In this document: piece by piece, positions 1 through 32,923 of the stretch | How positions within the stretch are numbered: the stretch's first letter is position 1 | Layout of the letters: every line of letters begins with the position of its first letter | Virus record (IMG/VR): IMGVR_UViG_2623620501_000013 | DNA length: 32,923 bases | From: a virus | Taxonomy: Duplodnaviria; Heunggongvirae; Uroviricota; Caudoviricetes | Direction: 5' to 3' (one strand) | Notes under the pieces: generated by a model | What the model was told of the DNA's origin: nothing | The model's input: the letters and a program-made list of their open reading frames with translations, nothing else | Databases searched by the model: none | Program-made: the position numbers and the translations under genes

Positions 1-1143
1 CAGCTGGAACTGGTGAGCAGTGCCCTGAAAGTGATCCGCACAGAACGGGTAAAAAAAGCCTGTACAAAATGTGACTGTATTGTTGAAGCACCGGCGCCGT
101 CCCGCCCGATAGAGCGTGGTATCGCGGGCCCCGGATTACTTGCCCGCGTGTTAACGGGAAAATACTGCGAACATCTGCCACTGTATCGTCAGAGTGAAAT
201 CTTTGCCCGCCAGGGTGTCGAACTGAGCCGGGCCTTACTCTCCAACTGGGTTGACGCGTGCTGCCAGTTAATGACACCGGTGAATGATGCCCTGTACCGT
301 TATGTAATGAACACCCGCAAGGTTCACACTGATGACACACCGGTAAAGGTACTGGCACCGGGTCAGAAAAAGGCGAAAACAGGGCGTATCTGGACGTATG
401 TCCGGGATGATCGCAATGTGGGTTCGTCATCTCCTCCAGCGGTCTGGTTCGCGTACTCGCCGAACCGGCAGGGGAAACACCCGGAGCAACACCTCCGCCC
501 CTTCCGGGGTATCCTGCAGGCGGATGCGTTCACAGGTTACGACAGGTTGTTCAGTGCAGAACGTGAAGGTGGTGCACTGACAGAAGTTGCGTGCTGGGCC
601 CATGCCCGGCGAAAAATCCACGATGTATACATCAGCAGCAAAAGTGCGACGGCAGAAGAAGCCCTGAAGCGAATCAGTGAACTGTACGCCATCGAGGATG
701 AAATACGGGGATTACCGGAGTCAGAGCGTCTTGCCGTCAGGCAGCAGCGAAGCAAAGTGTTACTGACGTCGCTGCATGAATGGATGGTGGAGAAGAATGG
801 TACGCTGTCGAAAAAATCCAGACTGGGCGAAGCGTTCAGCTATGTACTGAATCAGTGGGATGCCCTCTGTTATTACAGTGATGACGGTCTGGCGGAGGCG
901 GATAATAATGCTGCGGAAAGAGCGCTTCGTGCAGTCTGTCTCGGAAAGAAAAACTTTATGTTCTTTGGCAGCGATCACGGCGGCGAGCGTGGAGCACTGT
1001 TGTACGGGCTGATCGGCACCTGCCGTCTGAACGGTATCGATCCGGAAGCGTATCTGCGCCATATCCTGAGCGTACTGCCGGAATGGCCTTCCAACCGAGT
1101 TGACGAACTCCTGCCATGGAACGTAGTACTCACCAATAAATAA
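1..1143 (+). CDS. IS66-family transposase (TnpC-like), 5'-partial
   Basis: 376 aa visible; translation has the hallmark IS66 TnpC-like stretch (LPLYRQ..., TDDTPVKVL..., ILQADAFTGYD..., ADNNAAERALR). Reading frame is open to the window edge, so the N-terminus lies outside the window. Confidence 0.8.
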   Translation, partial: QLELVSSALKVIRTERVKKACTKCDCIVEAPAPSRPIERGIAGPGLLARVLTGKYCEHLPLYRQSEIFARQGVELSRALLSNWVDACCQLMTPVNDALYRYVMNTRKVHTDDTPVKVLAPGQKKAKTGRIWTYVRDDRNVGSSSPPAVWFAYSPNRQGKHPEQHLRPFRGILQADAFTGYDRLFSAEREGGALTEVACWAHARRKIHDVYISSKSATAEEALKRISELYAIEDEIRGLPESERLAVRQQRSKVLLTSLHEWMVEKNGTLSKKSRLGEAFSYVLNQWDALCYYSDDGLAEADNNAAERALRAVCLGKKNFMFFGSDHGGERGALLYGLIGTCRLNGIDPEAYLRHILSVLPEWPSNRVDELLPWNVVLTNK

Positions 1144-1175
1144 GCGTCAATACGGTGCTCCGTTGACGCTTACTT
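1..1175 (+). mobile_element. IS66-family insertion sequence, right-hand part (window starts inside the element)
   Basis: Transposase ORF is open from base 1 (in-frame QLELV upstream of the GTG at 13) and stops at 1143; it is followed by a 32-bp segment ending ...TTGACGCTTAC at 1175 (reverse complement GTAAGCG..., as I recall for IS66-family ends). Phage baseplate gene sequence resumes immediately after. Confidence 0.65.
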
Positions 1176-2175
1176 TTACATTATCTGACGGCATAATAAT
1201 TCGCCGGTCACTGACGCCAGAAATTAATGAAATCTGAGTTTCCAGTTGTGAAATAATTAATTCCTGCCCCGGCTCCAGCCGGTTCATAAAATCCGTGATA
1301 ACTTCAGTTATCTGTGGTTTTATCTGTTCAACAGTAAGACCACTGGTTTTTACCCGGACAACGAAATCAACGGCTTTTTTCGTCGGGGCCAGCACCATCG
1401 TGTCCTTCGCTGTCACCGGGCGGACTTCCTCAATATGTGCCAGCACGGCATTAATCAGTTCCTGCGAAGGGAGGTCATTGGCTGACGTAATGGCCACATC
1501 AACCGTCCCCAGTCCACGACGCAACGGCTCCACATACGCAGACGTAACGCCATCCACTTCCAGCGCCCAGCGTTTGTAATCATATTTATTACCGCCAGCG
1601 GGCGGCCTGCGCAGAATATCCAGATAACGCGCCAGCAGGTCGGCGTCGCTTTCCCTGTCCGTTCCGCCGGTCAGGGATTTAATCGTCACCGTGCTGTTGA
1701 TGCCTTCAGGTGGGCTGACCAGCGTTGCCGTCTGCGTCGTGGATGCATTCGTCTGTGCACCCGTGGCAGTGCTTTTTACCGTCACCTCTGCGCTGCCTTC
1801 ATCACCGACGGTGCAGTCTGCTGCGGTGGCCACGCTGACACCTTCACCACGAATTTCCGCACCGGCTGGCAGCGTCTTACCGGGTGTGCCGGTAATCACT
1901 GCCGGACCGGATGAGGCCGTTGCTTTTTTACGAAAAACATTGCGCGTGCGGCAGTGCAACTCCAGATATTCAGGGTCTGCCGTATCAGGAAACACCTGAC
2001 GGAGTATCCACCCCTGATGCATATACAGTCCGTCCGCCACGCCGGATACGGCATTTGCACGAATGCGGTAATCGCTGTCAGCACCGGTGTCGATGGTTTC
2101 GCCCGGCAGGGCGTTAGCGATATCACGTAGCTGGCGTTCTGTGTTTTCAGCAACGCCCGGAACAGGAAACGGCAT
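1147..2175 (-). pseudogene. Baseplate J-like protein (Mu gp47 position), 3' end replaced by IS66 sequence
   Basis: 342-aa ORF follows the gp46-like gene with TAATG overlap at 2175. The last 9 codons (VSVNGAPY-stop) are encoded by the IS terminal segment 1147-1175, so the native C-terminus is missing. Confidence 0.55.
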
Positions 2176-2525
2176 TACATAATCCTCACAGGGTGTTCAA
2201 ACGTCTGCGGTGTGCCCGCGTTATCCGTGACGGTGATTAACAGCAACAACCAGCCGCGCTGCCCCGGTTTTGTGTCAACGGTAATGGATTTTGCCCGCCC
2301 GTCATCGAGCAGGGGCTGAAGTGCCTGGCTGGCATACTGCGCCGCAAGCTTATGAACACGGGAAACGTCTTTTTCCCGCTTCAGCTCGTGCAGGCGTGAC
2401 CCCAGCGACGCATCCGCCCAGTAACTGCCAAGCGGCGTCGCCAGTCGCAGATAAACCGCGTTATGAAGGGTATAAATCCGACGGCGTTCGTAGTCGCCGG
2501 TTGCAGGTGAAATCGTCTGGTCCAT
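2175..2525 (-). CDS. Baseplate protein, Mu gp46-like (GPW/gp25-like)
   Basis: 116 aa, in the conserved position between the spike/V-like and J-like baseplate genes; start ATG at 2525. Confidence 0.55.
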   Translation of the reverse strand: MDQTISPATGDYERRRIYTLHNAVYLRLATPLGSYWADASLGSRLHELKREKDVSRVHKLAAQYASQALQPLLDDGRAKSITVDTKPGQRGWLLLLITVTDNAGTPQTFEHPVRIM

Positions 2526-2554
2526 GCCGCCAGTCTGGCAGCATGGACAGGTCA

Positions 2555-2582
2555 GAATCAGGTGAGGGTGTTCAGCACTTAA
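2555..2582 (-). promoter_or_regulatory. Copy 3 of conserved late-operon motif (core GGGTGTTCAGCAC on + strand)
   Basis: Core 13-mer at 2566-2578 is identical to the copies at 14482-14494 and 22641-22653. It lies between the gp45-like stop (2579) and the gp46-like start (2525). Confidence 0.4.
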
Positions 2583-3232
2583 TTAACCGGCGTGTCAGAC
2601 ATGCCGTGTGGGGTTGGATGTTTGTGCGTTCCGATTTTAACGCCATTAATGGTGACGTCAACGGAGGTAATCACTCCACCCACATGGTTGATATTGCCTT
2701 CAAAGGTGGCAGTGTATCCCTTGCCCCCACTGATGGCCATGCCACCGTTGCCGGTGATTTTGCCTTCCACCGTCAGCCTGTCACTGGCTGTCAGTAACGG
2801 TGTCGTGAATGTGGCGTTCTCCTCTGCCTCAACCTCGTAGCGTTTGCATTTCACGCGATAAACGTCACATTCGGTTTCAATAACCCGTCCGCGCTTCAGT
2901 ACGATTTTCGCGCCTTCATCGGTATACAGGGCCACTTCCCCGGGGTTCAGTTCCGTCAGACGATATGCGCCGTGCTCTGTGGCCACCACGACAGTATGGG
3001 AGGTATTGCCGTTCAGCGGAACGGCAATACCCATTGAGCCGGGCGGCGGGGATGTGGTGAGGCCGTAATGCTGAAAATACTCCGCACCGTCCAGCTGTTC
3101 GCCAGCCAGCCCGTTAAGCTGAAGCAGCTGTACTTTGGTCGAACTGTCCACCGTACCGGTCACCACCCTGAATGCCTGGCGAACGGCGGCCAGTGCCTGC
3201 TGTACGCGTTGATTAACTTTGTCCCACATCAT
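2579..3232 (-). CDS. Baseplate assembly/spike protein V-like (Mu gp45 position)
   Basis: 217 aa; synteny downstream of the P-like tail gene; translation has a gpV-like N-terminal region. Confidence 0.6.
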   Translation of the reverse strand: MMWDKVNQRVQQALAAVRQAFRVVTGTVDSSTKVQLLQLNGLAGEQLDGAEYFQHYGLTTSPPPGSMGIAVPLNGNTSHTVVVATEHGAYRLTELNPGEVALYTDEGAKIVLKRGRVIETECDVYRVKCKRYEVEAEENATFTTPLLTASDRLTVEGKITGNGGMAISGGKGYTATFEGNINHVGGVITSVDVTINGVKIGTHKHPTPHGMSDTPVN

Positions 3233-4440
3233 TTCTCCCAGACCTTAACAATGGCGACCTCTTTTTTCTTTTTGCCCCTGCGGTGATGGCGTTTCTTCTC
3301 GCGCGGGAAGGCATCAGGTATCCACACGCCGTCCTCCTTAAAGCGGAGCCGGGTTGTCTGCCCGTTCCGGCCTCCGCTGAACTCACGCCCCATCAGGAAA
3401 AAGATGGCATCAATGCCGTGGAGTTCGCTGACAATCCGCACCCGCTGGCCGGGCTGCCACAGAACACCATCTGCCGTGCGATGACCTGCAACCAGCGCGA
3501 CGATATCCAGCCCCGACAGGCGGGCATCACTCATCATTTTTTTTGCGCGCCAGTTCACCTGCTCCAGATTGCTGGTGTCGCCCTGGGTGATTATCTGCGG
3601 GCGGTAATAATCCACGGTGGGGTCGGTGGCAACGGCTTTCATGTTATGAATGCCTGTCTGGCCACTGTCCGTATTACCGCTGTCCTGCCCGGACAATGTG
3701 CGCACGCTGCCGTCCTCGTTCCAGATATCCAGCGGCACCACGGCCACCTGTTTCTTGCTGTCTGCGCGGCGGGCGTGGCTCTGGGCCAGCACAGTAAGTT
3801 CGGAGAAACAGCCGTTAATGGACCGGGTATCGTCCAGCTCCATCACGTTGTTCCCGGTGCCGTTCAGCTTCAGAATCAGCGTATCCACCGGCGTGGTGGT
3901 GTAGTCAGGGCCACCCACAACCAGCGTCCCGTCAGGCTCAAACCACGGCCATAAGCCGCGACCGGCGGCAGCTTTGGCCAGTGCATCCCACGCACGCATC
4001 CCAGGCTCAATAACAACTTTGTCATTACGTGACACACCGGACGCCTGTATACGGATGCGCTGTATCCCCAGTGGTCTGACTATCCTGTCGATGACCTCGT
4101 CCAGCGTCAGCTGATTGGCGCTGAACACCGGCGCGGCACAGTCCACCAGAATGGCAGCATCATCACGCCCGGACAGGGCCAGCGTGCAGCTCTGACGGGA
4201 CACACTGCGGCGCACGCTGTCTATGCGCCCACTGAGCACCGTTTCGTCTCCCACCTGCAACCGGATTTGTGCGCCCCGGACGATATCCGCCGGGAACACC
4301 TTTTCAGGCAGCCCCAGCTGAAGCTGCCAGCCGTCGGCAGCTTTCAGGAAATCGCTGTCAATACGATAACTGCTCCAGTCAGAATGCGACCTTCCGGCAA
4401 TGACCAGGCTGATTTTGTCTTCGTTATTTGGCGTAGGCAT
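3229..4440 (-). CDS. Tail protein P-like (Mu gp44; gpD-like baseplate hub)
   Basis: 403 aa; overlaps neighbours by 4 and 17 nt, typical of a late operon; position after the N-like gene. Confidence 0.55.
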   Translation of the reverse strand: MPTPNNEDKISLVIAGRSHSDWSSYRIDSDFLKAADGWQLQLGLPEKVFPADIVRGAQIRLQVGDETVLSGRIDSVRRSVSRQSCTLALSGRDDAAILVDCAAPVFSANQLTLDEVIDRIVRPLGIQRIRIQASGVSRNDKVVIEPGMRAWDALAKAAAGRGLWPWFEPDGTLVVGGPDYTTTPVDTLILKLNGTGNNVMELDDTRSINGCFSELTVLAQSHARRADSKKQVAVVPLDIWNEDGSVRTLSGQDSGNTDSGQTGIHNMKAVATDPTVDYYRPQIITQGDTSNLEQVNWRAKKMMSDARLSGLDIVALVAGHRTADGVLWQPGQRVRIVSELHGIDAIFFLMGREFSGGRNGQTTRLRFKEDGVWIPDAFPREKKRHHRRGKKKKEVAIVKVWEK

Positions 4441-5773
4441 TAATTACCACCCCGGCGGTTATGTTGTTCGGGTCACGTAACTGCGGGTTCAGGCGTTGCA
4501 GTTCTGCCGCACGACTGTAATCGCCGTACCACTGCCACGCCAGCAACAGCAGACAGCTGTCCGCCTGCACCTGTTTCTGCGTCAGCGGTGGGCGGCGTGA
4601 CAGAACCAGCAGGCCGACATCCTGCACGGTTGCCGCCACGTTTTTCATGCTCTGAATGATTTCCGGGTACATCAGCCCCAGCGGTGATGCGGTTTCGGTT
4701 ATCCGTTCGCGTTCGCCTTCATAGCGTTCACGGAACAGCGTGATGGCAGCCTGTAAGCGGGTGCGCACATCCCCGACCAGTCGCCCGATATCCGCCGGTA
4801 TAAGCTGTTCTGACTGCGCATCATCAACCAGTATCGCCATTGCAACACTGGCCAGTTCAGATGCGGCCTGTGTTGCGTAAACTGCTTTCACATCCTGCAC
4901 ATCGTCTGGCGAGGCATCCACAGGAAGTGCCACCTCCGCTACTTTATCGCCACTGACCAGGGTAACAGGCAACGCAACAAATTCATCCATATCAGTGATG
5001 ACCTTATTCCAGCAGTTCATCACTGTCGCAGAACTGGCGACGGTCGTCTCTCCTGCCAACCCGGTCCGGGTGGCAGAATCAACACGTTGCAGAACCTGCA
5101 CCGGTTGCCCGACATCTGATGTGTGGATTTCCAGCACCTCTGCCAGTTCATTGATAAATTTTCCGGGTTCGCCTGCCAGTGACACGATATTATCGACAGT
5201 GGAGACAAAATCACTTTTGAACGACAGCAGGGTATTCACCAGTGTGGCACGCACTGTCTGGGCTTTTTTAATCATGCTGTTAACGGTATTTAAAGGTGCA
5301 GTAACGGCATCAAAAAAATCACTTAACCGCGCCTGTAAAGTGTCCAGTTCATCAAACAACTGTTGCGCGAACAGCTCCGGTAACGGGGTGCTGAACAACG
5401 CGCTACCGGTGCGGTTTTCCAGAAAACTCATGTCAATGGTGCAGCTGTCCGGGCTTTCTGCGTCATGGCGGATGCTGTAGCCGGTCACAATCACCGACGG
5501 CACAGAGCCATAAACCGGATGAATCAGTTCACCATCGCCGCCTTCATCCAGGGCGGCGGTCAGTTTCCCGAGTTTATATTCATAGTCATCGCCCCACAGG
5601 AACGCCGTCATGCGGAACGGTCGCGCCTTGCGTCCGAGGTCGTGCAAATCCGCCCCGTCAACAAACGGGTATTCATAGACCGCATGGTCGCGGCTGATTT
5701 GTTCGTCAGTATTCAGCACCTCAAACTGCACGCCACGAAAGGAAGCGTTTTGCAGGTTTTCAGCCCAGCCCAT
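4424..5773 (-). CDS. DNA circulation protein N-like (Mu gp43)
   Basis: 449 aa immediately downstream of the tape measure gene (ATGA-type overlap at 5773); synteny with Mu N. Confidence 0.55.
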   Translation of the reverse strand: MGWAENLQNASFRGVQFEVLNTDEQISRDHAVYEYPFVDGADLHDLGRKARPFRMTAFLWGDDYEYKLGKLTAALDEGGDGELIHPVYGSVPSVIVTGYSIRHDAESPDSCTIDMSFLENRTGSALFSTPLPELFAQQLFDELDTLQARLSDFFDAVTAPLNTVNSMIKKAQTVRATLVNTLLSFKSDFVSTVDNIVSLAGEPGKFINELAEVLEIHTSDVGQPVQVLQRVDSATRTGLAGETTVASSATVMNCWNKVITDMDEFVALPVTLVSGDKVAEVALPVDASPDDVQDVKAVYATQAASELASVAMAILVDDAQSEQLIPADIGRLVGDVRTRLQAAITLFRERYEGERERITETASPLGLMYPEIIQSMKNVAATVQDVGLLVLSRRPPLTQKQVQADSCLLLLAWQWYGDYSRAAELQRLNPQLRDPNNITAGVVINAYAK

Positions 5774-8046
5774 CAGTAAGTTCCTCCCGTACCTCTGTTA
5801 CCGTCCTGAAGGTTGTATTTGTTCACTGCCTCCGCCACGACCTGACCATCGAGCACCAGTTGTGTGGTGAAATTAATGGGGCTGGCAGGTGGCCCCCAGT
5901 GCGTGAGGTATTCCGGCTGGGTGATGCGTCCGGGTTGAGTTGATGCCGGTTCAGGCTTTGTGTTTCCTGCGGCTTTGTTAACCTGCGCCGGTGATGGCAG
6001 GGCATCAGCTGCGGCTTTTTTCCTGTCTTCCTCCCAGCGCCTCAACCATTCTTCGTTTTCGGTGGAATAGCCTTCCCCAAACTGCCACCATGGCTGGTAT
6101 TTTTTGCGGGCGGCGTCGATTTCTTCCTGGGTGTATCGGGCGCGGATGCGTTTCCAGCGTTCTTCGCTTCCTTCGACGGCGGCGTCTTCCTCCGGGCTGG
6201 TTGCGGTGGCCAGTGCCGTAACAGTGCCACCTAAAGAAAGCAGGCCACCGGCAATACCGGGGAATTTAAATCCTTTGCCTTTTTTGACCGTGTTTTCAAT
6301 TACATCACCAACAACCTCGCCAGTCTTGCCACCGGGTTTACCCCCGGTCAGGATTTTGATCCCGGCCCATGTCAGAGCCGCTGCGGTCATCGCTTCAATC
6401 GCAGTTGTGGCACCCACCACCGCCGTGGTCAGCCCCGGAAACTTTTCACCCGCCCAGCTTATGGCATCGGCCACAGTACCGGACGCATCAGCCAGCTTTT
6501 TCATGCTGTCCATTTGTGAAAATTCAAGCGTGTTTTTAGCCTGTTCGGTTTTAAAATCATTGAGGCCGGATATGAATCTGAAATCAACATCCCCCGCGCG
6601 CTGGCCTTCCGGCAGGGTACGTTGCTGATTAATCGCGTCTTCAACCTTCTTACGGTATTCCGGGTTGTTACGGTAGGCTAACAACGCCATCAACGCCTGA
6701 CGGTCTGCAACCAGTTTCCCGACACCAAAGCCTTCAAGGAGTTTTGCCATCGAATCGTAAACAGCCGTCTGTTCACCTTTATCCCGGGCAGATGACAGTT
6801 TCTTTTGCAACTCCTGATAGCGTTTATCGCTGGCAACGATTTTATCTATCAGGCTGGAAAGCGCGTCTATCGGATCCAGCCCATGCTTGCGCGCTTCAGT
6901 CAGCGTACCTGAAAAATCAATCCCTTTACCGTTGTAATCAATGCTCTTTGCCGCAGTTTCAATATCATGGCTGGTCAGTTTAGCCAGCAGGTTAACCACG
7001 TTATTCCCTGCTTCATCACTGCTACCAGCCGTGATCGCGGCGGCTTCATTCAGCGCAAGAATCTTGACGAAATCATCCTTGCCTTTCATTCCCGCAGCTG
7101 ACGCAGATCCCATTTGTTGGGATAACCAGCGGGCCATATCGTTCAGTTCAAAGCTGCCTTCTTTTCCTGCCGCAATCGCCATATTCAGGACAGTGGAAAT
7201 ATCTTCATCCCGGAATCCAAAGGTCTTTTTGCCCTTAAGCATCACATTAGCCAGGTCTGTCGCTGATGCACCAGAAGCCGTGGCGTATTTCATCAGTTCA
7301 GGTAGCCACTTGCTGGCTGTGTCAAATGAAATACCGCCATCTTTCAGCAGGGCATCCAGTGTTTCGGCTGCATCCTCTTTTGTGCCGCCACCATAGGTCA
7401 CCGCGTTACGGATGCTGCTTTTCATCTGCTCAAGACCGGCTTTGCGCCCCTCCAGCCCGCCATCACTGAAGGCGGTATTGGCCATCATTGCCAGCTGGCG
7501 TTCGTAGCTCATCTGCTTTTTGACCGGCTGCGCCATAATGGCAGCACCTGCCGCGATACCACCACCTATTGTCACGGCATTCCCGCCAAATGCAGCCGCA
7601 CGCGCAAAACGCCCCCGTTCAGGGATAACAGGCGTTTTCGCCATCTTCATCTGAGCCTGAGTGACGCCATCCAGTTCACGCTTGAGTGCCCGGGCTTTTT
7701 CCCGGGTGGCCTGCATGGCGCGCTCCTGCTCCTGCGCAGATTCAAAACCGGCGCGGGCCAGACGGTTATAGCTGGCAACCGTCTGATAAATTTCACGCCG
7801 GATCTCGCGTTCTGCACGAATACCGAGCGTTTCCCGGGCACGGGCGGCACGCTGTATCTCTTTTGCCGCCTTTTTCGTGCTGTTAACGCTTTCCTGCCCG
7901 GTACGCGTCTGCTCTGCGCCTGCCTTCCGGGTTGCCTTTGTTACACCTTCGGTGGCTTTGATAACCTGTTTTTGTCCCTTTTCCAGAACCTGCGAGGCTT
8001 CGTCCTTCGCAGTCAGGGTCATGCCAACTTTGAAATTACCGGCCAT
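5773..8046 (-). CDS. Tail tape measure protein
   Basis: 757 aa, Ala/Gly/Lys-rich with long predicted helical regions; located between the tail chaperone and baseplate genes. Confidence 0.8.
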   Translation of the reverse strand: MAGNFKVGMTLTAKDEASQVLEKGQKQVIKATEGVTKATRKAGAEQTRTGQESVNSTKKAAKEIQRAARARETLGIRAEREIRREIYQTVASYNRLARAGFESAQEQERAMQATREKARALKRELDGVTQAQMKMAKTPVIPERGRFARAAAFGGNAVTIGGGIAAGAAIMAQPVKKQMSYERQLAMMANTAFSDGGLEGRKAGLEQMKSSIRNAVTYGGGTKEDAAETLDALLKDGGISFDTASKWLPELMKYATASGASATDLANVMLKGKKTFGFRDEDISTVLNMAIAAGKEGSFELNDMARWLSQQMGSASAAGMKGKDDFVKILALNEAAAITAGSSDEAGNNVVNLLAKLTSHDIETAAKSIDYNGKGIDFSGTLTEARKHGLDPIDALSSLIDKIVASDKRYQELQKKLSSARDKGEQTAVYDSMAKLLEGFGVGKLVADRQALMALLAYRNNPEYRKKVEDAINQQRTLPEGQRAGDVDFRFISGLNDFKTEQAKNTLEFSQMDSMKKLADASGTVADAISWAGEKFPGLTTAVVGATTAIEAMTAAALTWAGIKILTGGKPGGKTGEVVGDVIENTVKKGKGFKFPGIAGGLLSLGGTVTALATATSPEEDAAVEGSEERWKRIRARYTQEEIDAARKKYQPWWQFGEGYSTENEEWLRRWEEDRKKAAADALPSPAQVNKAAGNTKPEPASTQPGRITQPEYLTHWGPPASPINFTTQLVLDGQVVAEAVNKYNLQDGNRGTGGTY

Positions 8047-8208
8047 TTTTCTGTTTACCTTTTCTGCGTTTCTTTCTGAGGGATTTAAATGACTGGCGGG
8101 TGGTCTGTGAGGTGTCCTTTCTTCCTGAGCCGCCGCCGTTCAGCCTGTCAACGGCGGCAAGCCAGCCGTCCAGCTCGGGACGGCTCATGGTCATGATTTG
8201 TTCTTCGG

Positions 8209-8592
8209 TTATTCCGTAGCGCCCGAGGATAAGGACTGCGAGCCGGAGTCCGGCGAGCCGGGATTCCCGCCGCTCCGCTTTACCTTCAGGACGTTGCGTG
8301 ATGCCAGCAGAATATTAAAATCTTCCGGCGTCATGTTGTCGTGCAACAGCTCCGCCGTCAGTTCTTCCTGCGGAATATCCCCCAGACGGACCAGCGTTGC
8401 CGCCATTACCGCACAGCGGTAGTAATAATCCGCCGCGAAGCCGTCCACTGTCTGAAAGCGTTCTTCAGTTTCTTCCAGTGCCTGCCCGTTATCACGCATG
8501 ACCGGCAGACGCAGCTCAAAGTTTTTATGAATGGTGCCGTTAAAAACCAGACCATCGGACAGTTCGCCGGTCTGTGTAGCGATAATCGTCAT
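8209..8592 (-). CDS. Tail assembly chaperone (Mu gp41 position)
   Basis: 127 aa between the tube and tape measure genes. The -1 frame stays open from 8314 to the tape measure start, which would allow a frameshift-extended product. Confidence 0.5.
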   Translation of the reverse strand: MTIIATQTGELSDGLVFNGTIHKNFELRLPVMRDNGQALEETEERFQTVDGFAADYYYRCAVMAATLVRLGDIPQEELTAELLHDNMTPEDFNILLASRNVLKVKRSGGNPGSPDSGSQSLSSGATE

Positions 8593-8963
8593 CCTTCCAC
8601 CTTCCTGAGTGCAGCCATTTTGATATCAATTTTCGCTTCATTATCGACGGTGTATTTCTCACCCACTTCGGTTGTGAAGCAGTCCAGATAAGAGGTGCGT
8701 TTACCGCTGTTACTGAGCGGGTACAGCGAGATTTTCACACCTTCCAGATTTTCCCAGTCCGGCTCGTTGGTATCAGGAATAACCGCCGAAACGGACAGTT
8801 CGTAGGTGGCAATGCCACGGGCAAAGCCTTTAGCCCTGCCGGTTTTGTTCATGGTCTTGACCAGCTTTCGCCCGGTGTTGATCTGAACATCAAGGTCGGT
8901 GATCTCGATTTCCTGGCTGTCAATTTCCAACACAATCGAGCCGATATATTCTTTCAGGGACAT
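8589..8963 (-). CDS. Tail tube protein (Mu M-like)
   Basis: 124 aa directly downstream of the sheath gene with a 4-nt overlap onto the chaperone gene. Confidence 0.65.
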   Translation of the reverse strand: MSLKEYIGSIVLEIDSQEIEITDLDVQINTGRKLVKTMNKTGRAKGFARGIATYELSVSAVIPDTNEPDWENLEGVKISLYPLSNSGKRTSYLDCFTTEVGEKYTVDNEAKIDIKMAALRKVEG

Positions 8964-8975
8964 TTATCAGGCTCC

Positions 8976-10397
8976 TTACAAAATCATGTCGATGCGACCG
9001 GCAAACACATGCAGGCCGTTAACCACGTCGGCAGGGATCGCGCAGTCCAAGCGATTTGCATCTTTCCCGTTTCGCTGAACGCGCAGTTTTGCCTTATTCG
9101 CTTCCACATTCTCCAGAATTTCAGACTCCTCCAGCTTGAGCAGCACGTCATACAGTTCGCTTTCCACTTTTGCGATGGTTCGGGTGCTGAGTTTTTCACG
9201 CGGGAAGCGAAGGCTGATACGTTCGCGGCACGCCTTGCGGGTGTAGTCCAGCGTTCTGATGGACGTGATATCCAGTAACGAGACATCAACCACACCCTGA
9301 GCGTTCACTGTGTAGGTACTGACCGCACGCACAATCTGCACCGTATTACCCGGTCCAACCTCAACCGGTGTCAGGCCGTTATGCAGGGCGCTTTCCTGCT
9401 CGTTACGGCTTTCGCGCTGTGACATGGCGACCACATCCAGCCCGGACAGCGCCAGCGAGTTCAGCGGGCGTGCCGGGTCTTCTTCGCTCGCCATTACTGC
9501 GCCGTAGATGGCGGCCAGCACAGCAGGAAGCATCACAGAACCACGATACCAGGGGACAGACACGCGCCCGCTGTTCACACCGGCTGCCAGGGTGATCCCG
9601 TTTCCCAGACTACCTGTCCAGCCCGCACAACCAATCGCGCCACGCTGTTCCATCGCGTTCCCGGTTTTCTCCAGGTGCTGCTTCAGGGCGGCAAGGGCTG
9701 GCGTGGTACTGAACGGACAAATCAGAATGTTGTGACCGGCAGCAAAGACCGCATCAAGTGCGGGCTGAATATCCGGGTCCATTTCGCCGCTCGCCATCGG
9801 CGTGGTAGCCACTACAAGGCCGGTTGCAGTGGTGGATACCGACAGGGTGATATCATTCCCCCAGGTACCTTTGGTCCGGGCGGTCACTGTCAGTTGAGAG
9901 GTGTCAGATTTGTATTCCCCCGTGACCAGAAGCGATGGCGTCTGCGTCATTGCCGTCACCAGTGCCGGAATGATTTTCGACGGTTCATCCCCGACGTCCA
10001 CATTAATGGCGATCTGCTCGCCAGCAATCCATACCGACAGCGTACCGCTGCTGGTTGCAGTGCCGGTGACTTTAACTGCGCCTGTTGCCGCTTTTCCTGC
10101 ACCACCGTCTGCAATACCGATAACATCCAGTTGCAGATAGCTGTTGGCGTTAATGGCCGCGCGCGCCATTGCTGCGGCCAGTGAACCGGCCCCGAAATAC
10201 AAATCCGCTTCGTCTTCGGAATACACGGAAACCGCATTCAGGGGGGTGGCGGTGCCATCAGGCAGCATCGGGCCAATCACCAGAACACGCTGTTCGTTAC
10301 CCGGCAACGTGTTAACGGCCAGCCGGGTATTAAACTCAAAATGCACACCGGGCTTACGGATACTGCCCGAAATGGTGTCAAACTGAATTTCACTCAT
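8976..10397 (-). CDS. Contractile tail sheath protein (Mu L-like)
   Basis: 473 aa; size and position upstream of the tube gene; translation is consistent with the phage sheath family. Confidence 0.8.
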   Translation of the reverse strand: MSEIQFDTISGSIRKPGVHFEFNTRLAVNTLPGNEQRVLVIGPMLPDGTATPLNAVSVYSEDEADLYFGAGSLAAAMARAAINANSYLQLDVIGIADGGAGKAATGAVKVTGTATSSGTLSVWIAGEQIAINVDVGDEPSKIIPALVTAMTQTPSLLVTGEYKSDTSQLTVTARTKGTWGNDITLSVSTTATGLVVATTPMASGEMDPDIQPALDAVFAAGHNILICPFSTTPALAALKQHLEKTGNAMEQRGAIGCAGWTGSLGNGITLAAGVNSGRVSVPWYRGSVMLPAVLAAIYGAVMASEEDPARPLNSLALSGLDVVAMSQRESRNEQESALHNGLTPVEVGPGNTVQIVRAVSTYTVNAQGVVDVSLLDITSIRTLDYTRKACRERISLRFPREKLSTRTIAKVESELYDVLLKLEESEILENVEANKAKLRVQRNGKDANRLDCAIPADVVNGLHVFAGRIDMIL

Positions 10398-10623
10398 CGG
10401 AGCCCACCTGTTTCTCTTTCTTCGCCTTCGCTTTTTCTGGTCCGGTGTCCTGTTCTGCCGTTTCAGGCTCTTCAGCCACCAGAATCAGGTCACCATCCTG
10501 AACAGCGCGCCGGTAATAAGCGGTGTTTTCAACGATCACCGCTTCCGTGGTGATGTATTTCCGGGCGTTATCCTCCATCGGGAACTTCATCCCGGGAGCC
10601 GCCTTAACCTTCATTTTGTTCAT
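10390..10623 (-). CDS. Small conserved virion-region protein (Mu gp38 position)
   Basis: 77 aa, Lys/Glu-rich C-terminus, overlaps the sheath gene start by 8 nt. Confidence 0.4.
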   Translation of the reverse strand: MNKMKVKAAPGMKFPMEDNARKYITTEAVIVENTAYYRRAVQDGDLILVAEEPETAEQDTGPEKAKAKKEKQVGSDE

Positions 10624-11185
10624 GCTGTTGCTCTCTTAATTCATCCAGACCACAGATATCTGCGCCGTATTGCGTACCAATTCGCAGTAAATCCGGGTCA
10701 GGGTCTGACAGACGGCCGTGGTAACGGTTGAAAGCCATATCCGCTTCTGCACCGCGCTCCGGCCATTTGCCGTTTTCCAGCGCGTGCTCCACCCAGCGGG
10801 TATCAAACTCACAGGCAAACACGGACATTGCCCGCTCTGCCACGCCAGTGTTAAACAGCGTCCTGACCCGCCCGGGTTCGAAATAATCAATCTCCAGCCC
10901 CAAATCCTGACCGATCAGCAGGCGACGGACGGATTCAACCAGCAGGTTTGTACCGACCTCATCCCGGACGGTGCCTCCCTGTCTGGCGCTCTGTTCGCTG
11001 CGGGTGTTGTAATCACCCACCACAACCACAAAGCGTCCGGTGGCAATGTATTTCTGGCGTGACGTGGAATAGCGTTCGGTTTTCGCGATGCCGCCGAACG
11101 TCACCCAGGCTGCCGGAAGGCTGCGAACAATCCGGCCCGGGTCTTCATCCAGTTCACCGGCATAGGTGCGGACTTCCCGCACCAT
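10604..11185 (-). CDS. Mu gp37-like conserved structural-region protein
   Basis: 193 aa in the conserved slot between head and tail genes. Confidence 0.45.
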   Translation of the reverse strand: MVREVRTYAGELDEDPGRIVRSLPAAWVTFGGIAKTERYSTSRQKYIATGRFVVVVGDYNTRSEQSARQGGTVRDEVGTNLLVESVRRLLIGQDLGLEIDYFEPGRVRTLFNTGVAERAMSVFACEFDTRWVEHALENGKWPERGAEADMAFNRYHGRLSDPDPDLLRIGTQYGADICGLDELREQQHEQNEG

Positions 11186-11238
11186 TTTCCCCAGACCACA
11201 ACGCAGACGTTCAACCAGCGCCCGTTCAATTTCAGTAA

Positions 11239-11670
11239 TCAGAATGCACCTCCCCGCGTGGACTCACGCCCGAACTGACGGGAGCCGGAGCGGATACGCA
11301 CCTGTGACGATGACGGGATCACGCTGCCGGACGTATCCCGCCCGAGGTTGATTTGTCCTGCCGCGACTTTCTCCAGAAAGCGGATGGCGTCCCGGTAGCG
11401 CATCTGAATTTCTTCTGAGCTGATACGGTAATCGGTCGCCAGGTGATAACGGGCGATATCGCAGCAGTAACCCACCAGAATCCCCGGGCTGTCAGGCCAC
11501 GGGGTCCGGTAACGCCCTACCAGATAGCCATCAATCTGGGCACTGGCGCGCGCAAGCGCGGAAGCCAGTTTTTCTTCGTCGATGAATCCCGTCATGTTTT
11601 CATCCGTCAGTGTGCGCGCCTCGCGTTCACTGAACGCCCTGATGAACTGTTCCGGTGTGGCGTAAGACAT
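11239..11670 (-). CDS. Mu gp36-like protein (head-tail joining region)
   Basis: 143 aa; synteny. Confidence 0.45.
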   Translation of the reverse strand: MSYATPEQFIRAFSEREARTLTDENMTGFIDEEKLASALARASAQIDGYLVGRYRTPWPDSPGILVGYCCDIARYHLATDYRISSEEIQMRYRDAIRFLEKVAAGQINLGRDTSGSVIPSSSQVRIRSGSRQFGRESTRGGAF

Positions 11671-11673
11671 GGG

Positions 11674-12006
11674 TTACTTCTCCTTTTTGTCCGCTTTCTG
11701 CGCTGCTTTAAGCGCAGCTGTCAGTTCCCGGACCTTCCCGCGCTCTTCTTCCAGCTGCGCCGTCAGTTCGCTGACTTTCTGGCGTTCGGCATCCAGCTGT
11801 GCGGCCAGCTCATTACCCCGGGCCGCGTCGTTCTGGCCGGACGCTTTATCGCGTTCGACCACAATCAGCATGGGGTCAGCCTTCAGCACCGCCAGCTGTT
11901 CCGGGGTGAACGCATCCGCAGGCCATGCCTTCGTGGTTGCGCTGTGTGCCACACCGCAGCGGCGAAAACCCTCACGGCGGGCGGTAATTTCAATCACCTT
12001 TTCCAT
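11674..12006 (-). CDS. Mu gp35-like hypothetical protein
   Basis: 110 aa with a coiled-coil-like Ala/Glu/Lys-rich C-terminus; directly after the major capsid gene. Confidence 0.45.
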   Translation of the reverse strand: MEKVIEITARREGFRRCGVAHSATTKAWPADAFTPEQLAVLKADPMLIVVERDKASGQNDAARGNELAAQLDAERQKVSELTAQLEEERGKVRELTAALKAAQKADKKEK

Positions 12007-12009
12007 GCA

Positions 12010-12960
12010 TTACTCCGTCGTACCATCTGAACCAAATGCCATCTGCCAGAAGCCGTAACCGCCGTTACAGCGCGCTTCGGCACCAAACAGGAACTTCTTA
12101 CGCTTGAACACGTTGTCGCTGTTGTAGTCCGTCTGCTCCACAAAAACAGGCTTTTTACGCAGCTGATAAATCAGCGGTTTCACCGGTTTGGTGGTGTCAA
12201 ACAGGAACCACGCAGAATCCGACGCCAGCTCCGGCATCACCAGCACTTCGGCGGTATTGCGGTACGGGTTCGGCGTACCGTCCGGGAACTTCTCGGCGGT
12301 CATCAGGTAGTTCGCGTCATCCTCCAGCGCCGGTGGCACAACCAGCAGATTCGGGCGAATTTTAAGGGATGCGCCTTCGTCATCTTTCAGACTACGCATG
12401 GCAGTTCTGGCGGCACCGTAGGAGGCTTTCGCTTCGGCAAGCGAGCCAACTTTGAGTTTTTTGGTGCCTTTGTTGGACACCGATTTACCGGCGACCAGGT
12501 GGTCGGTATCAAAGAACGGCTGGCCGTCGTAACAGGGATTGGTAAAACCGTTACTGATAAGGGACGCCACAATATCTGCCGGGAGTTCTGCCGCCGACTG
12601 TCCGGCTCCTTTTGCCTGAAGGGCATAGCCCATAATCTGGTCGTCCTCGATGTCGTTACGATCGACTTCAACCGTGGCTTCCCAGTCCTTGTTACGGATG
12701 GTGTAGTTAAATGCCGCCAGTGATTTAACGACCTTGTCACCAATCCACTCGCGCATTTTCGGGAAACGACTTAACCAGCTGTAGTCGTTTTCCTTGCCGT
12801 TTGATGGCACTTCCATTGCCACCTTCTGCCAGTCAGTTGGTGACTGGTCGAAGGCTTTCTGGAAGGTGGCCTTCAGATTGATAAAAATCTGTTTGACGTT
12901 TTTAACGTTGACTAACACGTTTTGCTCCTTAACTGAAATGAACCCAGACGCCATCGCCAC
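12010..12960 (-). CDS. Major capsid protein (Mu T-like)
   Basis: 316 aa; position after the protease/scaffold gene; translation resembles the Mu-like major head subunit family. Confidence 0.8.
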   Translation of the reverse strand: MAMASGFISVKEQNVLVNVKNVKQIFINLKATFQKAFDQSPTDWQKVAMEVPSNGKENDYSWLSRFPKMREWIGDKVVKSLAAFNYTIRNKDWEATVEVDRNDIEDDQIMGYALQAKGAGQSAAELPADIVASLISNGFTNPCYDGQPFFDTDHLVAGKSVSNKGTKKLKVGSLAEAKASYGAARTAMRSLKDDEGASLKIRPNLLVVPPALEDDANYLMTAEKFPDGTPNPYRNTAEVLVMPELASDSAWFLFDTTKPVKPLIYQLRKKPVFVEQTDYNSDNVFKRKKFLFGAEARCNGGYGFWQMAFGSDGTTE

Positions 12961-13324
12961 AGATGCCGATCACTTTCCCTGCGACAGGACGGGCGCTGCT
13001 GTTGTCGGTTTTTGCCACGGTTACGCTGTCTTCCACGTAGCACAGCTTGCCGACCTGCGATTGTGTGACCGGGTCTGAGGTGCTGTTCACCATCAGAAAA
13101 TCTTTGCCGCAACGCACCAGAACGGTGGCGTCGCCATCACTGCCCTTGCTGTTATCCACCCAGCCATCAGACACGCCCAGCGTAATCTGTGAGGCCGTGG
13201 CACTGGCCGGAACGGCATAACCGGATGCGTTAACGGCCACCATATGACCACCAAAAATTTCGGTCGTAGCGGCAACCGGCACCGGGTTCAGTTCGCCGTC
13301 ACGATAGGGGGTATTGCGATCCAT
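12929..13324 (-). CDS. Hypothetical head-region protein (between protease/scaffold and capsid)
   Basis: 131 aa, Gly/Val-rich; 32-nt overlap with the capsid gene start. Confidence 0.45.
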   Translation of the reverse strand: MDRNTPYRDGELNPVPVAATTEIFGGHMVAVNASGYAVPASATASQITLGVSDGWVDNSKGSDGDATVLVRCGKDFLMVNSTSDPVTQSQVGKLCYVEDSVTVAKTDNSSARPVAGKVIGICGDGVWVHFS

Positions 13325-14449
13325 TTACTCATCTCCTGCGTAACGGGCGACATCCTCTGGATCGACGCCCATCATTGAACAAATGGCGATATCAACATCG
13401 ACGTCATCGCCGGTTTTAATCTGCGCCGGGGCAGGCGACGGCGTTTTGGGTGGTTTGCCGCCGGTCTGGGTCTGACTGAGCGCAACAAGTTTCGGTGCGT
13501 TATCCAGCCAGGACTTAAAGCCGTTGATATCGCGGCTGGCGTAATCTTTCGCCCAGCCTTCCTGTGCCGGAAGCAGTCGCCCGTCAGACAGCGCCGCCTG
13601 AATCAGTGCCCCGGCTTCGGCCTCACCGGACTGTTGCGCCAGTGCGGCATAACGCCCCTGAAGTTCTTCGAAGGCAGCAAGGGAAATGTGTTTTGACGGG
13701 TCATAGGCACTGGCTGACAGGCTGGCGATTTGCTCGTCTTTCTGATTCAGCAGGGCCAGCAGGCTGACGGATGCCGCCGCCGTTCCCTGACCGTTCGAAA
13801 TCATGTCAACGACCTTTTGCAGCTCGTTTTTGATATCTTCCGCCGTTGAGGTAACCGGGAGGTTAAGCATCCAGCGCAGACTGGACAGCAAATCGTTTAA
13901 CAGTTCTTCATCCACTGTTGTGGTCTCCGTTTCAGTTGACAGACTCGCCAGACGGCTGGCCGCAGCCAGCATGACCGCGTCCATACCGTCCAGCGCCGGG
14001 GTATTGGTCAGTGCGGCGTGTAACAGTTCGATGACTTCGCCGCGCCGGTTGTATCCAAATACCGGGGAAATAAATTTGTACTCACCGGCGGCAATCATGG
14101 CCGCCGCGTTCTCCGTCCACTCCACACCGATGGCATACAGGCCCGAACCTTCACGCCATTCCACCTGGCTGAACCAGCCCGCCGCCGGTGCGGGCTTGCC
14201 GTTGTTTACGGCGCGCAGCGTCTGATGTTCGTAATCAATGACAAAAGGCGTGGCGCGGGCGGCCACCTGTGCGACAAGCTGCGCGGCCAGTTCAGCAGTC
14301 AGCACCCATTTACCGCTTTCGACTTCATCGGTATGTGGGCGACCATCCACCGCGCTGAACTCGCCTGCCGGTAACAGCTGGATTTCGCTGTGGGTTGCTT
14401 TAGTAATTTCGAGGCTTAACGCCGCAATTTTCAGTTTCATACGCGGCAT
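13325..14449 (-). CDS. Head maturation protease/scaffold I-like protein
   Basis: ORF open from 14494, but the GTG there sits inside the conserved late motif; the first ATG is at 14449 (MPRMKLKIA...). The exact start is uncertain. Confidence 0.65.
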   Translation of the reverse strand: MPRMKLKIAALSLEITKATHSEIQLLPAGEFSAVDGRPHTDEVESGKWVLTAELAAQLVAQVAARATPFVIDYEHQTLRAVNNGKPAPAAGWFSQVEWREGSGLYAIGVEWTENAAAMIAAGEYKFISPVFGYNRRGEVIELLHAALTNTPALDGMDAVMLAAASRLASLSTETETTTVDEELLNDLLSSLRWMLNLPVTSTAEDIKNELQKVVDMISNGQGTAAASVSLLALLNQKDEQIASLSASAYDPSKHISLAAFEELQGRYAALAQQSGEAEAGALIQAALSDGRLLPAQEGWAKDYASRDINGFKSWLDNAPKLVALSQTQTGGKPPKTPSPAPAQIKTGDDVDVDIAICSMMGVDPEDVARYAGDE

Positions 14450-14464
14450 GATGACGGAAGGGGA

Positions 14465-14500
14465 AGCCGGGGTACTGTGGAGGGTGTTCAGCACCCTGCC
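14465..14500 (-). promoter_or_regulatory. Copy 2 of conserved late-operon motif
   Basis: GGTACTGTGGAGGGTGTTCAGCACCC on the + strand matches the copy at 22631-22656 at 27 of 30 positions; it lies just upstream of the I-like gene start. Confidence 0.45.
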
Positions 14501-14649
14501 ATAACGCGAAAGGATAAAAGGGGAAATAAAACCGTTTTTAAAACCCTTTTAAAAACGATTCTGACGGCATTTATGGGATGCGGTGCTGTTATGCCTCATC
14601 CATGAAGCGTTTATGCTGTCACAGCCGATTACAGCGCGTTTGTCGCCAT

Positions 14650-15201
14650 TCAGTCAATCACACGCGCAAAATAGCGGTTTGCGGTGTTCTCCAGCTCGTC
14701 GATGTCGTCCTGCACGAGCTGAAGGAAGGGGCGCGCTGGCATGTTGACCGTATACGCTCCGACCGTTGCGCTCTGCACAAAATTACTGTTGCGCTTTTTC
14801 ACAAAACGGCTGCTGACGCTGCCGTTTTTGTACTGTTTAAAATGCAGGTTCTGCGTCCGTGCCTGATGGCGGATCTCGCCGCCTTCGTTGTGGATACGGG
14901 CATAACGGACGTTTGTCCCGACCGTGGCCTCGTTATTGTTAACCGCAGAGCGGATACTGGCAGCCAGTCGCCCGGACTTCTGAAGGATTTGCCCGGGGCC
15001 GCGCCGTTTCGCATAGGCCGGACTCCAGCCCATCCATTTCGGGCGACCCTGTTGTTCAAAGTTAGTCTCAACCGCATCCAGCATGGAGCCTGCAAGCGCC
15101 GTCATCAGGTCGCGCCGGTCCTTCACGGAACGAATCAGTTTCCCCAGCGTGGTGTTATACGCGCTTAAATCAATCTTAATATCCAGTTTACCGCTGCTCA
15201 T
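14650..15201 (-). CDS. Virion morphogenesis protein (Mu G-like)
   Basis: 183 aa; overlaps the F-like gene stop by 4 nt; synteny. Confidence 0.7.
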   Translation of the reverse strand: MSSGKLDIKIDLSAYNTTLGKLIRSVKDRRDLMTALAGSMLDAVETNFEQQGRPKWMGWSPAYAKRRGPGQILQKSGRLAASIRSAVNNNEATVGTNVRYARIHNEGGEIRHQARTQNLHFKQYKNGSVSSRFVKKRNSNFVQSATVGAYTVNMPARPFLQLVQDDIDELENTANRYFARVID

Positions 15202-16364
15202 GATGCCTCCGGTGTGTCCTGCATAACCCAGTCTGTCAGCACGTCATCCTCCACCGTCGCCACTGACCAGCGGTCGCCCGACTGTAACGCATACCGCCAC
15301 GCGTTACCGTCCTGCGTGACATGCTCCGCCCGTTCGATGGTTTGCTGCATCAGCACATAGTCGGCGGCGGTCGGGGACGTGTCTGTTGCACTGAGGCGCT
15401 TCATGACGTCAGCCGTAAGGTTTACCGTCTGCCGTGCAGCGCCCGTGGCGGCGACCTGTTCCGGTGAACGGATGGCCAGCGGATATCGCTGGCGCGCATC
15501 CAGTTCGCTGACGTTCGCCAGTCCCCGGGCAAAATCCGGCCCGGTCAGTGTGCCGGTGACATACTGGCGGGCGCTGCGGTAATCGTATTTTTCCAGTTCC
15601 GGCTGCCATGCCACTTTGCCGGGGTTAAAACCGAAGCCCGGGTCGGCGGTATACACGGAGCCGTCCGGCATCTTCAGCCCCATTGTTCTGATGGTCTGGC
15701 CCGGCTGGCCATATTCCTGCTCAACCTCAACCAGTCGCCCCTCGCTGCTCTGTACCGTCAGGCCATATTTCTCCACATCCGACGCCGAACGCGCCCGGAT
15801 ACGGCAGCGGCAGTGATAACCGTCCGGGGGATATAAAAACGCCCAGACAGGATCATCCGCCCGGGCGGTAAAACCGTTCAGGGCGGCGTGTTTCGGGCGG
15901 GTGTGAAGGTCCATCACTGCCACGCGCTCAAAATAAGGCCGGTCAGCCACGTTCGCCATCTGCTGCTGATAACGTCCGGCGTTATATGACGACTGAATAT
16001 TGGTATCAAATATCGTGCGCAACCGGCGCGGCGTCAGTTGTCTGCCGTACAGTTCGCCGGTGTCCTCGTCCACAATCAGCCGCTTACCCAGCCAGCCTTT
16101 TTTCTCCAGCAGCGGCTCCAGTTGTGCGGCAAACTCCCGGAACGTCCCGCCGTCAGCCAGTGCCGCCGTCAGGCCATCACGGATATCCTTCAGAACATCC
16201 AGTTTCAGCACGCCCGCCACCGTGAACGCCCGGGCGTGTGCGATGTCCTTCACATCGTGCCAGCGGAAGCCGATGACGTATCCCTTGCTTTCGAAATACT
16301 TAATCGCTTCTTCCGGCTTCAGGGTGTACGCATAACCCAGGTCAACATCGTCAACAGTCGGCAT
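15198..16364 (-). CDS. Head morphogenesis protein (Mu F-like)
   Basis: 388 aa immediately after the portal gene (14-nt overlap). Confidence 0.75.
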   Translation of the reverse strand: MPTVDDVDLGYAYTLKPEEAIKYFESKGYVIGFRWHDVKDIAHARAFTVAGVLKLDVLKDIRDGLTAALADGGTFREFAAQLEPLLEKKGWLGKRLIVDEDTGELYGRQLTPRRLRTIFDTNIQSSYNAGRYQQQMANVADRPYFERVAVMDLHTRPKHAALNGFTARADDPVWAFLYPPDGYHCRCRIRARSASDVEKYGLTVQSSEGRLVEVEQEYGQPGQTIRTMGLKMPDGSVYTADPGFGFNPGKVAWQPELEKYDYRSARQYVTGTLTGPDFARGLANVSELDARQRYPLAIRSPEQVAATGAARQTVNLTADVMKRLSATDTSPTAADYVLMQQTIERAEHVTQDGNAWRYALQSGDRWSVATVEDDVLTDWVMQDTPEAS

Positions 16365-17946
16365 TCAGTCGCCCCCAGATATCCGCCACAAAGAATGCCT
16401 GCGTCAGCAACTGCCGCAACGTTTCATCCGGCAGCTCCGGCCACGCTTCCGCCAGTACGTTCATAGCCTCGTCTGCATCCCGGCCTTCCTGTATGGCCTG
16501 CACCAGTGGGGCCACCAGTTCGTTCATCCCCTGCGCGATGGCCTCTGCCGGAAGCTCTGCCCGGTCGATGGCGTTCTGTGCCGGGTCGTCCTCCCCGTTG
16601 TCCTGCTGACTGAGTGCGGCAACATTCATCCGCTCACGCAGCTGGCTGAGGCCAGCCTGCACAGGGAGAGACTGTGCCACCGGCACCAGCACCTCTTCGC
16701 CGTCTTTCGGGGTGGGGATGCCGGTTTTTTTGCGCACCCACGACGCCGGGATATCCTTCATCCCCACATTGTTGAGCAACACGCTGACGGCTTCCGCCAC
16801 GCCCTTAATGTCAGCTTCCTGCTGCACATCAAACACCAGGCGCGGAAGACGGCGTGACGGGATATCCTGCCAGCCGTTGAGACTGGCCATCATCTGTATC
16901 AGACTGCTGAACATGCCGGACAGCTGGCGTGCATCAGCGGTCAGAATGTCGTGCCGGACCTCGTTATGGACATTACCCAGTGCGTTGGTGGAGGTTTTAC
17001 CGTCGGCCTGGCTGGTCAGCGTACTGCCCAGAATCACTTTTGAGGTGGTACGCTCCGCCCATTCCACCATCGACATGAACGCCTCCGGTCCGCCGGATGC
17101 GGCTTCCTTGAACTCGATTTCGTTACCCTGCGGCAGGGCTGCCACCGCTTCATGACCCAGATTGACCAGCGCCTCAAGAATGTTATCCCGGTCTTCGTCA
17201 CTGGTGCCCTGTGCATAGTACGCAATGCGCGCTGGAAGACCGTAAATCTCCAGAAATTCCGCCATATCACGCAGCGCAAAGTTTTTAAACAGATACGGCC
17301 AGACCAGTACGCGGAACAGGCCGGATGAACCCAGGAACCCCGACCGGGCGTTGTAACGGTGAACTAGCCAGCCGAACGGCCACAATGCGGAACCGTCCTT
17401 ACCGTCTTCCCCACGGTTGCCGTCATCCAGCCGGAGTTCGTCATTGTGTTCCGGCAGAGTTATGAACCAGTTATGCGGGCGCAGCGTCACCGCATCCGGT
17501 AACCATGTTTTATCCACGAACGCCCAGCTGATTTCCTGACAGCTGAAGCCGTAACCGACACTGCTCATCCCGTTGAGGATGATGTCCTCCATGTCCGGGA
17601 TGCCGTGCAGCCATTCATCCACGGCGGCGGCCAGCTCCTTTTCTGCCTTCGAGGCATTGCGGGGCGGCTCCACCGACCAGTCCAGCGTCAGCAACGCTTT
17701 TTTGCGCTTTTCCATCTCGGCGAACAGATGGCCATCACGTTCTTCCATATCCGCAAACAGCATCGCCTGCGCCGGAAGATAACCGCGTTCGGCTGCTTCC
17801 AGAATACGCGGCAGTTTTCTGATGTTCAGACCACGGGACGGGTGATCGGGATAGATGCGCAGTCGTTCCGCCACTCTGACCGACTGCGTTGTTTTGAGTG
17901 CCTCACGTTTCAGCGGGCGTCCGTAAATATCAACAAGCTGTGCCAT
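16351..17946 (-). CDS. Portal protein (Mu gp29-like)
   Basis: 531 aa, directly downstream of large terminase (3-nt gap). Confidence 0.8.
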   Translation of the reverse strand: MAQLVDIYGRPLKREALKTTQSVRVAERLRIYPDHPSRGLNIRKLPRILEAAERGYLPAQAMLFADMEERDGHLFAEMEKRKKALLTLDWSVEPPRNASKAEKELAAAVDEWLHGIPDMEDIILNGMSSVGYGFSCQEISWAFVDKTWLPDAVTLRPHNWFITLPEHNDELRLDDGNRGEDGKDGSALWPFGWLVHRYNARSGFLGSSGLFRVLVWPYLFKNFALRDMAEFLEIYGLPARIAYYAQGTSDEDRDNILEALVNLGHEAVAALPQGNEIEFKEAASGGPEAFMSMVEWAERTTSKVILGSTLTSQADGKTSTNALGNVHNEVRHDILTADARQLSGMFSSLIQMMASLNGWQDIPSRRLPRLVFDVQQEADIKGVAEAVSVLLNNVGMKDIPASWVRKKTGIPTPKDGEEVLVPVAQSLPVQAGLSQLRERMNVAALSQQDNGEDDPAQNAIDRAELPAEAIAQGMNELVAPLVQAIQEGRDADEAMNVLAEAWPELPDETLRQLLTQAFFVADIWGRLNADC

Positions 17947-17949
17947 TAA

Positions 17950-19647
17950 TTACCATCCTCCTGAACCAAAACGCCCGCCACGGTCACGCCCGCTGCTGCG
18001 TGGGGTGTGTATCTGAAATTTTGCGCTGCGCGATACCGCCAGCGTCCACAGCATGTGCAGACAGTCCGGGCCATCATCGTGGTCGGCTTTGGGGTAGTGG
18101 CGCAGCTGGTCAATCAGCGTCTGATGTGCCGGACTGATGCGGATCAGGCCGTTGGCCATATGCGGCTGAAGGGACTCAATACGCAGCGCTTTATCCTCCA
18201 GCGGGATGACCGGCAGCGCCGGAACCGGCACGCCCAGCGCCGCCGAACGCTCAACCAGCACGGTACGCAGAAACTCCTGAAACTGGACGGACTCAAACGA
18301 CCAGCACAGACAGTGGTATTCCCGCTGATACTTAATCACGTCTTCGATAAGTTTGTTTGGCAGACGTCGGCGGATATCGGCTTCAACCACATCCAGAATG
18401 CCGGTAAAGCGGTTAAAGCCCCCCACGAGAATGGCCGACGGGTCGCGGTTTTTGTTTTTCTTCCCGAGACTGGGGTCAACAGCACCATAAAACACCCATT
18501 CATCAAGACGGTTAACCCAGAACTTAATGCAGCCCGCAAACAGCGCATCTTCACCGCTGACCGGGTCGTTCTGGTATTCAGAATCAAAGGTGTCATGACC
18601 GTCACGGACACGGATTTTCATCAGTGCCAGCAGGGGACGCGCCGCCCATGACACCACCGACCCGGCGAGCATGTCGGCTTCGTTCTGTCGGTAAAGTGCC
18701 TCTGCTGCTTCCGGCTGTTTGTTGCGGATGAGTTCTTCCCACTCGTCCCACAGCTTCATATTGGCAGGCCACTGAATGACGGCCTTAAAACGGGCCGTTT
18801 TCCACATCGGGTTATTGAGTGTGCGCGACAGTACGGAGTCGTAATGCAGGATGGTTCCGATATAAATAATATCTGTTTTACCACCAGCCTCGCCCAGCGG
18901 CATCACGGTTTTGGTGAGCCAGTCATGCAGCTTGTCGCGCTGCTCCGGGTTACGCACCATCTCGTCGTTCTCGATGTCGTCGAGGATAACCAGGTCAGGA
19001 CGGTACGGACCGTGGCGCAGACCACGCAGCTTTTTACCACTACCGGCAACGGTCACCTTGATATTGTTGGCCGTGACGATAGTCCCCATACGCCAGACGC
19101 GACCCTGCCCGCACACTTCCGGGAAATCGTTTTTTAAACGGGGGTTAAATTCCAGTTCAGCCTTGATGGCTTCCAGCATCGGATAAGCCTGGTCGATACT
19201 GTCCATAATGATGACCGGATAATGCTTAATGGCCCGGATAATGGTCCACAGGGTAAACAACTGAGTCACCAGCGTGGATTTTGCTTCACCACGGGGCGCG
19301 GCGATGGCGTCGTTCTCCGGGTCCGGGCTTGCCACAACCTGTGGCAGACGGCTGAACAGGTATTTATGCAGCTCGCTTTTTGCCGGGTTGCGGACGTAGT
19401 GCGGGAAATAGTTTTCGACAAAATAATCGTAGCCCGTCACCGGGTCACAGACTGCCGCCCGGCGGGCCTGTGTGGCCTGCGGGTTTACATCGAACCCCAG
19501 ACATTCAGCCTCGATGGTCTGGCGGAGGTTGGCGATGTACTCCTGCAGGCTTCTCTGAAACTCTTTAATGGAAAGTTTACGTTTTGCCACGTCACACCTG
19601 CGCTGCTTCTGCCTGCGCTTTTTCGATACGTGCGCAGGCGATATCAA
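17950..19647 (-). CDS. Terminase large subunit (Mu gp28-like)
   Basis: 565 aa from the first ATG. An alternative GTG at 19590 lies 1 nt after the methyltransferase stop and would give 546 aa. Confidence 0.8.
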   Translation of the reverse strand: MISPAHVSKKRRQKQRRCDVAKRKLSIKEFQRSLQEYIANLRQTIEAECLGFDVNPQATQARRAAVCDPVTGYDYFVENYFPHYVRNPAKSELHKYLFSRLPQVVASPDPENDAIAAPRGEAKSTLVTQLFTLWTIIRAIKHYPVIIMDSIDQAYPMLEAIKAELEFNPRLKNDFPEVCGQGRVWRMGTIVTANNIKVTVAGSGKKLRGLRHGPYRPDLVILDDIENDEMVRNPEQRDKLHDWLTKTVMPLGEAGGKTDIIYIGTILHYDSVLSRTLNNPMWKTARFKAVIQWPANMKLWDEWEELIRNKQPEAAEALYRQNEADMLAGSVVSWAARPLLALMKIRVRDGHDTFDSEYQNDPVSGEDALFAGCIKFWVNRLDEWVFYGAVDPSLGKKNKNRDPSAILVGGFNRFTGILDVVEADIRRRLPNKLIEDVIKYQREYHCLCWSFESVQFQEFLRTVLVERSAALGVPVPALPVIPLEDKALRIESLQPHMANGLIRISPAHQTLIDQLRHYPKADHDDGPDCLHMLWTLAVSRSAKFQIHTPRSSGRDRGGRFGSGGW

Positions 19648-20332
19648 AATACTGGTTAGTCATTTCAATGCCGGTAAACCGTCCGCCACGGGCAAGTACC
19701 GGGATGGCGGTGGTGCCGCTTCCCATAAACGGATCGAGAACGTGCGCATCCGGTGCCAGCGGTTTAACCAGCTCGGCCATCAGCTGAACCGGCTTTGCGG
19801 TCATGTGCAGTTTTTCGGACGGGACAACACGCTGCGTAATCACACCCGGGAACGGGCCACCGTGCGGACATTTGTCGAGTTTTCCGTTGCTGCCCCAGAC
19901 CACATACTCGGCCTGATGCCGGAAATAGCCGGTGTGTGGCGCACGGGAAGCCTGCGTTTTATCCCAGACAACAAGACCACGCCACAGCACACCACCGGCC
20001 TGAAAAACGTCGGTCATGGTGGGAAGCTGTCGCCAGTCACTGAACACCATGACATAACCACCGGGGCGCACAAGGCGGGCAGCCCCGGACATCCACAGGG
20101 TGCTCCAGTATGCCCAGCTGCGCTGGTCGCGGTTATCCCCGCTGAACTCGGCATACTGGGTGTGACCGACATACTTGTCCGAAGGGGCCATGCTGCGGTC
20201 TGATTTATGTGTGCCACCACTGCTGTAAGGCGGGTCGGTAATGACGGCATCAAAACGTTCGGATAACGCCGGCAGCACATCAAGAACATCACCGCAATAC
20301 AACGTTGCGTTACCAATAATCTGTTTTTGCAT
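19592..20332 (-). CDS. DNA methyltransferase, N6-adenine/N4-cytosine type (DPPY motif), orphan
   Basis: 246 aa with ...AVITDPPY... near the N-terminus and ...DPFMGSGTT... near the C-terminus (permuted motif order). No restriction endonuclease partner is adjacent. Confidence 0.8.
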   Translation of the reverse strand: MQKQIIGNATLYCGDVLDVLPALSERFDAVITDPPYSSGGTHKSDRSMAPSDKYVGHTQYAEFSGDNRDQRSWAYWSTLWMSGAARLVRPGGYVMVFSDWRQLPTMTDVFQAGGVLWRGLVVWDKTQASRAPHTGYFRHQAEYVVWGSNGKLDKCPHGGPFPGVITQRVVPSEKLHMTAKPVQLMAELVKPLAPDAHVLDPFMGSGTTAIPVLARGGRFTGIEMTNQYFDIACARIEKAQAEAAQV

Positions 20333-20352
20333 TACAAATCCCGAATATCAGA

Positions 20353-20372
20353 CGGCCCGGAAAACCGGGCCG
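20353..20372 (-). promoter_or_regulatory. GC-rich hairpin in the 5' leader of the methyltransferase gene
   Basis: CGGCCCGG-AAAA-CCGGGCCG, a perfect 8-bp stem, about 20 nt upstream of the methyltransferase ATG; no U-tract follows on either strand. Confidence 0.3.
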
Positions 20373-20378
20373 CTGTGG

Positions 20379-20879
20379 TTAACTGAAATTATCCTCAAGC
20401 TCTTTAGCGAAGCCTTCGAGCACCTCAAGAAACGGGGCATACTGTGCCGGGTGACGCTCCTTGATGAACGCGCCGAGCCGCTGCACCACTTCCAGTGCCG
20501 TGGCGAGCCGGTCGGTTTCCGGCAGGATTTTTTTGCTGCTGGCCACCGCCTTACTGAGACTGTCGGACAGACTCGCCAGCAGTTCGACGGACTCCTGCGG
20601 CGGGATGTCCGGGTTCTGGTTCAGCCGTTCAAGCGTCGTCTGACACTTCACCACCAGACTGATAAGCACGGTGCGGGCGACACTTTCCAGTCCGTCACCG
20701 GCGAGCGCGTGAGCGGCCCGCAGCTTGTCCCAGTCGTCGCCGTTCTTCATCGCCTGCGTTTTCCAGCGCCGCGCGGTGTCGTGCGGCACGGCGAACTTCA
20801 TGGCGACGATATCCAGCGGAAGCTGGTCAAAGATGTACCCGTTACGGACTTTGTCCCTGATATCCTGTGACCACGCCAT
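20379..20879 (-). CDS. Mu gp27-like protein (putative terminase small subunit)
   Basis: 166 aa upstream of the terminase region; synteny with Mu gene 27. Confidence 0.5.
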   Translation of the reverse strand: MAWSQDIRDKVRNGYIFDQLPLDIVAMKFAVPHDTARRWKTQAMKNGDDWDKLRAAHALAGDGLESVARTVLISLVVKCQTTLERLNQNPDIPPQESVELLASLSDSLSKAVASSKKILPETDRLATALEVVQRLGAFIKERHPAQYAPFLEVLEGFAKELEDNFS

Positions 20880-21121
20880 TAAGCGTCCTTCTGAGCCTGT
20901 TCAATCCTGCGCTGAACTTCGTCGGGATTTTCAAGAACAAACACGTTTTTCCCGGTATCCAGTTCAATGACCGTGCCATCATGTGTACCGTACTGACGGT
21001 AAAAATGGGTGATGCGTTCAGCGAGCACCATGACAGCGCCAGCACCTCCTGAACCTCTGTATTCTGTAAATCTGATAATGCTCACTGTGTCAGACCTTCG
21101 AAAAATCAGTTCTGTGAACAC
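20879..21121 (-). CDS. Hypothetical protein (Mu gp26 position)
   Basis: 80 aa ORF with ATGA-type overlap onto the downstream gene. Confidence 0.35.
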   Translation of the reverse strand: MFTELIFRRSDTVSIIRFTEYRGSGGAGAVMVLAERITHFYRQYGTHDGTVIELDTGKNVFVLENPDEVQRRIEQAQKDA

Positions 21122-21288
21122 TGCCGGATGCCGTCAATAATCCGGCAGACCTGCGCCGCCGCGTCTAACAGCTGTCCCGTTCTGTTAATGTCTGTGCATC
21201 CCACCGGAAGCAACATCACCAGAAACAGGGCCAGAACACAGCGCGCGGCTTTACGTGGCGTTCTGTGGGTCCAGTGCTGACGCGTCAT
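21106..21288 (-). CDS. Small putative lipoprotein/signal-anchored protein downstream of endolysin
   Basis: 60 aa; hydrophobic stretch ending LLPVGC (imperfect lipobox); start overlaps the endolysin stop. Confidence 0.35.
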   Translation of the reverse strand: MTRQHWTHRTPRKAARCVLALFLVMLLPVGCTDINRTGQLLDAAAQVCRIIDGIRQCSQN

Positions 21289-21830
21289 ATCGCCACGCGC
21301 TCCTTCAGCCAGCCATAAACAAACGATTCGTTAGCCTCGCGTTTCTCCGCCAGTTCCAGATAGCGGTCCCCCTGCGTACAGTTCAGGGCCGTCAGCATCA
21401 CCCGTTCACCGTCCTGACCGCGATTATTCAGGAAGGCGCGCAATGCACTGATGGTACGAGGCCCGATGCGTCCGTCTGCGTCCATATCCGGGTACAGCCT
21501 GCCGCGCAGATTGAACACATTCAGCCAGCGCTGAAGCATTCTGGACGCCACGGTTGGCCCCATATTCACACCGGTATCACACAGCTCTGCGGCAATATCA
21601 GGGGATAATGCGGCGACCTGGTCGAATCGCGGACCGTACCAGTAATCGGCTTCAAGGATGTCCAGCGCCTGCTCGCGGGTTAAATCGCGCATATCACCAC
21701 GGTATCCGTGGGCACGGGCGACTTTTTCCGTAATGCCCCATTTGGTCGGACCGCCCTTATCATCCGGGTGATTGACATAACCACCTTCCTTGCCCAGGAC
21801 TTCATCAAAAATTTTATCTTTTGATTTCAT
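21285..21830 (-). CDS. Endolysin, GH108-like catalytic domain with C-terminal peptidoglycan-binding domain
   Basis: 181 aa; N-terminal ...EGGYVNHPDDKGGPTKWGIT... resembles the GH108 family; GAGG ribosome-binding site 12 nt upstream of the ATG. Confidence 0.7.
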   Translation of the reverse strand: MKSKDKIFDEVLGKEGGYVNHPDDKGGPTKWGITEKVARAHGYRGDMRDLTREQALDILEADYWYGPRFDQVAALSPDIAAELCDTGVNMGPTVASRMLQRWLNVFNLRGRLYPDMDADGRIGPRTISALRAFLNNRGQDGERVMLTALNCTQGDRYLELAEKREANESFVYGWLKERVAI

Positions 21831-22116
21831 GTGGATGCCTCAGTAACGAAAGGATTTTTGACAAATTCCCGTGCGCCCACACGATAAGCGCACAGAAAAC
21901 CAGATTCAGCGCCACAACCAGCCAGCTGGAATGTGTGTACGTACCGGACAGCCAGCGGAACGGGATGATGACGTAGCCGAGCATCAGCCAGTACGCCAGC
22001 CAGGTAATCATCGGTTTATGCGCTGCACCGTGGCGGCGATACACAAACAACCCCAGCACAATGGCGAGACACAGCCAGACGTTCACGATACCGGCAAGGC
22101 TACTTTCCATTTCCAC
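21814..22116 (-). CDS. Small membrane protein (holin/antiholin-like)
   Basis: 100 aa with about three hydrophobic helices, immediately upstream of the endolysin. Confidence 0.5.
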   Translation of the reverse strand: MEMESSLAGIVNVWLCLAIVLGLFVYRRHGAAHKPMITWLAYWLMLGYVIIPFRWLSGTYTHSSWLVVALNLVFCALIVWAHGNLSKILSLLRHPHEIKR

Positions 22117-22492
22117 CCCCTCCGCCGCGCAGTCTGGAAAACAGGCCGAACAGCGATGAAATTTCCTGTTGATAAAGAAAGGTCAGTATCTTGATGGATA
22201 ACGCCGAGACACCGACCGCACACAATGCATCGAGTGGCTTGTCGTTGTAGTGGGTCAGCCACTGCATCAGTGACGCAGCCACGCCAGCCCCCAGAACGCC
22301 AACCACAAACGCGACGAGCAGGTGGATAGCCATTCGCCATACCGGGATTTCTTTCTGCTGCGTGACAACAAAAAGCGCTCCGGCAAACGCGCCCACCACA
22401 ACCCCGAAATCGGTATTGGTGAGAAGGCCAAACACACTGGCACCACCGATGGTGACTGCCACAGCTCCGCCGCCTGATAAGGGTTCAGACAT
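22100..22492 (-). CDS. Holin-like membrane protein
   Basis: Multiple Gly/Ala/Val-rich transmembrane segments; ATG at 22492 has an AGGAG site 6 nt upstream. The ORF is also open from 22552. Confidence 0.5.
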   Translation of the reverse strand: MSEPLSGGGAVAVTIGGASVFGLLTNTDFGVVVGAFAGALFVVTQQKEIPVWRMAIHLLVAFVVGVLGAGVAASLMQWLTHYNDKPLDALCAVGVSALSIKILTFLYQQEISSLFGLFSRLRGGGGGNGK

Positions 22493-22625
22493 GAGTTTCT
22501 CCTGTAAATCTGAGCCACTGACGGCCCGTAAATAACACCCGGTCAAAGGCACAGAATGACTTTTGCCGGGCGCTATCCCTTAAGGTGCCTTGTGGTCTGA
22601 GTGGACAGGGTAAACGGTATGCTGT

Positions 22626-22663
22626 GGTGGGTACTGCTGGGGGTGTTCAGCACCCCCGGCAGG
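22626..22663 (-). promoter_or_regulatory. Copy 1 of conserved late-operon motif upstream of the lysis cassette
   Basis: GGTACTGCTGGGGGTGTTCAGCACCCCC on the + strand; contains the inverted repeat GGGGGTG-N5-CACCCCC. Confidence 0.45.
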
Positions 22664-22680
22664 TTGATTATCTGGATGGG

Positions 22681-22968
22681 TTAAAGAGAAGCGAGTTTTA
22701 ATGGTGGCTTATAACATGCCCGCGCCAGCAGGTTAGCTCTTTCCACGGCATTACGCATTTCCCGTTCTGCGTCAATCATTCTGTTTACGGCTGACAGCAC
22801 TTCATCATGATTCGTTACTGATTCCGGGCTTTGGGCCTGTTTCGCCAGGTAACTGGATAAACTGCACATTTCAGCATGTCGGCGACGGGCTGCATCCCGG
22901 GCCTTGTCTGAAAATGCGGTATATTCACCGAGTACTGCATAGTCGATATCGGTGTCAGAACGCATCAT
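22681..22968 (-). CDS. Hypothetical protein
   Basis: 95 aa with a strong AAGGAGA ribosome-binding site; sits between the Mor/C terminator and the lysis cassette. Confidence 0.5.
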   Translation of the reverse strand: MMRSDTDIDYAVLGEYTAFSDKARDAARRRHAEMCSLSSYLAKQAQSPESVTNHDEVLSAVNRMIDAEREMRNAVERANLLARACYKPPLKLASL

Positions 22969-22995
22969 TTCGTGTCTCCTTTTTTCTGAGGCCCA

Positions 22996-23463
22996 TTAAT
23001 CAAAAAGCCCCACCTGGGTGGGGCTTTTCAGCGAAGTCTGTTTTTGTCGTCGGTGTATCAGTTGCCATGCGTACCGGTCTGAAATGCCGTAACGGGGACA
23101 GAGCAGTGCCAGCGCCTGCCGGTGTGAGCATCCGCCTTTTACATGCTGCTGTAAATCAGCCATAAAACGGGTGTTACGCAGGGCACGTAACGCATGATCG
23201 CAACGGGGAATGTAAAACGGTGCGCCGCCAAGAAAACGGATCAGTTTGTTGATTTCGTCTTCGGTCAGCACGTCATGTAACAGGGCATGGACACCGCCGG
23301 TGCGTTCGGCGTGTACGCCGGTTTTACCGCTTAACGTCACGCCACCAAAAGAACGAATCAACCGGGTCAGGGCGGGGAAGCCAATCACGCTAATCAGTTG
23401 CTGCACGGAATCGGGCAGCAGTGCCTGCGCATCGCGAAGATCTGTTTCACTGAAGGTCTGCAT
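22996..23463 (-). CDS. Mor/C-family transcriptional activator
   Basis: 155 aa with a C-terminal helix-turn-helix-like segment (...RYGISDRYAWQLIHRR...); position between gemA-like and lysis genes as in Mu. Confidence 0.65.
   Translation of the reverse strand: MQTFSETDLRDAQALLPDSVQQLISVIGFPALTRLIRSFGGVTLSGKTGVHAERTGGVHALLHDVLTEDEINKLIRFLGGAPFYIPRCDHALRALRNTRFMADLQQHVKGGCSHRQALALLCPRYGISDRYAWQLIHRRQKQTSLKSPTQVGLFD
23003..23028 (-). terminator. Intrinsic terminator overlapping the 3' end of the Mor/C-like gene
   Basis: Near-perfect palindrome AAAAGCCCCACC-TG-GGTGGGGCTTTT; on the minus-strand RNA the stem is followed by UUUUUGAUUAAUG. Confidence 0.6.
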
Positions 23464-23492
23464 GATGGCGTCTCCGGTAGTAACTTACTGTT

Positions 23493-23520
23493 ATTATAGC
23501 CATACATGATCGCCTGTACA
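23493..23520 (-). promoter_or_regulatory. Sigma70-like promoter candidate for the Mor/C-like gene
   Basis: Minus-strand TGTACA (23520-23515), 16-bp spacer, TATAAT (23498-23493), then GGAGA 8 nt before the ATG at 23463. Confidence 0.4.
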
Positions 23521-23529
23521 GACCATAAA

Positions 23530-23556
23530 AAACCTCCGCGTTTGCGAAGGTTTTTG
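23530..23556 (-). terminator. Intrinsic terminator after the secreted-protein moron
   Basis: On the minus-strand RNA: CCUUCGC-AAAC-GCGGAGG (7-bp stem with one G-U pair) followed by UUUUUUAUGG. Confidence 0.5.
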
Positions 23557-23562
23557 TTCATA

Positions 23563-23901
23563 TTATTTTTTATTCTCGTTTATCAACACCAGGTATCCTC
23601 TGACATACTCCCATACTTTCTGGTTATCTGTTGGATGCACTTTTCGACAATCTATGGCTTCATTTCCATAATCGCCAATGTCAGCTTGGGCTTGTGTTAA
23701 GAGAATAACCTTCCTGAGAGCGCATCCTCTGATGGTATCCTTTGAAATATCATCCCAGCCATTCATGTATGAATAAGCCAGATTACGTTGTGCCTGATAA
23801 TCGCCCTGTAATGTTTTTTTGACCAAATCTTCCTCTGAATCAGAAGCATGGGATATCCCTGTAAAACATAAAGTCAGAATAAGTAATAACAGTTTTTTCA
23901 T
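23563..23901 (-). CDS. Small secreted protein with cleavable signal peptide (moron)
   Basis: 112 aa starting MKKLLLLILTLCFTGISHA; AT-rich relative to flanking genes; own terminator. Confidence 0.55.
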   Translation of the reverse strand: MKKLLLLILTLCFTGISHASDSEEDLVKKTLQGDYQAQRNLAYSYMNGWDDISKDTIRGCALRKVILLTQAQADIGDYGNEAIDCRKVHPTDNQKVWEYVRGYLVLINENKK

Positions 23902-24293
23902 TTACGTTTCCTTGAATCTTTAACCAGCGCCACCATCACTCCAAAAAGCTGTTCATCCGTCAGCCATTCGATCACATGTTGCTTATACATGTGAGATGCC
24001 AGTCCTTCTGCATACTCCCAGGAACGACCGGCATCAGCCAGCAACGCTTCAATTTTGGATAATACTGATTTTCTGCTCATTGCAACACGAGGGCGGCGAC
24101 CTTTACCAGCGGGTGCCTTGCGCGGGAATCCCTGTTCGTGCATGTATTCCCGGATGATGCGCAGTTCATCGAGATTGCAGCGTGTGGTGCTGGTTTTACC
24201 GGTCAGGCGGGCCAGCGTCTGGCGATAAAGGGCATCATCCCACCCCAGATACGCCTGACCAGCTTTAATGGCCCCGATCATCTTTTTCAGCAT
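23898..24293 (-). CDS. GemA-like protein (Mu gp16 family)
   Basis: Probable start at ATG 24293 (MLKKMIGAIKAGQAYLGWDD...) with GAGG 12 nt upstream; the ORF is open from 24392. Confidence 0.5.
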   Translation of the reverse strand: MLKKMIGAIKAGQAYLGWDDALYRQTLARLTGKTSTTRCNLDELRIIREYMHEQGFPRKAPAGKGRRPRVAMSRKSVLSKIEALLADAGRSWEYAEGLASHMYKQHVIEWLTDEQLFGVMVALVKDSRKRK

Positions 24294-24543
24294 GTTTGTT
24301 ATCCTCAAAACGCACGGTAAAACGTGAAACGCCAATCCCTGACAAGAACGCAGCGGCACGGTCAAGAGACAACCACGTCTTGTAATCGCCACGGCGTTCC
24401 TGTAGAAAATAGGACACCCCGGCGCGGCGATTCACAGCGAAGAGATGATACACACCACCGAACCGCTGCACGACGAACTCATCCACGCCACCGCTTTCAG
24501 CCTGTTGCCGAAAGGCTGCCATTCCGATTTGTTCAATCTTCAT
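24265..24543 (-). CDS. Hypothetical protein
   Basis: ORF open from 24552 (TTG); first ATG at 24543 (MKIEQIG...). Confidence 0.4.
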   Translation of the reverse strand: MKIEQIGMAAFRQQAESGGVDEFVVQRFGGVYHLFAVNRRAGVSYFLQERRGDYKTWLSLDRAAAFLSGIGVSRFTVRFEDNKHAEKDDRGH

Positions 24544-24697
24544 AATGACCAAAACACTACTTTTGGCAGACCAAAAAACATGTTTTGGCCTGCATTTGAT
24601 TACTGTTTAAACAACTCGCGAAATCAGGAACGTCGAGTTTCGGTGATGGCTTTCATCGTGTTGTTGCTCCGTGATTCAGAAAATTTCATGCCGGGCC

Positions 24698-25108
24698 TCA
24701 GTATGTGAAATAGACAGTTGCCACGCCGTTATAGTGATCAAACGACACGGCGTTTACCTCATAACTGGCCGGTAGCTTCGAGCCAAGAACGTATCCGGGC
24801 CACGTTTTCCATGGAATTTCTCTGCTCTCACTGTCGCCATATACCGTACATCCCAGTGAGCCTACAGCTTCATAAGAACGCTTACCGCACGTTATGAACC
24901 CCAGATGTTGCTTACTGCCCTTAACAGAAATCGGGAGAGCACTGGCTGATGCGTTAGCAGCGTCCCGCTCCTGTTGGCTTGCGATATTCGCAGAGTTTGC
25001 AGCAGCTACAGCAGCCGTGGTCGCAGCGGCAGATGCCACAATAACTGCTGAAGCCTGCGTATGTTGGGTAATGGTTAGCAATGCCGCCACAAAAATCATT
25101 TTCTTCAC
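24698..25108 (-). CDS. Secreted Ala-rich protein with signal peptide
   Basis: GTG start at 25108 with AGGAGG 6 nt upstream; N-terminal signal-like MKKMIFVAALLTITQHTQA, Ala-rich linker, Cys-containing C-terminal domain ending YFTY. Confidence 0.5.
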   Translation of the reverse strand: MKKMIFVAALLTITQHTQASAVIVASAAATTAAVAAANSANIASQQERDAANASASALPISVKGSKQHLGFITCGKRSYEAVGSLGCTVYGDSESREIPWKTWPGYVLGSKLPASYEVNAVSFDHYNGVATVYFTY

Positions 25109-25120
25109 CTGGCACCTCCT

Positions 25121-25303
25121 TTACATACCGTGATTTTTCCAGCGGTTTTGGGCTGCGCTTCTGTTTCGCCAGACACCGTAAAAACGAATAGAGGACCACT
25201 CCCTAAAACCAAGATATCTATAGCGAACAACAAGCCGATTTGAGATACGGATAAGTTGCCCCGGCTTTGCTATCAGCAGTCTTGCCTTACGGTTTTTCAT
25301 CAT
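25121..25303 (-). CDS. Small basic hypothetical protein
   Basis: 60 aa; its ATG overlaps the stop of the upstream 57-aa ORF (ATGA); AGGAGAG just upstream. Confidence 0.3.
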   Translation of the reverse strand: MMKNRKARLLIAKPGQLIRISNRLVVRYRYLGFREWSSIRFYGVWRNRSAAQNRWKNHGM

Positions 25304-25473
25304 TTTGCTCTCCTGCGTTTCTTTGCTTCGCGTCGTGCAGCTGCAATACCGGTATGGCGGCGCTTTTGTGCCGGGATGATGTTGTCAGCCATCAGGACAT
25401 GTGGCTTTGCAATTAGCGCAGAAGCCCAAAAACGAGTCGGGTACGGTAACAAGCCGATACATGCCACACGCAT
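25300..25473 (-). CDS. Small basic hypothetical protein (57 aa, below the ORF-track cutoff)
   Basis: Translated by hand as MRVACIG...AAARREAKKRRRAK; TAATG overlap with the upstream gene stop and AAGGAGG upstream. Confidence 0.3.
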   Translation of the reverse strand: MRVACIGLLPYPTRFWASALIAKPHVLMADNIIPAQKRRHTGIAAARREAKKRRRAK

Positions 25474-26102
25474 TACTCACCTCCTTTGATGCGAATGCCA
25501 GCGGCGCGTGGCACATTAACTTCCACGATTCGTACTGTTGGTTTGTACATCTCAATCGCTGTCAGCCAGTCAGCTCCTGTCATGCGCTTTTCCGCATCGC
25601 CATTAGTCCACTGAACTGGTACACCAATAGCCTTCATCGCGATTTCTATTTCCCCGGCAATGGCGCTTTTTCCGCAACCAGTAAAACCAGAAACAACGAC
25701 AAGAACTTCGCCTTTGGCTGGTTTTATTTCCCGTGCTTCCAGTTCTGCTATGCGCTTCTCTGCGGCTTCCAGCTTGGCTTCTGCATCTTTGGCTCGCATC
25801 TGCCAGTTGATAGCGATGTCGATAACGCTGTTAGCACAACTGGACTCATTCTCTTCGGCAGCTTTAGCTTCAGAAAGCTCATCAAGCAGTCCAAGAACAA
25901 CAGTTGGCGTGGCGAGCGTGATAAAACGCATATTGCTCATATGCTCTTCATCGCTAACATCATCGCCAGCCTCGACCGCTGCCATGTGCTGAACATAGCC
26001 GCTATCACAGGTATTCCAGATTGCCCCTGCCTCGTGCCCCCATTCACCATGTAGCGCTTTTTCTGCCGCCTCACGCAGTGCCTGATAGTTAATTTTGCTC
26101 AC
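25473..26102 (-). CDS. Ea22-like protein with a C-terminal Walker A (P-loop) motif
   Basis: Probable GTG start at 26102 preceded by AGGAGG. N-terminal SKINYQALREAAEKAL... resembles ead/Ea22-like proteins as I recall; coiled-coil middle; C-terminal VLVVVSGFTGCGKS. Confidence 0.5.
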   Translation of the reverse strand: MSKINYQALREAAEKALHGEWGHEAGAIWNTCDSGYVQHMAAVEAGDDVSDEEHMSNMRFITLATPTVVLGLLDELSEAKAAEENESSCANSVIDIAINWQMRAKDAEAKLEAAEKRIAELEAREIKPAKGEVLVVVSGFTGCGKSAIAGEIEIAMKAIGVPVQWTNGDAEKRMTGADWLTAIEMYKPTVRIVEVNVPRAAGIRIKGGE

Positions 26103-26463
26103 GGGTTGCCTCCTGTTCATTTCCCTTGTTCAGTTTTCGTCTGCATACAGCGCAATCATCGGGGCTTTCGAAGCTGTCTGGTTCGCGTTCACCAGAGTAC
26201 ATCCATCTGCGGCAGATACTGGTTACTTCATTCTCGGCAAAATAATGATATTTTTTCGACCTGGCTGGTCTGCCCCATCCAGCTGTTCTCTCGCTCACAT
26301 CACGTTTTAATCCCCCCGCGCGGACCTCCTTTAGCTCCAGAAGGGCCAGCCTCAGAAGCGTCCACCACTCACTGTCTGCAACCGGCTCCATATCAAGCGC
26401 TCTGTCAGCATCAGCAATCAGTCTGGTCAGGCTCTTATCGCTTATTCTGGTTTGCTGGCTCAC
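26089..26463 (-). CDS. Hypothetical protein with zinc-ribbon-like Cys motif
   Basis: Probable GTG start at 26463 preceded by AGGAGG; C-terminal ...SICRRW...DDCAVCRRK...; the ORF is open from 26502. Confidence 0.45.
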   Translation of the reverse strand: MSQQTRISDKSLTRLIADADRALDMEPVADSEWWTLLRLALLELKEVRAGGLKRDVSERTAGWGRPARSKKYHYFAENEVTSICRRWMYSGEREPDSFESPDDCAVCRRKLNKGNEQEATREQN

Positions 26464-26749
26464 TGGTTGCCTCCTGTTCATTTTTTTCATTCCGGTACAC
26501 AAGAATTACGACATCTCCCCGGGTAATTACGCGTGCGGGGTCGCCCTGTTGCATATGGTCAATATCAAACGCGTCATTAAACGCATTTAGCGCCTTCGCG
26601 CGCTTGTCTTTACAACGACGTTTTTCACGCTGCTTAAAGAGCGAAGAAATCAACCACCTGAATGACATAAAAGTGATATAGCCATAACCGATAAGCGCCA
26701 GACCTGTATTCATGGCTACATCTATCGTTATCGTTTTATCAATGACCAT
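26435..26749 (-). CDS. Small membrane-anchored hypothetical protein
   Basis: 104 aa; N-terminal hydrophobic segment (LALIGYGYITFMSFRWLISSLF); ACAGGAGGC ribosome-binding site before the ATG at 26749. Confidence 0.45.
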   Translation of the reverse strand: MVIDKTITIDVAMNTGLALIGYGYITFMSFRWLISSLFKQREKRRCKDKRAKALNAFNDAFDIDHMQQGDPARVITRGDVVILVYRNEKNEQEATSEPANQNKR

Positions 26750-26969
26750 TGCCAGCCTCCTGTTTTGCCACTTTAAACGCCCGTAACATCGGGACCGTTT
26801 TACCGCTGATGACAGTGTTCATAACAATACCGATTCCACTGTGATGTAACGCTCCCGGTGCAACAAACAGCGCAGCATCTACAACTCTGAAGTAACGGTG
26901 GAACTCCCAGAACCAGCAAGAAATAGTGATAGTTGCGGTGACCCCATGGTCATAAAATTCAATTTTCAT
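26739..26969 (-). CDS. Hypothetical protein
   Basis: 76 aa; ATGA overlap with the upstream gene stop at 26966-26969. Confidence 0.4.
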   Translation of the reverse strand: MKIEFYDHGVTATITISCWFWEFHRYFRVVDAALFVAPGALHHSGIGIVMNTVISGKTVPMLRAFKVAKQEAGNGH

Positions 26970-27193
26970 TTACAGTTAAACCTTCTCTTATGACGTTCTA
27001 CGGCAGCCTTCATATTGTTGTGCACGGTTCTTTTAATAATCCGACGTCCCACACTGTCATAGAACCGCCACCGGGAAGCCCCCGGATATCCGGGGAACTC
27101 AACCACCGCGCTACCGTCATTCATCCTGTATTCGTGGCGTTCTCCGGGCGGCTGGTATATTGCTTCGGTAACACTGAGAAGTTTAAAAGCCAT
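26966..27193 (-). CDS. Hypothetical protein
   Basis: 75 aa; GGGGAGGG ribosome-binding site upstream of the ATG at 27193; 2-nt gap from the upstream gene. Confidence 0.4.
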   Translation of the reverse strand: MAFKLLSVTEAIYQPPGERHEYRMNDGSAVVEFPGYPGASRWRFYDSVGRRIIKRTVHNNMKAAVERHKRRFNCK

Positions 27194-27195
27194 CG

Positions 27196-27906
27196 TTACA
27201 CCCTCCCCAGTGCCAGCGGTCTGTTGCTCTGACCATTAACCCCCTGATGCAGTCTGGCGTTTTTCCCGGCGATAAAACCGGCAGTAGCGGCAAACTCTGC
27301 ACCCCGACACGCTTTAGCTGTGCGCATATCCCCGTCGCGCAGCCCCTTAGTGCTGTGCAGGTTCTTTCTGTAAAGCTCAAGGCGGCTTTTTTCTTCCGGG
27401 GAGACGTCATACACCGCAATGACATCACGGGCACCAAAGACCCAGCCTTCGCAGAACTGGTCGCCACGGGCTACCCGCGTGGACGGACCACAACGTTTGC
27501 AGTGTTTATCCTGATATTTCTTGCGCTCTGCCATCATCTGACGGGAAAGCACATCAAACGCGTAAGCCGCGATTTCCGGGCGGCTGTCAGAGCCATAAAA
27601 ACGCACGTGACGTTTGAGTGAACCAGAAGCCCGGTATTCGCCGGATATGTAACACTCGACACCGAAGGCTTTACAGACCAGGTCACACAGGATGTGCATA
27701 TAACGCGGCGGTGTACTGGCATCACTCGGCGCACCCGCGCTGGCAGCTTCCTGAATGTCGAACAATTCAGCGTCGTTTTCGCTGATGCCATGCTGGCGCA
27801 TATAAGCCTGGGCTTTTGCAATAGCGTTAGCGGCTTCTTCCGGGCTTGATGTTCCTCTGGCAAGGCGTAACAGTTTTTTGATTTTGGCAATGTATTTATC
27901 TTTCAT
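27196..27906 (-). CDS. DUF2786-like phage protein with Cys-rich C-terminal region
   Basis: 236 aa; N-terminal ...KIKKLLRLARGTSSPEEAANAIAKAQAYMRQHGI... matches the DUF2786 pattern as I recall; C-terminal region has several CxxC-type cysteines. Confidence 0.5.
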   Translation of the reverse strand: MKDKYIAKIKKLLRLARGTSSPEEAANAIAKAQAYMRQHGISENDAELFDIQEAASAGAPSDASTPPRYMHILCDLVCKAFGVECYISGEYRASGSLKRHVRFYGSDSRPEIAAYAFDVLSRQMMAERKKYQDKHCKRCGPSTRVARGDQFCEGWVFGARDVIAVYDVSPEEKSRLELYRKNLHSTKGLRDGDMRTAKACRGAEFAATAGFIAGKNARLHQGVNGQSNRPLALGRV

Positions 27907-28184
27907 GGTCGTCTGAACCTCAGCATCCTGAATTCTGAATTACGCAACTTCCGGCACGGCCTTCAGGAACGTGGGGAGTTCGTTCTGGCTGCGGCGCTGG
28001 ATGAACATCTGCTGTCGATTGAGAACTGGTCGCAAGACGATTAAAACAAACGATTGTCAGATTAATTTCGCGGGCGAATTTTTTTTGCTTAGCGATATTC
28101 ATAAATAAACTTCCTCAGATTCAGGCGTAAGCCAGCCCCGGCGGGTTTACGCCTGTTTTAAATAACAATTAAAAACAAATTAAA

Positions 28185-28376
28185 TTAATGCGGTGCTTTC
28201 AGTGTTTCGACTTTTACGAAATAAGGCTCGACATTAATTTCAACCACACAACCACATTTAAAATCTCTGACAGGTGAAACGGTTTTCACCACACGACCAC
28301 CACGCAACGCCGGATGTGCAGTGTGCATGAAGCGAGTCCCTACCGGATACTGCTTATTAAAGTTCTTCGCATTCAT
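28185..28376 (-). CDS. Hypothetical protein
   Basis: 63 aa; AAGGA site upstream of the ATG at 28376; overlaps the ANR-like gene end by 20 nt. Confidence 0.4.
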   Translation of the reverse strand: MNAKNFNKQYPVGTRFMHTAHPALRGGRVVKTVSPVRDFKCGCVVEINVEPYFVKVETLKAPH

Positions 28377-28590
28377 GGCGTGGCTTCCATCCTTTCAGGT
28401 GAGCATTAGCACAGAACTCGGCCCGGTGTTCCGCCCAGATGCGGCGCAGGGTGCTACACGGGCTTTGTGCTGCCTTACGCCACAGCTTTTCAGCCTCGGC
28501 ATAATCGCCGCGTTGTTCTGCTCTGGACGCGCCCAGCGAATACGCCGCGCAACTATTTCCGGCTCTGTACTCTTTGATATCCTGATGCAT
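28357..28590 (-). CDS. ANR-like small regulator (AraC negative regulator family candidate)
   Basis: Start ATG at 28590, 1 nt after the upstream stop (MHQDIKEYRAG...); contains ...RGDYAEAEKLWRKAAQ...RIWAEHRAEFCA..., resembling ANR-family small proteins as I recall. Confidence 0.45.
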   Translation of the reverse strand: MHQDIKEYRAGNSCAAYSLGASRAEQRGDYAEAEKLWRKAAQSPCSTLRRIWAEHRAEFCANAHLKGWKPRHECEEL

Positions 28591-28591
28591 G

Positions 28592-29236
28592 TTAAACCCC
28601 TGCAATATCAAGCGGGATTGCGCGGTATTCAGCAGAATCACCGACGCGCTCATACACGCGGATATAGCTTTTGCTGCCAATTACCTGGACGGCTTCACCA
28701 ATCAGTTTCATGGCGTTATCCCAGCGTTCCTCCGTAATATCGAGACGACGCAGAGCCAGAACGCGCCCGGTGTTAATGTTGCCTTCCTTGTCCGTGCTGA
28801 ATGCTTCACTGATGATGGCTTTAATTTCAGGGCGCGCTCCTTCCGTCCAGTCAGCCAGACAGTCATCAATCAGTGCCTTCGCGGTCTGAATGCGTTCATC
28901 AAGCGCGATACGGTCCTGCATGGCGCGCTGAATCTTGTAACGCCCGTCAAAGCTGTAAAGTGTGATATTCCCTTTTTTACCGCCTTTCACAGCGCCGTAT
29001 TTCTCCGCCGACAGGTCAATAAATGCCTGAATATCACCAAACGCACGCAGTTTCAGTTCACGCAGTGAGGCAGAGGCAGCAATCACCATCTCCACAAGCT
29101 CACCGACCAGCTGCTCACGGTCGCGGTCAATATCTTTGATAAGACTTTCAGGCGTCATCACACCACGGGCATCAACCCAGTAGCCTTCCTGCACTTTATT
29201 TTTTGTATATTGCTTAACTTTATTTTCAGTCGTCAT
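28592..29236 (-). CDS. DUF3164-like conserved Mu-like early-region protein
   Basis: 214 aa; size and position in the semi-essential early region; family assignment is from memory. Confidence 0.5.
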   Translation of the reverse strand: MTTENKVKQYTKNKVQEGYWVDARGVMTPESLIKDIDRDREQLVGELVEMVIAASASLRELKLRAFGDIQAFIDLSAEKYGAVKGGKKGNITLYSFDGRYKIQRAMQDRIALDERIQTAKALIDDCLADWTEGARPEIKAIISEAFSTDKEGNINTGRVLALRRLDITEERWDNAMKLIGEAVQVIGSKSYIRVYERVGDSAEYRAIPLDIAGV

Positions 29237-29265
29237 AATTAAATTACCTCAGTGATATTTACAGA

Positions 29266-29481
29266 TTAATGTGTGTTATGTGCGCGAGGCGCAACATTTT
29301 CAGAAAAAAGATTCACGCCGTTATAGTCATTTCTGAGCGTTTCCTTGATAGCATCATGTAATCTTGTTGCCACCTGAAACTCCTTTTCGGAAGCTCCGTC
29401 CTTCGAATAACTCCCCGTGGTCTGGGTTAAAACACAGCCTTTTTCATCGGTATAGATAATTACTTCTAACTTAACCGCCAT
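29266..29481 (-). CDS. Hypothetical early protein
   Basis: 71 aa ORF 12 nt downstream of the preceding small gene. Confidence 0.45.
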   Translation of the reverse strand: MAVKLEVIIYTDEKGCVLTQTTGSYSKDGASEKEFQVATRLHDAIKETLRNDYNGVNLFSENVAPRAHNTH

Positions 29482-29493
29482 TCTGATTTCCTC

Positions 29494-29733
29494 TTATTGC
29501 CATACGACGGTGCAGCCGTCGATACAGGACGTTTTCACCACGCGGCGCAGGCCGCTGAATGTCTGGATGATTTCCGTTACCGGCCATACAGGGCCGCCCA
29601 CGGGCGGGCAGGCATAAACCACAGGTAAACGGTGATGTTGCCCAGTTACGCGACCGCCGGTGGTGTGGATGGCCACACGGGCACGGGAACGGACGGCGTT
29701 AATGGTCTGCTTGTCCATCATCTTGTTCTCCAT
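29494..29733 (-). CDS. Hypothetical early protein coupled to the B-like gene (Mu kil position)
   Basis: 79 aa; its ATG overlaps the MuB-like stop (TGATG). Confidence 0.45.
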   Translation of the reverse strand: MENKMMDKQTINAVRSRARVAIHTTGGRVTGQHHRLPVVYACPPVGGPVWPVTEIIQTFSGLRRVVKTSCIDGCTVVWQ

Positions 29734-30626
29734 CAGTGAATTAACATTTCTGCGAATTTATCAATGGCCTGCACACTGACCGGTGCATCGCTGATATCAC
29801 AAATCCGGTACACACCGCGAGCCAGTTTGAACAGGCGGCGGGCATTACCCAGTGAGCGTGCGTAGAGCGCCTCGCTGATTTCCGGTTCTGCTGCTTCCGG
29901 CATCAGCCCGGTAGCTATCTGGTTAAAATCTTCCTGCGACAGCGTATCGCCCAGGTTAAGCGCCAGCGCCACACGGCTGTATAACTGGGCGAACTCACCG
30001 CGACGTCCCTTGAGGTTAATCAGAAGGCGTGGCATACCCGCCAGGACAATCCCGATACCCGCTTTGTCATGCAGACGGCGCAGAACCTCCAGTGCGCGAT
30101 AGGGGAGCAGTTCAGCCTCGTCCACCATCAGCAGGCGACCGGAATCACGCAGTTCTCGCACACATGCATCAATCAGTTCGTGGATATTGCCGCGAACTTT
30201 TACCCCCAGCTGGCGGCACAGCTCCTCAAGCAGTGTTCTGGCTGTATAGCCCGGGTCGGCTTCAATCAGGACCGCATCCCGGTTTCTGGCGGCGTATTCA
30301 CGCAGAATCATTGTTTTGCCAAGACCTGCCGCGCCATACAGTACGCAGATTTCACATTCCAGGTGAGCATAGGCCAACACCTCCAGTCCTTTGGCAGCCA
30401 TACCGGTGGCAACAAATTTCGCTTTAATACGGCGGCTGTTTTCCTTTTCCCGCTCACGGGTCACAAAGGCAGAAATGCGTTCTTCAATATCAGCCATATC
30501 GCCCTGATATTTACCCTGTAAATACTGGTTGATAACGGCGCTGCTACGACCAATAGCACGGGCGACGTGGGTTTGCGTATAGCCGCGACGGGCCATTACG
30601 TCATTTAATTGCGTAATTAAACTCAT
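29733..30626 (-). CDS. MuB-like transposition ATPase
   Basis: 297 aa; N-terminal helix-turn-helix-like region, Walker A GAAGLGKT, Walker B-like LLMVDEAE; directly downstream of the transposase. Confidence 0.8.
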   Translation of the reverse strand: MSLITQLNDVMARRGYTQTHVARAIGRSSAVINQYLQGKYQGDMADIEERISAFVTREREKENSRRIKAKFVATGMAAKGLEVLAYAHLECEICVLYGAAGLGKTMILREYAARNRDAVLIEADPGYTARTLLEELCRQLGVKVRGNIHELIDACVRELRDSGRLLMVDEAELLPYRALEVLRRLHDKAGIGIVLAGMPRLLINLKGRRGEFAQLYSRVALALNLGDTLSQEDFNQIATGLMPEAAEPEISEALYARSLGNARRLFKLARGVYRICDISDAPVSVQAIDKFAEMLIH

Positions 30627-30644
30627 AATTAAATACCTTTTAAA

Positions 30645-32687
30645 TTAACGGTTGTTTGTGCCGTTTTTCTTTAAATTGCGTTCGCGTTCAGATGCGAATA
30701 AATAAAGTTCTTCTTTTTCCTTTTTCTCCGGGCGTTCCAGTCCATATCCCAGATTAAAGTCAGGCTTCTGCGTAATGGCCGGGGTAAGCTCGCGTTTAGC
30801 CTCTTCGATTTTCTGCGTGGCCCGTGCAATGCGGCCCTTGACGCGTTTCTCCAGTTTTTGTTCGATAACTGGTTTAGCGAAGGCATCAACCTTGTTACCG
30901 TTCCAGATGGCATCGCAGATATAAGAGCCATCAGCCCGCCGGACAATGACGCTGTTTGCATCATGAATATCGTAACTGACCCTGACTTCATTCCCGTGCT
31001 CTGCGGCCAGATCATATGAGTAATAAATATTGTTGAATAACTGAATTTCCCCGCGAAATGTTTTGCGCGTCACTTCCGGCCTGAACATTTCATGCAGTTC
31101 TTCCGGCGACAGGAAATCAATTTCAACATTCTGCTCTTTTATCAGTTTCCGGCGATACGCTGCCGGGCTGTAATGCTCGCCATCCTCTTTGCGAGGAAGG
31201 CTGCTGTGTGGCCGGTTGTTATAGCGTCTGACCTCCAGCTCTATGGCTGCCATCAGTTGCTCAAAGGTAGGGATTTCATCCCTCGCCTTAACCTGCCGTT
31301 TTGTCAGCTCTTTCCCTTTGTGGGTGGCCTTAATGGCTGACTGCATAATCCGTTGCTGCATCATTACGGTTTCCTTGTCTGCATCCCTTGCGCAGTACGT
31401 TTGGAAACTCAGGGCCACGTCTTTGGGTATTTCCTTGTTAACCCTTTCAATCACCCCGCGCCCCTGCGGGTTACCTGGTATCCCCGTGTGATGTTCCACA
31501 CCCAGACGGGGCAGAATCCCGGTAATATCGGCATCAAGCACCAGGTTTTTTTCGCCGCCCCCGTTATCGGAGTAATAAATCAGCGGTATCCCGTGCTGTG
31601 CCATGCCGTAACGTAACGCATCAGCAACGGCTATCACGTTCTCCGACAGGGACAGTGACCAGCCCACAATAAAGCGTTGTCCTGCATCCATAACCAGCGT
31701 CACTTCTGGCCGGAAAATATTGCCGGTCAGGGGGTTAAACGCGGTCATTTTCATACAGTGACCATCCCCGACCCATACCGCATTAACCGGTAATGATGTC
31801 CACTCGCGCCGCACAAAGGGATTGAGCGAACGCCAGGCTGAACCTGTGGAGCGGAAACGCTCTTTAACAATCACCGGGACGCTGCTTAACACCCGTCTTA
31901 CTGCGTGAACTGAAGGCAGTGCCGCCAGCATTCCCGCATCGTTCGCGTGTTTTTCATGCCACCAGGCTGAAAACTCGCGATACGCATATTCAACGGTCGG
32001 GCGCTTCCATGAGCGATAGAACATAAAGAAATCGCTCAACCACCAGACCTGCTCCCACGGTGTTCCCTTATGATGACCGGGAGCCAGTAACGCCAGTAAC
32101 TGATTGGCATCACCGCGCGCCATCACCCAGCTGGAGTACCAACTATCCAGGCTGCCTGTGCTGACACCGGTTCGCTTTCCCTGACGTGCATTTGCAGTAT
32201 TAGCTGCTTCGATAATGCGGTCAGGTAACGCCCCCATGCGCACACCATCAACGATGTGCTTTAACGCGGCCTTCCTTGTCATTCCGGCGTATTCACGCAG
32301 TTTATGCACTTCAGTAGCCAGCAATATCCGCGCATCAGCGATGGCCTTTTGCTTGTCAGTCAGTGCCTGGACTTCGCGTAATGCCAGTTCCGGGCATTTG
32401 ACCATCACCTCCAGTTCATCGCGAACGGCGACGTTTTTAACTGCCTTCTGCTCAACCACGGCGGGCAGTTGCGTATCTTCCAGGACCTGATGGGTCAGGC
32501 GCTTACGTAAAACTTTCTGCGCTTCAGCGGGCAGGCAGTCGATGTGATACTCGAATGCTTTGGTGCCTTCACGCTTGCGCTTCCATTCCGGGTGCGTCTC
32601 TGTGATCCGATTGAGCGTCCAGCGCACCCCCTGAACTGTACCGGGCAAACCAGGAAGACCGGCCAGCTCATTGGCTGAATAAAACAT
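30645..32687 (-). CDS. MuA-like DDE transposase
   Basis: 680 aa; size, position after the Ner-like gene (TAATG overlap) and translation consistent with the Mu transposase family. Confidence 0.85.
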   Translation of the reverse strand: MFYSANELAGLPGLPGTVQGVRWTLNRITETHPEWKRKREGTKAFEYHIDCLPAEAQKVLRKRLTHQVLEDTQLPAVVEQKAVKNVAVRDELEVMVKCPELALREVQALTDKQKAIADARILLATEVHKLREYAGMTRKAALKHIVDGVRMGALPDRIIEAANTANARQGKRTGVSTGSLDSWYSSWVMARGDANQLLALLAPGHHKGTPWEQVWWLSDFFMFYRSWKRPTVEYAYREFSAWWHEKHANDAGMLAALPSVHAVRRVLSSVPVIVKERFRSTGSAWRSLNPFVRREWTSLPVNAVWVGDGHCMKMTAFNPLTGNIFRPEVTLVMDAGQRFIVGWSLSLSENVIAVADALRYGMAQHGIPLIYYSDNGGGEKNLVLDADITGILPRLGVEHHTGIPGNPQGRGVIERVNKEIPKDVALSFQTYCARDADKETVMMQQRIMQSAIKATHKGKELTKRQVKARDEIPTFEQLMAAIELEVRRYNNRPHSSLPRKEDGEHYSPAAYRRKLIKEQNVEIDFLSPEELHEMFRPEVTRKTFRGEIQLFNNIYYSYDLAAEHGNEVRVSYDIHDANSVIVRRADGSYICDAIWNGNKVDAFAKPVIEQKLEKRVKGRIARATQKIEEAKRELTPAITQKPDFNLGYGLERPEKKEKEELYLFASERERNLKKNGTNNR

Positions 32688-32923
32688 TACGCCGCCTTAC
32701 TGGCATACCGGCTTGGCCAGATCTCCGCAGGTTCCACACCAATAGCATCGGCTATGATGCGTTCATATTTAGGGCATGAGCGATACAGTGCATTTTTTAA
32801 AGAGTCTTTTTTTAGACCAGCGCGTTCAGAAAGTTCACGCAATGTAAAACCTTTGGTGTGCACAGCGGCAACGATGTACTCGCGGTGCCAGTCTTTGTTC
32901 ATTACTTCATTTCTAACCATCAT
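32687..32923 (-). CDS. ner: Ner-like DNA-binding regulator
   Basis: 78 aa containing ...KDWHR... and ...EIWPSRY..., matching Mu Ner-family proteins; the start is at the window edge, so upstream signals are not visible. Confidence 0.75.
   Translation of the reverse strand: MMVRNEVMNKDWHREYIVAAVHTKGFTLRELSERAGLKKDSLKNALYRSCPKYERIIADAIGVEPAEIWPSRYASKAA

Follow-up and report, generated by a model that had tools for sequence, protein, structure and literature searches.

The 32,923-nt stretch of phage DNA analysed here (the window) begins inside a transposase gene and passes directly from an insertion sequence into a gene for a baseplate protein of the J/gp47 type. Has an insertion sequence interrupted the tail module of a Mu-like prophage, and, if so, can that prophage still produce infective particles? 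We address these questions in turn: what the element is and where it stops, what it has done to J, whether the lost part of the protein matters, and what one would expect beyond the element.

The window opens in ISEc23 at the end of a draft contig

Base 1 of the window is the end of contig LAUC01000045.1 (140,291 bp, assembly GCA_001637785.1), where the locus is identical to the window. The parent project, LAUC00000000, is the genome of E. coli RiKo 2351/09, a phylogroup B1, ST88 strain from the faeces of a healthy cow, assembled with SPAdes from 101-bp paired Illumina reads into 252 contigs (PMC4966475). The truncation of the insertion sequence at base 1 is a draft-assembly break in a repeat, and it is because this base is the contig end that the window opens inside tnpC.

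Positions 1–1173 (plus strand) are the right-hand 1173 bp of ISEc23, an IS66-family element, corresponding to IS positions 1360–2532 by identity to reference copies: the last 1173 bp of the 2532-bp copy L002 (1642–4173) equal window 1–1173 with no mismatch. Copies that are 100% identical to window 1–1175 are annotated as 'IS66-like element ISEc23 family transposase', and the matches of this segment, like those of the J-like ORF, are beyond chance. At least 80% of window 1–1175 is contained in 2569 of the 5426 complete E. coli genomes, with a median of three and a maximum of 45 matching places per genome. Two full copies, L002 and L003, are 2532 bp long, have GTAAGCG...CGCTTAC ends and carry the genes tnpA-tnpB-tnpC; their terminal ...CGCTTAC directly adjoins 8-bp direct repeats (TTAACAAG and TTCCATAC). 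The RiKo 2351/09 copy shares with the reference 100% of the nucleotides over 1173 bp, including the 3′ part of the transposase gene and the CGCTTAC end. Unlike the reference copies, with their tnpA, tnpB and 8-bp repeats, it is represented in the window by its right part only, 46% of the element.

The full tnpC gene has 537 codons. Pfam and the reference alignment place codons 158–537 of this IS66-family DDE transposase gene at 1–1143 (plus strand), with the TAA stop at 1141–1143; window base 1, IS position 1360, falls in codon 158, within the IS66 transposase gene, as the first-pass annotation had it. The 376-aa ORF at 13–1143 (plus strand) matches PF03050 (DDE_Tnp_IS66, 4.9e-98) and PF13817 (IS66 C-terminal element, 2.4e-16) over window 13–1140. 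The right terminal inverted repeat of ISEc23 occupies 1148–1173 (plus strand), its reverse complement, GTAAGCGTCAACGGAGCACCGTATTG, standing against GTAAGCGTAAACTGACCGCCGTATG at the left end of the reference. This right repeat lies within the window; the left end of the element falls past the contig end.

ISEc23 truncates the J/gp47 baseplate gene

The insertion sequence stops with base 1173, and phage DNA begins at 1174. BLAST homology to IS-free prophages begins at 1173 because the C at that position matches the phage by chance. An IS66-family element within a J-like gene had been proposed from the sequence, with a junction at about 1175 and nine final codons contributed by the element. The element proves to be ISEc23 at 100% identity and the gene a member of PF04865 (Baseplate_J, 4.4e-67); the junction stands and is now placed at 1173/1174, and the IS-coded ending of J also stands, with the count corrected to eight codons (1150–1173) followed by a TGA stop (1147–1149).

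The product is a chimeric, truncated gene of 342 aa at 1147–2175 (minus strand). Codons 1–334 (2175–1174) are phage-derived and all identical to those of an intact 359-aa gene, while codons 335–342 (1173–1150, VSVNGAPY) and the stop at 1149–1147 are encoded by ISEc23. In IS-free prophages the intact allele is 1080 nt long and encodes 359 aa (L001 8924–10003). The insertion site lies 77 nt ahead of the natural J stop, and the 25 C-terminal residues of the intact protein, AVVNESTWEWLRPGSIDIQPFPRES, are replaced by the eight IS-coded ones. Two plus-strand ORFs, at 1295–1579 and 1691–1999, were rejected as genes since they are contained entirely in the well-supported, conserved J. The first eight phage bases after the IS end, TTTTACAT (1174–1181, plus strand; L001 9002–9009), are the predicted right-hand copy of an 8-bp target-site duplication.

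A short-read SPAdes draft of 101-bp paired ends in 252 contigs, with a contig that ends within a repeat, is the setting in which a phage contig might be mis-joined to a repeat, making the J–IS junction a chimera of assembly. The join, however, coincides with the final base of the element, which a random mis-join would not do, and the identical chimeric protein (OAC31504.1 / WP_063610839.1) is found on Logan contigs besides the RiKo 2351/09 assembly; these contigs were probably re-assembled from its reads. The exact terminus and the recurrence of the protein together make an assembly chimera unlikely, to the point that we give it almost no weight. That ISEc23 has inserted in the 3′ end of J/gp47 and truncated it we regard as practically certain.

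In the assembly collection the chimeric protein is present on two contigs only, and the remaining listed members of its cluster are all 359 aa long. The J–IS junction occurs in none of the 5426 complete E. coli genomes, none of which has ISEc23 at this gp47 site in a Mu-like prophage. We regard the insertion as specific to this strain and as probably recent. The in-window junction also has no match in IMG/VR or in the GTDB representative genomes, collections from which the source assembly is absent, so that these negatives carry little weight.

The lost C-terminus is conserved within the lineage

The first-pass annotation had allowed that proteins of this family might normally end where the phage-derived part of J does. 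Homologue lengths and the conservation of the lost residues reject a family natively ending at residue 334. Among the best 120 homologues, a few fragments and fusions excepted, full-length proteins have 352–362 aa and cover 94–100% of the 359-aa query, so the family does not normally stop at the insertion point. In an alignment of 33 homologues with identity down to 49%, W344 never varies, and conservation reaches 90% or more at E343, G348 and I350; the consensus within the lost 25 residues reads E-W-L-R-x-G-x-I-x-V. The end motif E-W-L-x-x-G-x-I-x-V is absent from the RiKo 2351/09 protein, which is a truncated family member.

J is homologous by sequence and fold to Mu gp47 and to Baseplate_J and T4 gp6-like proteins, and it occupies the same slot after gp45 and gp46. 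Comparison with the solved Mu gp47 (PDB 9ki1, 9ki1_H) gives 9e-44 in phmmer and, for an intact-length model, 5e-30 in Foldseek; further matches are T4 gp6-type wedge proteins and, for the C-terminal domain of J, the isolated one of PA0618 (5ces_A). Identity between J and Mu gp47 is about 30%; the RiKo 2351/09 protein differs further in lacking the 25 C-terminal residues found in its lineage and in carrying eight foreign ones. Mu gp47 is wedge protein 2, of which each wedge contains two copies; it forms a trifurcation unit with gp48 and a handshake between adjoining wedges (PMC11915804). For the structural context of the lost segment we used the AlphaFold model of an intact protein 98% identical to J (mean pLDDT 84.5). 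Here residues 342–354 form the terminal β-strand segment of the last domain, with pLDDT blocks of 92 and 77.

How much the protein suffers from this loss decides in part whether the insertion might be functionally mild, that is, whether truncated gp47 assembles, transcription crosses or leaves the element and some infective particles are made, with ISEc23 possibly carried as cargo. The Pfam Baseplate_J match, which spans residues 69–313, is unaltered by the truncation. What is lost is only 25 of 359 residues, located beyond the part of the protein that phmmer can align to Mu gp47; this alignment ends at residue 335, and the lost tail is therefore the least conserved part among distant relatives. 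Judged from these alignments, its conservation is that of a lineage and not universal. Against a harmless loss stand the invariant and near-invariant residues that the segment retains in homologues down to 49% identity, and its modelled place as a high-confidence strand of the last domain.

The prophage is otherwise intact within the window

Directly upstream of J and in the same operon lies a gp46-like baseplate wedge gene (2175–2525, minus strand; PF07409 GP46, 8.1e-19), the product of which is identical to the protein of a relative. It is preceded by a gp45/V-like gene (2579–3232, minus strand) and, further upstream on the J strand, by genes for a gp44/P-like protein, a DNA-circularisation protein (gp43-like) and a tape measure. 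Assignments taken from precomputed Pfam hits on identical genes and from the annotation of the E. coli 160-11H1 prophage (L005) give a Mu-like gene set in Mu order: PF02316 and PF09299 (MuA), AAA ATPase, Mor, GemA, gpT, Gp36, Gp37, sheath, DNA_circ_N, Gp45 and GP46. The right limit of the window, 32923, is the start codon of a ner-like gene and the left limit is the insertion sequence, both phage ends lying outside.

The closest comparisons are the prophages of enteropathogenic E. coli (EPEC) E2348/69 and of 160-11H1, which have the same gene order, 99.8–100% nucleotide identity over the tail region (1173–2600: 100% for 160-11H1 and 99.8% for E2348/69) and 99.9% over the whole window. The alignment to 160-11H1 is gapless at 99.89% identity over 1173–25501 and again gapless at 99.96% over 26061–32923, with a diverging mosaic segment at 25502–26060. 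The other 48 mapped CDS are all free of internal stops, with at most three substitutions each. This set includes the MuA-like transposase, the MuB-like ATPase, Mor, the lysis genes, terminase, portal, head, sheath, tape measure and gp43–gp46. The J lesion is the sole defect visible within the window. That all other genes are intact implies an insertion that is recent or has not been followed by decay, and this would also suit a mild effect of the insertion.

Both relatives differ from RiKo 2351/09 in having an unbroken J of 359 aa, with gp48 and fibre genes behind it, and in their chromosomal sites: the E2348/69 prophage is at eutC and that of 160-11H1 between yfcC and pta, a variation in site that a transposable phage should show. 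In the assembly collection, 3024 blocks index the identical MuA protein, and among the matches listed its neighbours are different host genes at each of six loci, all in other hosts. On this distribution, the phage is widespread, transposable and recently mobile.

What is expected on the far side of ISEc23

In the IS-free relatives, gp48 (PF10076, 2.1e-30) begins 3 nt past the J stop, and the order J, gp48, fibre is kept with spacings of 3 nt or 1 nt. The order behind J in E2348/69 is gp48, a gene for a 249-aa fibre-like protein, a fibre-assembly gene, a second fibre-assembly gene on the opposite strand, a gp53-like fibre C-terminus and, beside eutC, the phage end. A 19-bp inverted pair, AAACGTTGGTTTGGGAGAA / TTCTCCCAAACCAAGGTTT (L006 6141–6159 and 8043–8061), encloses about 1.9 kb; we take it to resemble the crossover sites (gix/cix-like) of Gin/Cin-type invertible segments. 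The fibre/invertible-type region of the relatives has no annotated invertase gene; in 160-11H1 it is in partial decay and contains frameshifted fibre-assembly pseudogenes. The gp48-like protein, tail fibres, invertible segment and right end that the first-pass annotation had expected downstream are thus all recognisable in IS-free relatives, the invertible-type segment being there without an invertase gene. In RiKo 2351/09, the second copy of the duplication, gp48, the fibre genes and the right end of the phage would lie leftward, past the contig end.

Assuming a simple insertion, the far side of the element would carry the 8-bp duplication TTTTACAT and the remaining prophage. Its predicted sequence is ...CAACTGCTTTTACAT then GTAAGCGTAAACTG, which puts the left junction at ...ATTGACAACTGCTTTTACAT / GTAAGCGTAAACTG... 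(also written ...CATTGACAACTGCTTTTACAT / GTAAGCGTAAACTGACC...), with gp48 further left. No callable ORF crosses this predicted junction, the open stretch in the J frame being 38 aa and without a start codon. Searched as ATTGACAACTGCTTTTACAT plus GTAAGCGTAAACTGACCGCC, it was unmatched in metagenome and genome contig collections, which exclude the source assembly and are for that reason a weak test. A gp48 search for the far-side contig returned only cluster representatives, all different from the gp48 sequence of the relative.

Since the contig ends in the element and its left junction is out of view, ISEc23 might instead form the border of a deletion or inversion mediated by the element, in which case the far side would be something other than residual J, gp48, the fibre genes and the right end. 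The right end of the prophage would then be lost or displaced, and neither tails nor transposition would be possible. Multiple copies of ISEc23 (the median of three and up to 45 places per genome given above) would provide substrates for such recombination, and the predicted left junction went unmatched, albeit in collections that exclude the source assembly. The break falls exactly at the terminal nucleotide of the element, as in plain transposition, but IS-mediated rearrangements break at this nucleotide just as well. Nothing was found that positively points to a rearrangement. Simple insertion is the commoner outcome of the two. We consider a rearrangement distinctly unlikely and proceed with simple insertion.

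Consequences for tail assembly

The mechanism that we propose is transposition of one ISEc23 copy into the final 77 bp of gp47/J in the Mu-like prophage of RiKo 2351/09. Truncated gp47 would probably be unable to build a normal baseplate. In addition, 2.5 kb of insertion sequence, read in antisense and untranslated, would stand between the late promoter and gp48 and the fibre and chaperone genes, and expression of these genes would probably be poor. Upon induction, the prophage would make heads and few or no infective tailed particles. Mu V, W and R (gp46–48) are essential tail genes.

The orientation of the element bears on the second of these effects. tnpC is oriented rightwards, toward J, and the phage late operon runs opposite, making the IS genes convergent with the phage late genes. 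On the late-transcript strand, a stable hairpin formed from the IS end and followed by UUUAUU (1138–1175, minus strand) is a possible terminator; its RNA fold centroid is −19.8 kcal/mol, with a z-score of −2.46. A simple consensus terminator scan does not call this IS-end hairpin, and consensus promoter and terminator scans over 1–2600 gave nothing beyond the shuffled expectation. Given the tight J–gp48–fibre operon, the 2.5 kb of antisense sequence and the −19.8 kcal/mol hairpin, we expect strong polarity on gp48 and the fibre genes.

A milder outcome would gain from read-through of the element or from an outward promoter in it, either of which could still express the downstream genes. Those genes, however, are located behind 2.5 kb of antisense, untranslated sequence that starts with the hairpin. 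Packaging poses a further difficulty. The slack of Mu-type headful packaging is only about 2 kb, and the right end of the phage would tend to be cut off once 2.5 kb had been inserted. Considering this together with the conserved strand lost from gp47, we hold a functionally mild insertion to be unlikely. Less likely still is that the IS-carrying prophage is viable and spreads ISEc23 as cargo, or that the element marks a rearrangement stranding a locked-in prophage that lacks its right end; if the former were true, a transposable phage would package ISEc23 and move it between hosts.

With simple insertion and its consequences as the preferred reading, the loss of the conserved, structured gp47 C-terminus and the splitting of the operon make the prophage probably tail-defective, and production of infective particles has likely been lost. 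The statement as a whole, insertion and truncation together with the explanation by a tail defect, we likewise judge likely. The interpretation offered by the first-pass annotation, of a tail-defective prophage separated from its downstream functions, is therewith partly supported: its structural part is borne out, and the tail defect and the neighbourhood beyond the element are plausible.

After induction the phage would presumably still replicate and the cell still lyse, for which reason we would not call this domestication. There is a parallel in phage Mu, of which derivatives, the X mutants, are inactivated by IS1 insertions. There, too, a resident host insertion sequence knocks out one phage function and leaves the rest intact. 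The IS1 insertions of the X mutants lie in the early region and block killing, whereas that of RiKo 2351/09 lies in a late tail gene, and its induction presumably still kills.

Both ISEc23 and this type of prophage were already known, and insertion sequences in prophage genes are commonplace. The RiKo 2351/09 locus is a clean, probably recent and strain-specific case of a resident insertion sequence that would disable a prophage; it has little import beyond annotation and raises no new question. Within annotation, databases list the IS-truncated chimera WP_063610839.1 under the ordinary name 'baseplate J/gp47 family protein', and when prophage completeness is called for RiKo 2351/09, this Mu-like prophage, intact in other respects, should be regarded as probably tail-defective.

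The prophage belongs to a widespread Mu-like lineage

From 1174 to 32923 the window holds a Mu-like transposable phage that is widespread in E. coli. The index of the assembly collection lists a MuA protein identical to that of the window in 3024 blocks, and at each of the six other host loci displayed (L007-L012) it lies next to a different host flank. Megablast of the prophage tail region against the INPHARED phage collection gave no match, and the closest phage homologue of the J protein, from Klebsiella phage ST405-OXA48phi1.1, is only 49.9% identical; the lineage is apparently known as prophage only.

Relative to the IS-free prophage of E. coli 160-11H1, the sole stretch of the window without alignment is 25502-26060. 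Here the early region carries a mosaic replacement, located within or adjoining an Ead/Ea22-like gene (25473-26120; PF13935, 4.5e-15), and its 160-11H1 counterpart carries an ead-like gene and an XF1762-family gene. The late region of the window prophage encodes a 246-aa N6/N4 DNA methyltransferase (19592-20332, minus strand; PF01555, 6.5e-23), flanked by a DUF1804 gene and the large terminase, whereas mom of Mu lies at the right end.

ISEc23 insertion and the chimeric J protein

The IS-truncated J chimera (1147-2175) corresponds to WP_063610839.1 / OAC31504.1, publicly named just 'baseplate J/gp47 family protein', and the database names carry no flag for the IS-derived last 8 residues. The ISEc23 target duplications, seen or predicted, are TTTTACAT, TTAACAAG and TTCCATAC (window 1174-1181 and the two full reference copies, L002 and L003); all three are AT-rich and begin with TT, but three duplications are not enough to establish a target preference.

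The tail-fibre region in IS-free relatives

In the relative prophage of EPEC E2348/69 (L006), a 19-bp inverted pair, TTCTCCCAAACCAAGGTTT (6141-6159 and 8043-8061), which we take to be similar to the Gin/Cin/Pin crossover sites, brackets a segment of ~1.9 kb in the tail-fibre region of the lineage, in which the genes for an alternative fibre C-terminus and chaperone run in the opposite direction. The annotation shows no invertase gene adjoining this segment, and its inversion, if any, would therefore depend on an invertase provided in trans. In the strain carrying the window, the bracketed segment would be expected to fall beyond base 1.

The fibre region of the IS-free 160-11H1 prophage (L001 6200-8060) is already decayed: it contains many long perfect inverted repeats of up to 91 nt and frameshifted fibre-assembly pseudogenes, and the expected place of the fibre gene is occupied by a 212-aa ORF annotated as 'integrase', for which Pfam gave no match. 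Since this decay occurred without an IS, some members of the lineage are fibre-defective independently of any IS.

Follow-up and report, generated by a model that had tools for sequence, protein, structure and literature searches.

An orphan beta-class DNA methyltransferase gene forms a dispensable cassette among the packaging genes of a Mu-like Escherichia coli prophage

A gene for a beta-class amino-DNA methyltransferase lies between the DUF1804 gene and the large terminase gene (terL) of a Mu-like transposable prophage of Escherichia coli, and its absence from near-identical sister prophages makes it a dispensable accessory gene. The prophage was analysed as a window of 32,923 nucleotides with 99.9% identity to strain 2824, and is also present in EPEC E2348/69. 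We consider it probable that the product is a late-expressed orphan enzyme, most likely acting on adenine N6, whose methylation guards phage DNA against restriction; in this reading we infer the enzymatic activity, the target base and sequence, when the gene is expressed and the protection that it gives. The gene is already annotated (RefSeq WP_021536553.1, 'DNA-methyltransferase') and is an ordinary kind of phage accessory gene.

The methyltransferase coding sequence (19592..20332, minus strand, as for all features described here) begins with ATG, ends in a TGA at 19594-19592 and encodes 246 aa, exactly the reading frame that an earlier note on this DNA had described as a DPPY-type methyltransferase. 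The product matches Pfam PF01555 (N6_N4_Mtase) at 82.3 bits (E = 6.5e-23), above the gathering threshold of 26.7 bits, and matches both phrog_67 (1.1e-55) and PADLOC MTase_II (1.6e-64) over its full length. The catalytic motif IV, DPPY (residues 33-36), is encoded at 20225..20236 and sits within a stretch, T32-D33-P34-P35-Y36-S37-S38-G39, that is unchanged across 42 members of the clade. The SAM-binding motif I, FMGSGT (residues 202-207), is encoded at 19712..19729; here D200, F202, M203, G204 and S205 are invariant in the same 42 proteins. Because motif I is C-terminal to DPPY, the motif order is that of the beta class. An AlphaFold model (pLDDT 84.8, pTM 0.85) has CcrM, M.BceJIV and M1.HpyAVI as its best PDB fold matches (TM 0.65-0.76), and Foldseek places these together with M.MboIIA, M.PvuII and M.RsrI at E = 1e-15 to 1e-10. 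By motif order, Pfam family and predicted fold, the protein belongs to the beta class of amino-DNA methyltransferases. It most likely forms N6-methyladenine.

The protein scores 56 against the 830-bit cut-off of the CcrM NCBIfam equivalog, 40 against the cut-off of 292 for PRK11524 (adenine-specific DNA-methyltransferase) and 76 against the cut-off of 244 for PRK13699. With scores this far below the cut-offs of the CcrM, YhdJ and PRK13699 families, and with solved relatives about 22% identical, the transfer of a recognition sequence from either source was rejected, in agreement with the earlier view that the sequence does not disclose the specificity. The gene is under purifying selection: dN/dS against relatives is 0.04-0.10, indicating that it has been kept functional. 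Its GC content is 57.4% as compared to 56-60% in the flanks, so that no compositional anomaly marks a recent acquisition. A megablast search of the gene against the phage collection returned no matches, relatives in that collection being found at the protein level only.

The downstream neighbour, terL (17950..19590, 546 aa from its GTG), is identified by phrog_38 (3.1e-143), TIGR01630 (2.4e-24) and its PGAP name. Upstream is the DUF1804 gene (20379..20879), which matches PF08822 (1.8e-52) and phrog_756 ('DNA binding protein') and which, in relatives, is always upstream of terL. The earlier note had placed the methyltransferase between the small and large terminase genes; the gene does lie between DUF1804 and terL, and 'small terminase' is a name that DUF1804 receives from its position. 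By BLASTP, neither the prophage DUF1804 protein nor TerL has detectable similarity to Mu gp27 and gp28, so the comparison with Mu is positional. At that position Mu has 7 nt between gp27 and gp28, in keeping with the earlier note that nothing lies there. The orphan status of the enzyme is likewise upheld. Its neighbours (DUF1804, TerL, portal, endolysin, holins and Mor) are all recognisable phage genes of the lysis and head region; the annotation of the complete prophage contains no restriction enzyme, mom, second methyltransferase or Com homologue; PADLOC matches the methyltransferase itself only; and the long antisense reading frames match no family.

The accessory nature of the gene is evident from sister prophages with 98-99% identical flanks, in which DUF1804 is followed directly by terL. 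Pairwise alignment of the window with E. coli STEC346 delimits a segment of 743 nt (19601..20343) that is specific to methyltransferase-bearing prophages. In its place, methyltransferase-less sisters such as STEC346 carry 7 nt (TGTATAC) and retain the terL ribosome-binding site. The DUF1804, TerL and portal of these sisters are 99% identical to those of the window, and no substitute modification gene is annotated in the methyltransferase-less sister prophage. Among viral contigs, the gap from DUF1804 to terL measures 792 nt at filled sites as compared to 56 nt at empty ones, with 13 filled and 7 empty sites in close relatives. The methyltransferase is present in 36 of the 55 E. coli genomes that carry the same DUF1804 gene. 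The earlier description of the gene as 'inserted' therefore survives as a clean presence/absence polymorphism with exact boundaries, whose direction may have been insertion or deletion, as both fit. The motif at the right-hand boundary is found as well in a relative from a more distant group whose site is empty, which again fits either direction.

At the junction with terL, a single base (19591) separates the methyltransferase stop from a GTG at 19588..19590. The earlier note had offered this GTG as a possible start of terL, and RefSeq/PGAP does place the start there (19590-19588). The same GTG must start terL in methyltransferase-less relatives, where only intergenic sequence is found upstream. 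The arrangement of stop, one nucleotide and GTG is kept in Escherichia, Intestinirhabdus and other relatives, and distant Mu-like phages have ATGA or GTGA overlaps with terL. A Shine-Dalgarno-like AGGTG for terL (19595..19599) is embedded in the two sense codons (CAG GTG) that precede the methyltransferase stop, and AGGTGTGACGTG likewise occurs in relatives whose site is empty. As terL has its own ribosome-binding site and works in relatives that lack the methyltransferase, translational coupling is not required.

Late expression, which had been proposed together with coupling, fits the local signals: the gene is co-oriented with its neighbours in the late operon, the sequence from DUF1804 to the methyltransferase yields no predicted sigma-70-like promoter, and the junction is conserved across genera. 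A search for promoters and terminators around the gene found none, and terL begins too close, 1 nt later, for a terminator to follow it. The earlier description of the gene as a moron is thus not supported in the strict sense of that term, which entails expression from the prophage with a promoter and terminator of its own. A stable RNA hairpin (GGCCCGG-TTTT-CCGGGCC core; 20349..20375) does directly follow the DUF1804 stop, but it is outside the cassette and is found at filled and empty sites alike. The fold containing it has a free energy of -23.1 kcal/mol (z = -2.7). The stem is retained, with differing loops, in Buttiauxella, Intestinirhabdus and other relatives, and the terminator scan made no call there. 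Located between DUF1804 and the methyltransferase, this hairpin could reduce expression of the latter.

Relatives of the enzyme occupy several settings. The order DUF1804-methyltransferase-terL and its tight junction recur in other enterobacterial genera. The closest phage homologues (55-57% identity) belong to P2-like phages and have a Com homologue directly before or overlapping them; other clade members occupy further late positions, where they follow Com, Ogr, tail-fibre genes or the portal gene, or lie between gpX and gpR. From Enterobacterales to Burkholderiales, the central region of the protein is nearly invariant. The literature yielded no activity, target base or recognition sequence for any clade member, and nothing specific on this gene, the methylome of the E2348/69 Mu-like prophage, the specificity of Bpm or methyltransferases between terminase genes.

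Taken together, these observations suggest a model in which the gene, a dispensable accessory in a variable slot between DUF1804 and terL, would encode a functional, SAM-dependent beta-class enzyme. Its transcription probably occurs only within the late lysis/head operon and its translation probably starts from its own weak ribosome-binding site; ribosomes terminating at its TGA could then continue to the terL GTG 1 nt downstream. Late in the lytic cycle, replicated phage DNA would be methylated before headful packaging, and the methylated DNA, once injected, would resist those restriction enzymes of the next host whose sites overlap the methyltransferase target. The enzyme may in this way fill the role of Mom in a lineage without com-mom. 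Orphan methyltransferases are the commonest flexible genes among near-identical phage genomes and have been interpreted as anti-restriction functions (PMC7468147); by analogy, such a role is plausible here.

Alternative readings concern the modified base, the breadth of specificity and the biological purpose. PF01555 spans N6-adenine and N4-cytosine enzymes, as does the beta-class fold, and the fold matches include M.PvuII and a rotifer N4-cytosine methyltransferase. Nevertheless, the DPPY form of motif IV is the one typically seen in adenine enzymes, N4-cytosine enzymes usually having SPPY or SPPF, and adenine enzymes also head the sequence and fold matches. An N4-cytosine product is thus improbable. 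A broad or relaxed adenine specificity, analogous to that of Mom, Hia5/Hin1523 and M.EcoGII, is considerably less likely than our main reading. Such an activity would be toxic if expressed early, and toxicity would account for clade members being placed behind a Com switch or buried in a terminase operon. Consistent with this proposal, the closest P2-like homologues are Com-linked, as mom is in Mu; the nearly invariant central region, putatively the recognition region, fits one shared or loose specificity; and non-specific adenine methyltransferases that are silent in lysogens are documented in Mu-like and lambdoid prophages (PMC3299994, PMC5778455). However, a conserved recognition region equally fits an ordinary fixed site, placement in a late operon is common for any phage methyltransferase, the protein has only catalytic motifs in common with the M.EcoGII-type protein, and it is unrelated to the Dam-like alpha-class enzymes of the Hia5 type (PMC3299994). 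As a more speculative extension, the compact beta-class clade, with its thousands of members, might be a second and independent family of Mom-like adenine enzymes with low specificity. The Com switch of P2-like phages and the terL stop-start fusion of Mu-like phages would then be alternative means to hold back a toxic activity until the last minutes of infection.

Two further readings assign the gene a purpose other than protection. In phage P1, cleavage at pac is regulated by Dam methylation, and the repeated adjacency of the methyltransferase to terL in Mu-like phages, with stop and start codons overlapping or nearly so, could indicate that the neighbouring terminase requires, or is regulated by, methylation at the pac region or on concatemers. 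That sisters with 99% identical DUF1804, TerL and portal have neither the methyltransferase nor a substitute, and that clade members occupy many other late positions, leaves such a packaging role with scarcely any probability. Lysogenic conversion, in which an epigenetic regulator expressed from the prophage alters host gene expression, also seems very unlikely. Orphan methyltransferases can regulate host genes, and this prophage is found in pathogenic E. coli such as E2348/69; against this, no promoter is predicted upstream of the gene, it is located within the late operon with an essential packaging gene on either side, and prophage methyltransferases comparable to it stay silent in lysogens (PMC5778455, PMC3299994). 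Protection of phage DNA from restriction by a late-expressed adenine methyltransferase is accordingly the reading that we favour.

The importance of the gene is modest. The locus offers a clean natural case of an accessory cassette, one gene in size, set among the packaging genes of a transposable phage. Prophages that are otherwise 98-99% identical, that of the reference strain EPEC E2348/69 among them, carry natural plus and minus alleles, which make for an easy comparison of methylation and restriction evasion. If relaxed specificity proved true, the enzyme could serve as a tool in the manner of Hia5 and M.EcoGII; if not, the very large class of orphan phage methyltransferases gains a further uncharacterised member.

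The closest known members of the clade are the enzymes of the P2-like phages Chuche (of Escherichia) and KS5 (of Burkholderia, gp20) and Bpm of Bordetella phage BPP-1; they agree with the methyltransferase in size and motif order, with full-length identities of 55% to Chuche and 52% to Bpm. These enzymes are likewise uncharacterised orphans in the late regions of temperate phages. The P2-like enzymes differ in that a Com-type translational regulator precedes or overlaps them, or in being near the prophage end, whereas the prophage enzyme lies between DUF1804 and terL without Com; in KS5, a Com homologue accompanies the methyltransferase, an arrangement resembling that of mom in Mu (PMC3091744). 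ORF48 of phage B3, compared in a test for kinship with known non-specific enzymes, has no similarity to the methyltransferase. At greater distance, CcrM (6pbd), M.BceJIV (8urk) and M1.HpyAVI (5hfj) have the fold and catalytic architecture in common with it at about 22% identity; of these, M1.HpyAVI has a comparably small size and can be aligned from end to end.

Functional parallels are found in enzymes of other families. Hia5, Hin1523 and Nma1821 are non-specific adenine methyltransferases of Mu-like prophages without mom and block many restriction enzymes (Drozdz et al. 2012, PMC3299994). The present enzyme resembles them as an orphan of adenine type in a Mu-like prophage lacking mom, with presumed lytic-only expression and presumed generalised protection from restriction. 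In contrast, Hia5-type enzymes are of the Dam-related alpha class and occupy the right-end mom position after a Com homologue (PMC3299994), and membership of this group was rejected on the beta-class motif order, the location between DUF1804 and terL in the packaging module, and the lack of an annotated Com homologue in the prophage. M.EcoGII and M.EcoGI are closer in architecture, being beta-class (DPPY...FxGxG), of E. coli prophage origin and silent in lysogens (Murray et al. 2018, PMC5778455). They differ in length (349 aa), and a very similar enzyme is present in Stx phage 1720a-02; as only motif segments of 56 aa and 32 aa align with that 352-aa protein, membership of the M.EcoGII family was also rejected. 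Mu Mom is the proposed functional analogue, a late, dispensable modification that shields a transposable phage from restriction, although it has an unrelated acyltransferase fold, a different chemistry, a right-end location and control by Com and Dam/OxyR (PMC3299994).

The methyltransferase (MTase) gene occupies window 19592-20332 on the minus strand, running from an ATG to a TGA stop and encoding 246 residues, with the motifs DPPY (residues 33-36) and FMGSGT (residues 202-207) in its translation; the earlier note had described this DPPY-type ORF correctly to the base. Across a 46-nt spacer upstream lies the DUF1804 gene (20379-20879; PF08822, E = 1.8e-52). Downstream are the large terminase gene, terL (phrog_38, E = 3e-143; TIGR01630), and then a Mu-type portal gene (PF06074). 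As that note had also observed, a single base separates the MTase stop codon (19594-19592) from a GTG (19590-19588), and this is the codon at which RefSeq starts terL. The ORF itself is already named 'DNA-methyltransferase' in RefSeq (WP_021536553.1).

The proposed location between the small and large terminase genes holds on the terL side, while DUF1804 is assigned the small-terminase role from its position. By BLASTP, neither the DUF1804 protein nor TerL resembles its Mu counterpart (gp27 or gp28; L093, Mu 12316-14554), making the comparison with Mu positional; there, as claimed, nothing intervenes, only 7 nt separating gp27 and gp28. Across window 17950-20879 the portal is Mu-type, yet DUF1804 and TerL are unlike those of Mu, and the packaging genes belong to a lineage other than that of Mu.

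Window 16000-23000 matches the chromosome of E. coli strain 2824 at 99.9% identity, and its first 95% (16000-22660) matches EPEC E2348/69 at 97.6%. In strain 2824 the region sits in a ~36-kb Mu-like transposable prophage that carries a repressor, Mu-type transposase, AAA ATPase, GemA, Mor, holins, endolysin, head and contractile tail. The annotation of this whole prophage lists neither a restriction enzyme nor a com-mom pair nor another methyltransferase, in keeping with an orphan enzyme; long antisense ORFs over the MTase gene and small neighbouring ORFs have no protein-family match. The prophage is inserted in hyfB in 2824 (L001 1567-2121, 38054-39520), and a sister prophage without the MTase lies in a PAAR-domain gene in E. 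coli STEC346 (L174 1-1027); differing sites of this kind are expected of random, Mu-type transposition and not of site-specific integration.

Otherwise near-identical sister prophages have swapped lysis modules: the window encodes a GH108 endolysin with a PG_binding_3 domain (21285-21830), and STEC346, RM9088 and 08-00022 carry an M15 metallopeptidase (L004 4958-5335, L006 4711-5088). In RM9088 (L005 1613-3915), ISEc12, an IS21-family element, lies directly against the DUF1804 gene and the prophage lacks its terminase side, making this locus a decayed copy of the same prophage. Just upstream of DUF1804, a small minus-strand ORF (20879-21121; phrog_7691, function unknown) has 47% GC against 56-60% in its neighbours and 69% to 100% identity across sister prophages, and may be another mobile accessory gene. 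A palindromic hairpin with a 13-bp stem (22634-22662) lies between the first holin gene and a 95-aa ORF after Mor, a stretch in which one would look for the late promoter driving the lysis/head operon.

Against PF01555 N6_N4_Mtase the protein reaches 82.3 bits (cut-off 26.7). It also matches phrog_67, a large family of phage methyltransferases, at 1e-55 and, over its full length, a PADLOC Type II methyltransferase model at 1.6e-64. It falls far under the curated cut-offs of NCBIfam CcrM, PRK11524 (adenine-specific DNA-methyltransferase) and PRK13699. Of the solved structures, that of the compact enzyme M1.HpyAVI (5hfj) is closest in sequence (E = 5e-15 over the full length). An AlphaFold2 model built from 42 homologues is confident (pLDDT 84.8, pTM 0.85), and its top PDB matches, CcrM, M.BceJIV, M1.HpyAVI, M.MboIIA, M.PvuII and M.RsrI, are all beta-class amino-methyltransferases (TM 0.65-0.76, identity about 22%). 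The motif order, DPPY before FxGxG, is likewise that of the beta class. Because these solved relatives are so distant, no specificity can be transferred from them.

Natural alleles with and without the gene define its boundaries. Among 55 complete E. coli genomes with a DUF1804 gene at >=95% identity, 36 carry the MTase (counted at >=90%). In STEC346, terL directly follows DUF1804 after a 52-nt gap. Alignment with this empty site shows that filled and empty forms are alike through ...GTCTGATATT (window 20344) and once more from CAGGTGTGACGTG (19600 and below in the window); what separates the shared stretches is 743 nt in the window (19601-20343) and TGTATAC in the empty site. Since the shared sequence restarts at 19600, CAG GTG TGA, the last two sense codons and stop of the MTase, exists upstream of terL even where the gene is missing, and it contains the terL ribosome-binding site AGGTG. 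A second, independent sample of close viral contigs anchored on DUF1804 gave 13 filled (792-nt gap) and 7 empty (56-nt gap) junctions. The STEC346 prophage has no annotated substitute modification gene; the MTase is therefore dispensable, and the terminase can do without it.

The empty site of L080, a locus from a more distant group, keeps the boundary motif TTCAGGGGTAA, which is the MTase gene end in its filled relatives. This fits either repeated deletion or a cassette swapped through recombination within the conserved flanks. Elsewhere among Mu-like prophages, the DUF1804-terL junction is empty or holds different small ORFs (L083 4470-4706; L085 4470-4715; L079 1914-2213; L082 4516-4924; L036 5537-5990), and it is thus a general, insertion-tolerant slot for accessory genes. 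Slot contents include a conserved ~78-81-aa ORF, small-ORF pairs ahead of the MTase, and a 99-aa ORF whose N-terminus resembles, by eye, a lipoprotein signal.

Right after the DUF1804 stop is a stable, GC-rich hairpin (20349-20375, minus) with a GGCCCGG-TTTT-CCGGGCC core, in a fold of -23 kcal/mol. It is present in both filled and empty forms and so lies outside the cassette. It has no proper T-tract. Its stem is kept, with differing loops, in Buttiauxella, Intestinirhabdus and other relatives. In the transcript, the hairpin may serve as an attenuator or as a stabilising element between the small-terminase and large-terminase positions.

The DUF1804-methyltransferase-TerL-portal order recurs in Buttiauxella and Intestinirhabdus prophages and other enterobacterial contigs, at identities of 76-81% for the MTase, 88-91% for TerL and 75-78% for DUF1804. 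The junction is conserved too, with one or two bases between the MTase stop and the GTG of terL. The GC content of the gene (57.4%) matches its flanks (56-60%) and thus does not point to a recent foreign source; dN/dS values of 0.04-0.10 in comparisons with relatives show that its function has been maintained. E. coli has two allele classes of the gene, which differ almost only at residues 64-109 (window 20006-20143; for example YWSTLWMSGAARLVR versus FWCSMWISHALHRLN). With dS of 0.90 inside this patch, 0.08-0.11 elsewhere in the gene, and flanks 98-99% identical, the patch is a tract that intragenic recombination brought in from a diverged allele rather than a mark of decay.

The wider clade comprises >5,900 proteins matching at E < 1e-20. 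Comparing 42 members (54-83% identity) shows hardly any variation in the central region, about residues 99-160, which should contact DNA; this near-invariance suggests one specificity shared across Enterobacterales and Burkholderiales. Sampling by the clade profile gave 80 viral loci, in which members occupy many late-region positions: between DUF1804 and terL (12 loci, members at 56-59% identity among them), between terL and the portal gene (1), after the portal gene (4), in the P2 gpX-gpR slot (2) and after tail-fibre assembly genes (several). In ~30 loci from P2-like prophages (L135-L161), the gene directly follows one for a Com-type zinc-finger translational regulator. Among distant Mu-like phages, the MTase stop overlaps the start of the next gene as ATGA or GTGA, that gene being identified as terL in L053 and L125 and taken for terL from its position in L020.

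The late operon contains the MTase gene in the same orientation, after the genes for Mor, the holins and the endolysin. Transcription would be confined to late lytic growth, with translation from the gene's own ribosome-binding site, a weak GGGA in E. coli and a stronger GGGGGA in relatives. Replicated phage DNA would then be methylated ahead of headful packaging, and injected DNA would be shielded from restriction systems whose sites overlap the MTase target. Ribosomes ending at the MTase TGA may go on to the terL GTG; such coupling, as proposed earlier, is plausible but not required, since terL in relatives with an empty site relies on that GTG and its ribosome-binding site too.

An epigenetic role in the lysogen is disfavoured by this late-operon position and by the absence of any predicted promoter for the gene. 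A function in packaging, as in phage P1, is contradicted by MTase-less prophages whose packaging genes are 99% identical. Both the Com linkage and the invariant core would suit a Mom-like enzyme of relaxed specificity, yet nothing in the sequence speaks for it: the MTase is unrelated to Hia5 (alpha class) and has only motifs in common with an M.EcoGII-type enzyme. N4-cytosine activity is possible but less likely, as DPPY points to N6-adenine over N4-cytosine in these methyltransferase families.

Taken together, the MTase is an ordinary orphan phage methyltransferase, annotated before but uncharacterised; the observation in the earlier note is correct and its interpretation essentially right. 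Added here are the exact cassette boundaries, the natural plus/minus alleles, the conserved terL junction and the link to Com-controlled homologues. Orphan methyltransferases are the commonest flexible genes among near-identical phage genomes and have been read as anti-restriction (PMC7468147). The protective role proposed here is that of Mu Mom, and Hia5-type enzymes are thought to play it in Mu-like prophages without mom (PMC3299994).

The nearest phage in the reference collection is the P2-like Escherichia phage Chuche (55% identity), in which com (L002 5778-5984) overlaps the start of the MTase gene (5929-6720). The same Com-methylase pair has been noted, uncharacterised, in Burkholderia phage KS5 (PMC3091744). 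Because the P2-like homologues are preceded and overlapped by a Com regulator, expression in this clade is suggested to be tightly gated. The overlap in Chuche resembles that of com and mom in Mu, where the Com arrangement controls mom.

Follow-up and report, generated by a model that had tools for sequence, protein, structure and literature searches.

A GCTGA-N6-TCAGC box as the probable activator site of three late promoters in a Mu-like prophage of E. coli

Introduction

The late promoters of phage Mu have -10 hexamers and lack -35 hexamers, and the activator C binds in them a 16-bp imperfect dyad centred at -43.5, protecting the DNA from about -30 to -55 (PMC2582627). The sequence QPDLF of Mu C has been identified as a clamp-binding motif that is needed for late transcription (PMC12867686). 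Here we analyze a stretch of 32,923 nucleotides (the window) that matches, at 100% identity, a prophage of E. coli chromosomes; of 5426 complete genomes, 58 contain it. The original prediction held that a short motif repeated upstream of three late operons marks late promoters read by a Mor/C-family protein encoded in the same DNA. Comparative data from related prophages support this reading, in which binding by the protein and the 5' ends of the transcripts are predicted from sequence.

Results

Gene layout of the prophage

The prophage is Mu-like, with every phage gene on the minus strand in the RefSeq annotation. Its gene order on that strand begins with a Ner-like gene, a MuA-type transposase (30645-32687) and a MuB-like ATPase, continues with early genes and GemA, and then reaches the Mor-family gene (22996-23463) and a gene for a 95-aa protein. 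The lysis and packaging genes come next, namely two holins (first ATG at 22492), endolysin, terminase, portal, and F-like and G-like genes. They are followed by a Mu-like protease (13325-14440), major head protein, sheath, tape measure, gp44, gp45 (2579-3229), gp46 (2175-2525) and gp47.

Some features were also seen outside the window. In the chromosome NZ_CP082831.1, the regions on both sides of the Mu-like prophage (L001 31755-33095 and L023 6474-7076) contain truncated phage genes: a capsid gene without its N-terminus on one flank, with portal and tail genes beyond it, and an HK97-type prohead protease gene without its C-terminus on the other, with terminase genes beyond it. On the basis of these truncated capsid and protease genes, it seems that the Mu-like prophage integrated among the head genes of another prophage that was already resident. 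At its tail-fibre end, left of the window (L023 3893-6271), one gene is annotated as incomplete and about 1.1 kb of unannotated sequence precedes a tail-fibre-domain gene; this end of the prophage may be rearranged or degraded.

A 13-mer repeated ahead of three late gene blocks

The claimed repeat is real. The 13-mer GGGTGTTCAGCAC, as read on the plus strand, has three exact copies in the window, at 2566, 14482 and 22641, and all of them lie in non-coding gaps ahead of late gene blocks, as originally described: between the 95-aa ORF and the first holin, between a virion-morphogenesis gene and the protease gene, and between gp45 and gp46. The copies share one orientation and are upstream of the genes, as had been stated, but because the phage genes without exception run along the minus strand, the 13-mer as quoted is the reverse complement of the gene sense, which reads GTGCTGAACACCC. 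Two measurements had to be revised. The lysis and protease copies are identical at 24 of 30 positions rather than 27, and the distance from the centre of the 13-mer to the start codon, given earlier as 34-45 bp for two copies, is 48 bp at the protease gene and 47 bp at gp46 (155 bp at the holin gene). From the centre of the protease copy to an upstream in-frame ATG the distance is 39 bp, and relatives do not keep this ATG. Allowing up to two mismatches, the window contained 7 matches to the 13-mer against 1.12 expected from shuffled sequences. Random copies scattered in number through coding regions were not found: beyond the three exact copies there were four matches, all partial, antisense and inside coding sequence, and all scoring below the shuffle maximum with the site matrix described below.

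Conservation of the box in related prophages

Homologues of the 155-aa Mor-family protein with 44-81% identity were traced to contigs of related prophages from Salmonella, Serratia, Trabulsiella, Xenorhabdus, Photorhabdus, Intestinirhabdus, Buttiauxella and Morganella. A genome scan with the single 155-aa protein as the query returned no matches, and an alignment-based genome scan returned 16 loci. Sites in these relatives were searched with a pattern limited to motif positions 3-11. Every sufficiently long locus was found to carry two copies, the first just after the activator gene and ahead of the lysis genes, the second ahead of the Mu-like protease gene; ten relatives, with activators 44-81% identical, have the box in both places. 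We aligned 22 sites from the window and the ten related prophages, numbering from the first G of GTGCTGAAC. GCTGAA (positions 3-8), C11 and C15 are invariant, conservation reaches approximately position 25, and positions 26-41 are unconserved. Positions 42-47 then read Y-A-n-n-(A/C)-T, with A43 and T47, both outside the selection pattern, invariant in 22/22 sites. They correspond to A(-11) and T(-7), the pair of positions that matters most in a sigma-70 -10 element. The symmetry of the box is also kept, GCTGA (positions 3-7) standing against TCAGC (positions 14-18), with the imperfection that C4 is opposite A17 in half of the sites.

A matrix built from the 19 sites of relatives, with the window sites left out, recovered exactly three sites in the window, scoring 31.6, 30.2 and 28.8 bits; the next non-site scored 9.0 and the shuffle maximum was 12.6. 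The same matrix scan found no additional copies in the window or in Mu, nor in the 16 kb that adjoin the left end of the window. The scan of the prophage and its relatives that had been proposed as a check therefore yielded three window sites only, and boxes at matching gene positions in the relatives. Searching with gp46 homologues led to four more prophages with a box directly after the gp45 stop codon, followed by the -10 sequence CAGACT or CACACT at positions 42-47 and by the gp46 ATG at positions 54-56. In the window and these four relatives the gap between gp45 and gp46 is always 53 nt, which is the exact size of the promoter. The same three gene positions thus carry the box in relatives.

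We also considered that the copies of the motif might be a chance repeat, a mobile repeat, or sites for packaging, transposition or gyrase action. The last of these derives some interest from the protease copy, which adjoins an A-tract element resembling the region of Mu's central strong gyrase site. This element occurs once, whereas the box occurs three times, and three exact occurrences of a 13-mer within 33 kb are far more than chance would produce. Moreover, the copies all have the same orientation, lie before operons and keep a fixed distance to a -10 hexamer across genera. We regard this group of explanations as extremely improbable. The A-tract element itself (window positions ~14515-14575; TTTTTAAAAGGGTTTTAAAAACGGTTTTATTT in gene sense) follows the G-like gene and precedes the protease promoter; it is kept in the relatives L005 and L028 and is weaker in L003. 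In Mu, the similar region lies shortly before PI and contains the cut site annotated for the central gyrase site (Mu 17879), and the element may be the equivalent of the strong gyrase site.

Anatomy of the three putative promoters

At the lysis promoter, the activator box covers 22629-22653 on the minus strand (GTGCTGAACACCCCCAGCAGTACCC in gene sense; 31.6 bits with the relatives-only matrix). Its dyad halves are at 22647-22651 and 22636-22640, and the -10-like hexamer TACCCT occupies 22607-22612 on the same strand, at alignment positions 42-47. Transcription is predicted to start near 22600 (+/-3), so that some 108 nt of leader would precede the holin ATG at 22492, a start with a good Shine-Dalgarno sequence. 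The box of the head promoter, before the I-like protease/scaffold gene, lies at 14470-14494 on the minus strand (GTGCTGAACACCCTCCACAGTACCC in gene sense; 30.2 bits). There, the -10-like CATCAT (14448-14453) is separated by a 7-nt spacer from the protease ATG (14438-14440), so that hexamer and start codon together span only 14438-14453 (minus strand). The arrangement at the baseplate promoter is similar: the box at 2554-2578 (minus strand; GTGCTGAACACCCTCACCTGATTCT in gene sense; 28.8 bits) starts on the base directly after the gp45 stop codon, and the -10-like CAGACT (2532-2537), a 6-nt spacer and the gp46 ATG (2523-2525) make up positions 2523-2537 of the minus strand.

In each site, a 25-bp box that contains the imperfect dyad GCTGA-N6-TCAGC is separated by 16 unconserved bases from a -10-like hexamer of the form YAnnnT. 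The -10 hexamers of the window (TACCCT, CATCAT and CAGACT) are weak, and there is no -35 hexamer 17 bp before them: the consensus at positions 19-24 is (C/T)GCTnC, in agreement with TTGACA solely at position 5 of that hexamer, plus position 1 in 8 of 22 sites. A sigma-70 scan at the lysis site reported no promoter. With +1 set 7 nt after the -10 hexamer, the centre of the dyad (10.5) would fall at about -43.5 relative to the predicted start, and the box would extend from about -53 to about -29.

To compare these distances with Mu, mapped Mu starts were fixed via the Mu genome and the promoter oligonucleotides of PMC4461284. The promoter-proximal Mu half-site ATAA starts 28 bp before the -10 hexamer in Plys, PI and PP, and in the window and its relatives TCA(G/A)C likewise starts 28 bp before it. 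The prophage therefore resembles Mu in the position of the dyad near -43.5, in the 28-bp spacing from half-site to -10 and in the absence of a -35 hexamer. It also resembles Mu in having promoters before the lysis genes and before the protease/scaffold gene I, and an activator gene directly upstream of the lysis genes. The sequence that is read appears to be another one, as GCTGA-N6-TCAGC is unrelated to the Mu sequence TTAT...ATAA(CCCC) and the site matrix has no match in Mu. The place of the third promoter differs as well, being the gp45/gp46 junction here, whereas PP of Mu lies inside gene N, upstream of gp44. Neither a mom gene nor a fourth site was found in the window or in 16 kb beyond. 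Overall, we consider it highly probable that the motif is the activator box of three Mu-like late promoters, serving the lysis and packaging, head, and baseplate and tail-fibre blocks.

The motif could also act as an RNA hairpin between operons, for instance one that terminates or attenuates transcription, directs processing or stabilises the transcript. This reading draws on the lysis copy, which lies inside an inverted repeat of 13 pairs (CTGCCGGGGGTG...CACCCCCAGCAG, 22634-22662) that was flagged by a terminator scan and folds at -21 kcal/mol (z = -3.78). The protease and gp46 copies, in contrast, fold no better than shuffled sequences (z = -1.18 and -0.50), and no U-tract follows the copy at any of the three sites. 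The small repeat GTG-N5-CAC within the motif is lost in relatives, which read GTGCTGAACCCC. Conservation had been said to extend beyond this repeat, and rightly so: the conserved dyad is GCTGA-N6-TCAGC. Within that dyad the left half is invariant, and position 17 varies between A and G opposite the invariant C4, without any compensating change. A hairpin would also leave unexplained the conserved -10 hexamer at a fixed distance. With significant folding confined to the lysis copy and the small repeat not conserved, we rejected the hairpin or terminator as very improbable and retain the activator box as the preferred reading. The 13-pair inverted repeat around the box is a feature of the lysis promoter only. 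It lies upstream of the predicted start and would enter RNA by read-through from the activator and 95-aa genes. A similar overlap is known from Mu, where the terminator of the C gene overlaps the C site of Plys.

The Mor/C-family protein as the presumed activator

The gene for the presumed activator, a 155-aa Mor/C-family protein (22996-23463, minus strand), is located directly upstream of the lysis genes. The protein matches the Pfam family Mor (PF08765) with 28.5 bits against a cut-off of 24.9, and a profile of its subfamily finds the solved structure of Mu C (9l0x) at an E-value of 9e-4 and that of Mor (1rr7) at 0.77; by these profile scores it is closer to Mu C than to Mor. In common with Mu C and Mor it keeps the GG..(F/V)YIP(R) linker and a C-terminal helix-turn-helix region. 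Its C-terminal Q..LF, in the form QVGLF, is nearly invariant in the subfamily and resembles the clamp-binding QPDLF of Mu C. Identity to the two Mu proteins is merely ~20-28% in the alignment. Furthermore, about 25 residues (FGGVTLSxKxG...RxGGV) are additional in the 155-aa protein, and its LCPxYGISDRxxW helix region is distinct, which fits a DNA specificity different from that of Mu C and Mor. Unlike Mu, with its Mor-then-C cascade, the prophage has one recognisable gene of this family. A second could not be recognised, and the neighbouring 112-aa and 95-aa proteins are without a Pfam match.

More distant prophages offered a further comparison. Two Serratia prophages whose activator is 37% identical have a different box, TGACGAACCCCATCATCTGAATC, before their lysis and protease genes. 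The closest isolated phage by activator identity in a tblastn search (41%) is Klebsiella phage ST405-OXA48phi1.1, and it carries CCACTGAAGCCCnTCAAyyT before its lysis, protease and gp46 genes. A blastn search against isolated phages gave holin similarity only. The box thus diverges together with the activator, a correlation that supports the 155-aa protein as the reader of the box without proving it.

It is also conceivable that these are late promoters whose box is read by some other factor, such as the 95-aa protein, another early phage protein or a host regulator. The 95-aa protein, for instance, has no Pfam match and is encoded beside the activator gene in close relatives too. For host regulators, inspection of the box revealed no match to the LexA, sigma-32, sigma-E and sigma-54 consensus sequences. 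The Mor-family protein is the sole recognisable transcription activator in the right place and the box changes in step with it, and the geometry of the sites is that of Mor/C sites (PMC2582627). Another reader is therefore unlikely, and the box is most probably read by the 155-aa Mor-family protein, as comparison of activators and boxes indicates.

Several observations concern the surroundings of the activator gene. On the minus strand, at 23493-23560, a strong terminator-like hairpin with a U-run (z = -5.9) follows the upstream 112-aa gene, and after it comes a near-consensus sigma-70 promoter, TGTACA-16-TATAAT (10/12). A second hairpin with a U-run (22999-23030, minus strand) lies inside the last codons of the Mor-family gene and overlaps those for QVGLF. 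The gene looks like an insulated unit. The gene for the 95-aa protein (22681-22968, minus strand) comes after the activator gene and ahead of the lysis promoter; the protein is conserved at this place in close relatives (92 and 95 aa), and the Serratia relative has a 62-aa gene there.

In some relatives the region upstream of the activator gene was of interest as well. In Xenorhabdus, Photorhabdus and Morganella prophages (L010, L011, L015 and L016), the late-box-like sequence CCACTGAACCCCTTCAAC is found ~60-115 bp before the activator gene, followed by a -10-like AATACT at the usual spacing and then by a terminator-like hairpin. Similarly, a Tenebrionibacter relative has a box of 20.8 bits upstream of its activator gene (L012 9938). 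The presence of a box at this place in those relatives suggests autoregulation or a middle-type promoter. The window itself has an ordinary promoter there and not a late box. A box-like sequence upstream of the activator gene in a Salmonella relative (L003 9937) was rejected as a late box, being the TGTACA -35 hexamer of an ordinary promoter.

Predicted leaderless starts of the protease gene and gp46

The original caller's GTG start for the protease gene, inside the motif, had been doubted, and the doubt was justified: RefSeq places the start at ATG 14440, and the start sequence ATGAAA is kept in ten relatives. When the protease domain is aligned with Mu I, the match begins at residue 20 here and at residue 22 there, an N-terminal length in keeping with the start that is annotated. 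With this start codon, the ATG follows the -10 hexamer by 6-7 nt in 10/10 protease sites, and at the gp46 sites of the close clade it does so by 6 nt in 5/5. RNA polymerase normally starts at such a distance, 6-7 nt past the -10 hexamer. The two genes also have the weakest anti-Shine-Dalgarno pairing among the 47 annotated genes of the prophage (+1.2 kcal/mol for the protease gene and -1.5 kcal/mol for gp46, most others having about -4 to -10 kcal/mol). The gene preceding the protease gene ends 210 nt before it, and the gp45 stop codon 53 nt before gp46. Very short or leaderless transcripts had been suggested from the motif positions, and this suggestion gains strength from the spacing between -10 and ATG together with the weak Shine-Dalgarno pairing. 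Given this spacing of 6-7 nt and no ribosome-binding site, leaderless mRNAs are predicted for the protease and gp46 operons, with transcription starting at the A of the ATG in both genes.

This layout is not the one found in Mu. The protease and gp46 start codons abut the -10 hexamer, whereas the PI transcript of Mu has a leader of ~24 nt with a ribosome-binding site, so leaderless late mRNAs would not be a trait of the whole family. Among closer phages, too, the leaderless reading may not apply throughout, since gp46 of Klebsiella phage ST405-OXA48phi1.1 starts with GTG at the same spacing, and codons other than AUG initiate leaderless translation poorly. Among temperate phages, an established example of a leaderless mRNA is that of lambda cI from PRM. 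The prophage genes are like cI in that the predicted start is at the A of AUG and a Shine-Dalgarno sequence is lacking; they are unlike it in being late structural genes behind an activator-dependent promoter, and in that their 5' ends are predicted. For this enterobacterial Mu-like clade as a whole, we give even chances to expression of the head and baseplate operons as leaderless mRNAs.

Discussion

While the type of element described here is well known and the overall mechanism is the known Mu mechanism, the box sequence, the location of the third promoter and the layout with a single activator are new, as are the probable leaderless starts. In the literature searched, the coverage of which was incomplete, neither this box nor leaderless late mRNAs of Mu-like phages were described. 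By analogy with Mu, the Mor/C-family protein would bind the box as an oligomer, and the bound activator would substitute for the missing -35 contact and recruit or activate the host RNA polymerase. Its QVGLF C-terminus may also engage the beta clamp, as in Mu C. At the head and baseplate operons, the start codon would directly adjoin the activator-dependent promoter, and the transcript would begin with AUG.

The analysis defines a late-promoter code, GCTGA-N6-TCAGC with 28 bp from the proximal half-site to the -10 hexamer, that covers Mu-like prophages of E. coli, Salmonella, Serratia, Morganella, Xenorhabdus, Photorhabdus and related genera, and it corrects the start of the protease gene. The natural pairs of activator and box (of the GCTGAAC, CACTGAAG and GACGAAC types) could serve in studies of DNA recognition by Mor/C proteins, a timely subject in view of the recent cryo-EM structures and of the clamp link reported for Mu C. 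If the leaderless prediction is true, the first protein of each such operon would depend on initiation at the operon's own promoter and not on read-through from upstream. Leaderless expression of structural genes would, if confirmed, be unusual for an enterobacterial phage.

Follow-up and report, generated by a model that had tools for sequence, protein, structure and literature searches.

The gene and its neighbors at the locus

The window, by which we mean the whole 32,923-nt stretch of DNA analyzed here, is a Mu-like prophage; six complete Escherichia coli chromosomes, all from chicken or chicken meat, contain prophages with 100% identity to it. According to the RefSeq annotation of one prophage, the gene order runs from Mu transposase, a MuB-like ATPase, DUF3164, DUF2786, DUF4752, and an Ead/Ea22-like gene through two small open reading frames (ORFs), the 136-amino-acid (aa) gene that is the subject of this report, a 92-aa ORF, gp16/GemA, a Sel1-like ORF, and Mor to the holins, a GH108 endolysin, and the terminase. 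The early operon runs for ~8 kb before it reaches the 136-aa gene, which sits between MuA/MuB and GemA/Mor in the semi-essential accessory part of the early region. Identical copies of it are present in the same six E. coli chromosomes, and it occupies the same slot in nine further Mu-like loci from IMG/VR and in four related E. coli prophages.

The gene is on the minus strand at positions 24698 to 25108, with its GTG start codon at 25108-25106 and its TGA stop codon at 24700-24698. It belongs to the phrog_8805 family, and its product is the RefSeq hypothetical protein WP_029392800.1. The initial annotation had reported a GTG start with a strong AGGAGG site, and we confirmed both: the Shine-Dalgarno sequence, read directly from the same strand, lies at 25120-25115, with a spacing of 6 nt to the GTG. 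The GTG start is kept in the Mu-like, P1-like, Av-05, and KW1E_UTAR copies of the gene. The 60-aa ORF directly upstream has its stop at 25121, leaving 12 nt between the two genes, which indicates that the 136-aa gene is tightly packed in its operon. Its full product reads, in order, MKKMIFVAALLTITQHTQA, SAVIVASAAATTAAVAAANSANIASQQERDAANASASA, and LPISVKGSKQHLGFITCGKRSYEAVGSLGCTVYGDSESREIPWKTWPGYVLGSKLPASYEVNAVSFDHYNGVATVYFTY, with VATVYFTY at the C-terminal end.

When the gene was compared pairwise with the copies in other prophages, P1-like plasmids, and phage Av-05, dN/dS was 0.07 to 0.30 for the C-terminal domain and 0.14 to 0.8 for the Ala-rich part, in which one pair reached 1.28. The protein matched the phrog_8805 HMM with an E value of 1.5e-81, residues 1 to 136 aligning with profile positions 1 to 136 of 136. 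The low dN/dS of the C-domain, this full-length match, and the existence of ~100 homologous clusters, described below, place the gene beyond chance: it is real and under purifying selection, which is strongest on the C-domain.

The two small ORFs upstream, also on the minus strand, encode 60 aa (25121-25303; phrog_1380) and 57 aa (25300-25473; phrog_13831). Their DNA is 90 to 94% identical to that of very different phages (phiV10, TL-2011b/c, RCS47, and Stx2c phages), and in Av-05 and P1-like plasmids, homologues of the 60-aa ORF lie no more than ~1.5 kb from the family gene.

On the other side, between GemA and Mor, a 112-aa ORF (23563-23901, minus strand) encodes a protein that clearly has a signal peptide (MKKLLLLILTLCFTGISHA) and weakly matches a Sel1 repeat (phrog_5882). 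It is presumably the "first" secreted protein, the initial annotation having called the 136-aa product the second. Its GC content, ~0.40 against ~0.52 around it, is a classic moron signature, and only a subset of the related prophages has it, a different 158-aa ORF taking its place in the others. The GC content of the 136-aa gene is ~0.50, like that of its neighbors and unlike that of the low-GC Sel1-like ORF. A consensus scan of positions 23400 to 26200 found no promoter-like site upstream of the 136-aa gene on its strand and no terminator-like site on the coding strand. The only sigma-70-like match on the coding strand in this interval (TGTACA-16-TATAAT, 10 of 12 positions; 23493-23520, minus strand) is just upstream of the Mor gene (start at 23463), after the low-GC Sel1-like insert.

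Palindromes in the downstream spacer

The intergenic spacer that follows the gene had been described as a 146-bp segment (24553-24697) containing CCAAAA/TTTTGG inverted repeats. The repeats are present, but the spacer is longer, 154 nt on the minus strand (24544-24697), extending as far as the next gene, whose ATG is annotated at 24543. Within it are two tandem palindromes of 18 bp each, CCAAAA-N6-TTTTGG on both strands, at 24549-24566 and 24571-24588, 22 bp apart. Two such palindromes were found against 0.01 expected by chance, and they are unique in the window. The pair stops 5 nt short of the ATG (24543) that starts the 92-aa ORF (24265-24543, minus strand), and related prophages keep it. 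An 83-aa membrane-protein gene has been inserted immediately after the secreted-protein gene in strains 20KM0223N and AH19B041, and there the palindromes are still directly upstream of the 92-aa ORF. Because they adjoin that ORF even when a gene has been inserted, we assign them to it and reject the possibility that they form a terminator or RNA element of the secreted-protein gene. The predicted RNA fold of the spacer was not significant when compared with shuffled sequences (z = -1.15), which speaks against such an element, as does the lack of a terminator-like site on the coding strand. To us, the palindromes look like an operator or a translational control site of the 92-aa ORF.

The 92-aa ORF belongs to phrog_7844, has a weak ParC-like match (E = 0.003), and has no obvious Shine-Dalgarno sequence. 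The product of the inserted 83-aa gene (2218-2469 in locus L013 and 8511-8762 in locus L015) has a membrane anchor at its N terminus and a tail rich in Cys; at the insertion site, the window has only a 21-aa remnant ORF (24624-24689, minus strand). The spacer seems to be an insertion hot spot for small envelope-directed genes.

A conserved predicted signal peptide

Residues 1 to 19 of the product (MKKMIFVAALLTITQHTQA; 25052-25108, minus strand) form a predicted Sec signal peptide with the n/h/c layout. In a rule-based reading, the three regions are MKK, MIFVAALLTIT, and QHTQA, the last followed by S, with a predicted signal peptidase I cut after Ala19: a positive n-region, a hydrophobic core of 10 or 11 residues, and a c-region that is polar and has small residues at -3 and -1. 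An alignment of 32 members that spans 33 to 92% identity shows no variation at Ala19, the -1 residue. A script found a signal peptide in 105 of the 112 sequences that carry the conserved C-domain motif, the other 7 being incomplete entries or entries with an odd N terminus. With one exception, the site chosen in these 105 members was of the small-x-A type, and it lay 17 to 24 residues from the start. The pairs at -3 and -1 were AxA (47 members), SxA (37), VxA (11), TxA (6), GxA (3), and SxS (1). The residues just after the predicted cut are usually hydrophobic and beta-branched, [AV]-[VI]-[IV], across clades.

The signal peptide proposed in the initial annotation is thus borne out in its layout, and its features are kept across the full-length family members. 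By these rules alone, the window protein has the makeup of a Sec-type signal peptidase I pre-protein, and, judged from its sequence, it is very probably exported to the periplasm via Sec. The mature protein predicted after cleavage at Ala19 would be 117 aa, with a computed mass of ~12.1 kDa.

The Ala-rich segment and possible N-terminal anchoring

After the predicted cut comes a weakly hydrophobic, Ala/Thr/Ser-rich segment, residues 20 to 57 (24938-25051, minus strand), which by its composition appears to be a stalk or linker of variable length; 17 of its 38 residues are Ala, 6 Ser, 3 Val, 3 Asn, and 2 Thr. Across the family, the linker, taken from the predicted cut to GF[VI]TCG, is 21 to 56 aa long and contains 10 to 38% Ala. 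In-frame indels in the Ala/Thr tract account for forms of 133, 136, 137, and 142 aa, and in a clade of ~45-kb siphoviruses, the tract is absent and a short polar linker beginning VVITKPRDYTPE takes its place. Within the Mu-like/P1-like/Av-05 clade, Ser26, Ala36, Asn38, Ile42, and Asn52 are near-invariant. The description of the segment as an Ala-rich low-complexity linker therefore holds for its composition but overlooks that it is partly conserved in its clade, of varying length, and missing from the siphovirus clade. Given its near-invariant positions in one clade and its absence from another, the tract is a clade-specific, semi-constrained stalk, not pure filler, and it is dispensable for the core function.

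The Kyte-Doolittle mean of the segment reaches 1.8 over 19 residues, so it could be a membrane segment, which would alter the topology of the protein. The alternative to a free periplasmic protein would be a membrane-anchored one, held in the inner membrane by the Ala-rich segment or by a signal anchor that is not cleaved or, for certain clades, attached to a membrane by lipid. The C-domain of such a protein would act at the membrane surface, and anchoring of this kind would alter the location of the protein and not necessarily its function. The hydrophobicity of residues 19 to 37 is compatible with this, as are the conserved hydrophobic residues just behind the predicted cut. The window protein itself does not contain the lipobox [LVI][ASTVI][GAS]C and has no Cys before residue 74. 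A lipobox-like L-S-A-C does occur within the signal peptide of an abundant P1-like clade, P0073 (~47% identical, 540 contigs; an example is at 6001-6405 of a P1-like phage-plasmid, L004); it stands five residues before the conserved small-x-Ala site. Judged by this motif, the P0073 clade may be a lipoprotein version, and the motif's presence in so large a clade suggests that membrane anchoring matters. In P0089, P0090, and P0118, however, the lipobox-like Cys is replaced by Ser, and the Ala/Thr tract is expanded, so the mode of N-terminal anchoring may be interchangeable. Also against a membrane anchor, a rough hand sum of Hessa-type insertion free energies was positive for AVIVASAAATTAAVAAA, and the siphovirus clade has a plain signal peptide and a polar linker only. 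We consider a membrane-anchored topology unlikely.

The same segment raises the question of lysis timing. SAR domains have a weakly hydrophobic, Ala/Ser/Thr-rich composition, which the tract resembles, and the protein might accordingly be read as a periplasmic sensor or antiholin-like regulator of lysis timing with a SAR-like N-terminal region, as in T4 RI. Like T4 RI-type SAR proteins and antiholins, it combines such a region with a small periplasmic domain and is encoded by an early phage gene, one also found in virulent phages. The segment following the first hydrophobic core is borderline hydrophobic by the Kyte-Doolittle value given above, and a full-length AlphaFold2 (AF2) model draws residues 5 to 55 as one long helix, albeit with low confidence. 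Unlike the T4 RI type, however, the phrog_8805 family has a conserved signal peptidase site ahead of the tract, and this invariant small-x-Ala site favors cleavage over an uncleaved anchor. Moreover, one clade dispenses with the tract, whose length varies elsewhere, and linkage to lysis genes is lacking: the holin/endolysin cassette of the window is ~2.2 kb downstream of the gene, beyond Mor, and such a cassette is never adjacent in any context. A role in lysis timing is thus highly improbable.

A C-terminal domain with a probable disulfide and an orphan fold

The conserved C-terminal domain, residues 58 to 136 (24701-24937, minus strand), has the order beta-beta-beta-beta-alpha-beta-beta in its AF2 model. 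Over ~75 aa it carries the signature GF[VI]TCG-x(7-9)-S[LT][GA]C...IPW..WPGY.LG..LP.SY.V..[VI]SFD.YN..AT[VI]YF.Y. Its two cysteines, Cys74 (24889-24887, minus strand) and Cys87 (24850-24848, minus strand), are invariant in the family alignments and flank a conserved loop. They are the sole cysteines of the window protein, which agrees with the initial description of a two-Cys C-terminal domain ending in YFTY.

We modeled the C-domain alone because fold searches with the full-length model returned coiled-coil artifacts from its low-confidence N-terminal helix. The resulting AF2 model had a pLDDT of 88 and a pTM of 0.75. It places Cys74 at the end of strand 1 and Cys87 in strand 3, an arrangement that fits a disulfide-closed hairpin, and a Cys74-Cys87 disulfide closing a 12-residue hairpin loop is likely. 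A Foldseek search of BFVD with this model returned a single match, the family's own member from phage KW1E_UTAR, and a profile search of PDB sequences was empty. As modeled, the fold is an orphan relative to the libraries searched.

We also considered whether the C-terminal YF.Y might be an outer-membrane-protein beta-signal or a PDZ ligand. We rejected both readings, as the last strand lies in a confidently folded sheet; they are also opposed by the C-terminal extensions YR, YW, YTEKK, and YTERRQ in several members.

A family shared by temperate and virulent phages

An exhaustive phmmer search of 1.84 billion representatives gave 15 matches, one of which (P0068, the sole match of 990 aa) we rejected as a false positive that is repetitive and unrelated. 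When 5.8 billion clusters were searched with profiles, the family grew to ~100 clusters (at 90% identity), and wherever a cluster bears an organism name, that organism belongs to Enterobacterales (Escherichia, Salmonella, Shigella, Citrobacter, Cronobacter, and Rahnella). Except for three that seem to be overextended at the N terminus, all members are stand-alone proteins of 109 to 142 aa, and profile searches with either the full-length alignment or just the C-domain revealed neither remote homologues nor fusions to other domains. The window protein matched nothing in Pfam or NCBIfam and no structural, replication, or other annotated family. A literature search by accessions, PHROG identifier, and cluster name found no paper mentioning the family. 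Its membership was already on record, as phrog_8805 and as a RefSeq hypothetical protein, and one UniRef cluster of the family is named "Prophage exported protein." The PHROG entry is catalogued without an assigned function, Pfam model, or structure. By analogy, the window protein resembles the small exported accessory proteins of phages, though with an orphan fold.

All genomic contexts that we examined were those of phages. Besides Mu-like prophages, they comprise P1-like phage-plasmids, the virulent Vequintavirinae myovirus Av-05, which has a copy at 68% identity, and ~45-kb siphoviruses of E. coli and Klebsiella, in which the gene follows a DNA methyltransferase gene and lies between the small and large terminase genes. 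The P1-like group consists of 66 plasmids of 85 to 110 kb, all nonmobilizable; the P1-like markers are Icd, Ash, and Ref in one plasmid and hot, humD, and phd/doc in others. Variants with at least 80% DNA identity occur in 64 of 5,426 complete E. coli genomes, as 66 copies, 47 chromosomal and 19 on plasmids. The initial annotation had framed the distribution in terms of Mu-like prophages, and the family clearly extends beyond them.

We looked for a conserved partner gene across these contexts and found no neighbor common to all, which suggests that the gene is a portable single-gene accessory module. Its usual flanks are mosaic Ead/Ea22-like coiled-coil genes (phrog_368, phrog_614, and phrog_14548), with the 60-aa ORF (phrog_1380) nearby in variable order. 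Genes of the Ead/Ea22-like type lie at 25473-26120 (minus strand) in the window, at 6516-7004 and 7420-8205 in locus L014, and at 5420-5950 in locus L002. In P1-like plasmids, Av-05, and many IMG/VR loci, such genes (phrog_6026 as well as the three families just named) border the family gene on one side or on both, and in prophage L015 an Ead/Ea22-like gene overlaps the start of the family gene by 4 nt. The association may reflect recombination hitchhiking rather than a functional link.

The distribution also bears on whether the gene is a moron that benefits the lysogen, a periplasmic stress tolerance, biofilm, or virulence-type factor functionally like DUF1471 (BhsA/McbA/YhcN). DUF1471 occurs mainly in Enterobacterales, its proteins and those of the phrog_8805 family are both small and signal-peptide bearing, and the neighboring Sel1-like secreted ORF (23563-23901), with its low GC content, resembles a classic moron. 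At the sequence level, however, we reject DUF1471 membership: PF07338 matched none of the 32 family members at E <= 10, and when the family profile was compared by hhalign with an alignment of seven E. coli DUF1471 proteins (each verified against PF07338), the probability was 3.4% and only the signal peptides aligned. The modeled window domain also appears to differ in having four strands before its helix and a putative disulfide-closed hairpin that DUF1471 (YdgH_BhsA-like) proteins lack. Further, the GC content of the 136-aa gene is like that of the host, the gene lacks a promoter-like site of its own, and it is also carried by virulent phages, for which there is no lysogen to benefit. A lysogen-benefit moron is, in our judgment, distinctly unlikely.

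A proposed envelope function during infection

The initial annotation had proposed an exported accessory factor rather than a virion or replication protein and had named homology to a known structural phage protein as evidence to the contrary. No such homology was found, and the gene lies outside the late and replication modules; the conserved features of its signal peptide, its early accessory location, and its occurrence in Ead/Ea22-type arrays all support the proposal. The lack of a promoter-like site of its own, together with its presence in virulent phages, makes lytic expression likelier than expression in the lysogen, and early lytic expression is likely overall. One consequence is that proteomics of the periplasm of uninduced lysogens, which had been suggested as a check, may detect nothing. 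The phage-only distribution, the virulent carriers, and the absence of a partner gene point in turn to an envelope-directed, infection-time function, which we hold to be somewhat more probable than the reverse.

Among proteins of known function, those that exclude superinfecting phages offer the closest parallel that we considered. They include T5 Llp and P1 Sim. Like the phrog_8805 proteins, the exclusion proteins Sp, Imm, SieA, Cor, Llp, and Sim are small, phage encoded, and stand-alone, are targeted to the envelope by an N-terminal signal, and have no partner gene, and they are likewise found in both virulent and temperate phages. Cor and Llp further share a lipobox-like motif with the P0073 clade. 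Neither sequence nor structure comparisons linked the window protein to any of these six proteins or to any other characterized protein, and, while llp and cor adjoin receptor-binding or tail fiber genes, the 136-aa gene does not. Its C-domain is highly conserved, with no arms-race-like diversification, and therefore says nothing specific about phage-phage conflict. Superinfection exclusion specifically, which is proposed by analogy, is thus possible but doubtful. The small phage envelope proteins that act in this way (T4 Sp and Imm, P22 SieA, and phi80/N15 Cor) have been reviewed (PMC11436027).

A different early function could be periplasmic counterdefense, that is, inhibition of a host enzyme (endonuclease I, a protease, or one of the lysozyme type) or of an envelope-located anti-phage system. 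The predicted export of the protein, the early position of its gene in accessory gene arrays, and its presence in virulent phages are consistent with this, and the conserved disulfide-closed loop could, by analogy with Ivy-type inhibitors, be an inhibitory loop. Gatekeeping systems against phages are known in the periplasm (PMC13128918). Yet the window protein showed no similarity to known inhibitor families and no match to PADLOC models at E <= 1, and its gene has no genomic link to a specific defense system. Counterdefense is accordingly quite improbable.

Our preferred, if tentative, explanation is an exported, disulfide-bonded periplasmic accessory protein that is made early in the lytic cycle and acts on a conserved envelope component. 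Transcription within the early operon would yield the product soon after infection or induction and not in the quiescent lysogen. The pre-protein would be exported by Sec and cut by signal peptidase I after Ala19, leaving a mature protein of 117 aa (~12 kDa) located in the periplasm. There its C-domain of ~75 aa would probably be locked by the Cys74-Cys87 disulfide, oxidized in that compartment, while the weakly hydrophobic Ala-rich segment at the N terminus would serve as a stalk of variable length or a loose membrane tether. The protein would act alone, with no dedicated partner gene, and the conserved aromatic and proline-rich face of the C-domain would bind an envelope component conserved in Enterobacterales. 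Most likely, the infected cell would thereby be shielded from superinfecting phages, or its envelope would be changed in another way that benefits the phage, in a manner that might be likened to that of T4 Sp and Imm, phi80 Cor, or P22 SieA.

Implications for the family

A broader proposal, which we offer as speculative, is that the phrog_8805 proteins form a structurally orphan family of periplasmic effectors, with the window protein as its first recognized member, shared by unrelated temperate (Mu-like and P1-like) and virulent (Vequintavirinae and ~45-kb siphovirus) phages of Enterobacterales. By binding a conserved envelope component, their disulfide-locked domain may block the entry of competitors or rewire an envelope process, and interchangeable anchors (a plain signal peptide, an Ala-rich stalk, or a lipobox) may tune the site at which it acts.

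At present the family is one of many sets of conserved hypothetical phage proteins, and its immediate value is modest. The early regions and accessory arrays of phages are a source of genes for exclusion, counterdefense, and host takeover, few of the known ones being periplasmic. That purifying selection maintains an exported stand-alone domain in phages of four unrelated types suggests a portable, general envelope function with a conserved host target. Identification of that target would add a phage-phage or phage-envelope mechanism, along with a new small fold.

Follow-up and report, generated by a model that had tools for sequence, protein, structure and literature searches.

The repeated gene junctions of this cassette are probably recombination joints, and a mosaic early cassette in which portable start leaders act as exchange joints is likely to be the best explanation for them. 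Short sequences are repeated at consecutive gene starts, and the leader stands beside unrelated neighbours that read it in two frames. A DUF4752 gene that only some of the relatives possess has its ends on the repeated cores, and a switch between prophage sequences falls at the edge of a conserved island. The window, which here means the whole analysed stretch of 32,923 nucleotides, has a 99.9%-identical prophage in RefSeq that carries, on one strand, the Mu transposase, an AAA ATPase, the cassette, gp16/GemA and Mor. This context bears out the preliminary description of the DNA, which saw an accessory cassette without Mu core genes; the cassette is variable and part of a Mu-like prophage. The small non-core genes most likely belong to the early operon of a Mu-like transposable E. 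coli prophage, between the transposition genes and gemA/mor. No record of Mu or D108 was found among the nucleotide matches.

All features described below lie on the minus strand. Adjacent genes of the cassette overlap by 1–29 nt (ATGA, TAATG or a 14-nt overlap), with the exception of a 12-nt gap ahead of the 136-aa gene. The DUF4752 gene (26435–26749) encodes 104 aa with an N-terminal hydrophobic helix, and its product matches Pfam PF15944 with 134.2 bits against a cut-off of 27; this is the membrane-anchored protein that had been noticed earlier. The match covers aa 7–90 only. The last 14 aa are coded by the first of the two long junctions, J1, and this tail lies outside the family since the Pfam model stops at aa 90. 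In the near-identical prophage of strain GF75, the A-run immediately 5′ of this junction is one A longer, so that the DUF4752 gene ends at the TGA of AATGA, while six other copies keep the frame of the window.

The next ORF, of 124 aa, had been taken for a zinc-ribbon protein. As one conserved gene this assignment fails, and the ORF is a lineage-specific in-frame fusion of two small-gene families. The N-terminal half (26314–26463) is homologous to a stand-alone gene of 54–106 aa (phrog_14672), the homologues of which differ among relatives in their C-terminal part. The C-terminal half (26089–26298) is homologous to a stand-alone phage protein of about 65 aa and has an in-frame GTGAGC at its start. 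The pattern H-x10-C-x19-C-x2-C is invariant in six homologues of this half and, judged by sequence, is a probable zinc site; Pfam gave no match for the zinc-site protein. Its stand-alone homologues end in ...LNKxxx, and the junction tail, the last 10 aa of the ORF, which are coded by the second long junction (J2), is again outside the family. The RefSeq annotation covers just the last 69 aa, and the automatic annotation of a 69-aa versus a 124-aa ORF is thus shown to be uncertain.

Downstream of the Ea22-like gene lie two genes for very basic peptides, as had been described. The 57-aa gene (25300–25473; pI 11.9; phrog_13831) has a hydrophobic N-terminal half and a basic tail, and its start overlaps the stop of the Ea22-like gene (TAATG). 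The 60-aa gene (25121–25303; pI 12.0; phrog_1380) overlaps it through ATGA. The 136-aa gene (24698–25108), with a signal-peptide-like N-terminal segment, forms the right-hand conserved flank of a swapped block. A lambdoid/P1-like block at 25269–25772 runs from the end of the helical part of the Ea22-like protein through its C-terminal domain and the 57-aa gene into the 60-aa gene. It is 93–96% identical at the DNA level to PhiR49_2, phiV10, D6 and RCS47, which shows a recent sharing of DNA with other phage types.

Three consecutive genes had been described as starting with near-identical junctions, at coordinates that proved about 3 nt too high. The likeness is borne out for J1 and J2. A repeat search returned a 26-nt direct repeat at 26097–26122 and 26458–26483, with 25 of 26 nucleotides identical (96%) and a spacing of 361 nt. 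In J1 (26458–26483; AAATGAACAGGAGGCAACCAGTGAGC) the Shine-Dalgarno sequence is followed, after 6 nt, by the GTG at which the 124-aa ORF starts, and J2 (26097–26122; AAATGAACAGGAGGCAACCCGTGAGC) holds the leader and the GTG start of the Ea22-like gene. The pattern AATGAACAGGAGGCAACC[C/A]GTGAGC has two minus-strand copies in the window (26097–26121 and 26458–26482). The third junction, J0 (26755–26764), lies within the 3′ end of a 76-aa gene, with the ATG of the DUF4752 gene 5 nt further on. It has in common with the others just the layout and the 10-mer core AACAGGAGGC, which includes the Shine-Dalgarno sequence. Exact copies of this core number three in the window, one of them within J1 at 26469–26478, and all are at the three consecutive gene starts. 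That a single sequence supplies both the C-terminus of one protein and the ribosome-binding site and start of the next was correctly seen: NEQEAT is the reading of the repeat in both upstream ORFs (NEQEATSE in the DUF4752 protein at J1), these ORFs stop 11–29 nt beyond the next start, and AGGAGG stands 6 nt ahead of GTG at both junctions.

Could such likeness arise through convergence on an optimal translation start, namely AGGAGG, a 6-nt spacer and GTG, or through chance? All cassette genes have strong Shine-Dalgarno sequences of the AAGGAGG type, and the J0 core is just 10 nt long and mostly Shine-Dalgarno; with one mismatch permitted, it has five matches in the window where 2.0 are expected. 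Moreover, the hexamer GTGAGC is not enriched in the window, with 16 copies found and 18 expected. Yet the identity of J1 and J2 takes in AAATGAAC and CAACC, neither of which is part of a Shine-Dalgarno sequence, and none of 100 shuffles contained a match to AATGAACAGGAGGCAACC[C/A]GTGAGC even when three mismatches were permitted. The same 18–20 nt are also kept in more than 120 phage contigs, and the DUF4752 difference described below stops exactly on the cores. Convergence or chance is therefore a very improbable origin of the junctions as a whole, and for J1 and J2 this reading is largely refuted.

The exact double junction of 26 nt is rare and restricted to a single small lineage; it is present in about 8 of 5426 E. 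coli genomes and in two IMG/VR contigs. Scanning IMG/VR with the 17-mer ATGAACAGGAGGCAACC gave four matches, two in the same prophage lineage and two by chance in high-G+C contigs, so the long repeat is lineage-specific. In other prophages of the same family J1 is kept in variant forms. The shorter leader, AGGAGGCAACC-N-GTGAGC, is by comparison a conserved 5′ leader of ead/Ea22-family genes. The exact 18-mer, which is the 3′ 18 nt of J2, was found in more than 120 IMG/VR contigs. About 90% of exact leader matches are attached to Ea22-like genes; besides these, the 18-mer heads at least six unrelated N-termini, including the VSQQTRISDK gene of the window. In 80 Ea22-like loci of IMG/VR, the genes upstream of AAAGGAGGCAACCAGTGAGC are of at least 12 different kinds. 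They finish either in ...QLRKGGNQ* with a GTGA overlap or in ...KEATSE[RQ][ND]* with a 14-nt overlap. Since the upstream genes read the leader in two frames, its DNA is kept whatever the upstream frame. The same leader between unrelated flanks is what characterizes a conserved boundary sequence.

Around the leader, conservation forms an island (26052–26116) from −14 to +50 relative to the GTG, and the flanks on both sides are unrelated among phages. In 58 unique loci the majority base reaches 75–95% within the island and 37–55% outside it. An isolated BLAST island of 54–57 nt is seen in three relatives (L002, L009 and L010), and about 2500 of the 5426 E. coli genomes have island matches. The island and leader might owe their conservation to a separate function, for example in the Ea22 N-terminal peptide, in translation efficiency or as a target for a regulator or antisense RNA; the recombination at the edges would then be incidental, and the leader no selected linker. 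We regard this as possible, though less likely than the exchange-joint reading. In its favour, 50 nt of the island are coding and specify a conserved peptide VS-x-I-[ND]-YQALRE, the leader nearly always sits on Ea22-like genes, and the mosaic has many breakpoints in other places. Random recombination followed by selection is, in a view attributed to Hendrix, said to leave joints at gene boundaries. On the other hand, the third-codon positions within the island are likewise highly conserved and the leader has moved to other gene families, both of which fit a recent recombinational spread. Neither the island nor the three junctions folded better than shuffled sequence (z-scores 0.25, −0.59 and 0.0), and no Rfam match was found for a junction RNA element. 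Both results speak against an RNA element at the junctions. The reading of an own function is compatible with most of the exchange-joint explanation and differs from it only on selection for exchange. Selection on the ribosome-binding site and N-terminal peptide, or a recent spread, could explain why the island is conserved, and breakpoints may cluster there only because homology sits there. Alternatively, the Ea22 leader may be kept by selection as a recombinase-independent linker through which lambdoid, P1-like and Mu-like phages swap early accessory genes with one another.

The junctions had been interpreted as traces of module shuffling, and a comparison across related prophages now supports this. 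Of 15 IMG/VR relatives, four lack the DUF4752 module of 286 bp, as do several complete E. coli genomes. The four relatives (L098, L101, L104 and L108) align to the window at 27300–26755 and then again from 26478, with BLAST pieces that overlap exactly on AACAGGAGGC; because the pieces have only this core in common, the DUF4752 module is what these relatives lack, no more and no less. Forms with and without DUF4752 both occur among 62 complete E. coli genomes that match the junction. Similarly, the SCAID and Ec55 prophages are 99.5% identical to the window as far as about 26058–26039, unrelated on to 25122, and 94.7% identical thereafter. The switch in the SCAID prophage falls at the 3′ edge of the Ea22 5′ island. 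Breakpoints coincide with the leader at some joints and not at others. Several lie inside genes and off any junction (26403, 26356 and 25772), and the boundary repeats thus account for only part of the mosaic.

A recombinant between J1 and J2, which would carry a 361-bp deletion, was not found in the 5426 E. coli genomes. A synthetic 260-nt query of this junction gave no close match in a single piece, and matched only lambdoid prophages in which DUF4752 abuts Ea22, at 69% identity. The long repeat has not been seen to recombine because the exact double junction is confined to its small lineage. Efficient exchange requires a minimal perfect pairing of 31–34 bp for RecA and 23–27 bp for Red-beta (PMC3945230). 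With its 10 nt, the core falls far short of what homologous recombination needs for pairing, and therefore the DUF4752 event, a gain or a loss, must be a short-homology or illegitimate one.

Direct repeats on both sides of single genes, with spacings of 286 bp for J0/J1 and 361 bp for J1/J2, might also bring to mind a dedicated site-specific or mobile-cassette system with sites like the attC of integrons, or target-site duplications. However, no recombinase or integrase adjoins the cassette, as would be expected of such a system. The repeats have neither dyad symmetry nor a stable structure, do not share one length (10 and 26 nt) and fall on ribosome-binding sites, and the leader belongs to the Ea22 gene in many unrelated contexts. 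We consider such an origin extremely improbable.

Taken as exchange joints, the repeated junctions would work as follows. Each would be a portable translation-start leader made up of AGGAGG, a 6-nt spacer and GTGAGC, the same leader that forms a conserved boundary on the 5′ side of ead/Ea22-family genes in lambdoid, P1-like and Mu-like phages. As the same short sequence stands ahead of different genes, recombination would have a place to act. Crossovers within the Ea22 5′ island of about 65 nt would trade the sequence on either side, and events between cores of 10–26 nt would add or remove single genes. Recombinants would stay expressible because each product retains an intact ribosome-binding site and start codon. 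Where the upstream gene reads into the leader, the tails NEQEAT, KEATSE or KGGNQ and the stop-start overlaps would result, and these overlaps would couple translation. Exchange at the island could be carried out by the host RecA or by phage single-strand-annealing recombinases, and events at the 10-nt core could occur by slippage or short homology. The cassette is presumably transcribed from the early promoter.

The Ea22-like gene (25473–26102) encodes 209 aa with an N-terminal Ead_Ea22 domain, a helical middle and a C-terminal Walker A domain. The Ead_Ea22 domain (PF13935) scores 57.1 bits against a cut-off of 27 over aa 2–121. The C-terminal domain (25476–25748) occupies aa 119–209, of which about 75 aa are conserved, and contains GFTGCGKS at aa 139–146 (25665–25688) behind a putative beta-strand, as in a Walker A motif. 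The earlier description of an Ea22-like protein with a short Walker A domain is accurate. The G, T, G, K and S of the motif are invariant in 47 sequences down to 52% identity, and an invariant E follows a strand-like VRIV. No entry for the domain of about 75 aa exists in Pfam, NCBIfam or PADLOC. The Ea22-like protein had no significant match to a P-loop family, with best E-values of 0.02–8. The best Pfam P-loop scores, AAA_16 (E = 0.053) and APS_kinase (E = 0.057), were under their cut-offs, and NCBIfam OppF gave 16 bits against a cut-off of 540. A PDB profile search yielded weak Walker A matches only, and a PDB sequence search returned no Ea22 chain and hence no sign of a C-terminal domain of the lambda type, the fold of which was solved by NMR. 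Single-sequence structure prediction of the whole protein gave no reliable model (pLDDT 39).

The domain is widespread. Enterobacterial and high-G+C phage proteins share it at 52–68% identity, and it is found at either end of proteins 110–623 aa long; a Pfam search of ten of the longer proteins identified no partner domains. Our best guess is that the Ea22-like protein forms a coiled-coil oligomer presenting a small C-terminal domain that binds phosphate or a nucleotide. It is a more speculative suggestion, and a rather doubtful one, that the succession of strand, GxTGxGKS, helix, strand, helix and VRIVE is a natural minimal P-loop module, which binds a nucleotide or phosphate ligand only as an oligomer held by the coiled coil. 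If true, this would provide a natural counterpart of designed P-loop prototypes and an exchangeable effector head in many temperate phages.

Ea22 of lambda and of Stx phages favours lysogeny, the only experimental knowledge of the family (PMC7093339, PMC10834534). Our best guess is that the cassette encodes dispensable early proteins that tune the relationship between phage and host. The cassette had instead been put forward as the best candidate for a module of host interaction or superinfection exclusion. In the wider form of this proposal, the module would serve defence, superinfection exclusion or anti-defence with the P-loop protein as an enzyme. The cassette does lie in a hypervariable accessory slot of the prophage early operon and its products include a Walker A protein, the putatively secreted 136-aa protein and DUF4752 as a membrane protein. 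Variable prophage slots often carry genes for defence, exclusion or anti-defence. Nevertheless, HMM searches of the cassette proteins with PADLOC, Pfam and NCBIfam placed Ead_Ea22 and DUF4752 above cut-off and gave nothing for the others. None of the proteins from DUF4752 to the 136-aa protein was matched by PADLOC, the sole match of which was a weak one of the upstream 75-aa protein to 'E2' (E = 0.0033). The genes are also swapped one by one and in many different combinations, which speaks against a single multi-gene system, and the tested relatives, lambda and Stx-phage Ea22, act on the balance between lysis and lysogeny (PMC7093339). The defence proposal found no support in these searches, and we regard it as unlikely.

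Our study presents a compact case of early-gene trade among transposable, lambdoid and P1-like temperate phages. A shared leader with a ribosome-binding site offers both homology for exchange and ready expression of the incoming gene, and natural variants reveal the gain or loss of a single gene directly. An old question thereby becomes testable on a defined sequence of 18–65 nt. The work also points to a widespread, unclassified Walker A mini-domain.

Several known systems resemble the cassette in part. In phage Mu, the semi-essential early region between the transposition genes and gemA/mor holds small, tightly packed and dispensable early genes. The cassette has the same position, strand and run of small packed genes; in contrast to Mu, its genes are not Mu genes and its DNA is partly common to lambdoid and P1-like phages. 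Lambdoid morons, as described by Hendrix and colleagues, usually have their own promoter and terminator and often a different base composition. The cassette modules are like morons in being extra genes between conserved neighbours, present in some relatives and absent in others, but they are predicted to depend on the operon transcript and the shared leader. No promoter-like or terminator-like site was found on the coding strand within the cassette and no anomaly in its composition (G+C about 0.50), and together these rule out a classical moron.

The Ea22-like protein shares with lambda Ea22 and P22 Ead (PF13935; PMC7093339, PMC10834534, PMC8614690) the Ead_Ea22 domain, a middle part that is helical or coiled-coil and a C-terminal domain that can be exchanged, and C-terminal domains of Ea22 already differ between lambda and Stx phages (PMC10834534). 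In both settings the gene is an early non-essential one among small ORFs, often with TraR-like and DUF4752 genes upstream. The C-terminal domain in the window is, however, unrelated to the solved lambda domain and carries a Walker A motif, and the gene lies in a Mu-like early operon rather than between exo and xis. With P-loop NTPases and designed prototypes (PDB 6c2u, 'phosphate-loop protein') the domain has in common the strand, GxxGxGKS, the helix and the invariant Lys-Ser, as well as an invariant acidic residue after a later hydrophobic strand. Its size is near that of minimal designed P-loop proteins, whereas about 75 aa are probably too few to accommodate the five or more strands that such a core usually has.

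A parallel to the junctions comes from lambdoid phages, for which Susskind and Botstein (1978) and Clark et al. (2001; HK620), as cited in PMC3029335, named short conserved sequences at gene boundaries as a proposed source of mosaicism. As far as that citing text describes them, the likeness consists in short sequences conserved at a gene boundary between differing flanks, with a ribosome-binding site and a stop-start overlap, and in joints that coincide with them. Here, however, a Mu-like transposable prophage exchanges with lambdoid and P1-like phages, and one event uses merely a 10-nt core. The cassette junctions belong to these "conserved boundary sequences", and the general idea is known. 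The cassette is no new kind of system but a clear example of a known process.

A Mu-like transposable prophage of E. coli makes up the window, which is read here on the minus strand; over 2.7 kb, the RefSeq-annotated prophage of strain GF75 is 99.9% identical to it. The gene order annotated in GF75 is Mu transposase, AAA ATPase, small early genes, DUF2786 protein, the cassette, a gp16/GemA-family gene, Mor, holins, and terminase. The genes considered here run from the DUF4752 start (26749) to the end of the 60-aa ORF (25121). A self-contained moron was rejected, since no promoter- or terminator-like site was found on the coding strand of the cassette and its base composition is ordinary. The cassette is most likely carried on the early transcript. 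Elsewhere in the early region, a 112-aa ORF with a signal-peptide-like N-terminal segment lies between gemA and mor (23563–23901, minus strand) in a low-G+C patch (0.40–0.44). In relatives such as E2348/69 and CFS3292, this place is taken by a different gene, of 158 aa, and the position is thus a second variable slot. The otherwise 99.9% identical prophage of E. coli 160-11H1 (NZ_AP031375.1) is longer than the query by about 340 bp in the matched stretch; an 'XF1762 family protein' is annotated there, and the extra DNA looks like another module variant.

The repeated gene junction of the preliminary description is borne out. The sequence AATGAACAGGAGGCAACC[C/A]GTGAGC occurs twice in the window, at 26458–26482 (J1, the leader and GTG of a 124-aa ORF) and at 26097–26121 (J2, those of the Ea22-like gene), while shuffles of the window gave no match even at up to 3 mismatches; only the coordinates first assigned to the copies were about 3 nt off. 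By a repeat search of the window, the two copies are 26 nt long, 96% identical, and 361 nt apart. The third junction (J0, 26755–26764, before the DUF4752 gene) has only AACAGGAGGC in common with the other two, and the window has three exact copies of AACAGGAGGC, one at each of these consecutive gene starts. Every junction carries AGGAGG, a 5–6-nt spacer, and a start codon. Both long copies are read as NEQEAT by the upstream ORFs, which stop 11–29 nt past the next start; the other cassette genes are separated by 1–4-nt overlaps or a 12-nt gap. The junctions fold no better than shuffled sequence and have no match in Rfam. A site-specific cassette system is unlikely, because no recombinase lies nearby and no dyad symmetry was found in the repeats.

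The repeat can be traced to the leader of Ea22-family genes. In the upstream junctions of 80 IMG/VR loci encoding Ea22-like proteins, AAAGGAGGCAACCAGTGAGC stands immediately 5′ of the gene in most cases, behind upstream genes of at least 12 unrelated groups. These genes run into the leader in one of two frames, ending either in ...QLRKGGNQ* with a GTGA overlap or in ...KEATSE[RQ][ND]* with a 14-nt overlap, and the leader DNA is therefore kept whatever the upstream protein needs. Among 58 non-identical loci, the majority base reaches 75–95% from −14 to +50 around the GTG, versus 37–55% on either side. Of 5426 complete E. coli genomes, about half contain this 5′ island; its annotated neighbours include TraR/DksA, DUF2737, DUF7446, and YfdS. 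The exact 18-mer AGGAGGCAACCAGTGAGC is found in more than 120 IMG/VR contigs, and about 90% of its copies stand before Ea22-like genes. At least six unrelated N-termini are also found behind it, including that of an SGGKDS-motif protein and that of the VSQQTRISDK gene of the window. From this survey, J2 is the leader usual for Ea22 genes, and J1 is a copy of that leader before another gene; the 5′ extension AAATGAAC of the repeat is common only to the lineage of the window. Tandem Ea22 paralogues, each with its own leader copy, occur in several phages. Four IMG/VR loci (L118, L126, L135, L178) have two Ea22-like genes with starts 584–1058 nt apart, each behind the exact 18-nt leader, so that leader duplication is not unique to the window. 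In another locus (L174, 7781–8700), the leader and a GTGAGC start stand before a gene (at least 300 aa) with SGGKDS in its product, a motif typical of PAPS-reductase-like enzymes; here the leader has been passed to a larger gene that is not Ea22-like.

The 124-aa ORF behind J1 (26089–26463) is, judged by its sequence matches, a composite of two small-gene families. Residues 1–50 match a stand-alone gene of 54–106 aa whose C-terminal part varies among relatives, and residues 57–120 match a stand-alone protein of about 65 aa in which H, C, and CxxC are invariant, found in phages of Klebsiella, Shigella, Escherichia, and Pseudomonas. In E2348/69 a GTGA overlap ties the end of the first gene to the start that follows; at the equivalent GTGAGC of the window (26298), which is in frame, no stop occurs, and the two parts are thus fused. 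The earlier view of a zinc-ribbon-like protein would apply at most to the C-terminal part, whose invariant residues are a probable zinc site; the ORF as a whole joins two families. The RefSeq (PGAP) annotation covers just the final 69 aa, from GTG 26298, whereas the open frame begins at GTG 26463 with a consensus Shine-Dalgarno sequence. The internal start has the same first two codons as the J1 and J2 starts. We favour the predicted 124-aa product over the 69-aa one because of the strong Shine-Dalgarno sequence at J1. The Stx2c-converting phage Stx2c_JNE082796 (LC727881.1) contains a Mu-like phage annotated as inserted inside it, in which the 65-aa zinc-site protein is a separate gene just upstream of a gemA-like gene.

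The Ea22-like assignment of the 209-aa protein is confirmed by a Pfam Ead_Ea22 match at aa 2–121, followed by a C-terminal domain. This domain is near-identical across hundreds of Ea22-like proteins with differing N-terminal parts and is found in 446 clusters (50% identity). High-G+C proteins of 110–623 aa carry it at 52–68% identity, at either terminus. Its invariants are GxTGxGKS, a GDxEK-like loop, and an E after VRIV; searches of Pfam, NCBIfam, and PDB gave only sub-threshold Walker A matches. One such high-G+C protein, of 453 aa with the mini-domain N-terminal, is encoded in a prophage that has an integrase at its end (L228, 3197–8232; GCA_007833655.1, CP031058.1). Its gene directly follows a bAvd-like gene and a reverse transcriptase, arranged as in a diversity-generating retroelement, and is followed by a DNA methylase. 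C-terminal domains differ among Ea22 proteins, and the Ea22 proteins of lambda and Stx phages favour lysogeny (PMC10834534, PMC7093339, PMC8614690). Lambdoid phages, phiV10, and P1-like phages share the block 25269–25772 at 93–96% DNA identity. With a pI of about 12, the 57- and 60-aa proteins are very basic; both fall in PHROG families of unknown function. No cassette protein matched a PADLOC defence model, and the host-interaction or exclusion function once proposed for the cassette finds no support. The unclassified Walker A mini-domain is the most interesting loose end.

The 104-aa DUF4752 protein matches Pfam at aa 7–90, and its last 14 residues are encoded by the junction. In GF75 the run of A immediately before J1 (window 26483–26490; L001, 6800–6840) is one A longer than in the window and five other copies, which moves the stop to the TGA of AATGA and leaves 90 aa. 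The frame of the window is found in six other copies; the extra A could be a slippage variant or a homopolymer sequencing error. In many STEC lambdoid prophages, such as a remnant in E. coli 05-3629 (L011, 2349–2640), DUF4752 runs straight into the Ea22-like gene, overlapping it by 14 nt (ATGAGCGAGATTAA), and is preceded by a TraR-like gene. The DUF4752–Ea22 pair is probably lambdoid in origin, and the Mu-like family has probably placed other genes between the two.

Natural variants support the proposal that the junctions mark recombination. In 4 of 15 IMG/VR relatives of the gene behind J1 (L098, L101, L104, L108), that gene directly follows the 76-aa gene, and alignment to the window covers 27300–26755 and then resumes from 26478 onward. 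The two pieces overlap on AACAGGAGGC, matching J0 and J1; joined there, these loci lack exactly the 286-bp DUF4752 module. Forms with and without the module are both present in complete E. coli genomes. The SCAID/Ec55 prophages show a second switch. Their identity to the window is 99.5% as far as the Ea22 5′ island (26052–26116); they diverge within 26058–26039, are unrelated over the body of Ea22 and over the genes for 57 and 60 aa, and align again at 25122, the boundary before the 136-aa gene. Other breakpoints fall inside genes (26403, 26356, 25772), and no product of a deletion between J1 and J2 was found among the E. coli genomes searched. The minimal perfect pairing for efficient exchange is 31–34 bp for RecA and 23–27 bp for Red-beta (PMC3945230). 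The 26-nt repeat and the island fall in or close to this range; the core, at 10 nt, falls well short of it, and the DUF4752 event must therefore be of a short-homology or slippage kind. Short conserved boundary sequences have long been proposed for lambdoid phages (Clark et al. 2001; Susskind and Botstein 1978; cited in PMC3029335). The junctions of the window are an instance of the same concept, extended here to a Mu-like prophage exchanging with other phage types.

Follow-up and report, generated by a model that had tools for sequence, protein, structure and literature searches.

The family of AraC negative regulators (ANRs) groups proteins of less than 10 kDa with three conserved helices and a signature composed of A10, E14, A22, W26, A29, W43 and R47 (Santiago et al. 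2016, PMC4983702). Its prototype, the AggR-activated regulator Aar, binds residues 69-181 of AggR, which form the dimerisation region, blocking in this manner both the dimerisation and the DNA binding of AggR; for Aar as well as Cnr2, the contact involves the central/dimerisation region of the AraC/XylS regulator (PMC4983702). According to mutagenesis, helices 2 and 3 of Aar are required for its activity. In addition, Aar binds H-NS, as seen by pull-down and EMSA, and the H-NS-DNA complexes are altered or removed, depending on the promoter (PMC5570504).

The orthologue Rnr, or RegA-negative regulator, has been studied in both EPEC and C. rodentium, including mouse infection (PMC10148876, PMC4038620). 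The C. rodentium protein, ROD_02851, represses the gene of the AraC-family activator RegA (regA), as well as the RegA regulon; it is also able to replace Aar in aggR repression, and its loss prolongs the colonisation of mice (PMC4038620). In EPEC E2348/69, the rnr locus corresponds to FM180568.1 2,721,409-2,721,642 (E2348C_2635) (Rodriguez-Valverde et al. 2023, PMC10148876). The EPEC protein alters the expression of more than 500 genes and acts as a repressor of LEE and of the type III secretion system; it can also take the place of Aar in repressing the AggR-dependent fimbriae (AafA), Rnr and Aar being interchangeable (PMC10148876). In two-hybrid assays it interacts with both H-NS and Ler, so that its directly shown partners belong to the H-NS family and not to the AraC proteins; as far as the available text of that paper extends, two-hybrid assays are the only direct-binding data for Rnr (PMC10148876).

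The gene described here is found in a stretch of 32,923 nucleotides from a Caudoviricetes record (IMGVR_UViG_2623620501_000013), hereafter the window. It occupies 28357..28590 on the minus strand, with the ATG at 28590-28588 and the stop codon at 28357-28359, and encodes MHQDIKEYRAGNSCAAYSLGASRAEQRGDYAEAEKLWRKAAQSPCSTLRRIWAEHRAEFCANAHLKGWKPRHECEEL, a protein of 77 aa and 8.88 kDa with a pI of 8.4. A sequence-only reading of this DNA had described a 78-aa ANR-like protein; the open reading frame was confirmed, but the product has 77 aa, as the count of 78 includes the stop codon, and both motifs quoted in that reading are present in the 77-aa protein. Its assignment as an rnr orthologue of the ANR family draws on the match to NF033650, the identity with EPEC Rnr, the AlphaFold2 model and dN/dS.

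At the sequence level, every feature that defines an ANR is found in this protein. The family assignment, for which a profile-HMM search had been proposed as a check, is upheld by NCBIfam NF033650 (ANR_neg_reg), which has a curated cutoff of 32 bits and is matched with 57.3 bits (E 1e-15) over model positions 3-52 of 54; EPEC Rnr has nearly the same score (56.9), and the prototype Aar one that is not much higher (65.7). A full-length match was also obtained to phrog_2227 (E 2.4e-27), a phage family with unassigned function. With 77 aa and 8.88 kDa, the protein is within the size limit of the family, and all seven signature residues are present as A21, E25, A33, W37, A40, W52 and R56, although the loop preceding W52 is two residues shorter than in the published signature. 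These positions, together with C60, are invariant or nearly so in an alignment of 35 sequences that includes relatives down to 26% identity. The AlphaFold2 model has three helices (residues 3-27, 30-42 and 47-66) and no beta structure, with a mean pLDDT of 80.3, rising to 90-95 over residues 21-60. As in other ANRs, no DNA-binding domain was detected, with neither an HTH nor any other Pfam domain of this kind at E <= 1. Aar from the EAEC 042 plasmid pAA shares 38% identity over 53 aa with the window protein (BLASTP E 5e-7), and the hhalign probability for this pair is 96%.

The relationship with EPEC Rnr is much closer, as the two proteins have equal length and 73 of their 77 residues are identical (95%). 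The four substitutions, S13R, R71P, C74R and E76T, are located outside the near-invariant core of residues 14-68 and outside helices 2 and 3, those needed for Aar activity, which makes the extrapolation from the studied orthologues to the window allele a strong one. The DNA is 97% identical to the E2348/69 region over 571 bp, and the published rnr primers (PMC10148876) match the window gene and the end of the upstream DUF3164 gene. In the RefSeq sequence of E2348/69, the same Mu-like prophage, at 2,716-2,727 kb, is inserted in eutC; there, too, DUF3164 comes first, the ANR gene begins 1 nt past its stop, and the 63-aa ORF, which overlaps the ANR gene, and DUF2786 follow. Among 5426 complete E. 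coli genomes, RefSeq applies the name "ANR family transcriptional regulator" to this gene in 58 (~1%), and five of these share at least 99% identity with the window over a 1.6-kb query. Judging by these comparisons, the window gene would be an allele of a named and experimentally studied regulator and is already annotated so; consequently, given the RefSeq naming and the studied orthologue, the family call adds nothing new. The further proposal that a copy carried by a prophage could reprogram the AraC-type regulators of its host appears to be borne out as well, since the repression of RegA, AggR and virulence regulons published for Rnr and the C. rodentium homologue means that it has in effect already been shown for orthologues.

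The window gene is tightly linked to both of its neighbours. The DUF3164 gene (28592..29236, minus strand, 214 aa; PF11363, E 2.8e-79; phrog_846) ends with TAA at 28592-28594, leaving exactly one base, 28591, before the rnr ATG, in agreement with the 1-nt distance noticed in the sequence-only reading; the junction reads GGGGTTTAA-C-ATG (28591..28603, minus strand). A Shine-Dalgarno-like GGGG is located 6-9 nt 5' of the ATG, within the coding end of DUF3164. EPEC E2348/69 has the identical junction, and a spacing of 1-2 nt between DUF3164 or Gam and the ANR gene is also seen at the distant Mu-like loci L025, L037, L040 and L041. This arrangement suggests translational coupling of rnr to the upstream gene.

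Regarding selection, the window allele was compared with 17 others, taken from IMG/VR prophage contigs and EPEC, giving dN/dS values of 0.02-0.33 (dS 0.16-0.58, dN 0.006-0.09). Almost all replacements are placed at residues 1-13 or 69-77, the latter segment overlapping the next gene, while within the core of residues 14-68 only three positions (31, 32 and 58) carry replacements among the E. coli-type alleles. A chance ORF was ruled out by the NF033650 match, the phrog_2227 match and dN/dS, and the long plus-strand ORFs at 28321..28737 and 28589..29068 are shadows of minus-strand genes.

At its 3' end, rnr shares 20 nt with the following gene (28185..28376, minus strand), a conserved basic ORF of 63 aa and pI 9.8, which matches phrog_5591 (E 5.7e-39) and no Pfam or NCBIfam family. 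Among the family loci, this ORF usually follows and overlaps the ANR gene, and the 20-nt overlap is kept in L025 (8224-8415) and L041. Moreover, an in-frame fusion of ANR and the 63-aa ORF, with 136 aa (P0016; L037:8001-8411, L037-L039), is present in 12 contigs from several assemblies of one Mu-like lineage, which suggests joint action. The 63-aa protein is a likely functional partner of the ANR protein.

All window genes are on the minus strand and together form a Mu-like transposable prophage, with the order ner-like HTH, MuA, MuB, Kil, 71-aa ORF, DUF3164, ANR, 63-aa ORF, DUF2786, GemA/gp16 and Mor, followed by the lysis, head and tail genes. The MuA transposase (30645..32687) and the MuB ATPase (29733..30626) were identified from the ORF list, PGAP and PHROG. 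Directly after MuB, a 79-aa ORF (29494..29733) matches the septation inhibitor Kil in PHROG (phrog_2679, E 1.1e-38), while PGAP calls the same ORF a hypothetical protein. The 71-aa ORF (29266..29481) lies just downstream of the MuA-MuB-Kil span (29494..32687), and a 60-aa ORF without PHROG match is located at 27920..28102. With MuA, MuB, Kil and Mor (22996..23463) all placed on the minus strand around the ANR gene, its location in the phage early region, also proposed from the sequence alone, is confirmed: the genes of the early operon are tightly packed, and rnr is reached after about 4 kb of it.

Two intervals of this operon vary in length by approximately 0.1-1.5 kb among prophages that are otherwise near-identical, one between the 63-aa ORF and DUF2786 (27907..28184 and its equivalents in L003-L020) and the other between Kil and DUF3164. 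Both have the appearance of hot spots where small cargo genes are acquired. The chromosomal sites also differ, as the same prophage is inserted within an RHS region in GF75 and in eutC in E2348/69, and two of the 62 matches are on plasmids; the differing insertion sites and the plasmid copies are consistent with a recently active transposable phage.

No AraC-family gene is present in the 33-kb window, nor among the PGAP products of the whole prophage and its flanks, checked in a genome that carries this prophage and shows 99.9% identity over the 1.6-kb query. The element therefore lacks the classic ANR/AraC feedback pair, and the feature typical of the Aar/Cnr loci, an adjacent AraC virulence gene that activates the ANR, is not shared by the window gene. 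The Mu-like early-operon setting is barely mentioned in the ANR papers examined here and constitutes the less-noted point of this locus: the word "phage" does not occur in the 2023 Rnr paper (PMC10148876), and a literature search of openly accessible journals found no paper placing Rnr in a Mu-like prophage early operon.

The explanation that we consider highly probable is that the window gene is an allele of rnr, whose ANR protein would act only by protein-protein contacts with host transcription regulators and would be produced through coupled translation in the early operon. By analogy with its orthologues, a three-helix, TPR-like module devoid of DNA-binding capacity would titrate or remodel regulators of the H-NS and AraC/XylS families. 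Its translation would be coupled to that of the upstream DUF3164 gene, from a long early transcript of the Mu-like prophage, so that the protein would be abundant early in lytic growth, while the lysogen would contain little of it, from low or leaky expression. [quoted passage not shown]

One observation does not fit easily with this explanation. The early operon of Mu is repressed in lysogens, and a sigma-70 consensus scan of 27900-32923, strict and covering one promoter type, detected no coding-strand site from ner to the gene. However, the published rnr deletion phenotypes were obtained in lysogens and demand expression in that state. Such expression is not readily reconciled with the position of rnr, embedded in a repressor-controlled operon without a promoter-like site of its own.

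An alternative, plausible though held tentatively, agrees with the rnr explanation on much of the biochemistry and differs in the biological purpose. The selected role would be centred on the phage: the early neutralisation or remodelling of H-NS-family silencing, and perhaps of other regulators, during lytic transposition-replication. The neighbouring gene for DNA-end protection or recombination (DUF3164, Gam or RecT) and the 63-aa partner would take part in it, and the virulence effects in lysogens would be a by-product of leaky expression. Such a purpose is in accord with all of the observations. H-NS represses the Mu early promoter, and T7 gp5.5, T4 Arn and LUZ24 gp4 (Mip) are small early phage proteins that bind an H-NS-family silencer and change its DNA complexes (PMC8501957).

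The distribution of the family also argues for a phage role. Ten of ten further members whose loci were inspected (31-69% identity) lie in prophage early regions, and the further members that were rescored all pass NF033650; however, these loci were picked by their similarity to the window protein and come from two or three prophage lineages, and the count is therefore an indication and not a census. The trio DUF3164-ANR-orf63 is contiguous in 19 of 19 IMG/VR contigs, despite flanks that vary by insertions and deletions. In the Mu-like loci L025, L037 and L041, the ANR gene follows DUF3164; moreover, L025 and L041, from Yersinia and other Mu-like prophages, have the same order of DUF3164, ANR, 63-aa ORF and DUF2786 and keep the 20-nt overlap at 32-39% ANR identity. 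Among isolated phages, NF033650-positive genes are carried by the Mu-like Mannheimia phage vB_MhM_3927AP2, two genes after DUF3164, and by Vibrio phage 1.181.O, with an ANR-family gene being carried by a set of Vibrio phages of roughly 50 kb. Among 50,697 phage records, neither megablast with the 1.6-kb query nor tblastn with the protein gave a match at E <= 1e-3, and distant homologues appeared only at E <= 10, being then confirmed by HMM. Phages of Aeromonas and Klebsiella also contribute ANR-annotated proteins to the fold matches in BFVD. In addition, purifying selection acts on the gene in a wide range of host pathotypes, with chicken-meat and mouse isolates among the hosts.

Other observations stand against this role. 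Aar and Cnr adjoin AraC genes on virulence plasmids and not on phages (PMC4038620). The gene is absent from phage Mu and from the other Escherichia phage records of the collection, so the Mu lifestyle does not depend on it.

The gene preceding ANR is not always DUF3164. In L040 (5630-6392), Mu Gam (PF07352) occupies the DUF3164 slot, and its stop is again separated by 1 nt from the start of the ANR gene (69% identical), indicating that DUF3164 may be a positional, perhaps functional, analogue of the DNA-end-binding protein Gam. In Pantoea-type lambdoid prophages (L022-L031, L042-L043), the ANR gene closes a GamL-DUF3799-RecT-ANR block, with xis and int further on; the RecT-ANR block is a second, independent link of ANR genes to phage recombination modules. 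In the Mannheimia phage (NC_028766.1; L035:5686-5886), the ANR gene has 48 aa and ends at an in-frame stop, past which the similarity runs on (DWAGQRAVFCKRMHKKPF); a pseudogene, read-through or an error in the sequence could account for it. When L025, L037 and L041 are compared with the window, the divergence of the ANR protein among distant Mu-like phages far outpaces that of the neighbouring proteins, as its identity is 32-39% in L025 and L041, against 69-75% for DUF3164, 60% for MuB and 52-54% for orf63, while strong purifying selection is observed within the E. coli lineage. This pattern would fit an adaptation to different host targets.

Extended to the whole family, the phage-centred proposal would make ANRs first of all host-takeover factors of phage early operons, in the form of a mobile module of ANR and the basic 63-aa protein, at times fused, hooked translationally to DUF3164, Gam or RecT and selected against H-NS silencing or other regulators, with the virulence roles of Rnr and Aar/Cnr being secondary. 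We regard this generalisation as less likely than not.

A second alternative departs further from the rnr explanation, proposing a TPR-like adaptor or chaperone for phage proteins (DUF3164, the 63-aa protein or the transpososome) that would not act on host regulators. The TPR-like character of the protein is seen at several levels. The pattern G-x-Y-x-x-A-x-x-L-W-x-K-A is reminiscent of one TPR hairpin with a capping helix behind it, and an exhaustive profile search matched many long TPR proteins via residues 11-43; however, there is one unit and no repeat array, and the best scores with Pfam TPR_2, TPR_14 and TPR_10 are 14.1-15.8 bits, below the gathering cutoffs of 23.5-27.5. TPR/MIT/Sel1-like folds were matched with TM 0.55-0.71, none significantly (Foldseek E-values >0.01), and the search against the PDB retrieved only generic MIT/TPR-like three-helix bundles (best E 0.5) and no ANR or Hha structure. 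The tight coupling of the ANR gene to both neighbours and the natural fusion with the 63-aa ORF would also be in line with an adaptor. Nevertheless, the upstream partner is exchangeable between DUF3164, Gam and RecT, and the orthologue, supplied alone in trans, represses the LEE as well as the AggR-dependent fimbriae and is positive in two-hybrid assays with H-NS and Ler. Because it works alone in trans, a purely intra-phage adaptor role is unlikely, and we regard this alternative as improbable.

Weakest is the suggestion, which we consider very improbable, that the true product is a 107-aa form starting at TTG 28680: the frame is open back to that codon, and some gene callers give homologues of 94-98 aa and extend P0002, P0004, P0008 and P0010 likewise, but the extension lies entirely within the DUF3164 coding sequence in a different frame, the NF033650 match starts only at residue 15 of the short form, PGAP annotates the 77-aa version, the published functional Rnr constructs begin with MHQDIKEY and the Shine-Dalgarno-like run stands in front of the short-form ATG.

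Returning to the 77-aa product as an allele of rnr, the locus implies that a regulator by which attaching-effacing pathogens have their type III secretion and their colonisation dampened rides on a randomly inserting Mu-like phage. Its carriage by a transposable phage, in 58 of 5426 genomes and in hosts of many kinds, means that the trait can move horizontally, and the expression of rnr should depend on the state of the phage repressor. What this locus adds to the ANR literature examined here is the Mu-like early-operon setting, the adjacency to Gam, DUF3164 or RecT across phages and the conserved 63-aa partner.

The known systems compared with the window protein include the co-regulators Hha/YmoA/Cnu, all-helical proteins of approximately 8 kDa that do not bind DNA and contact the N-terminal oligomerisation region of H-NS. 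The small size, the all-helical structure and the absence of DNA binding are shared; in contrast, silencing is strengthened by Hha, while the effect of Aar at some promoters is a weaker or altered binding of H-NS. The window protein has no match to the Hha/YmoA family in Pfam at E <= 1, nor among the top 50 Foldseek matches in the PDB. T7 gp5.5, T4 Arn and LUZ24 gp4 are, similarly, small early proteins encoded by phages, and Rnr and Aar bind H-NS too; however, no sequence or fold relationship to them was detected, and what they have in common is a functional category and not a family.

With Aar and the Cnr of ETEC, the window protein shares the NCBIfam family, the signature residues and the three-helix plan. 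Differently from it, Aar of EAEC 042 is a 63-aa protein whose gene lies on a plasmid, surrounded by IS elements and close to aggR, and its AraC partner activates it, while the window protein has a helix 2-3 loop two residues shorter and longer N- and C-terminal tails, and its gene has no AraC gene nearby, being embedded in a phage early operon. The closest system is EPEC Rnr (E2348C_2635), from which the locus differs in the site of the prophage, in eutC there and in the RHS region in the window-like genome GF75, and possibly in the host, as that of the window may be without LEE, Ler, PerA and RegA. The mass of 8.88 kDa matches those of ROD_02851 (8.9 kDa reported) and the clade-2 ANRs (8.5-9.05 kDa), and, as in EPEC, the gene starts 1 nt after DUF3164, overlaps the 63-aa ORF and is carried by the same Mu-like backbone.
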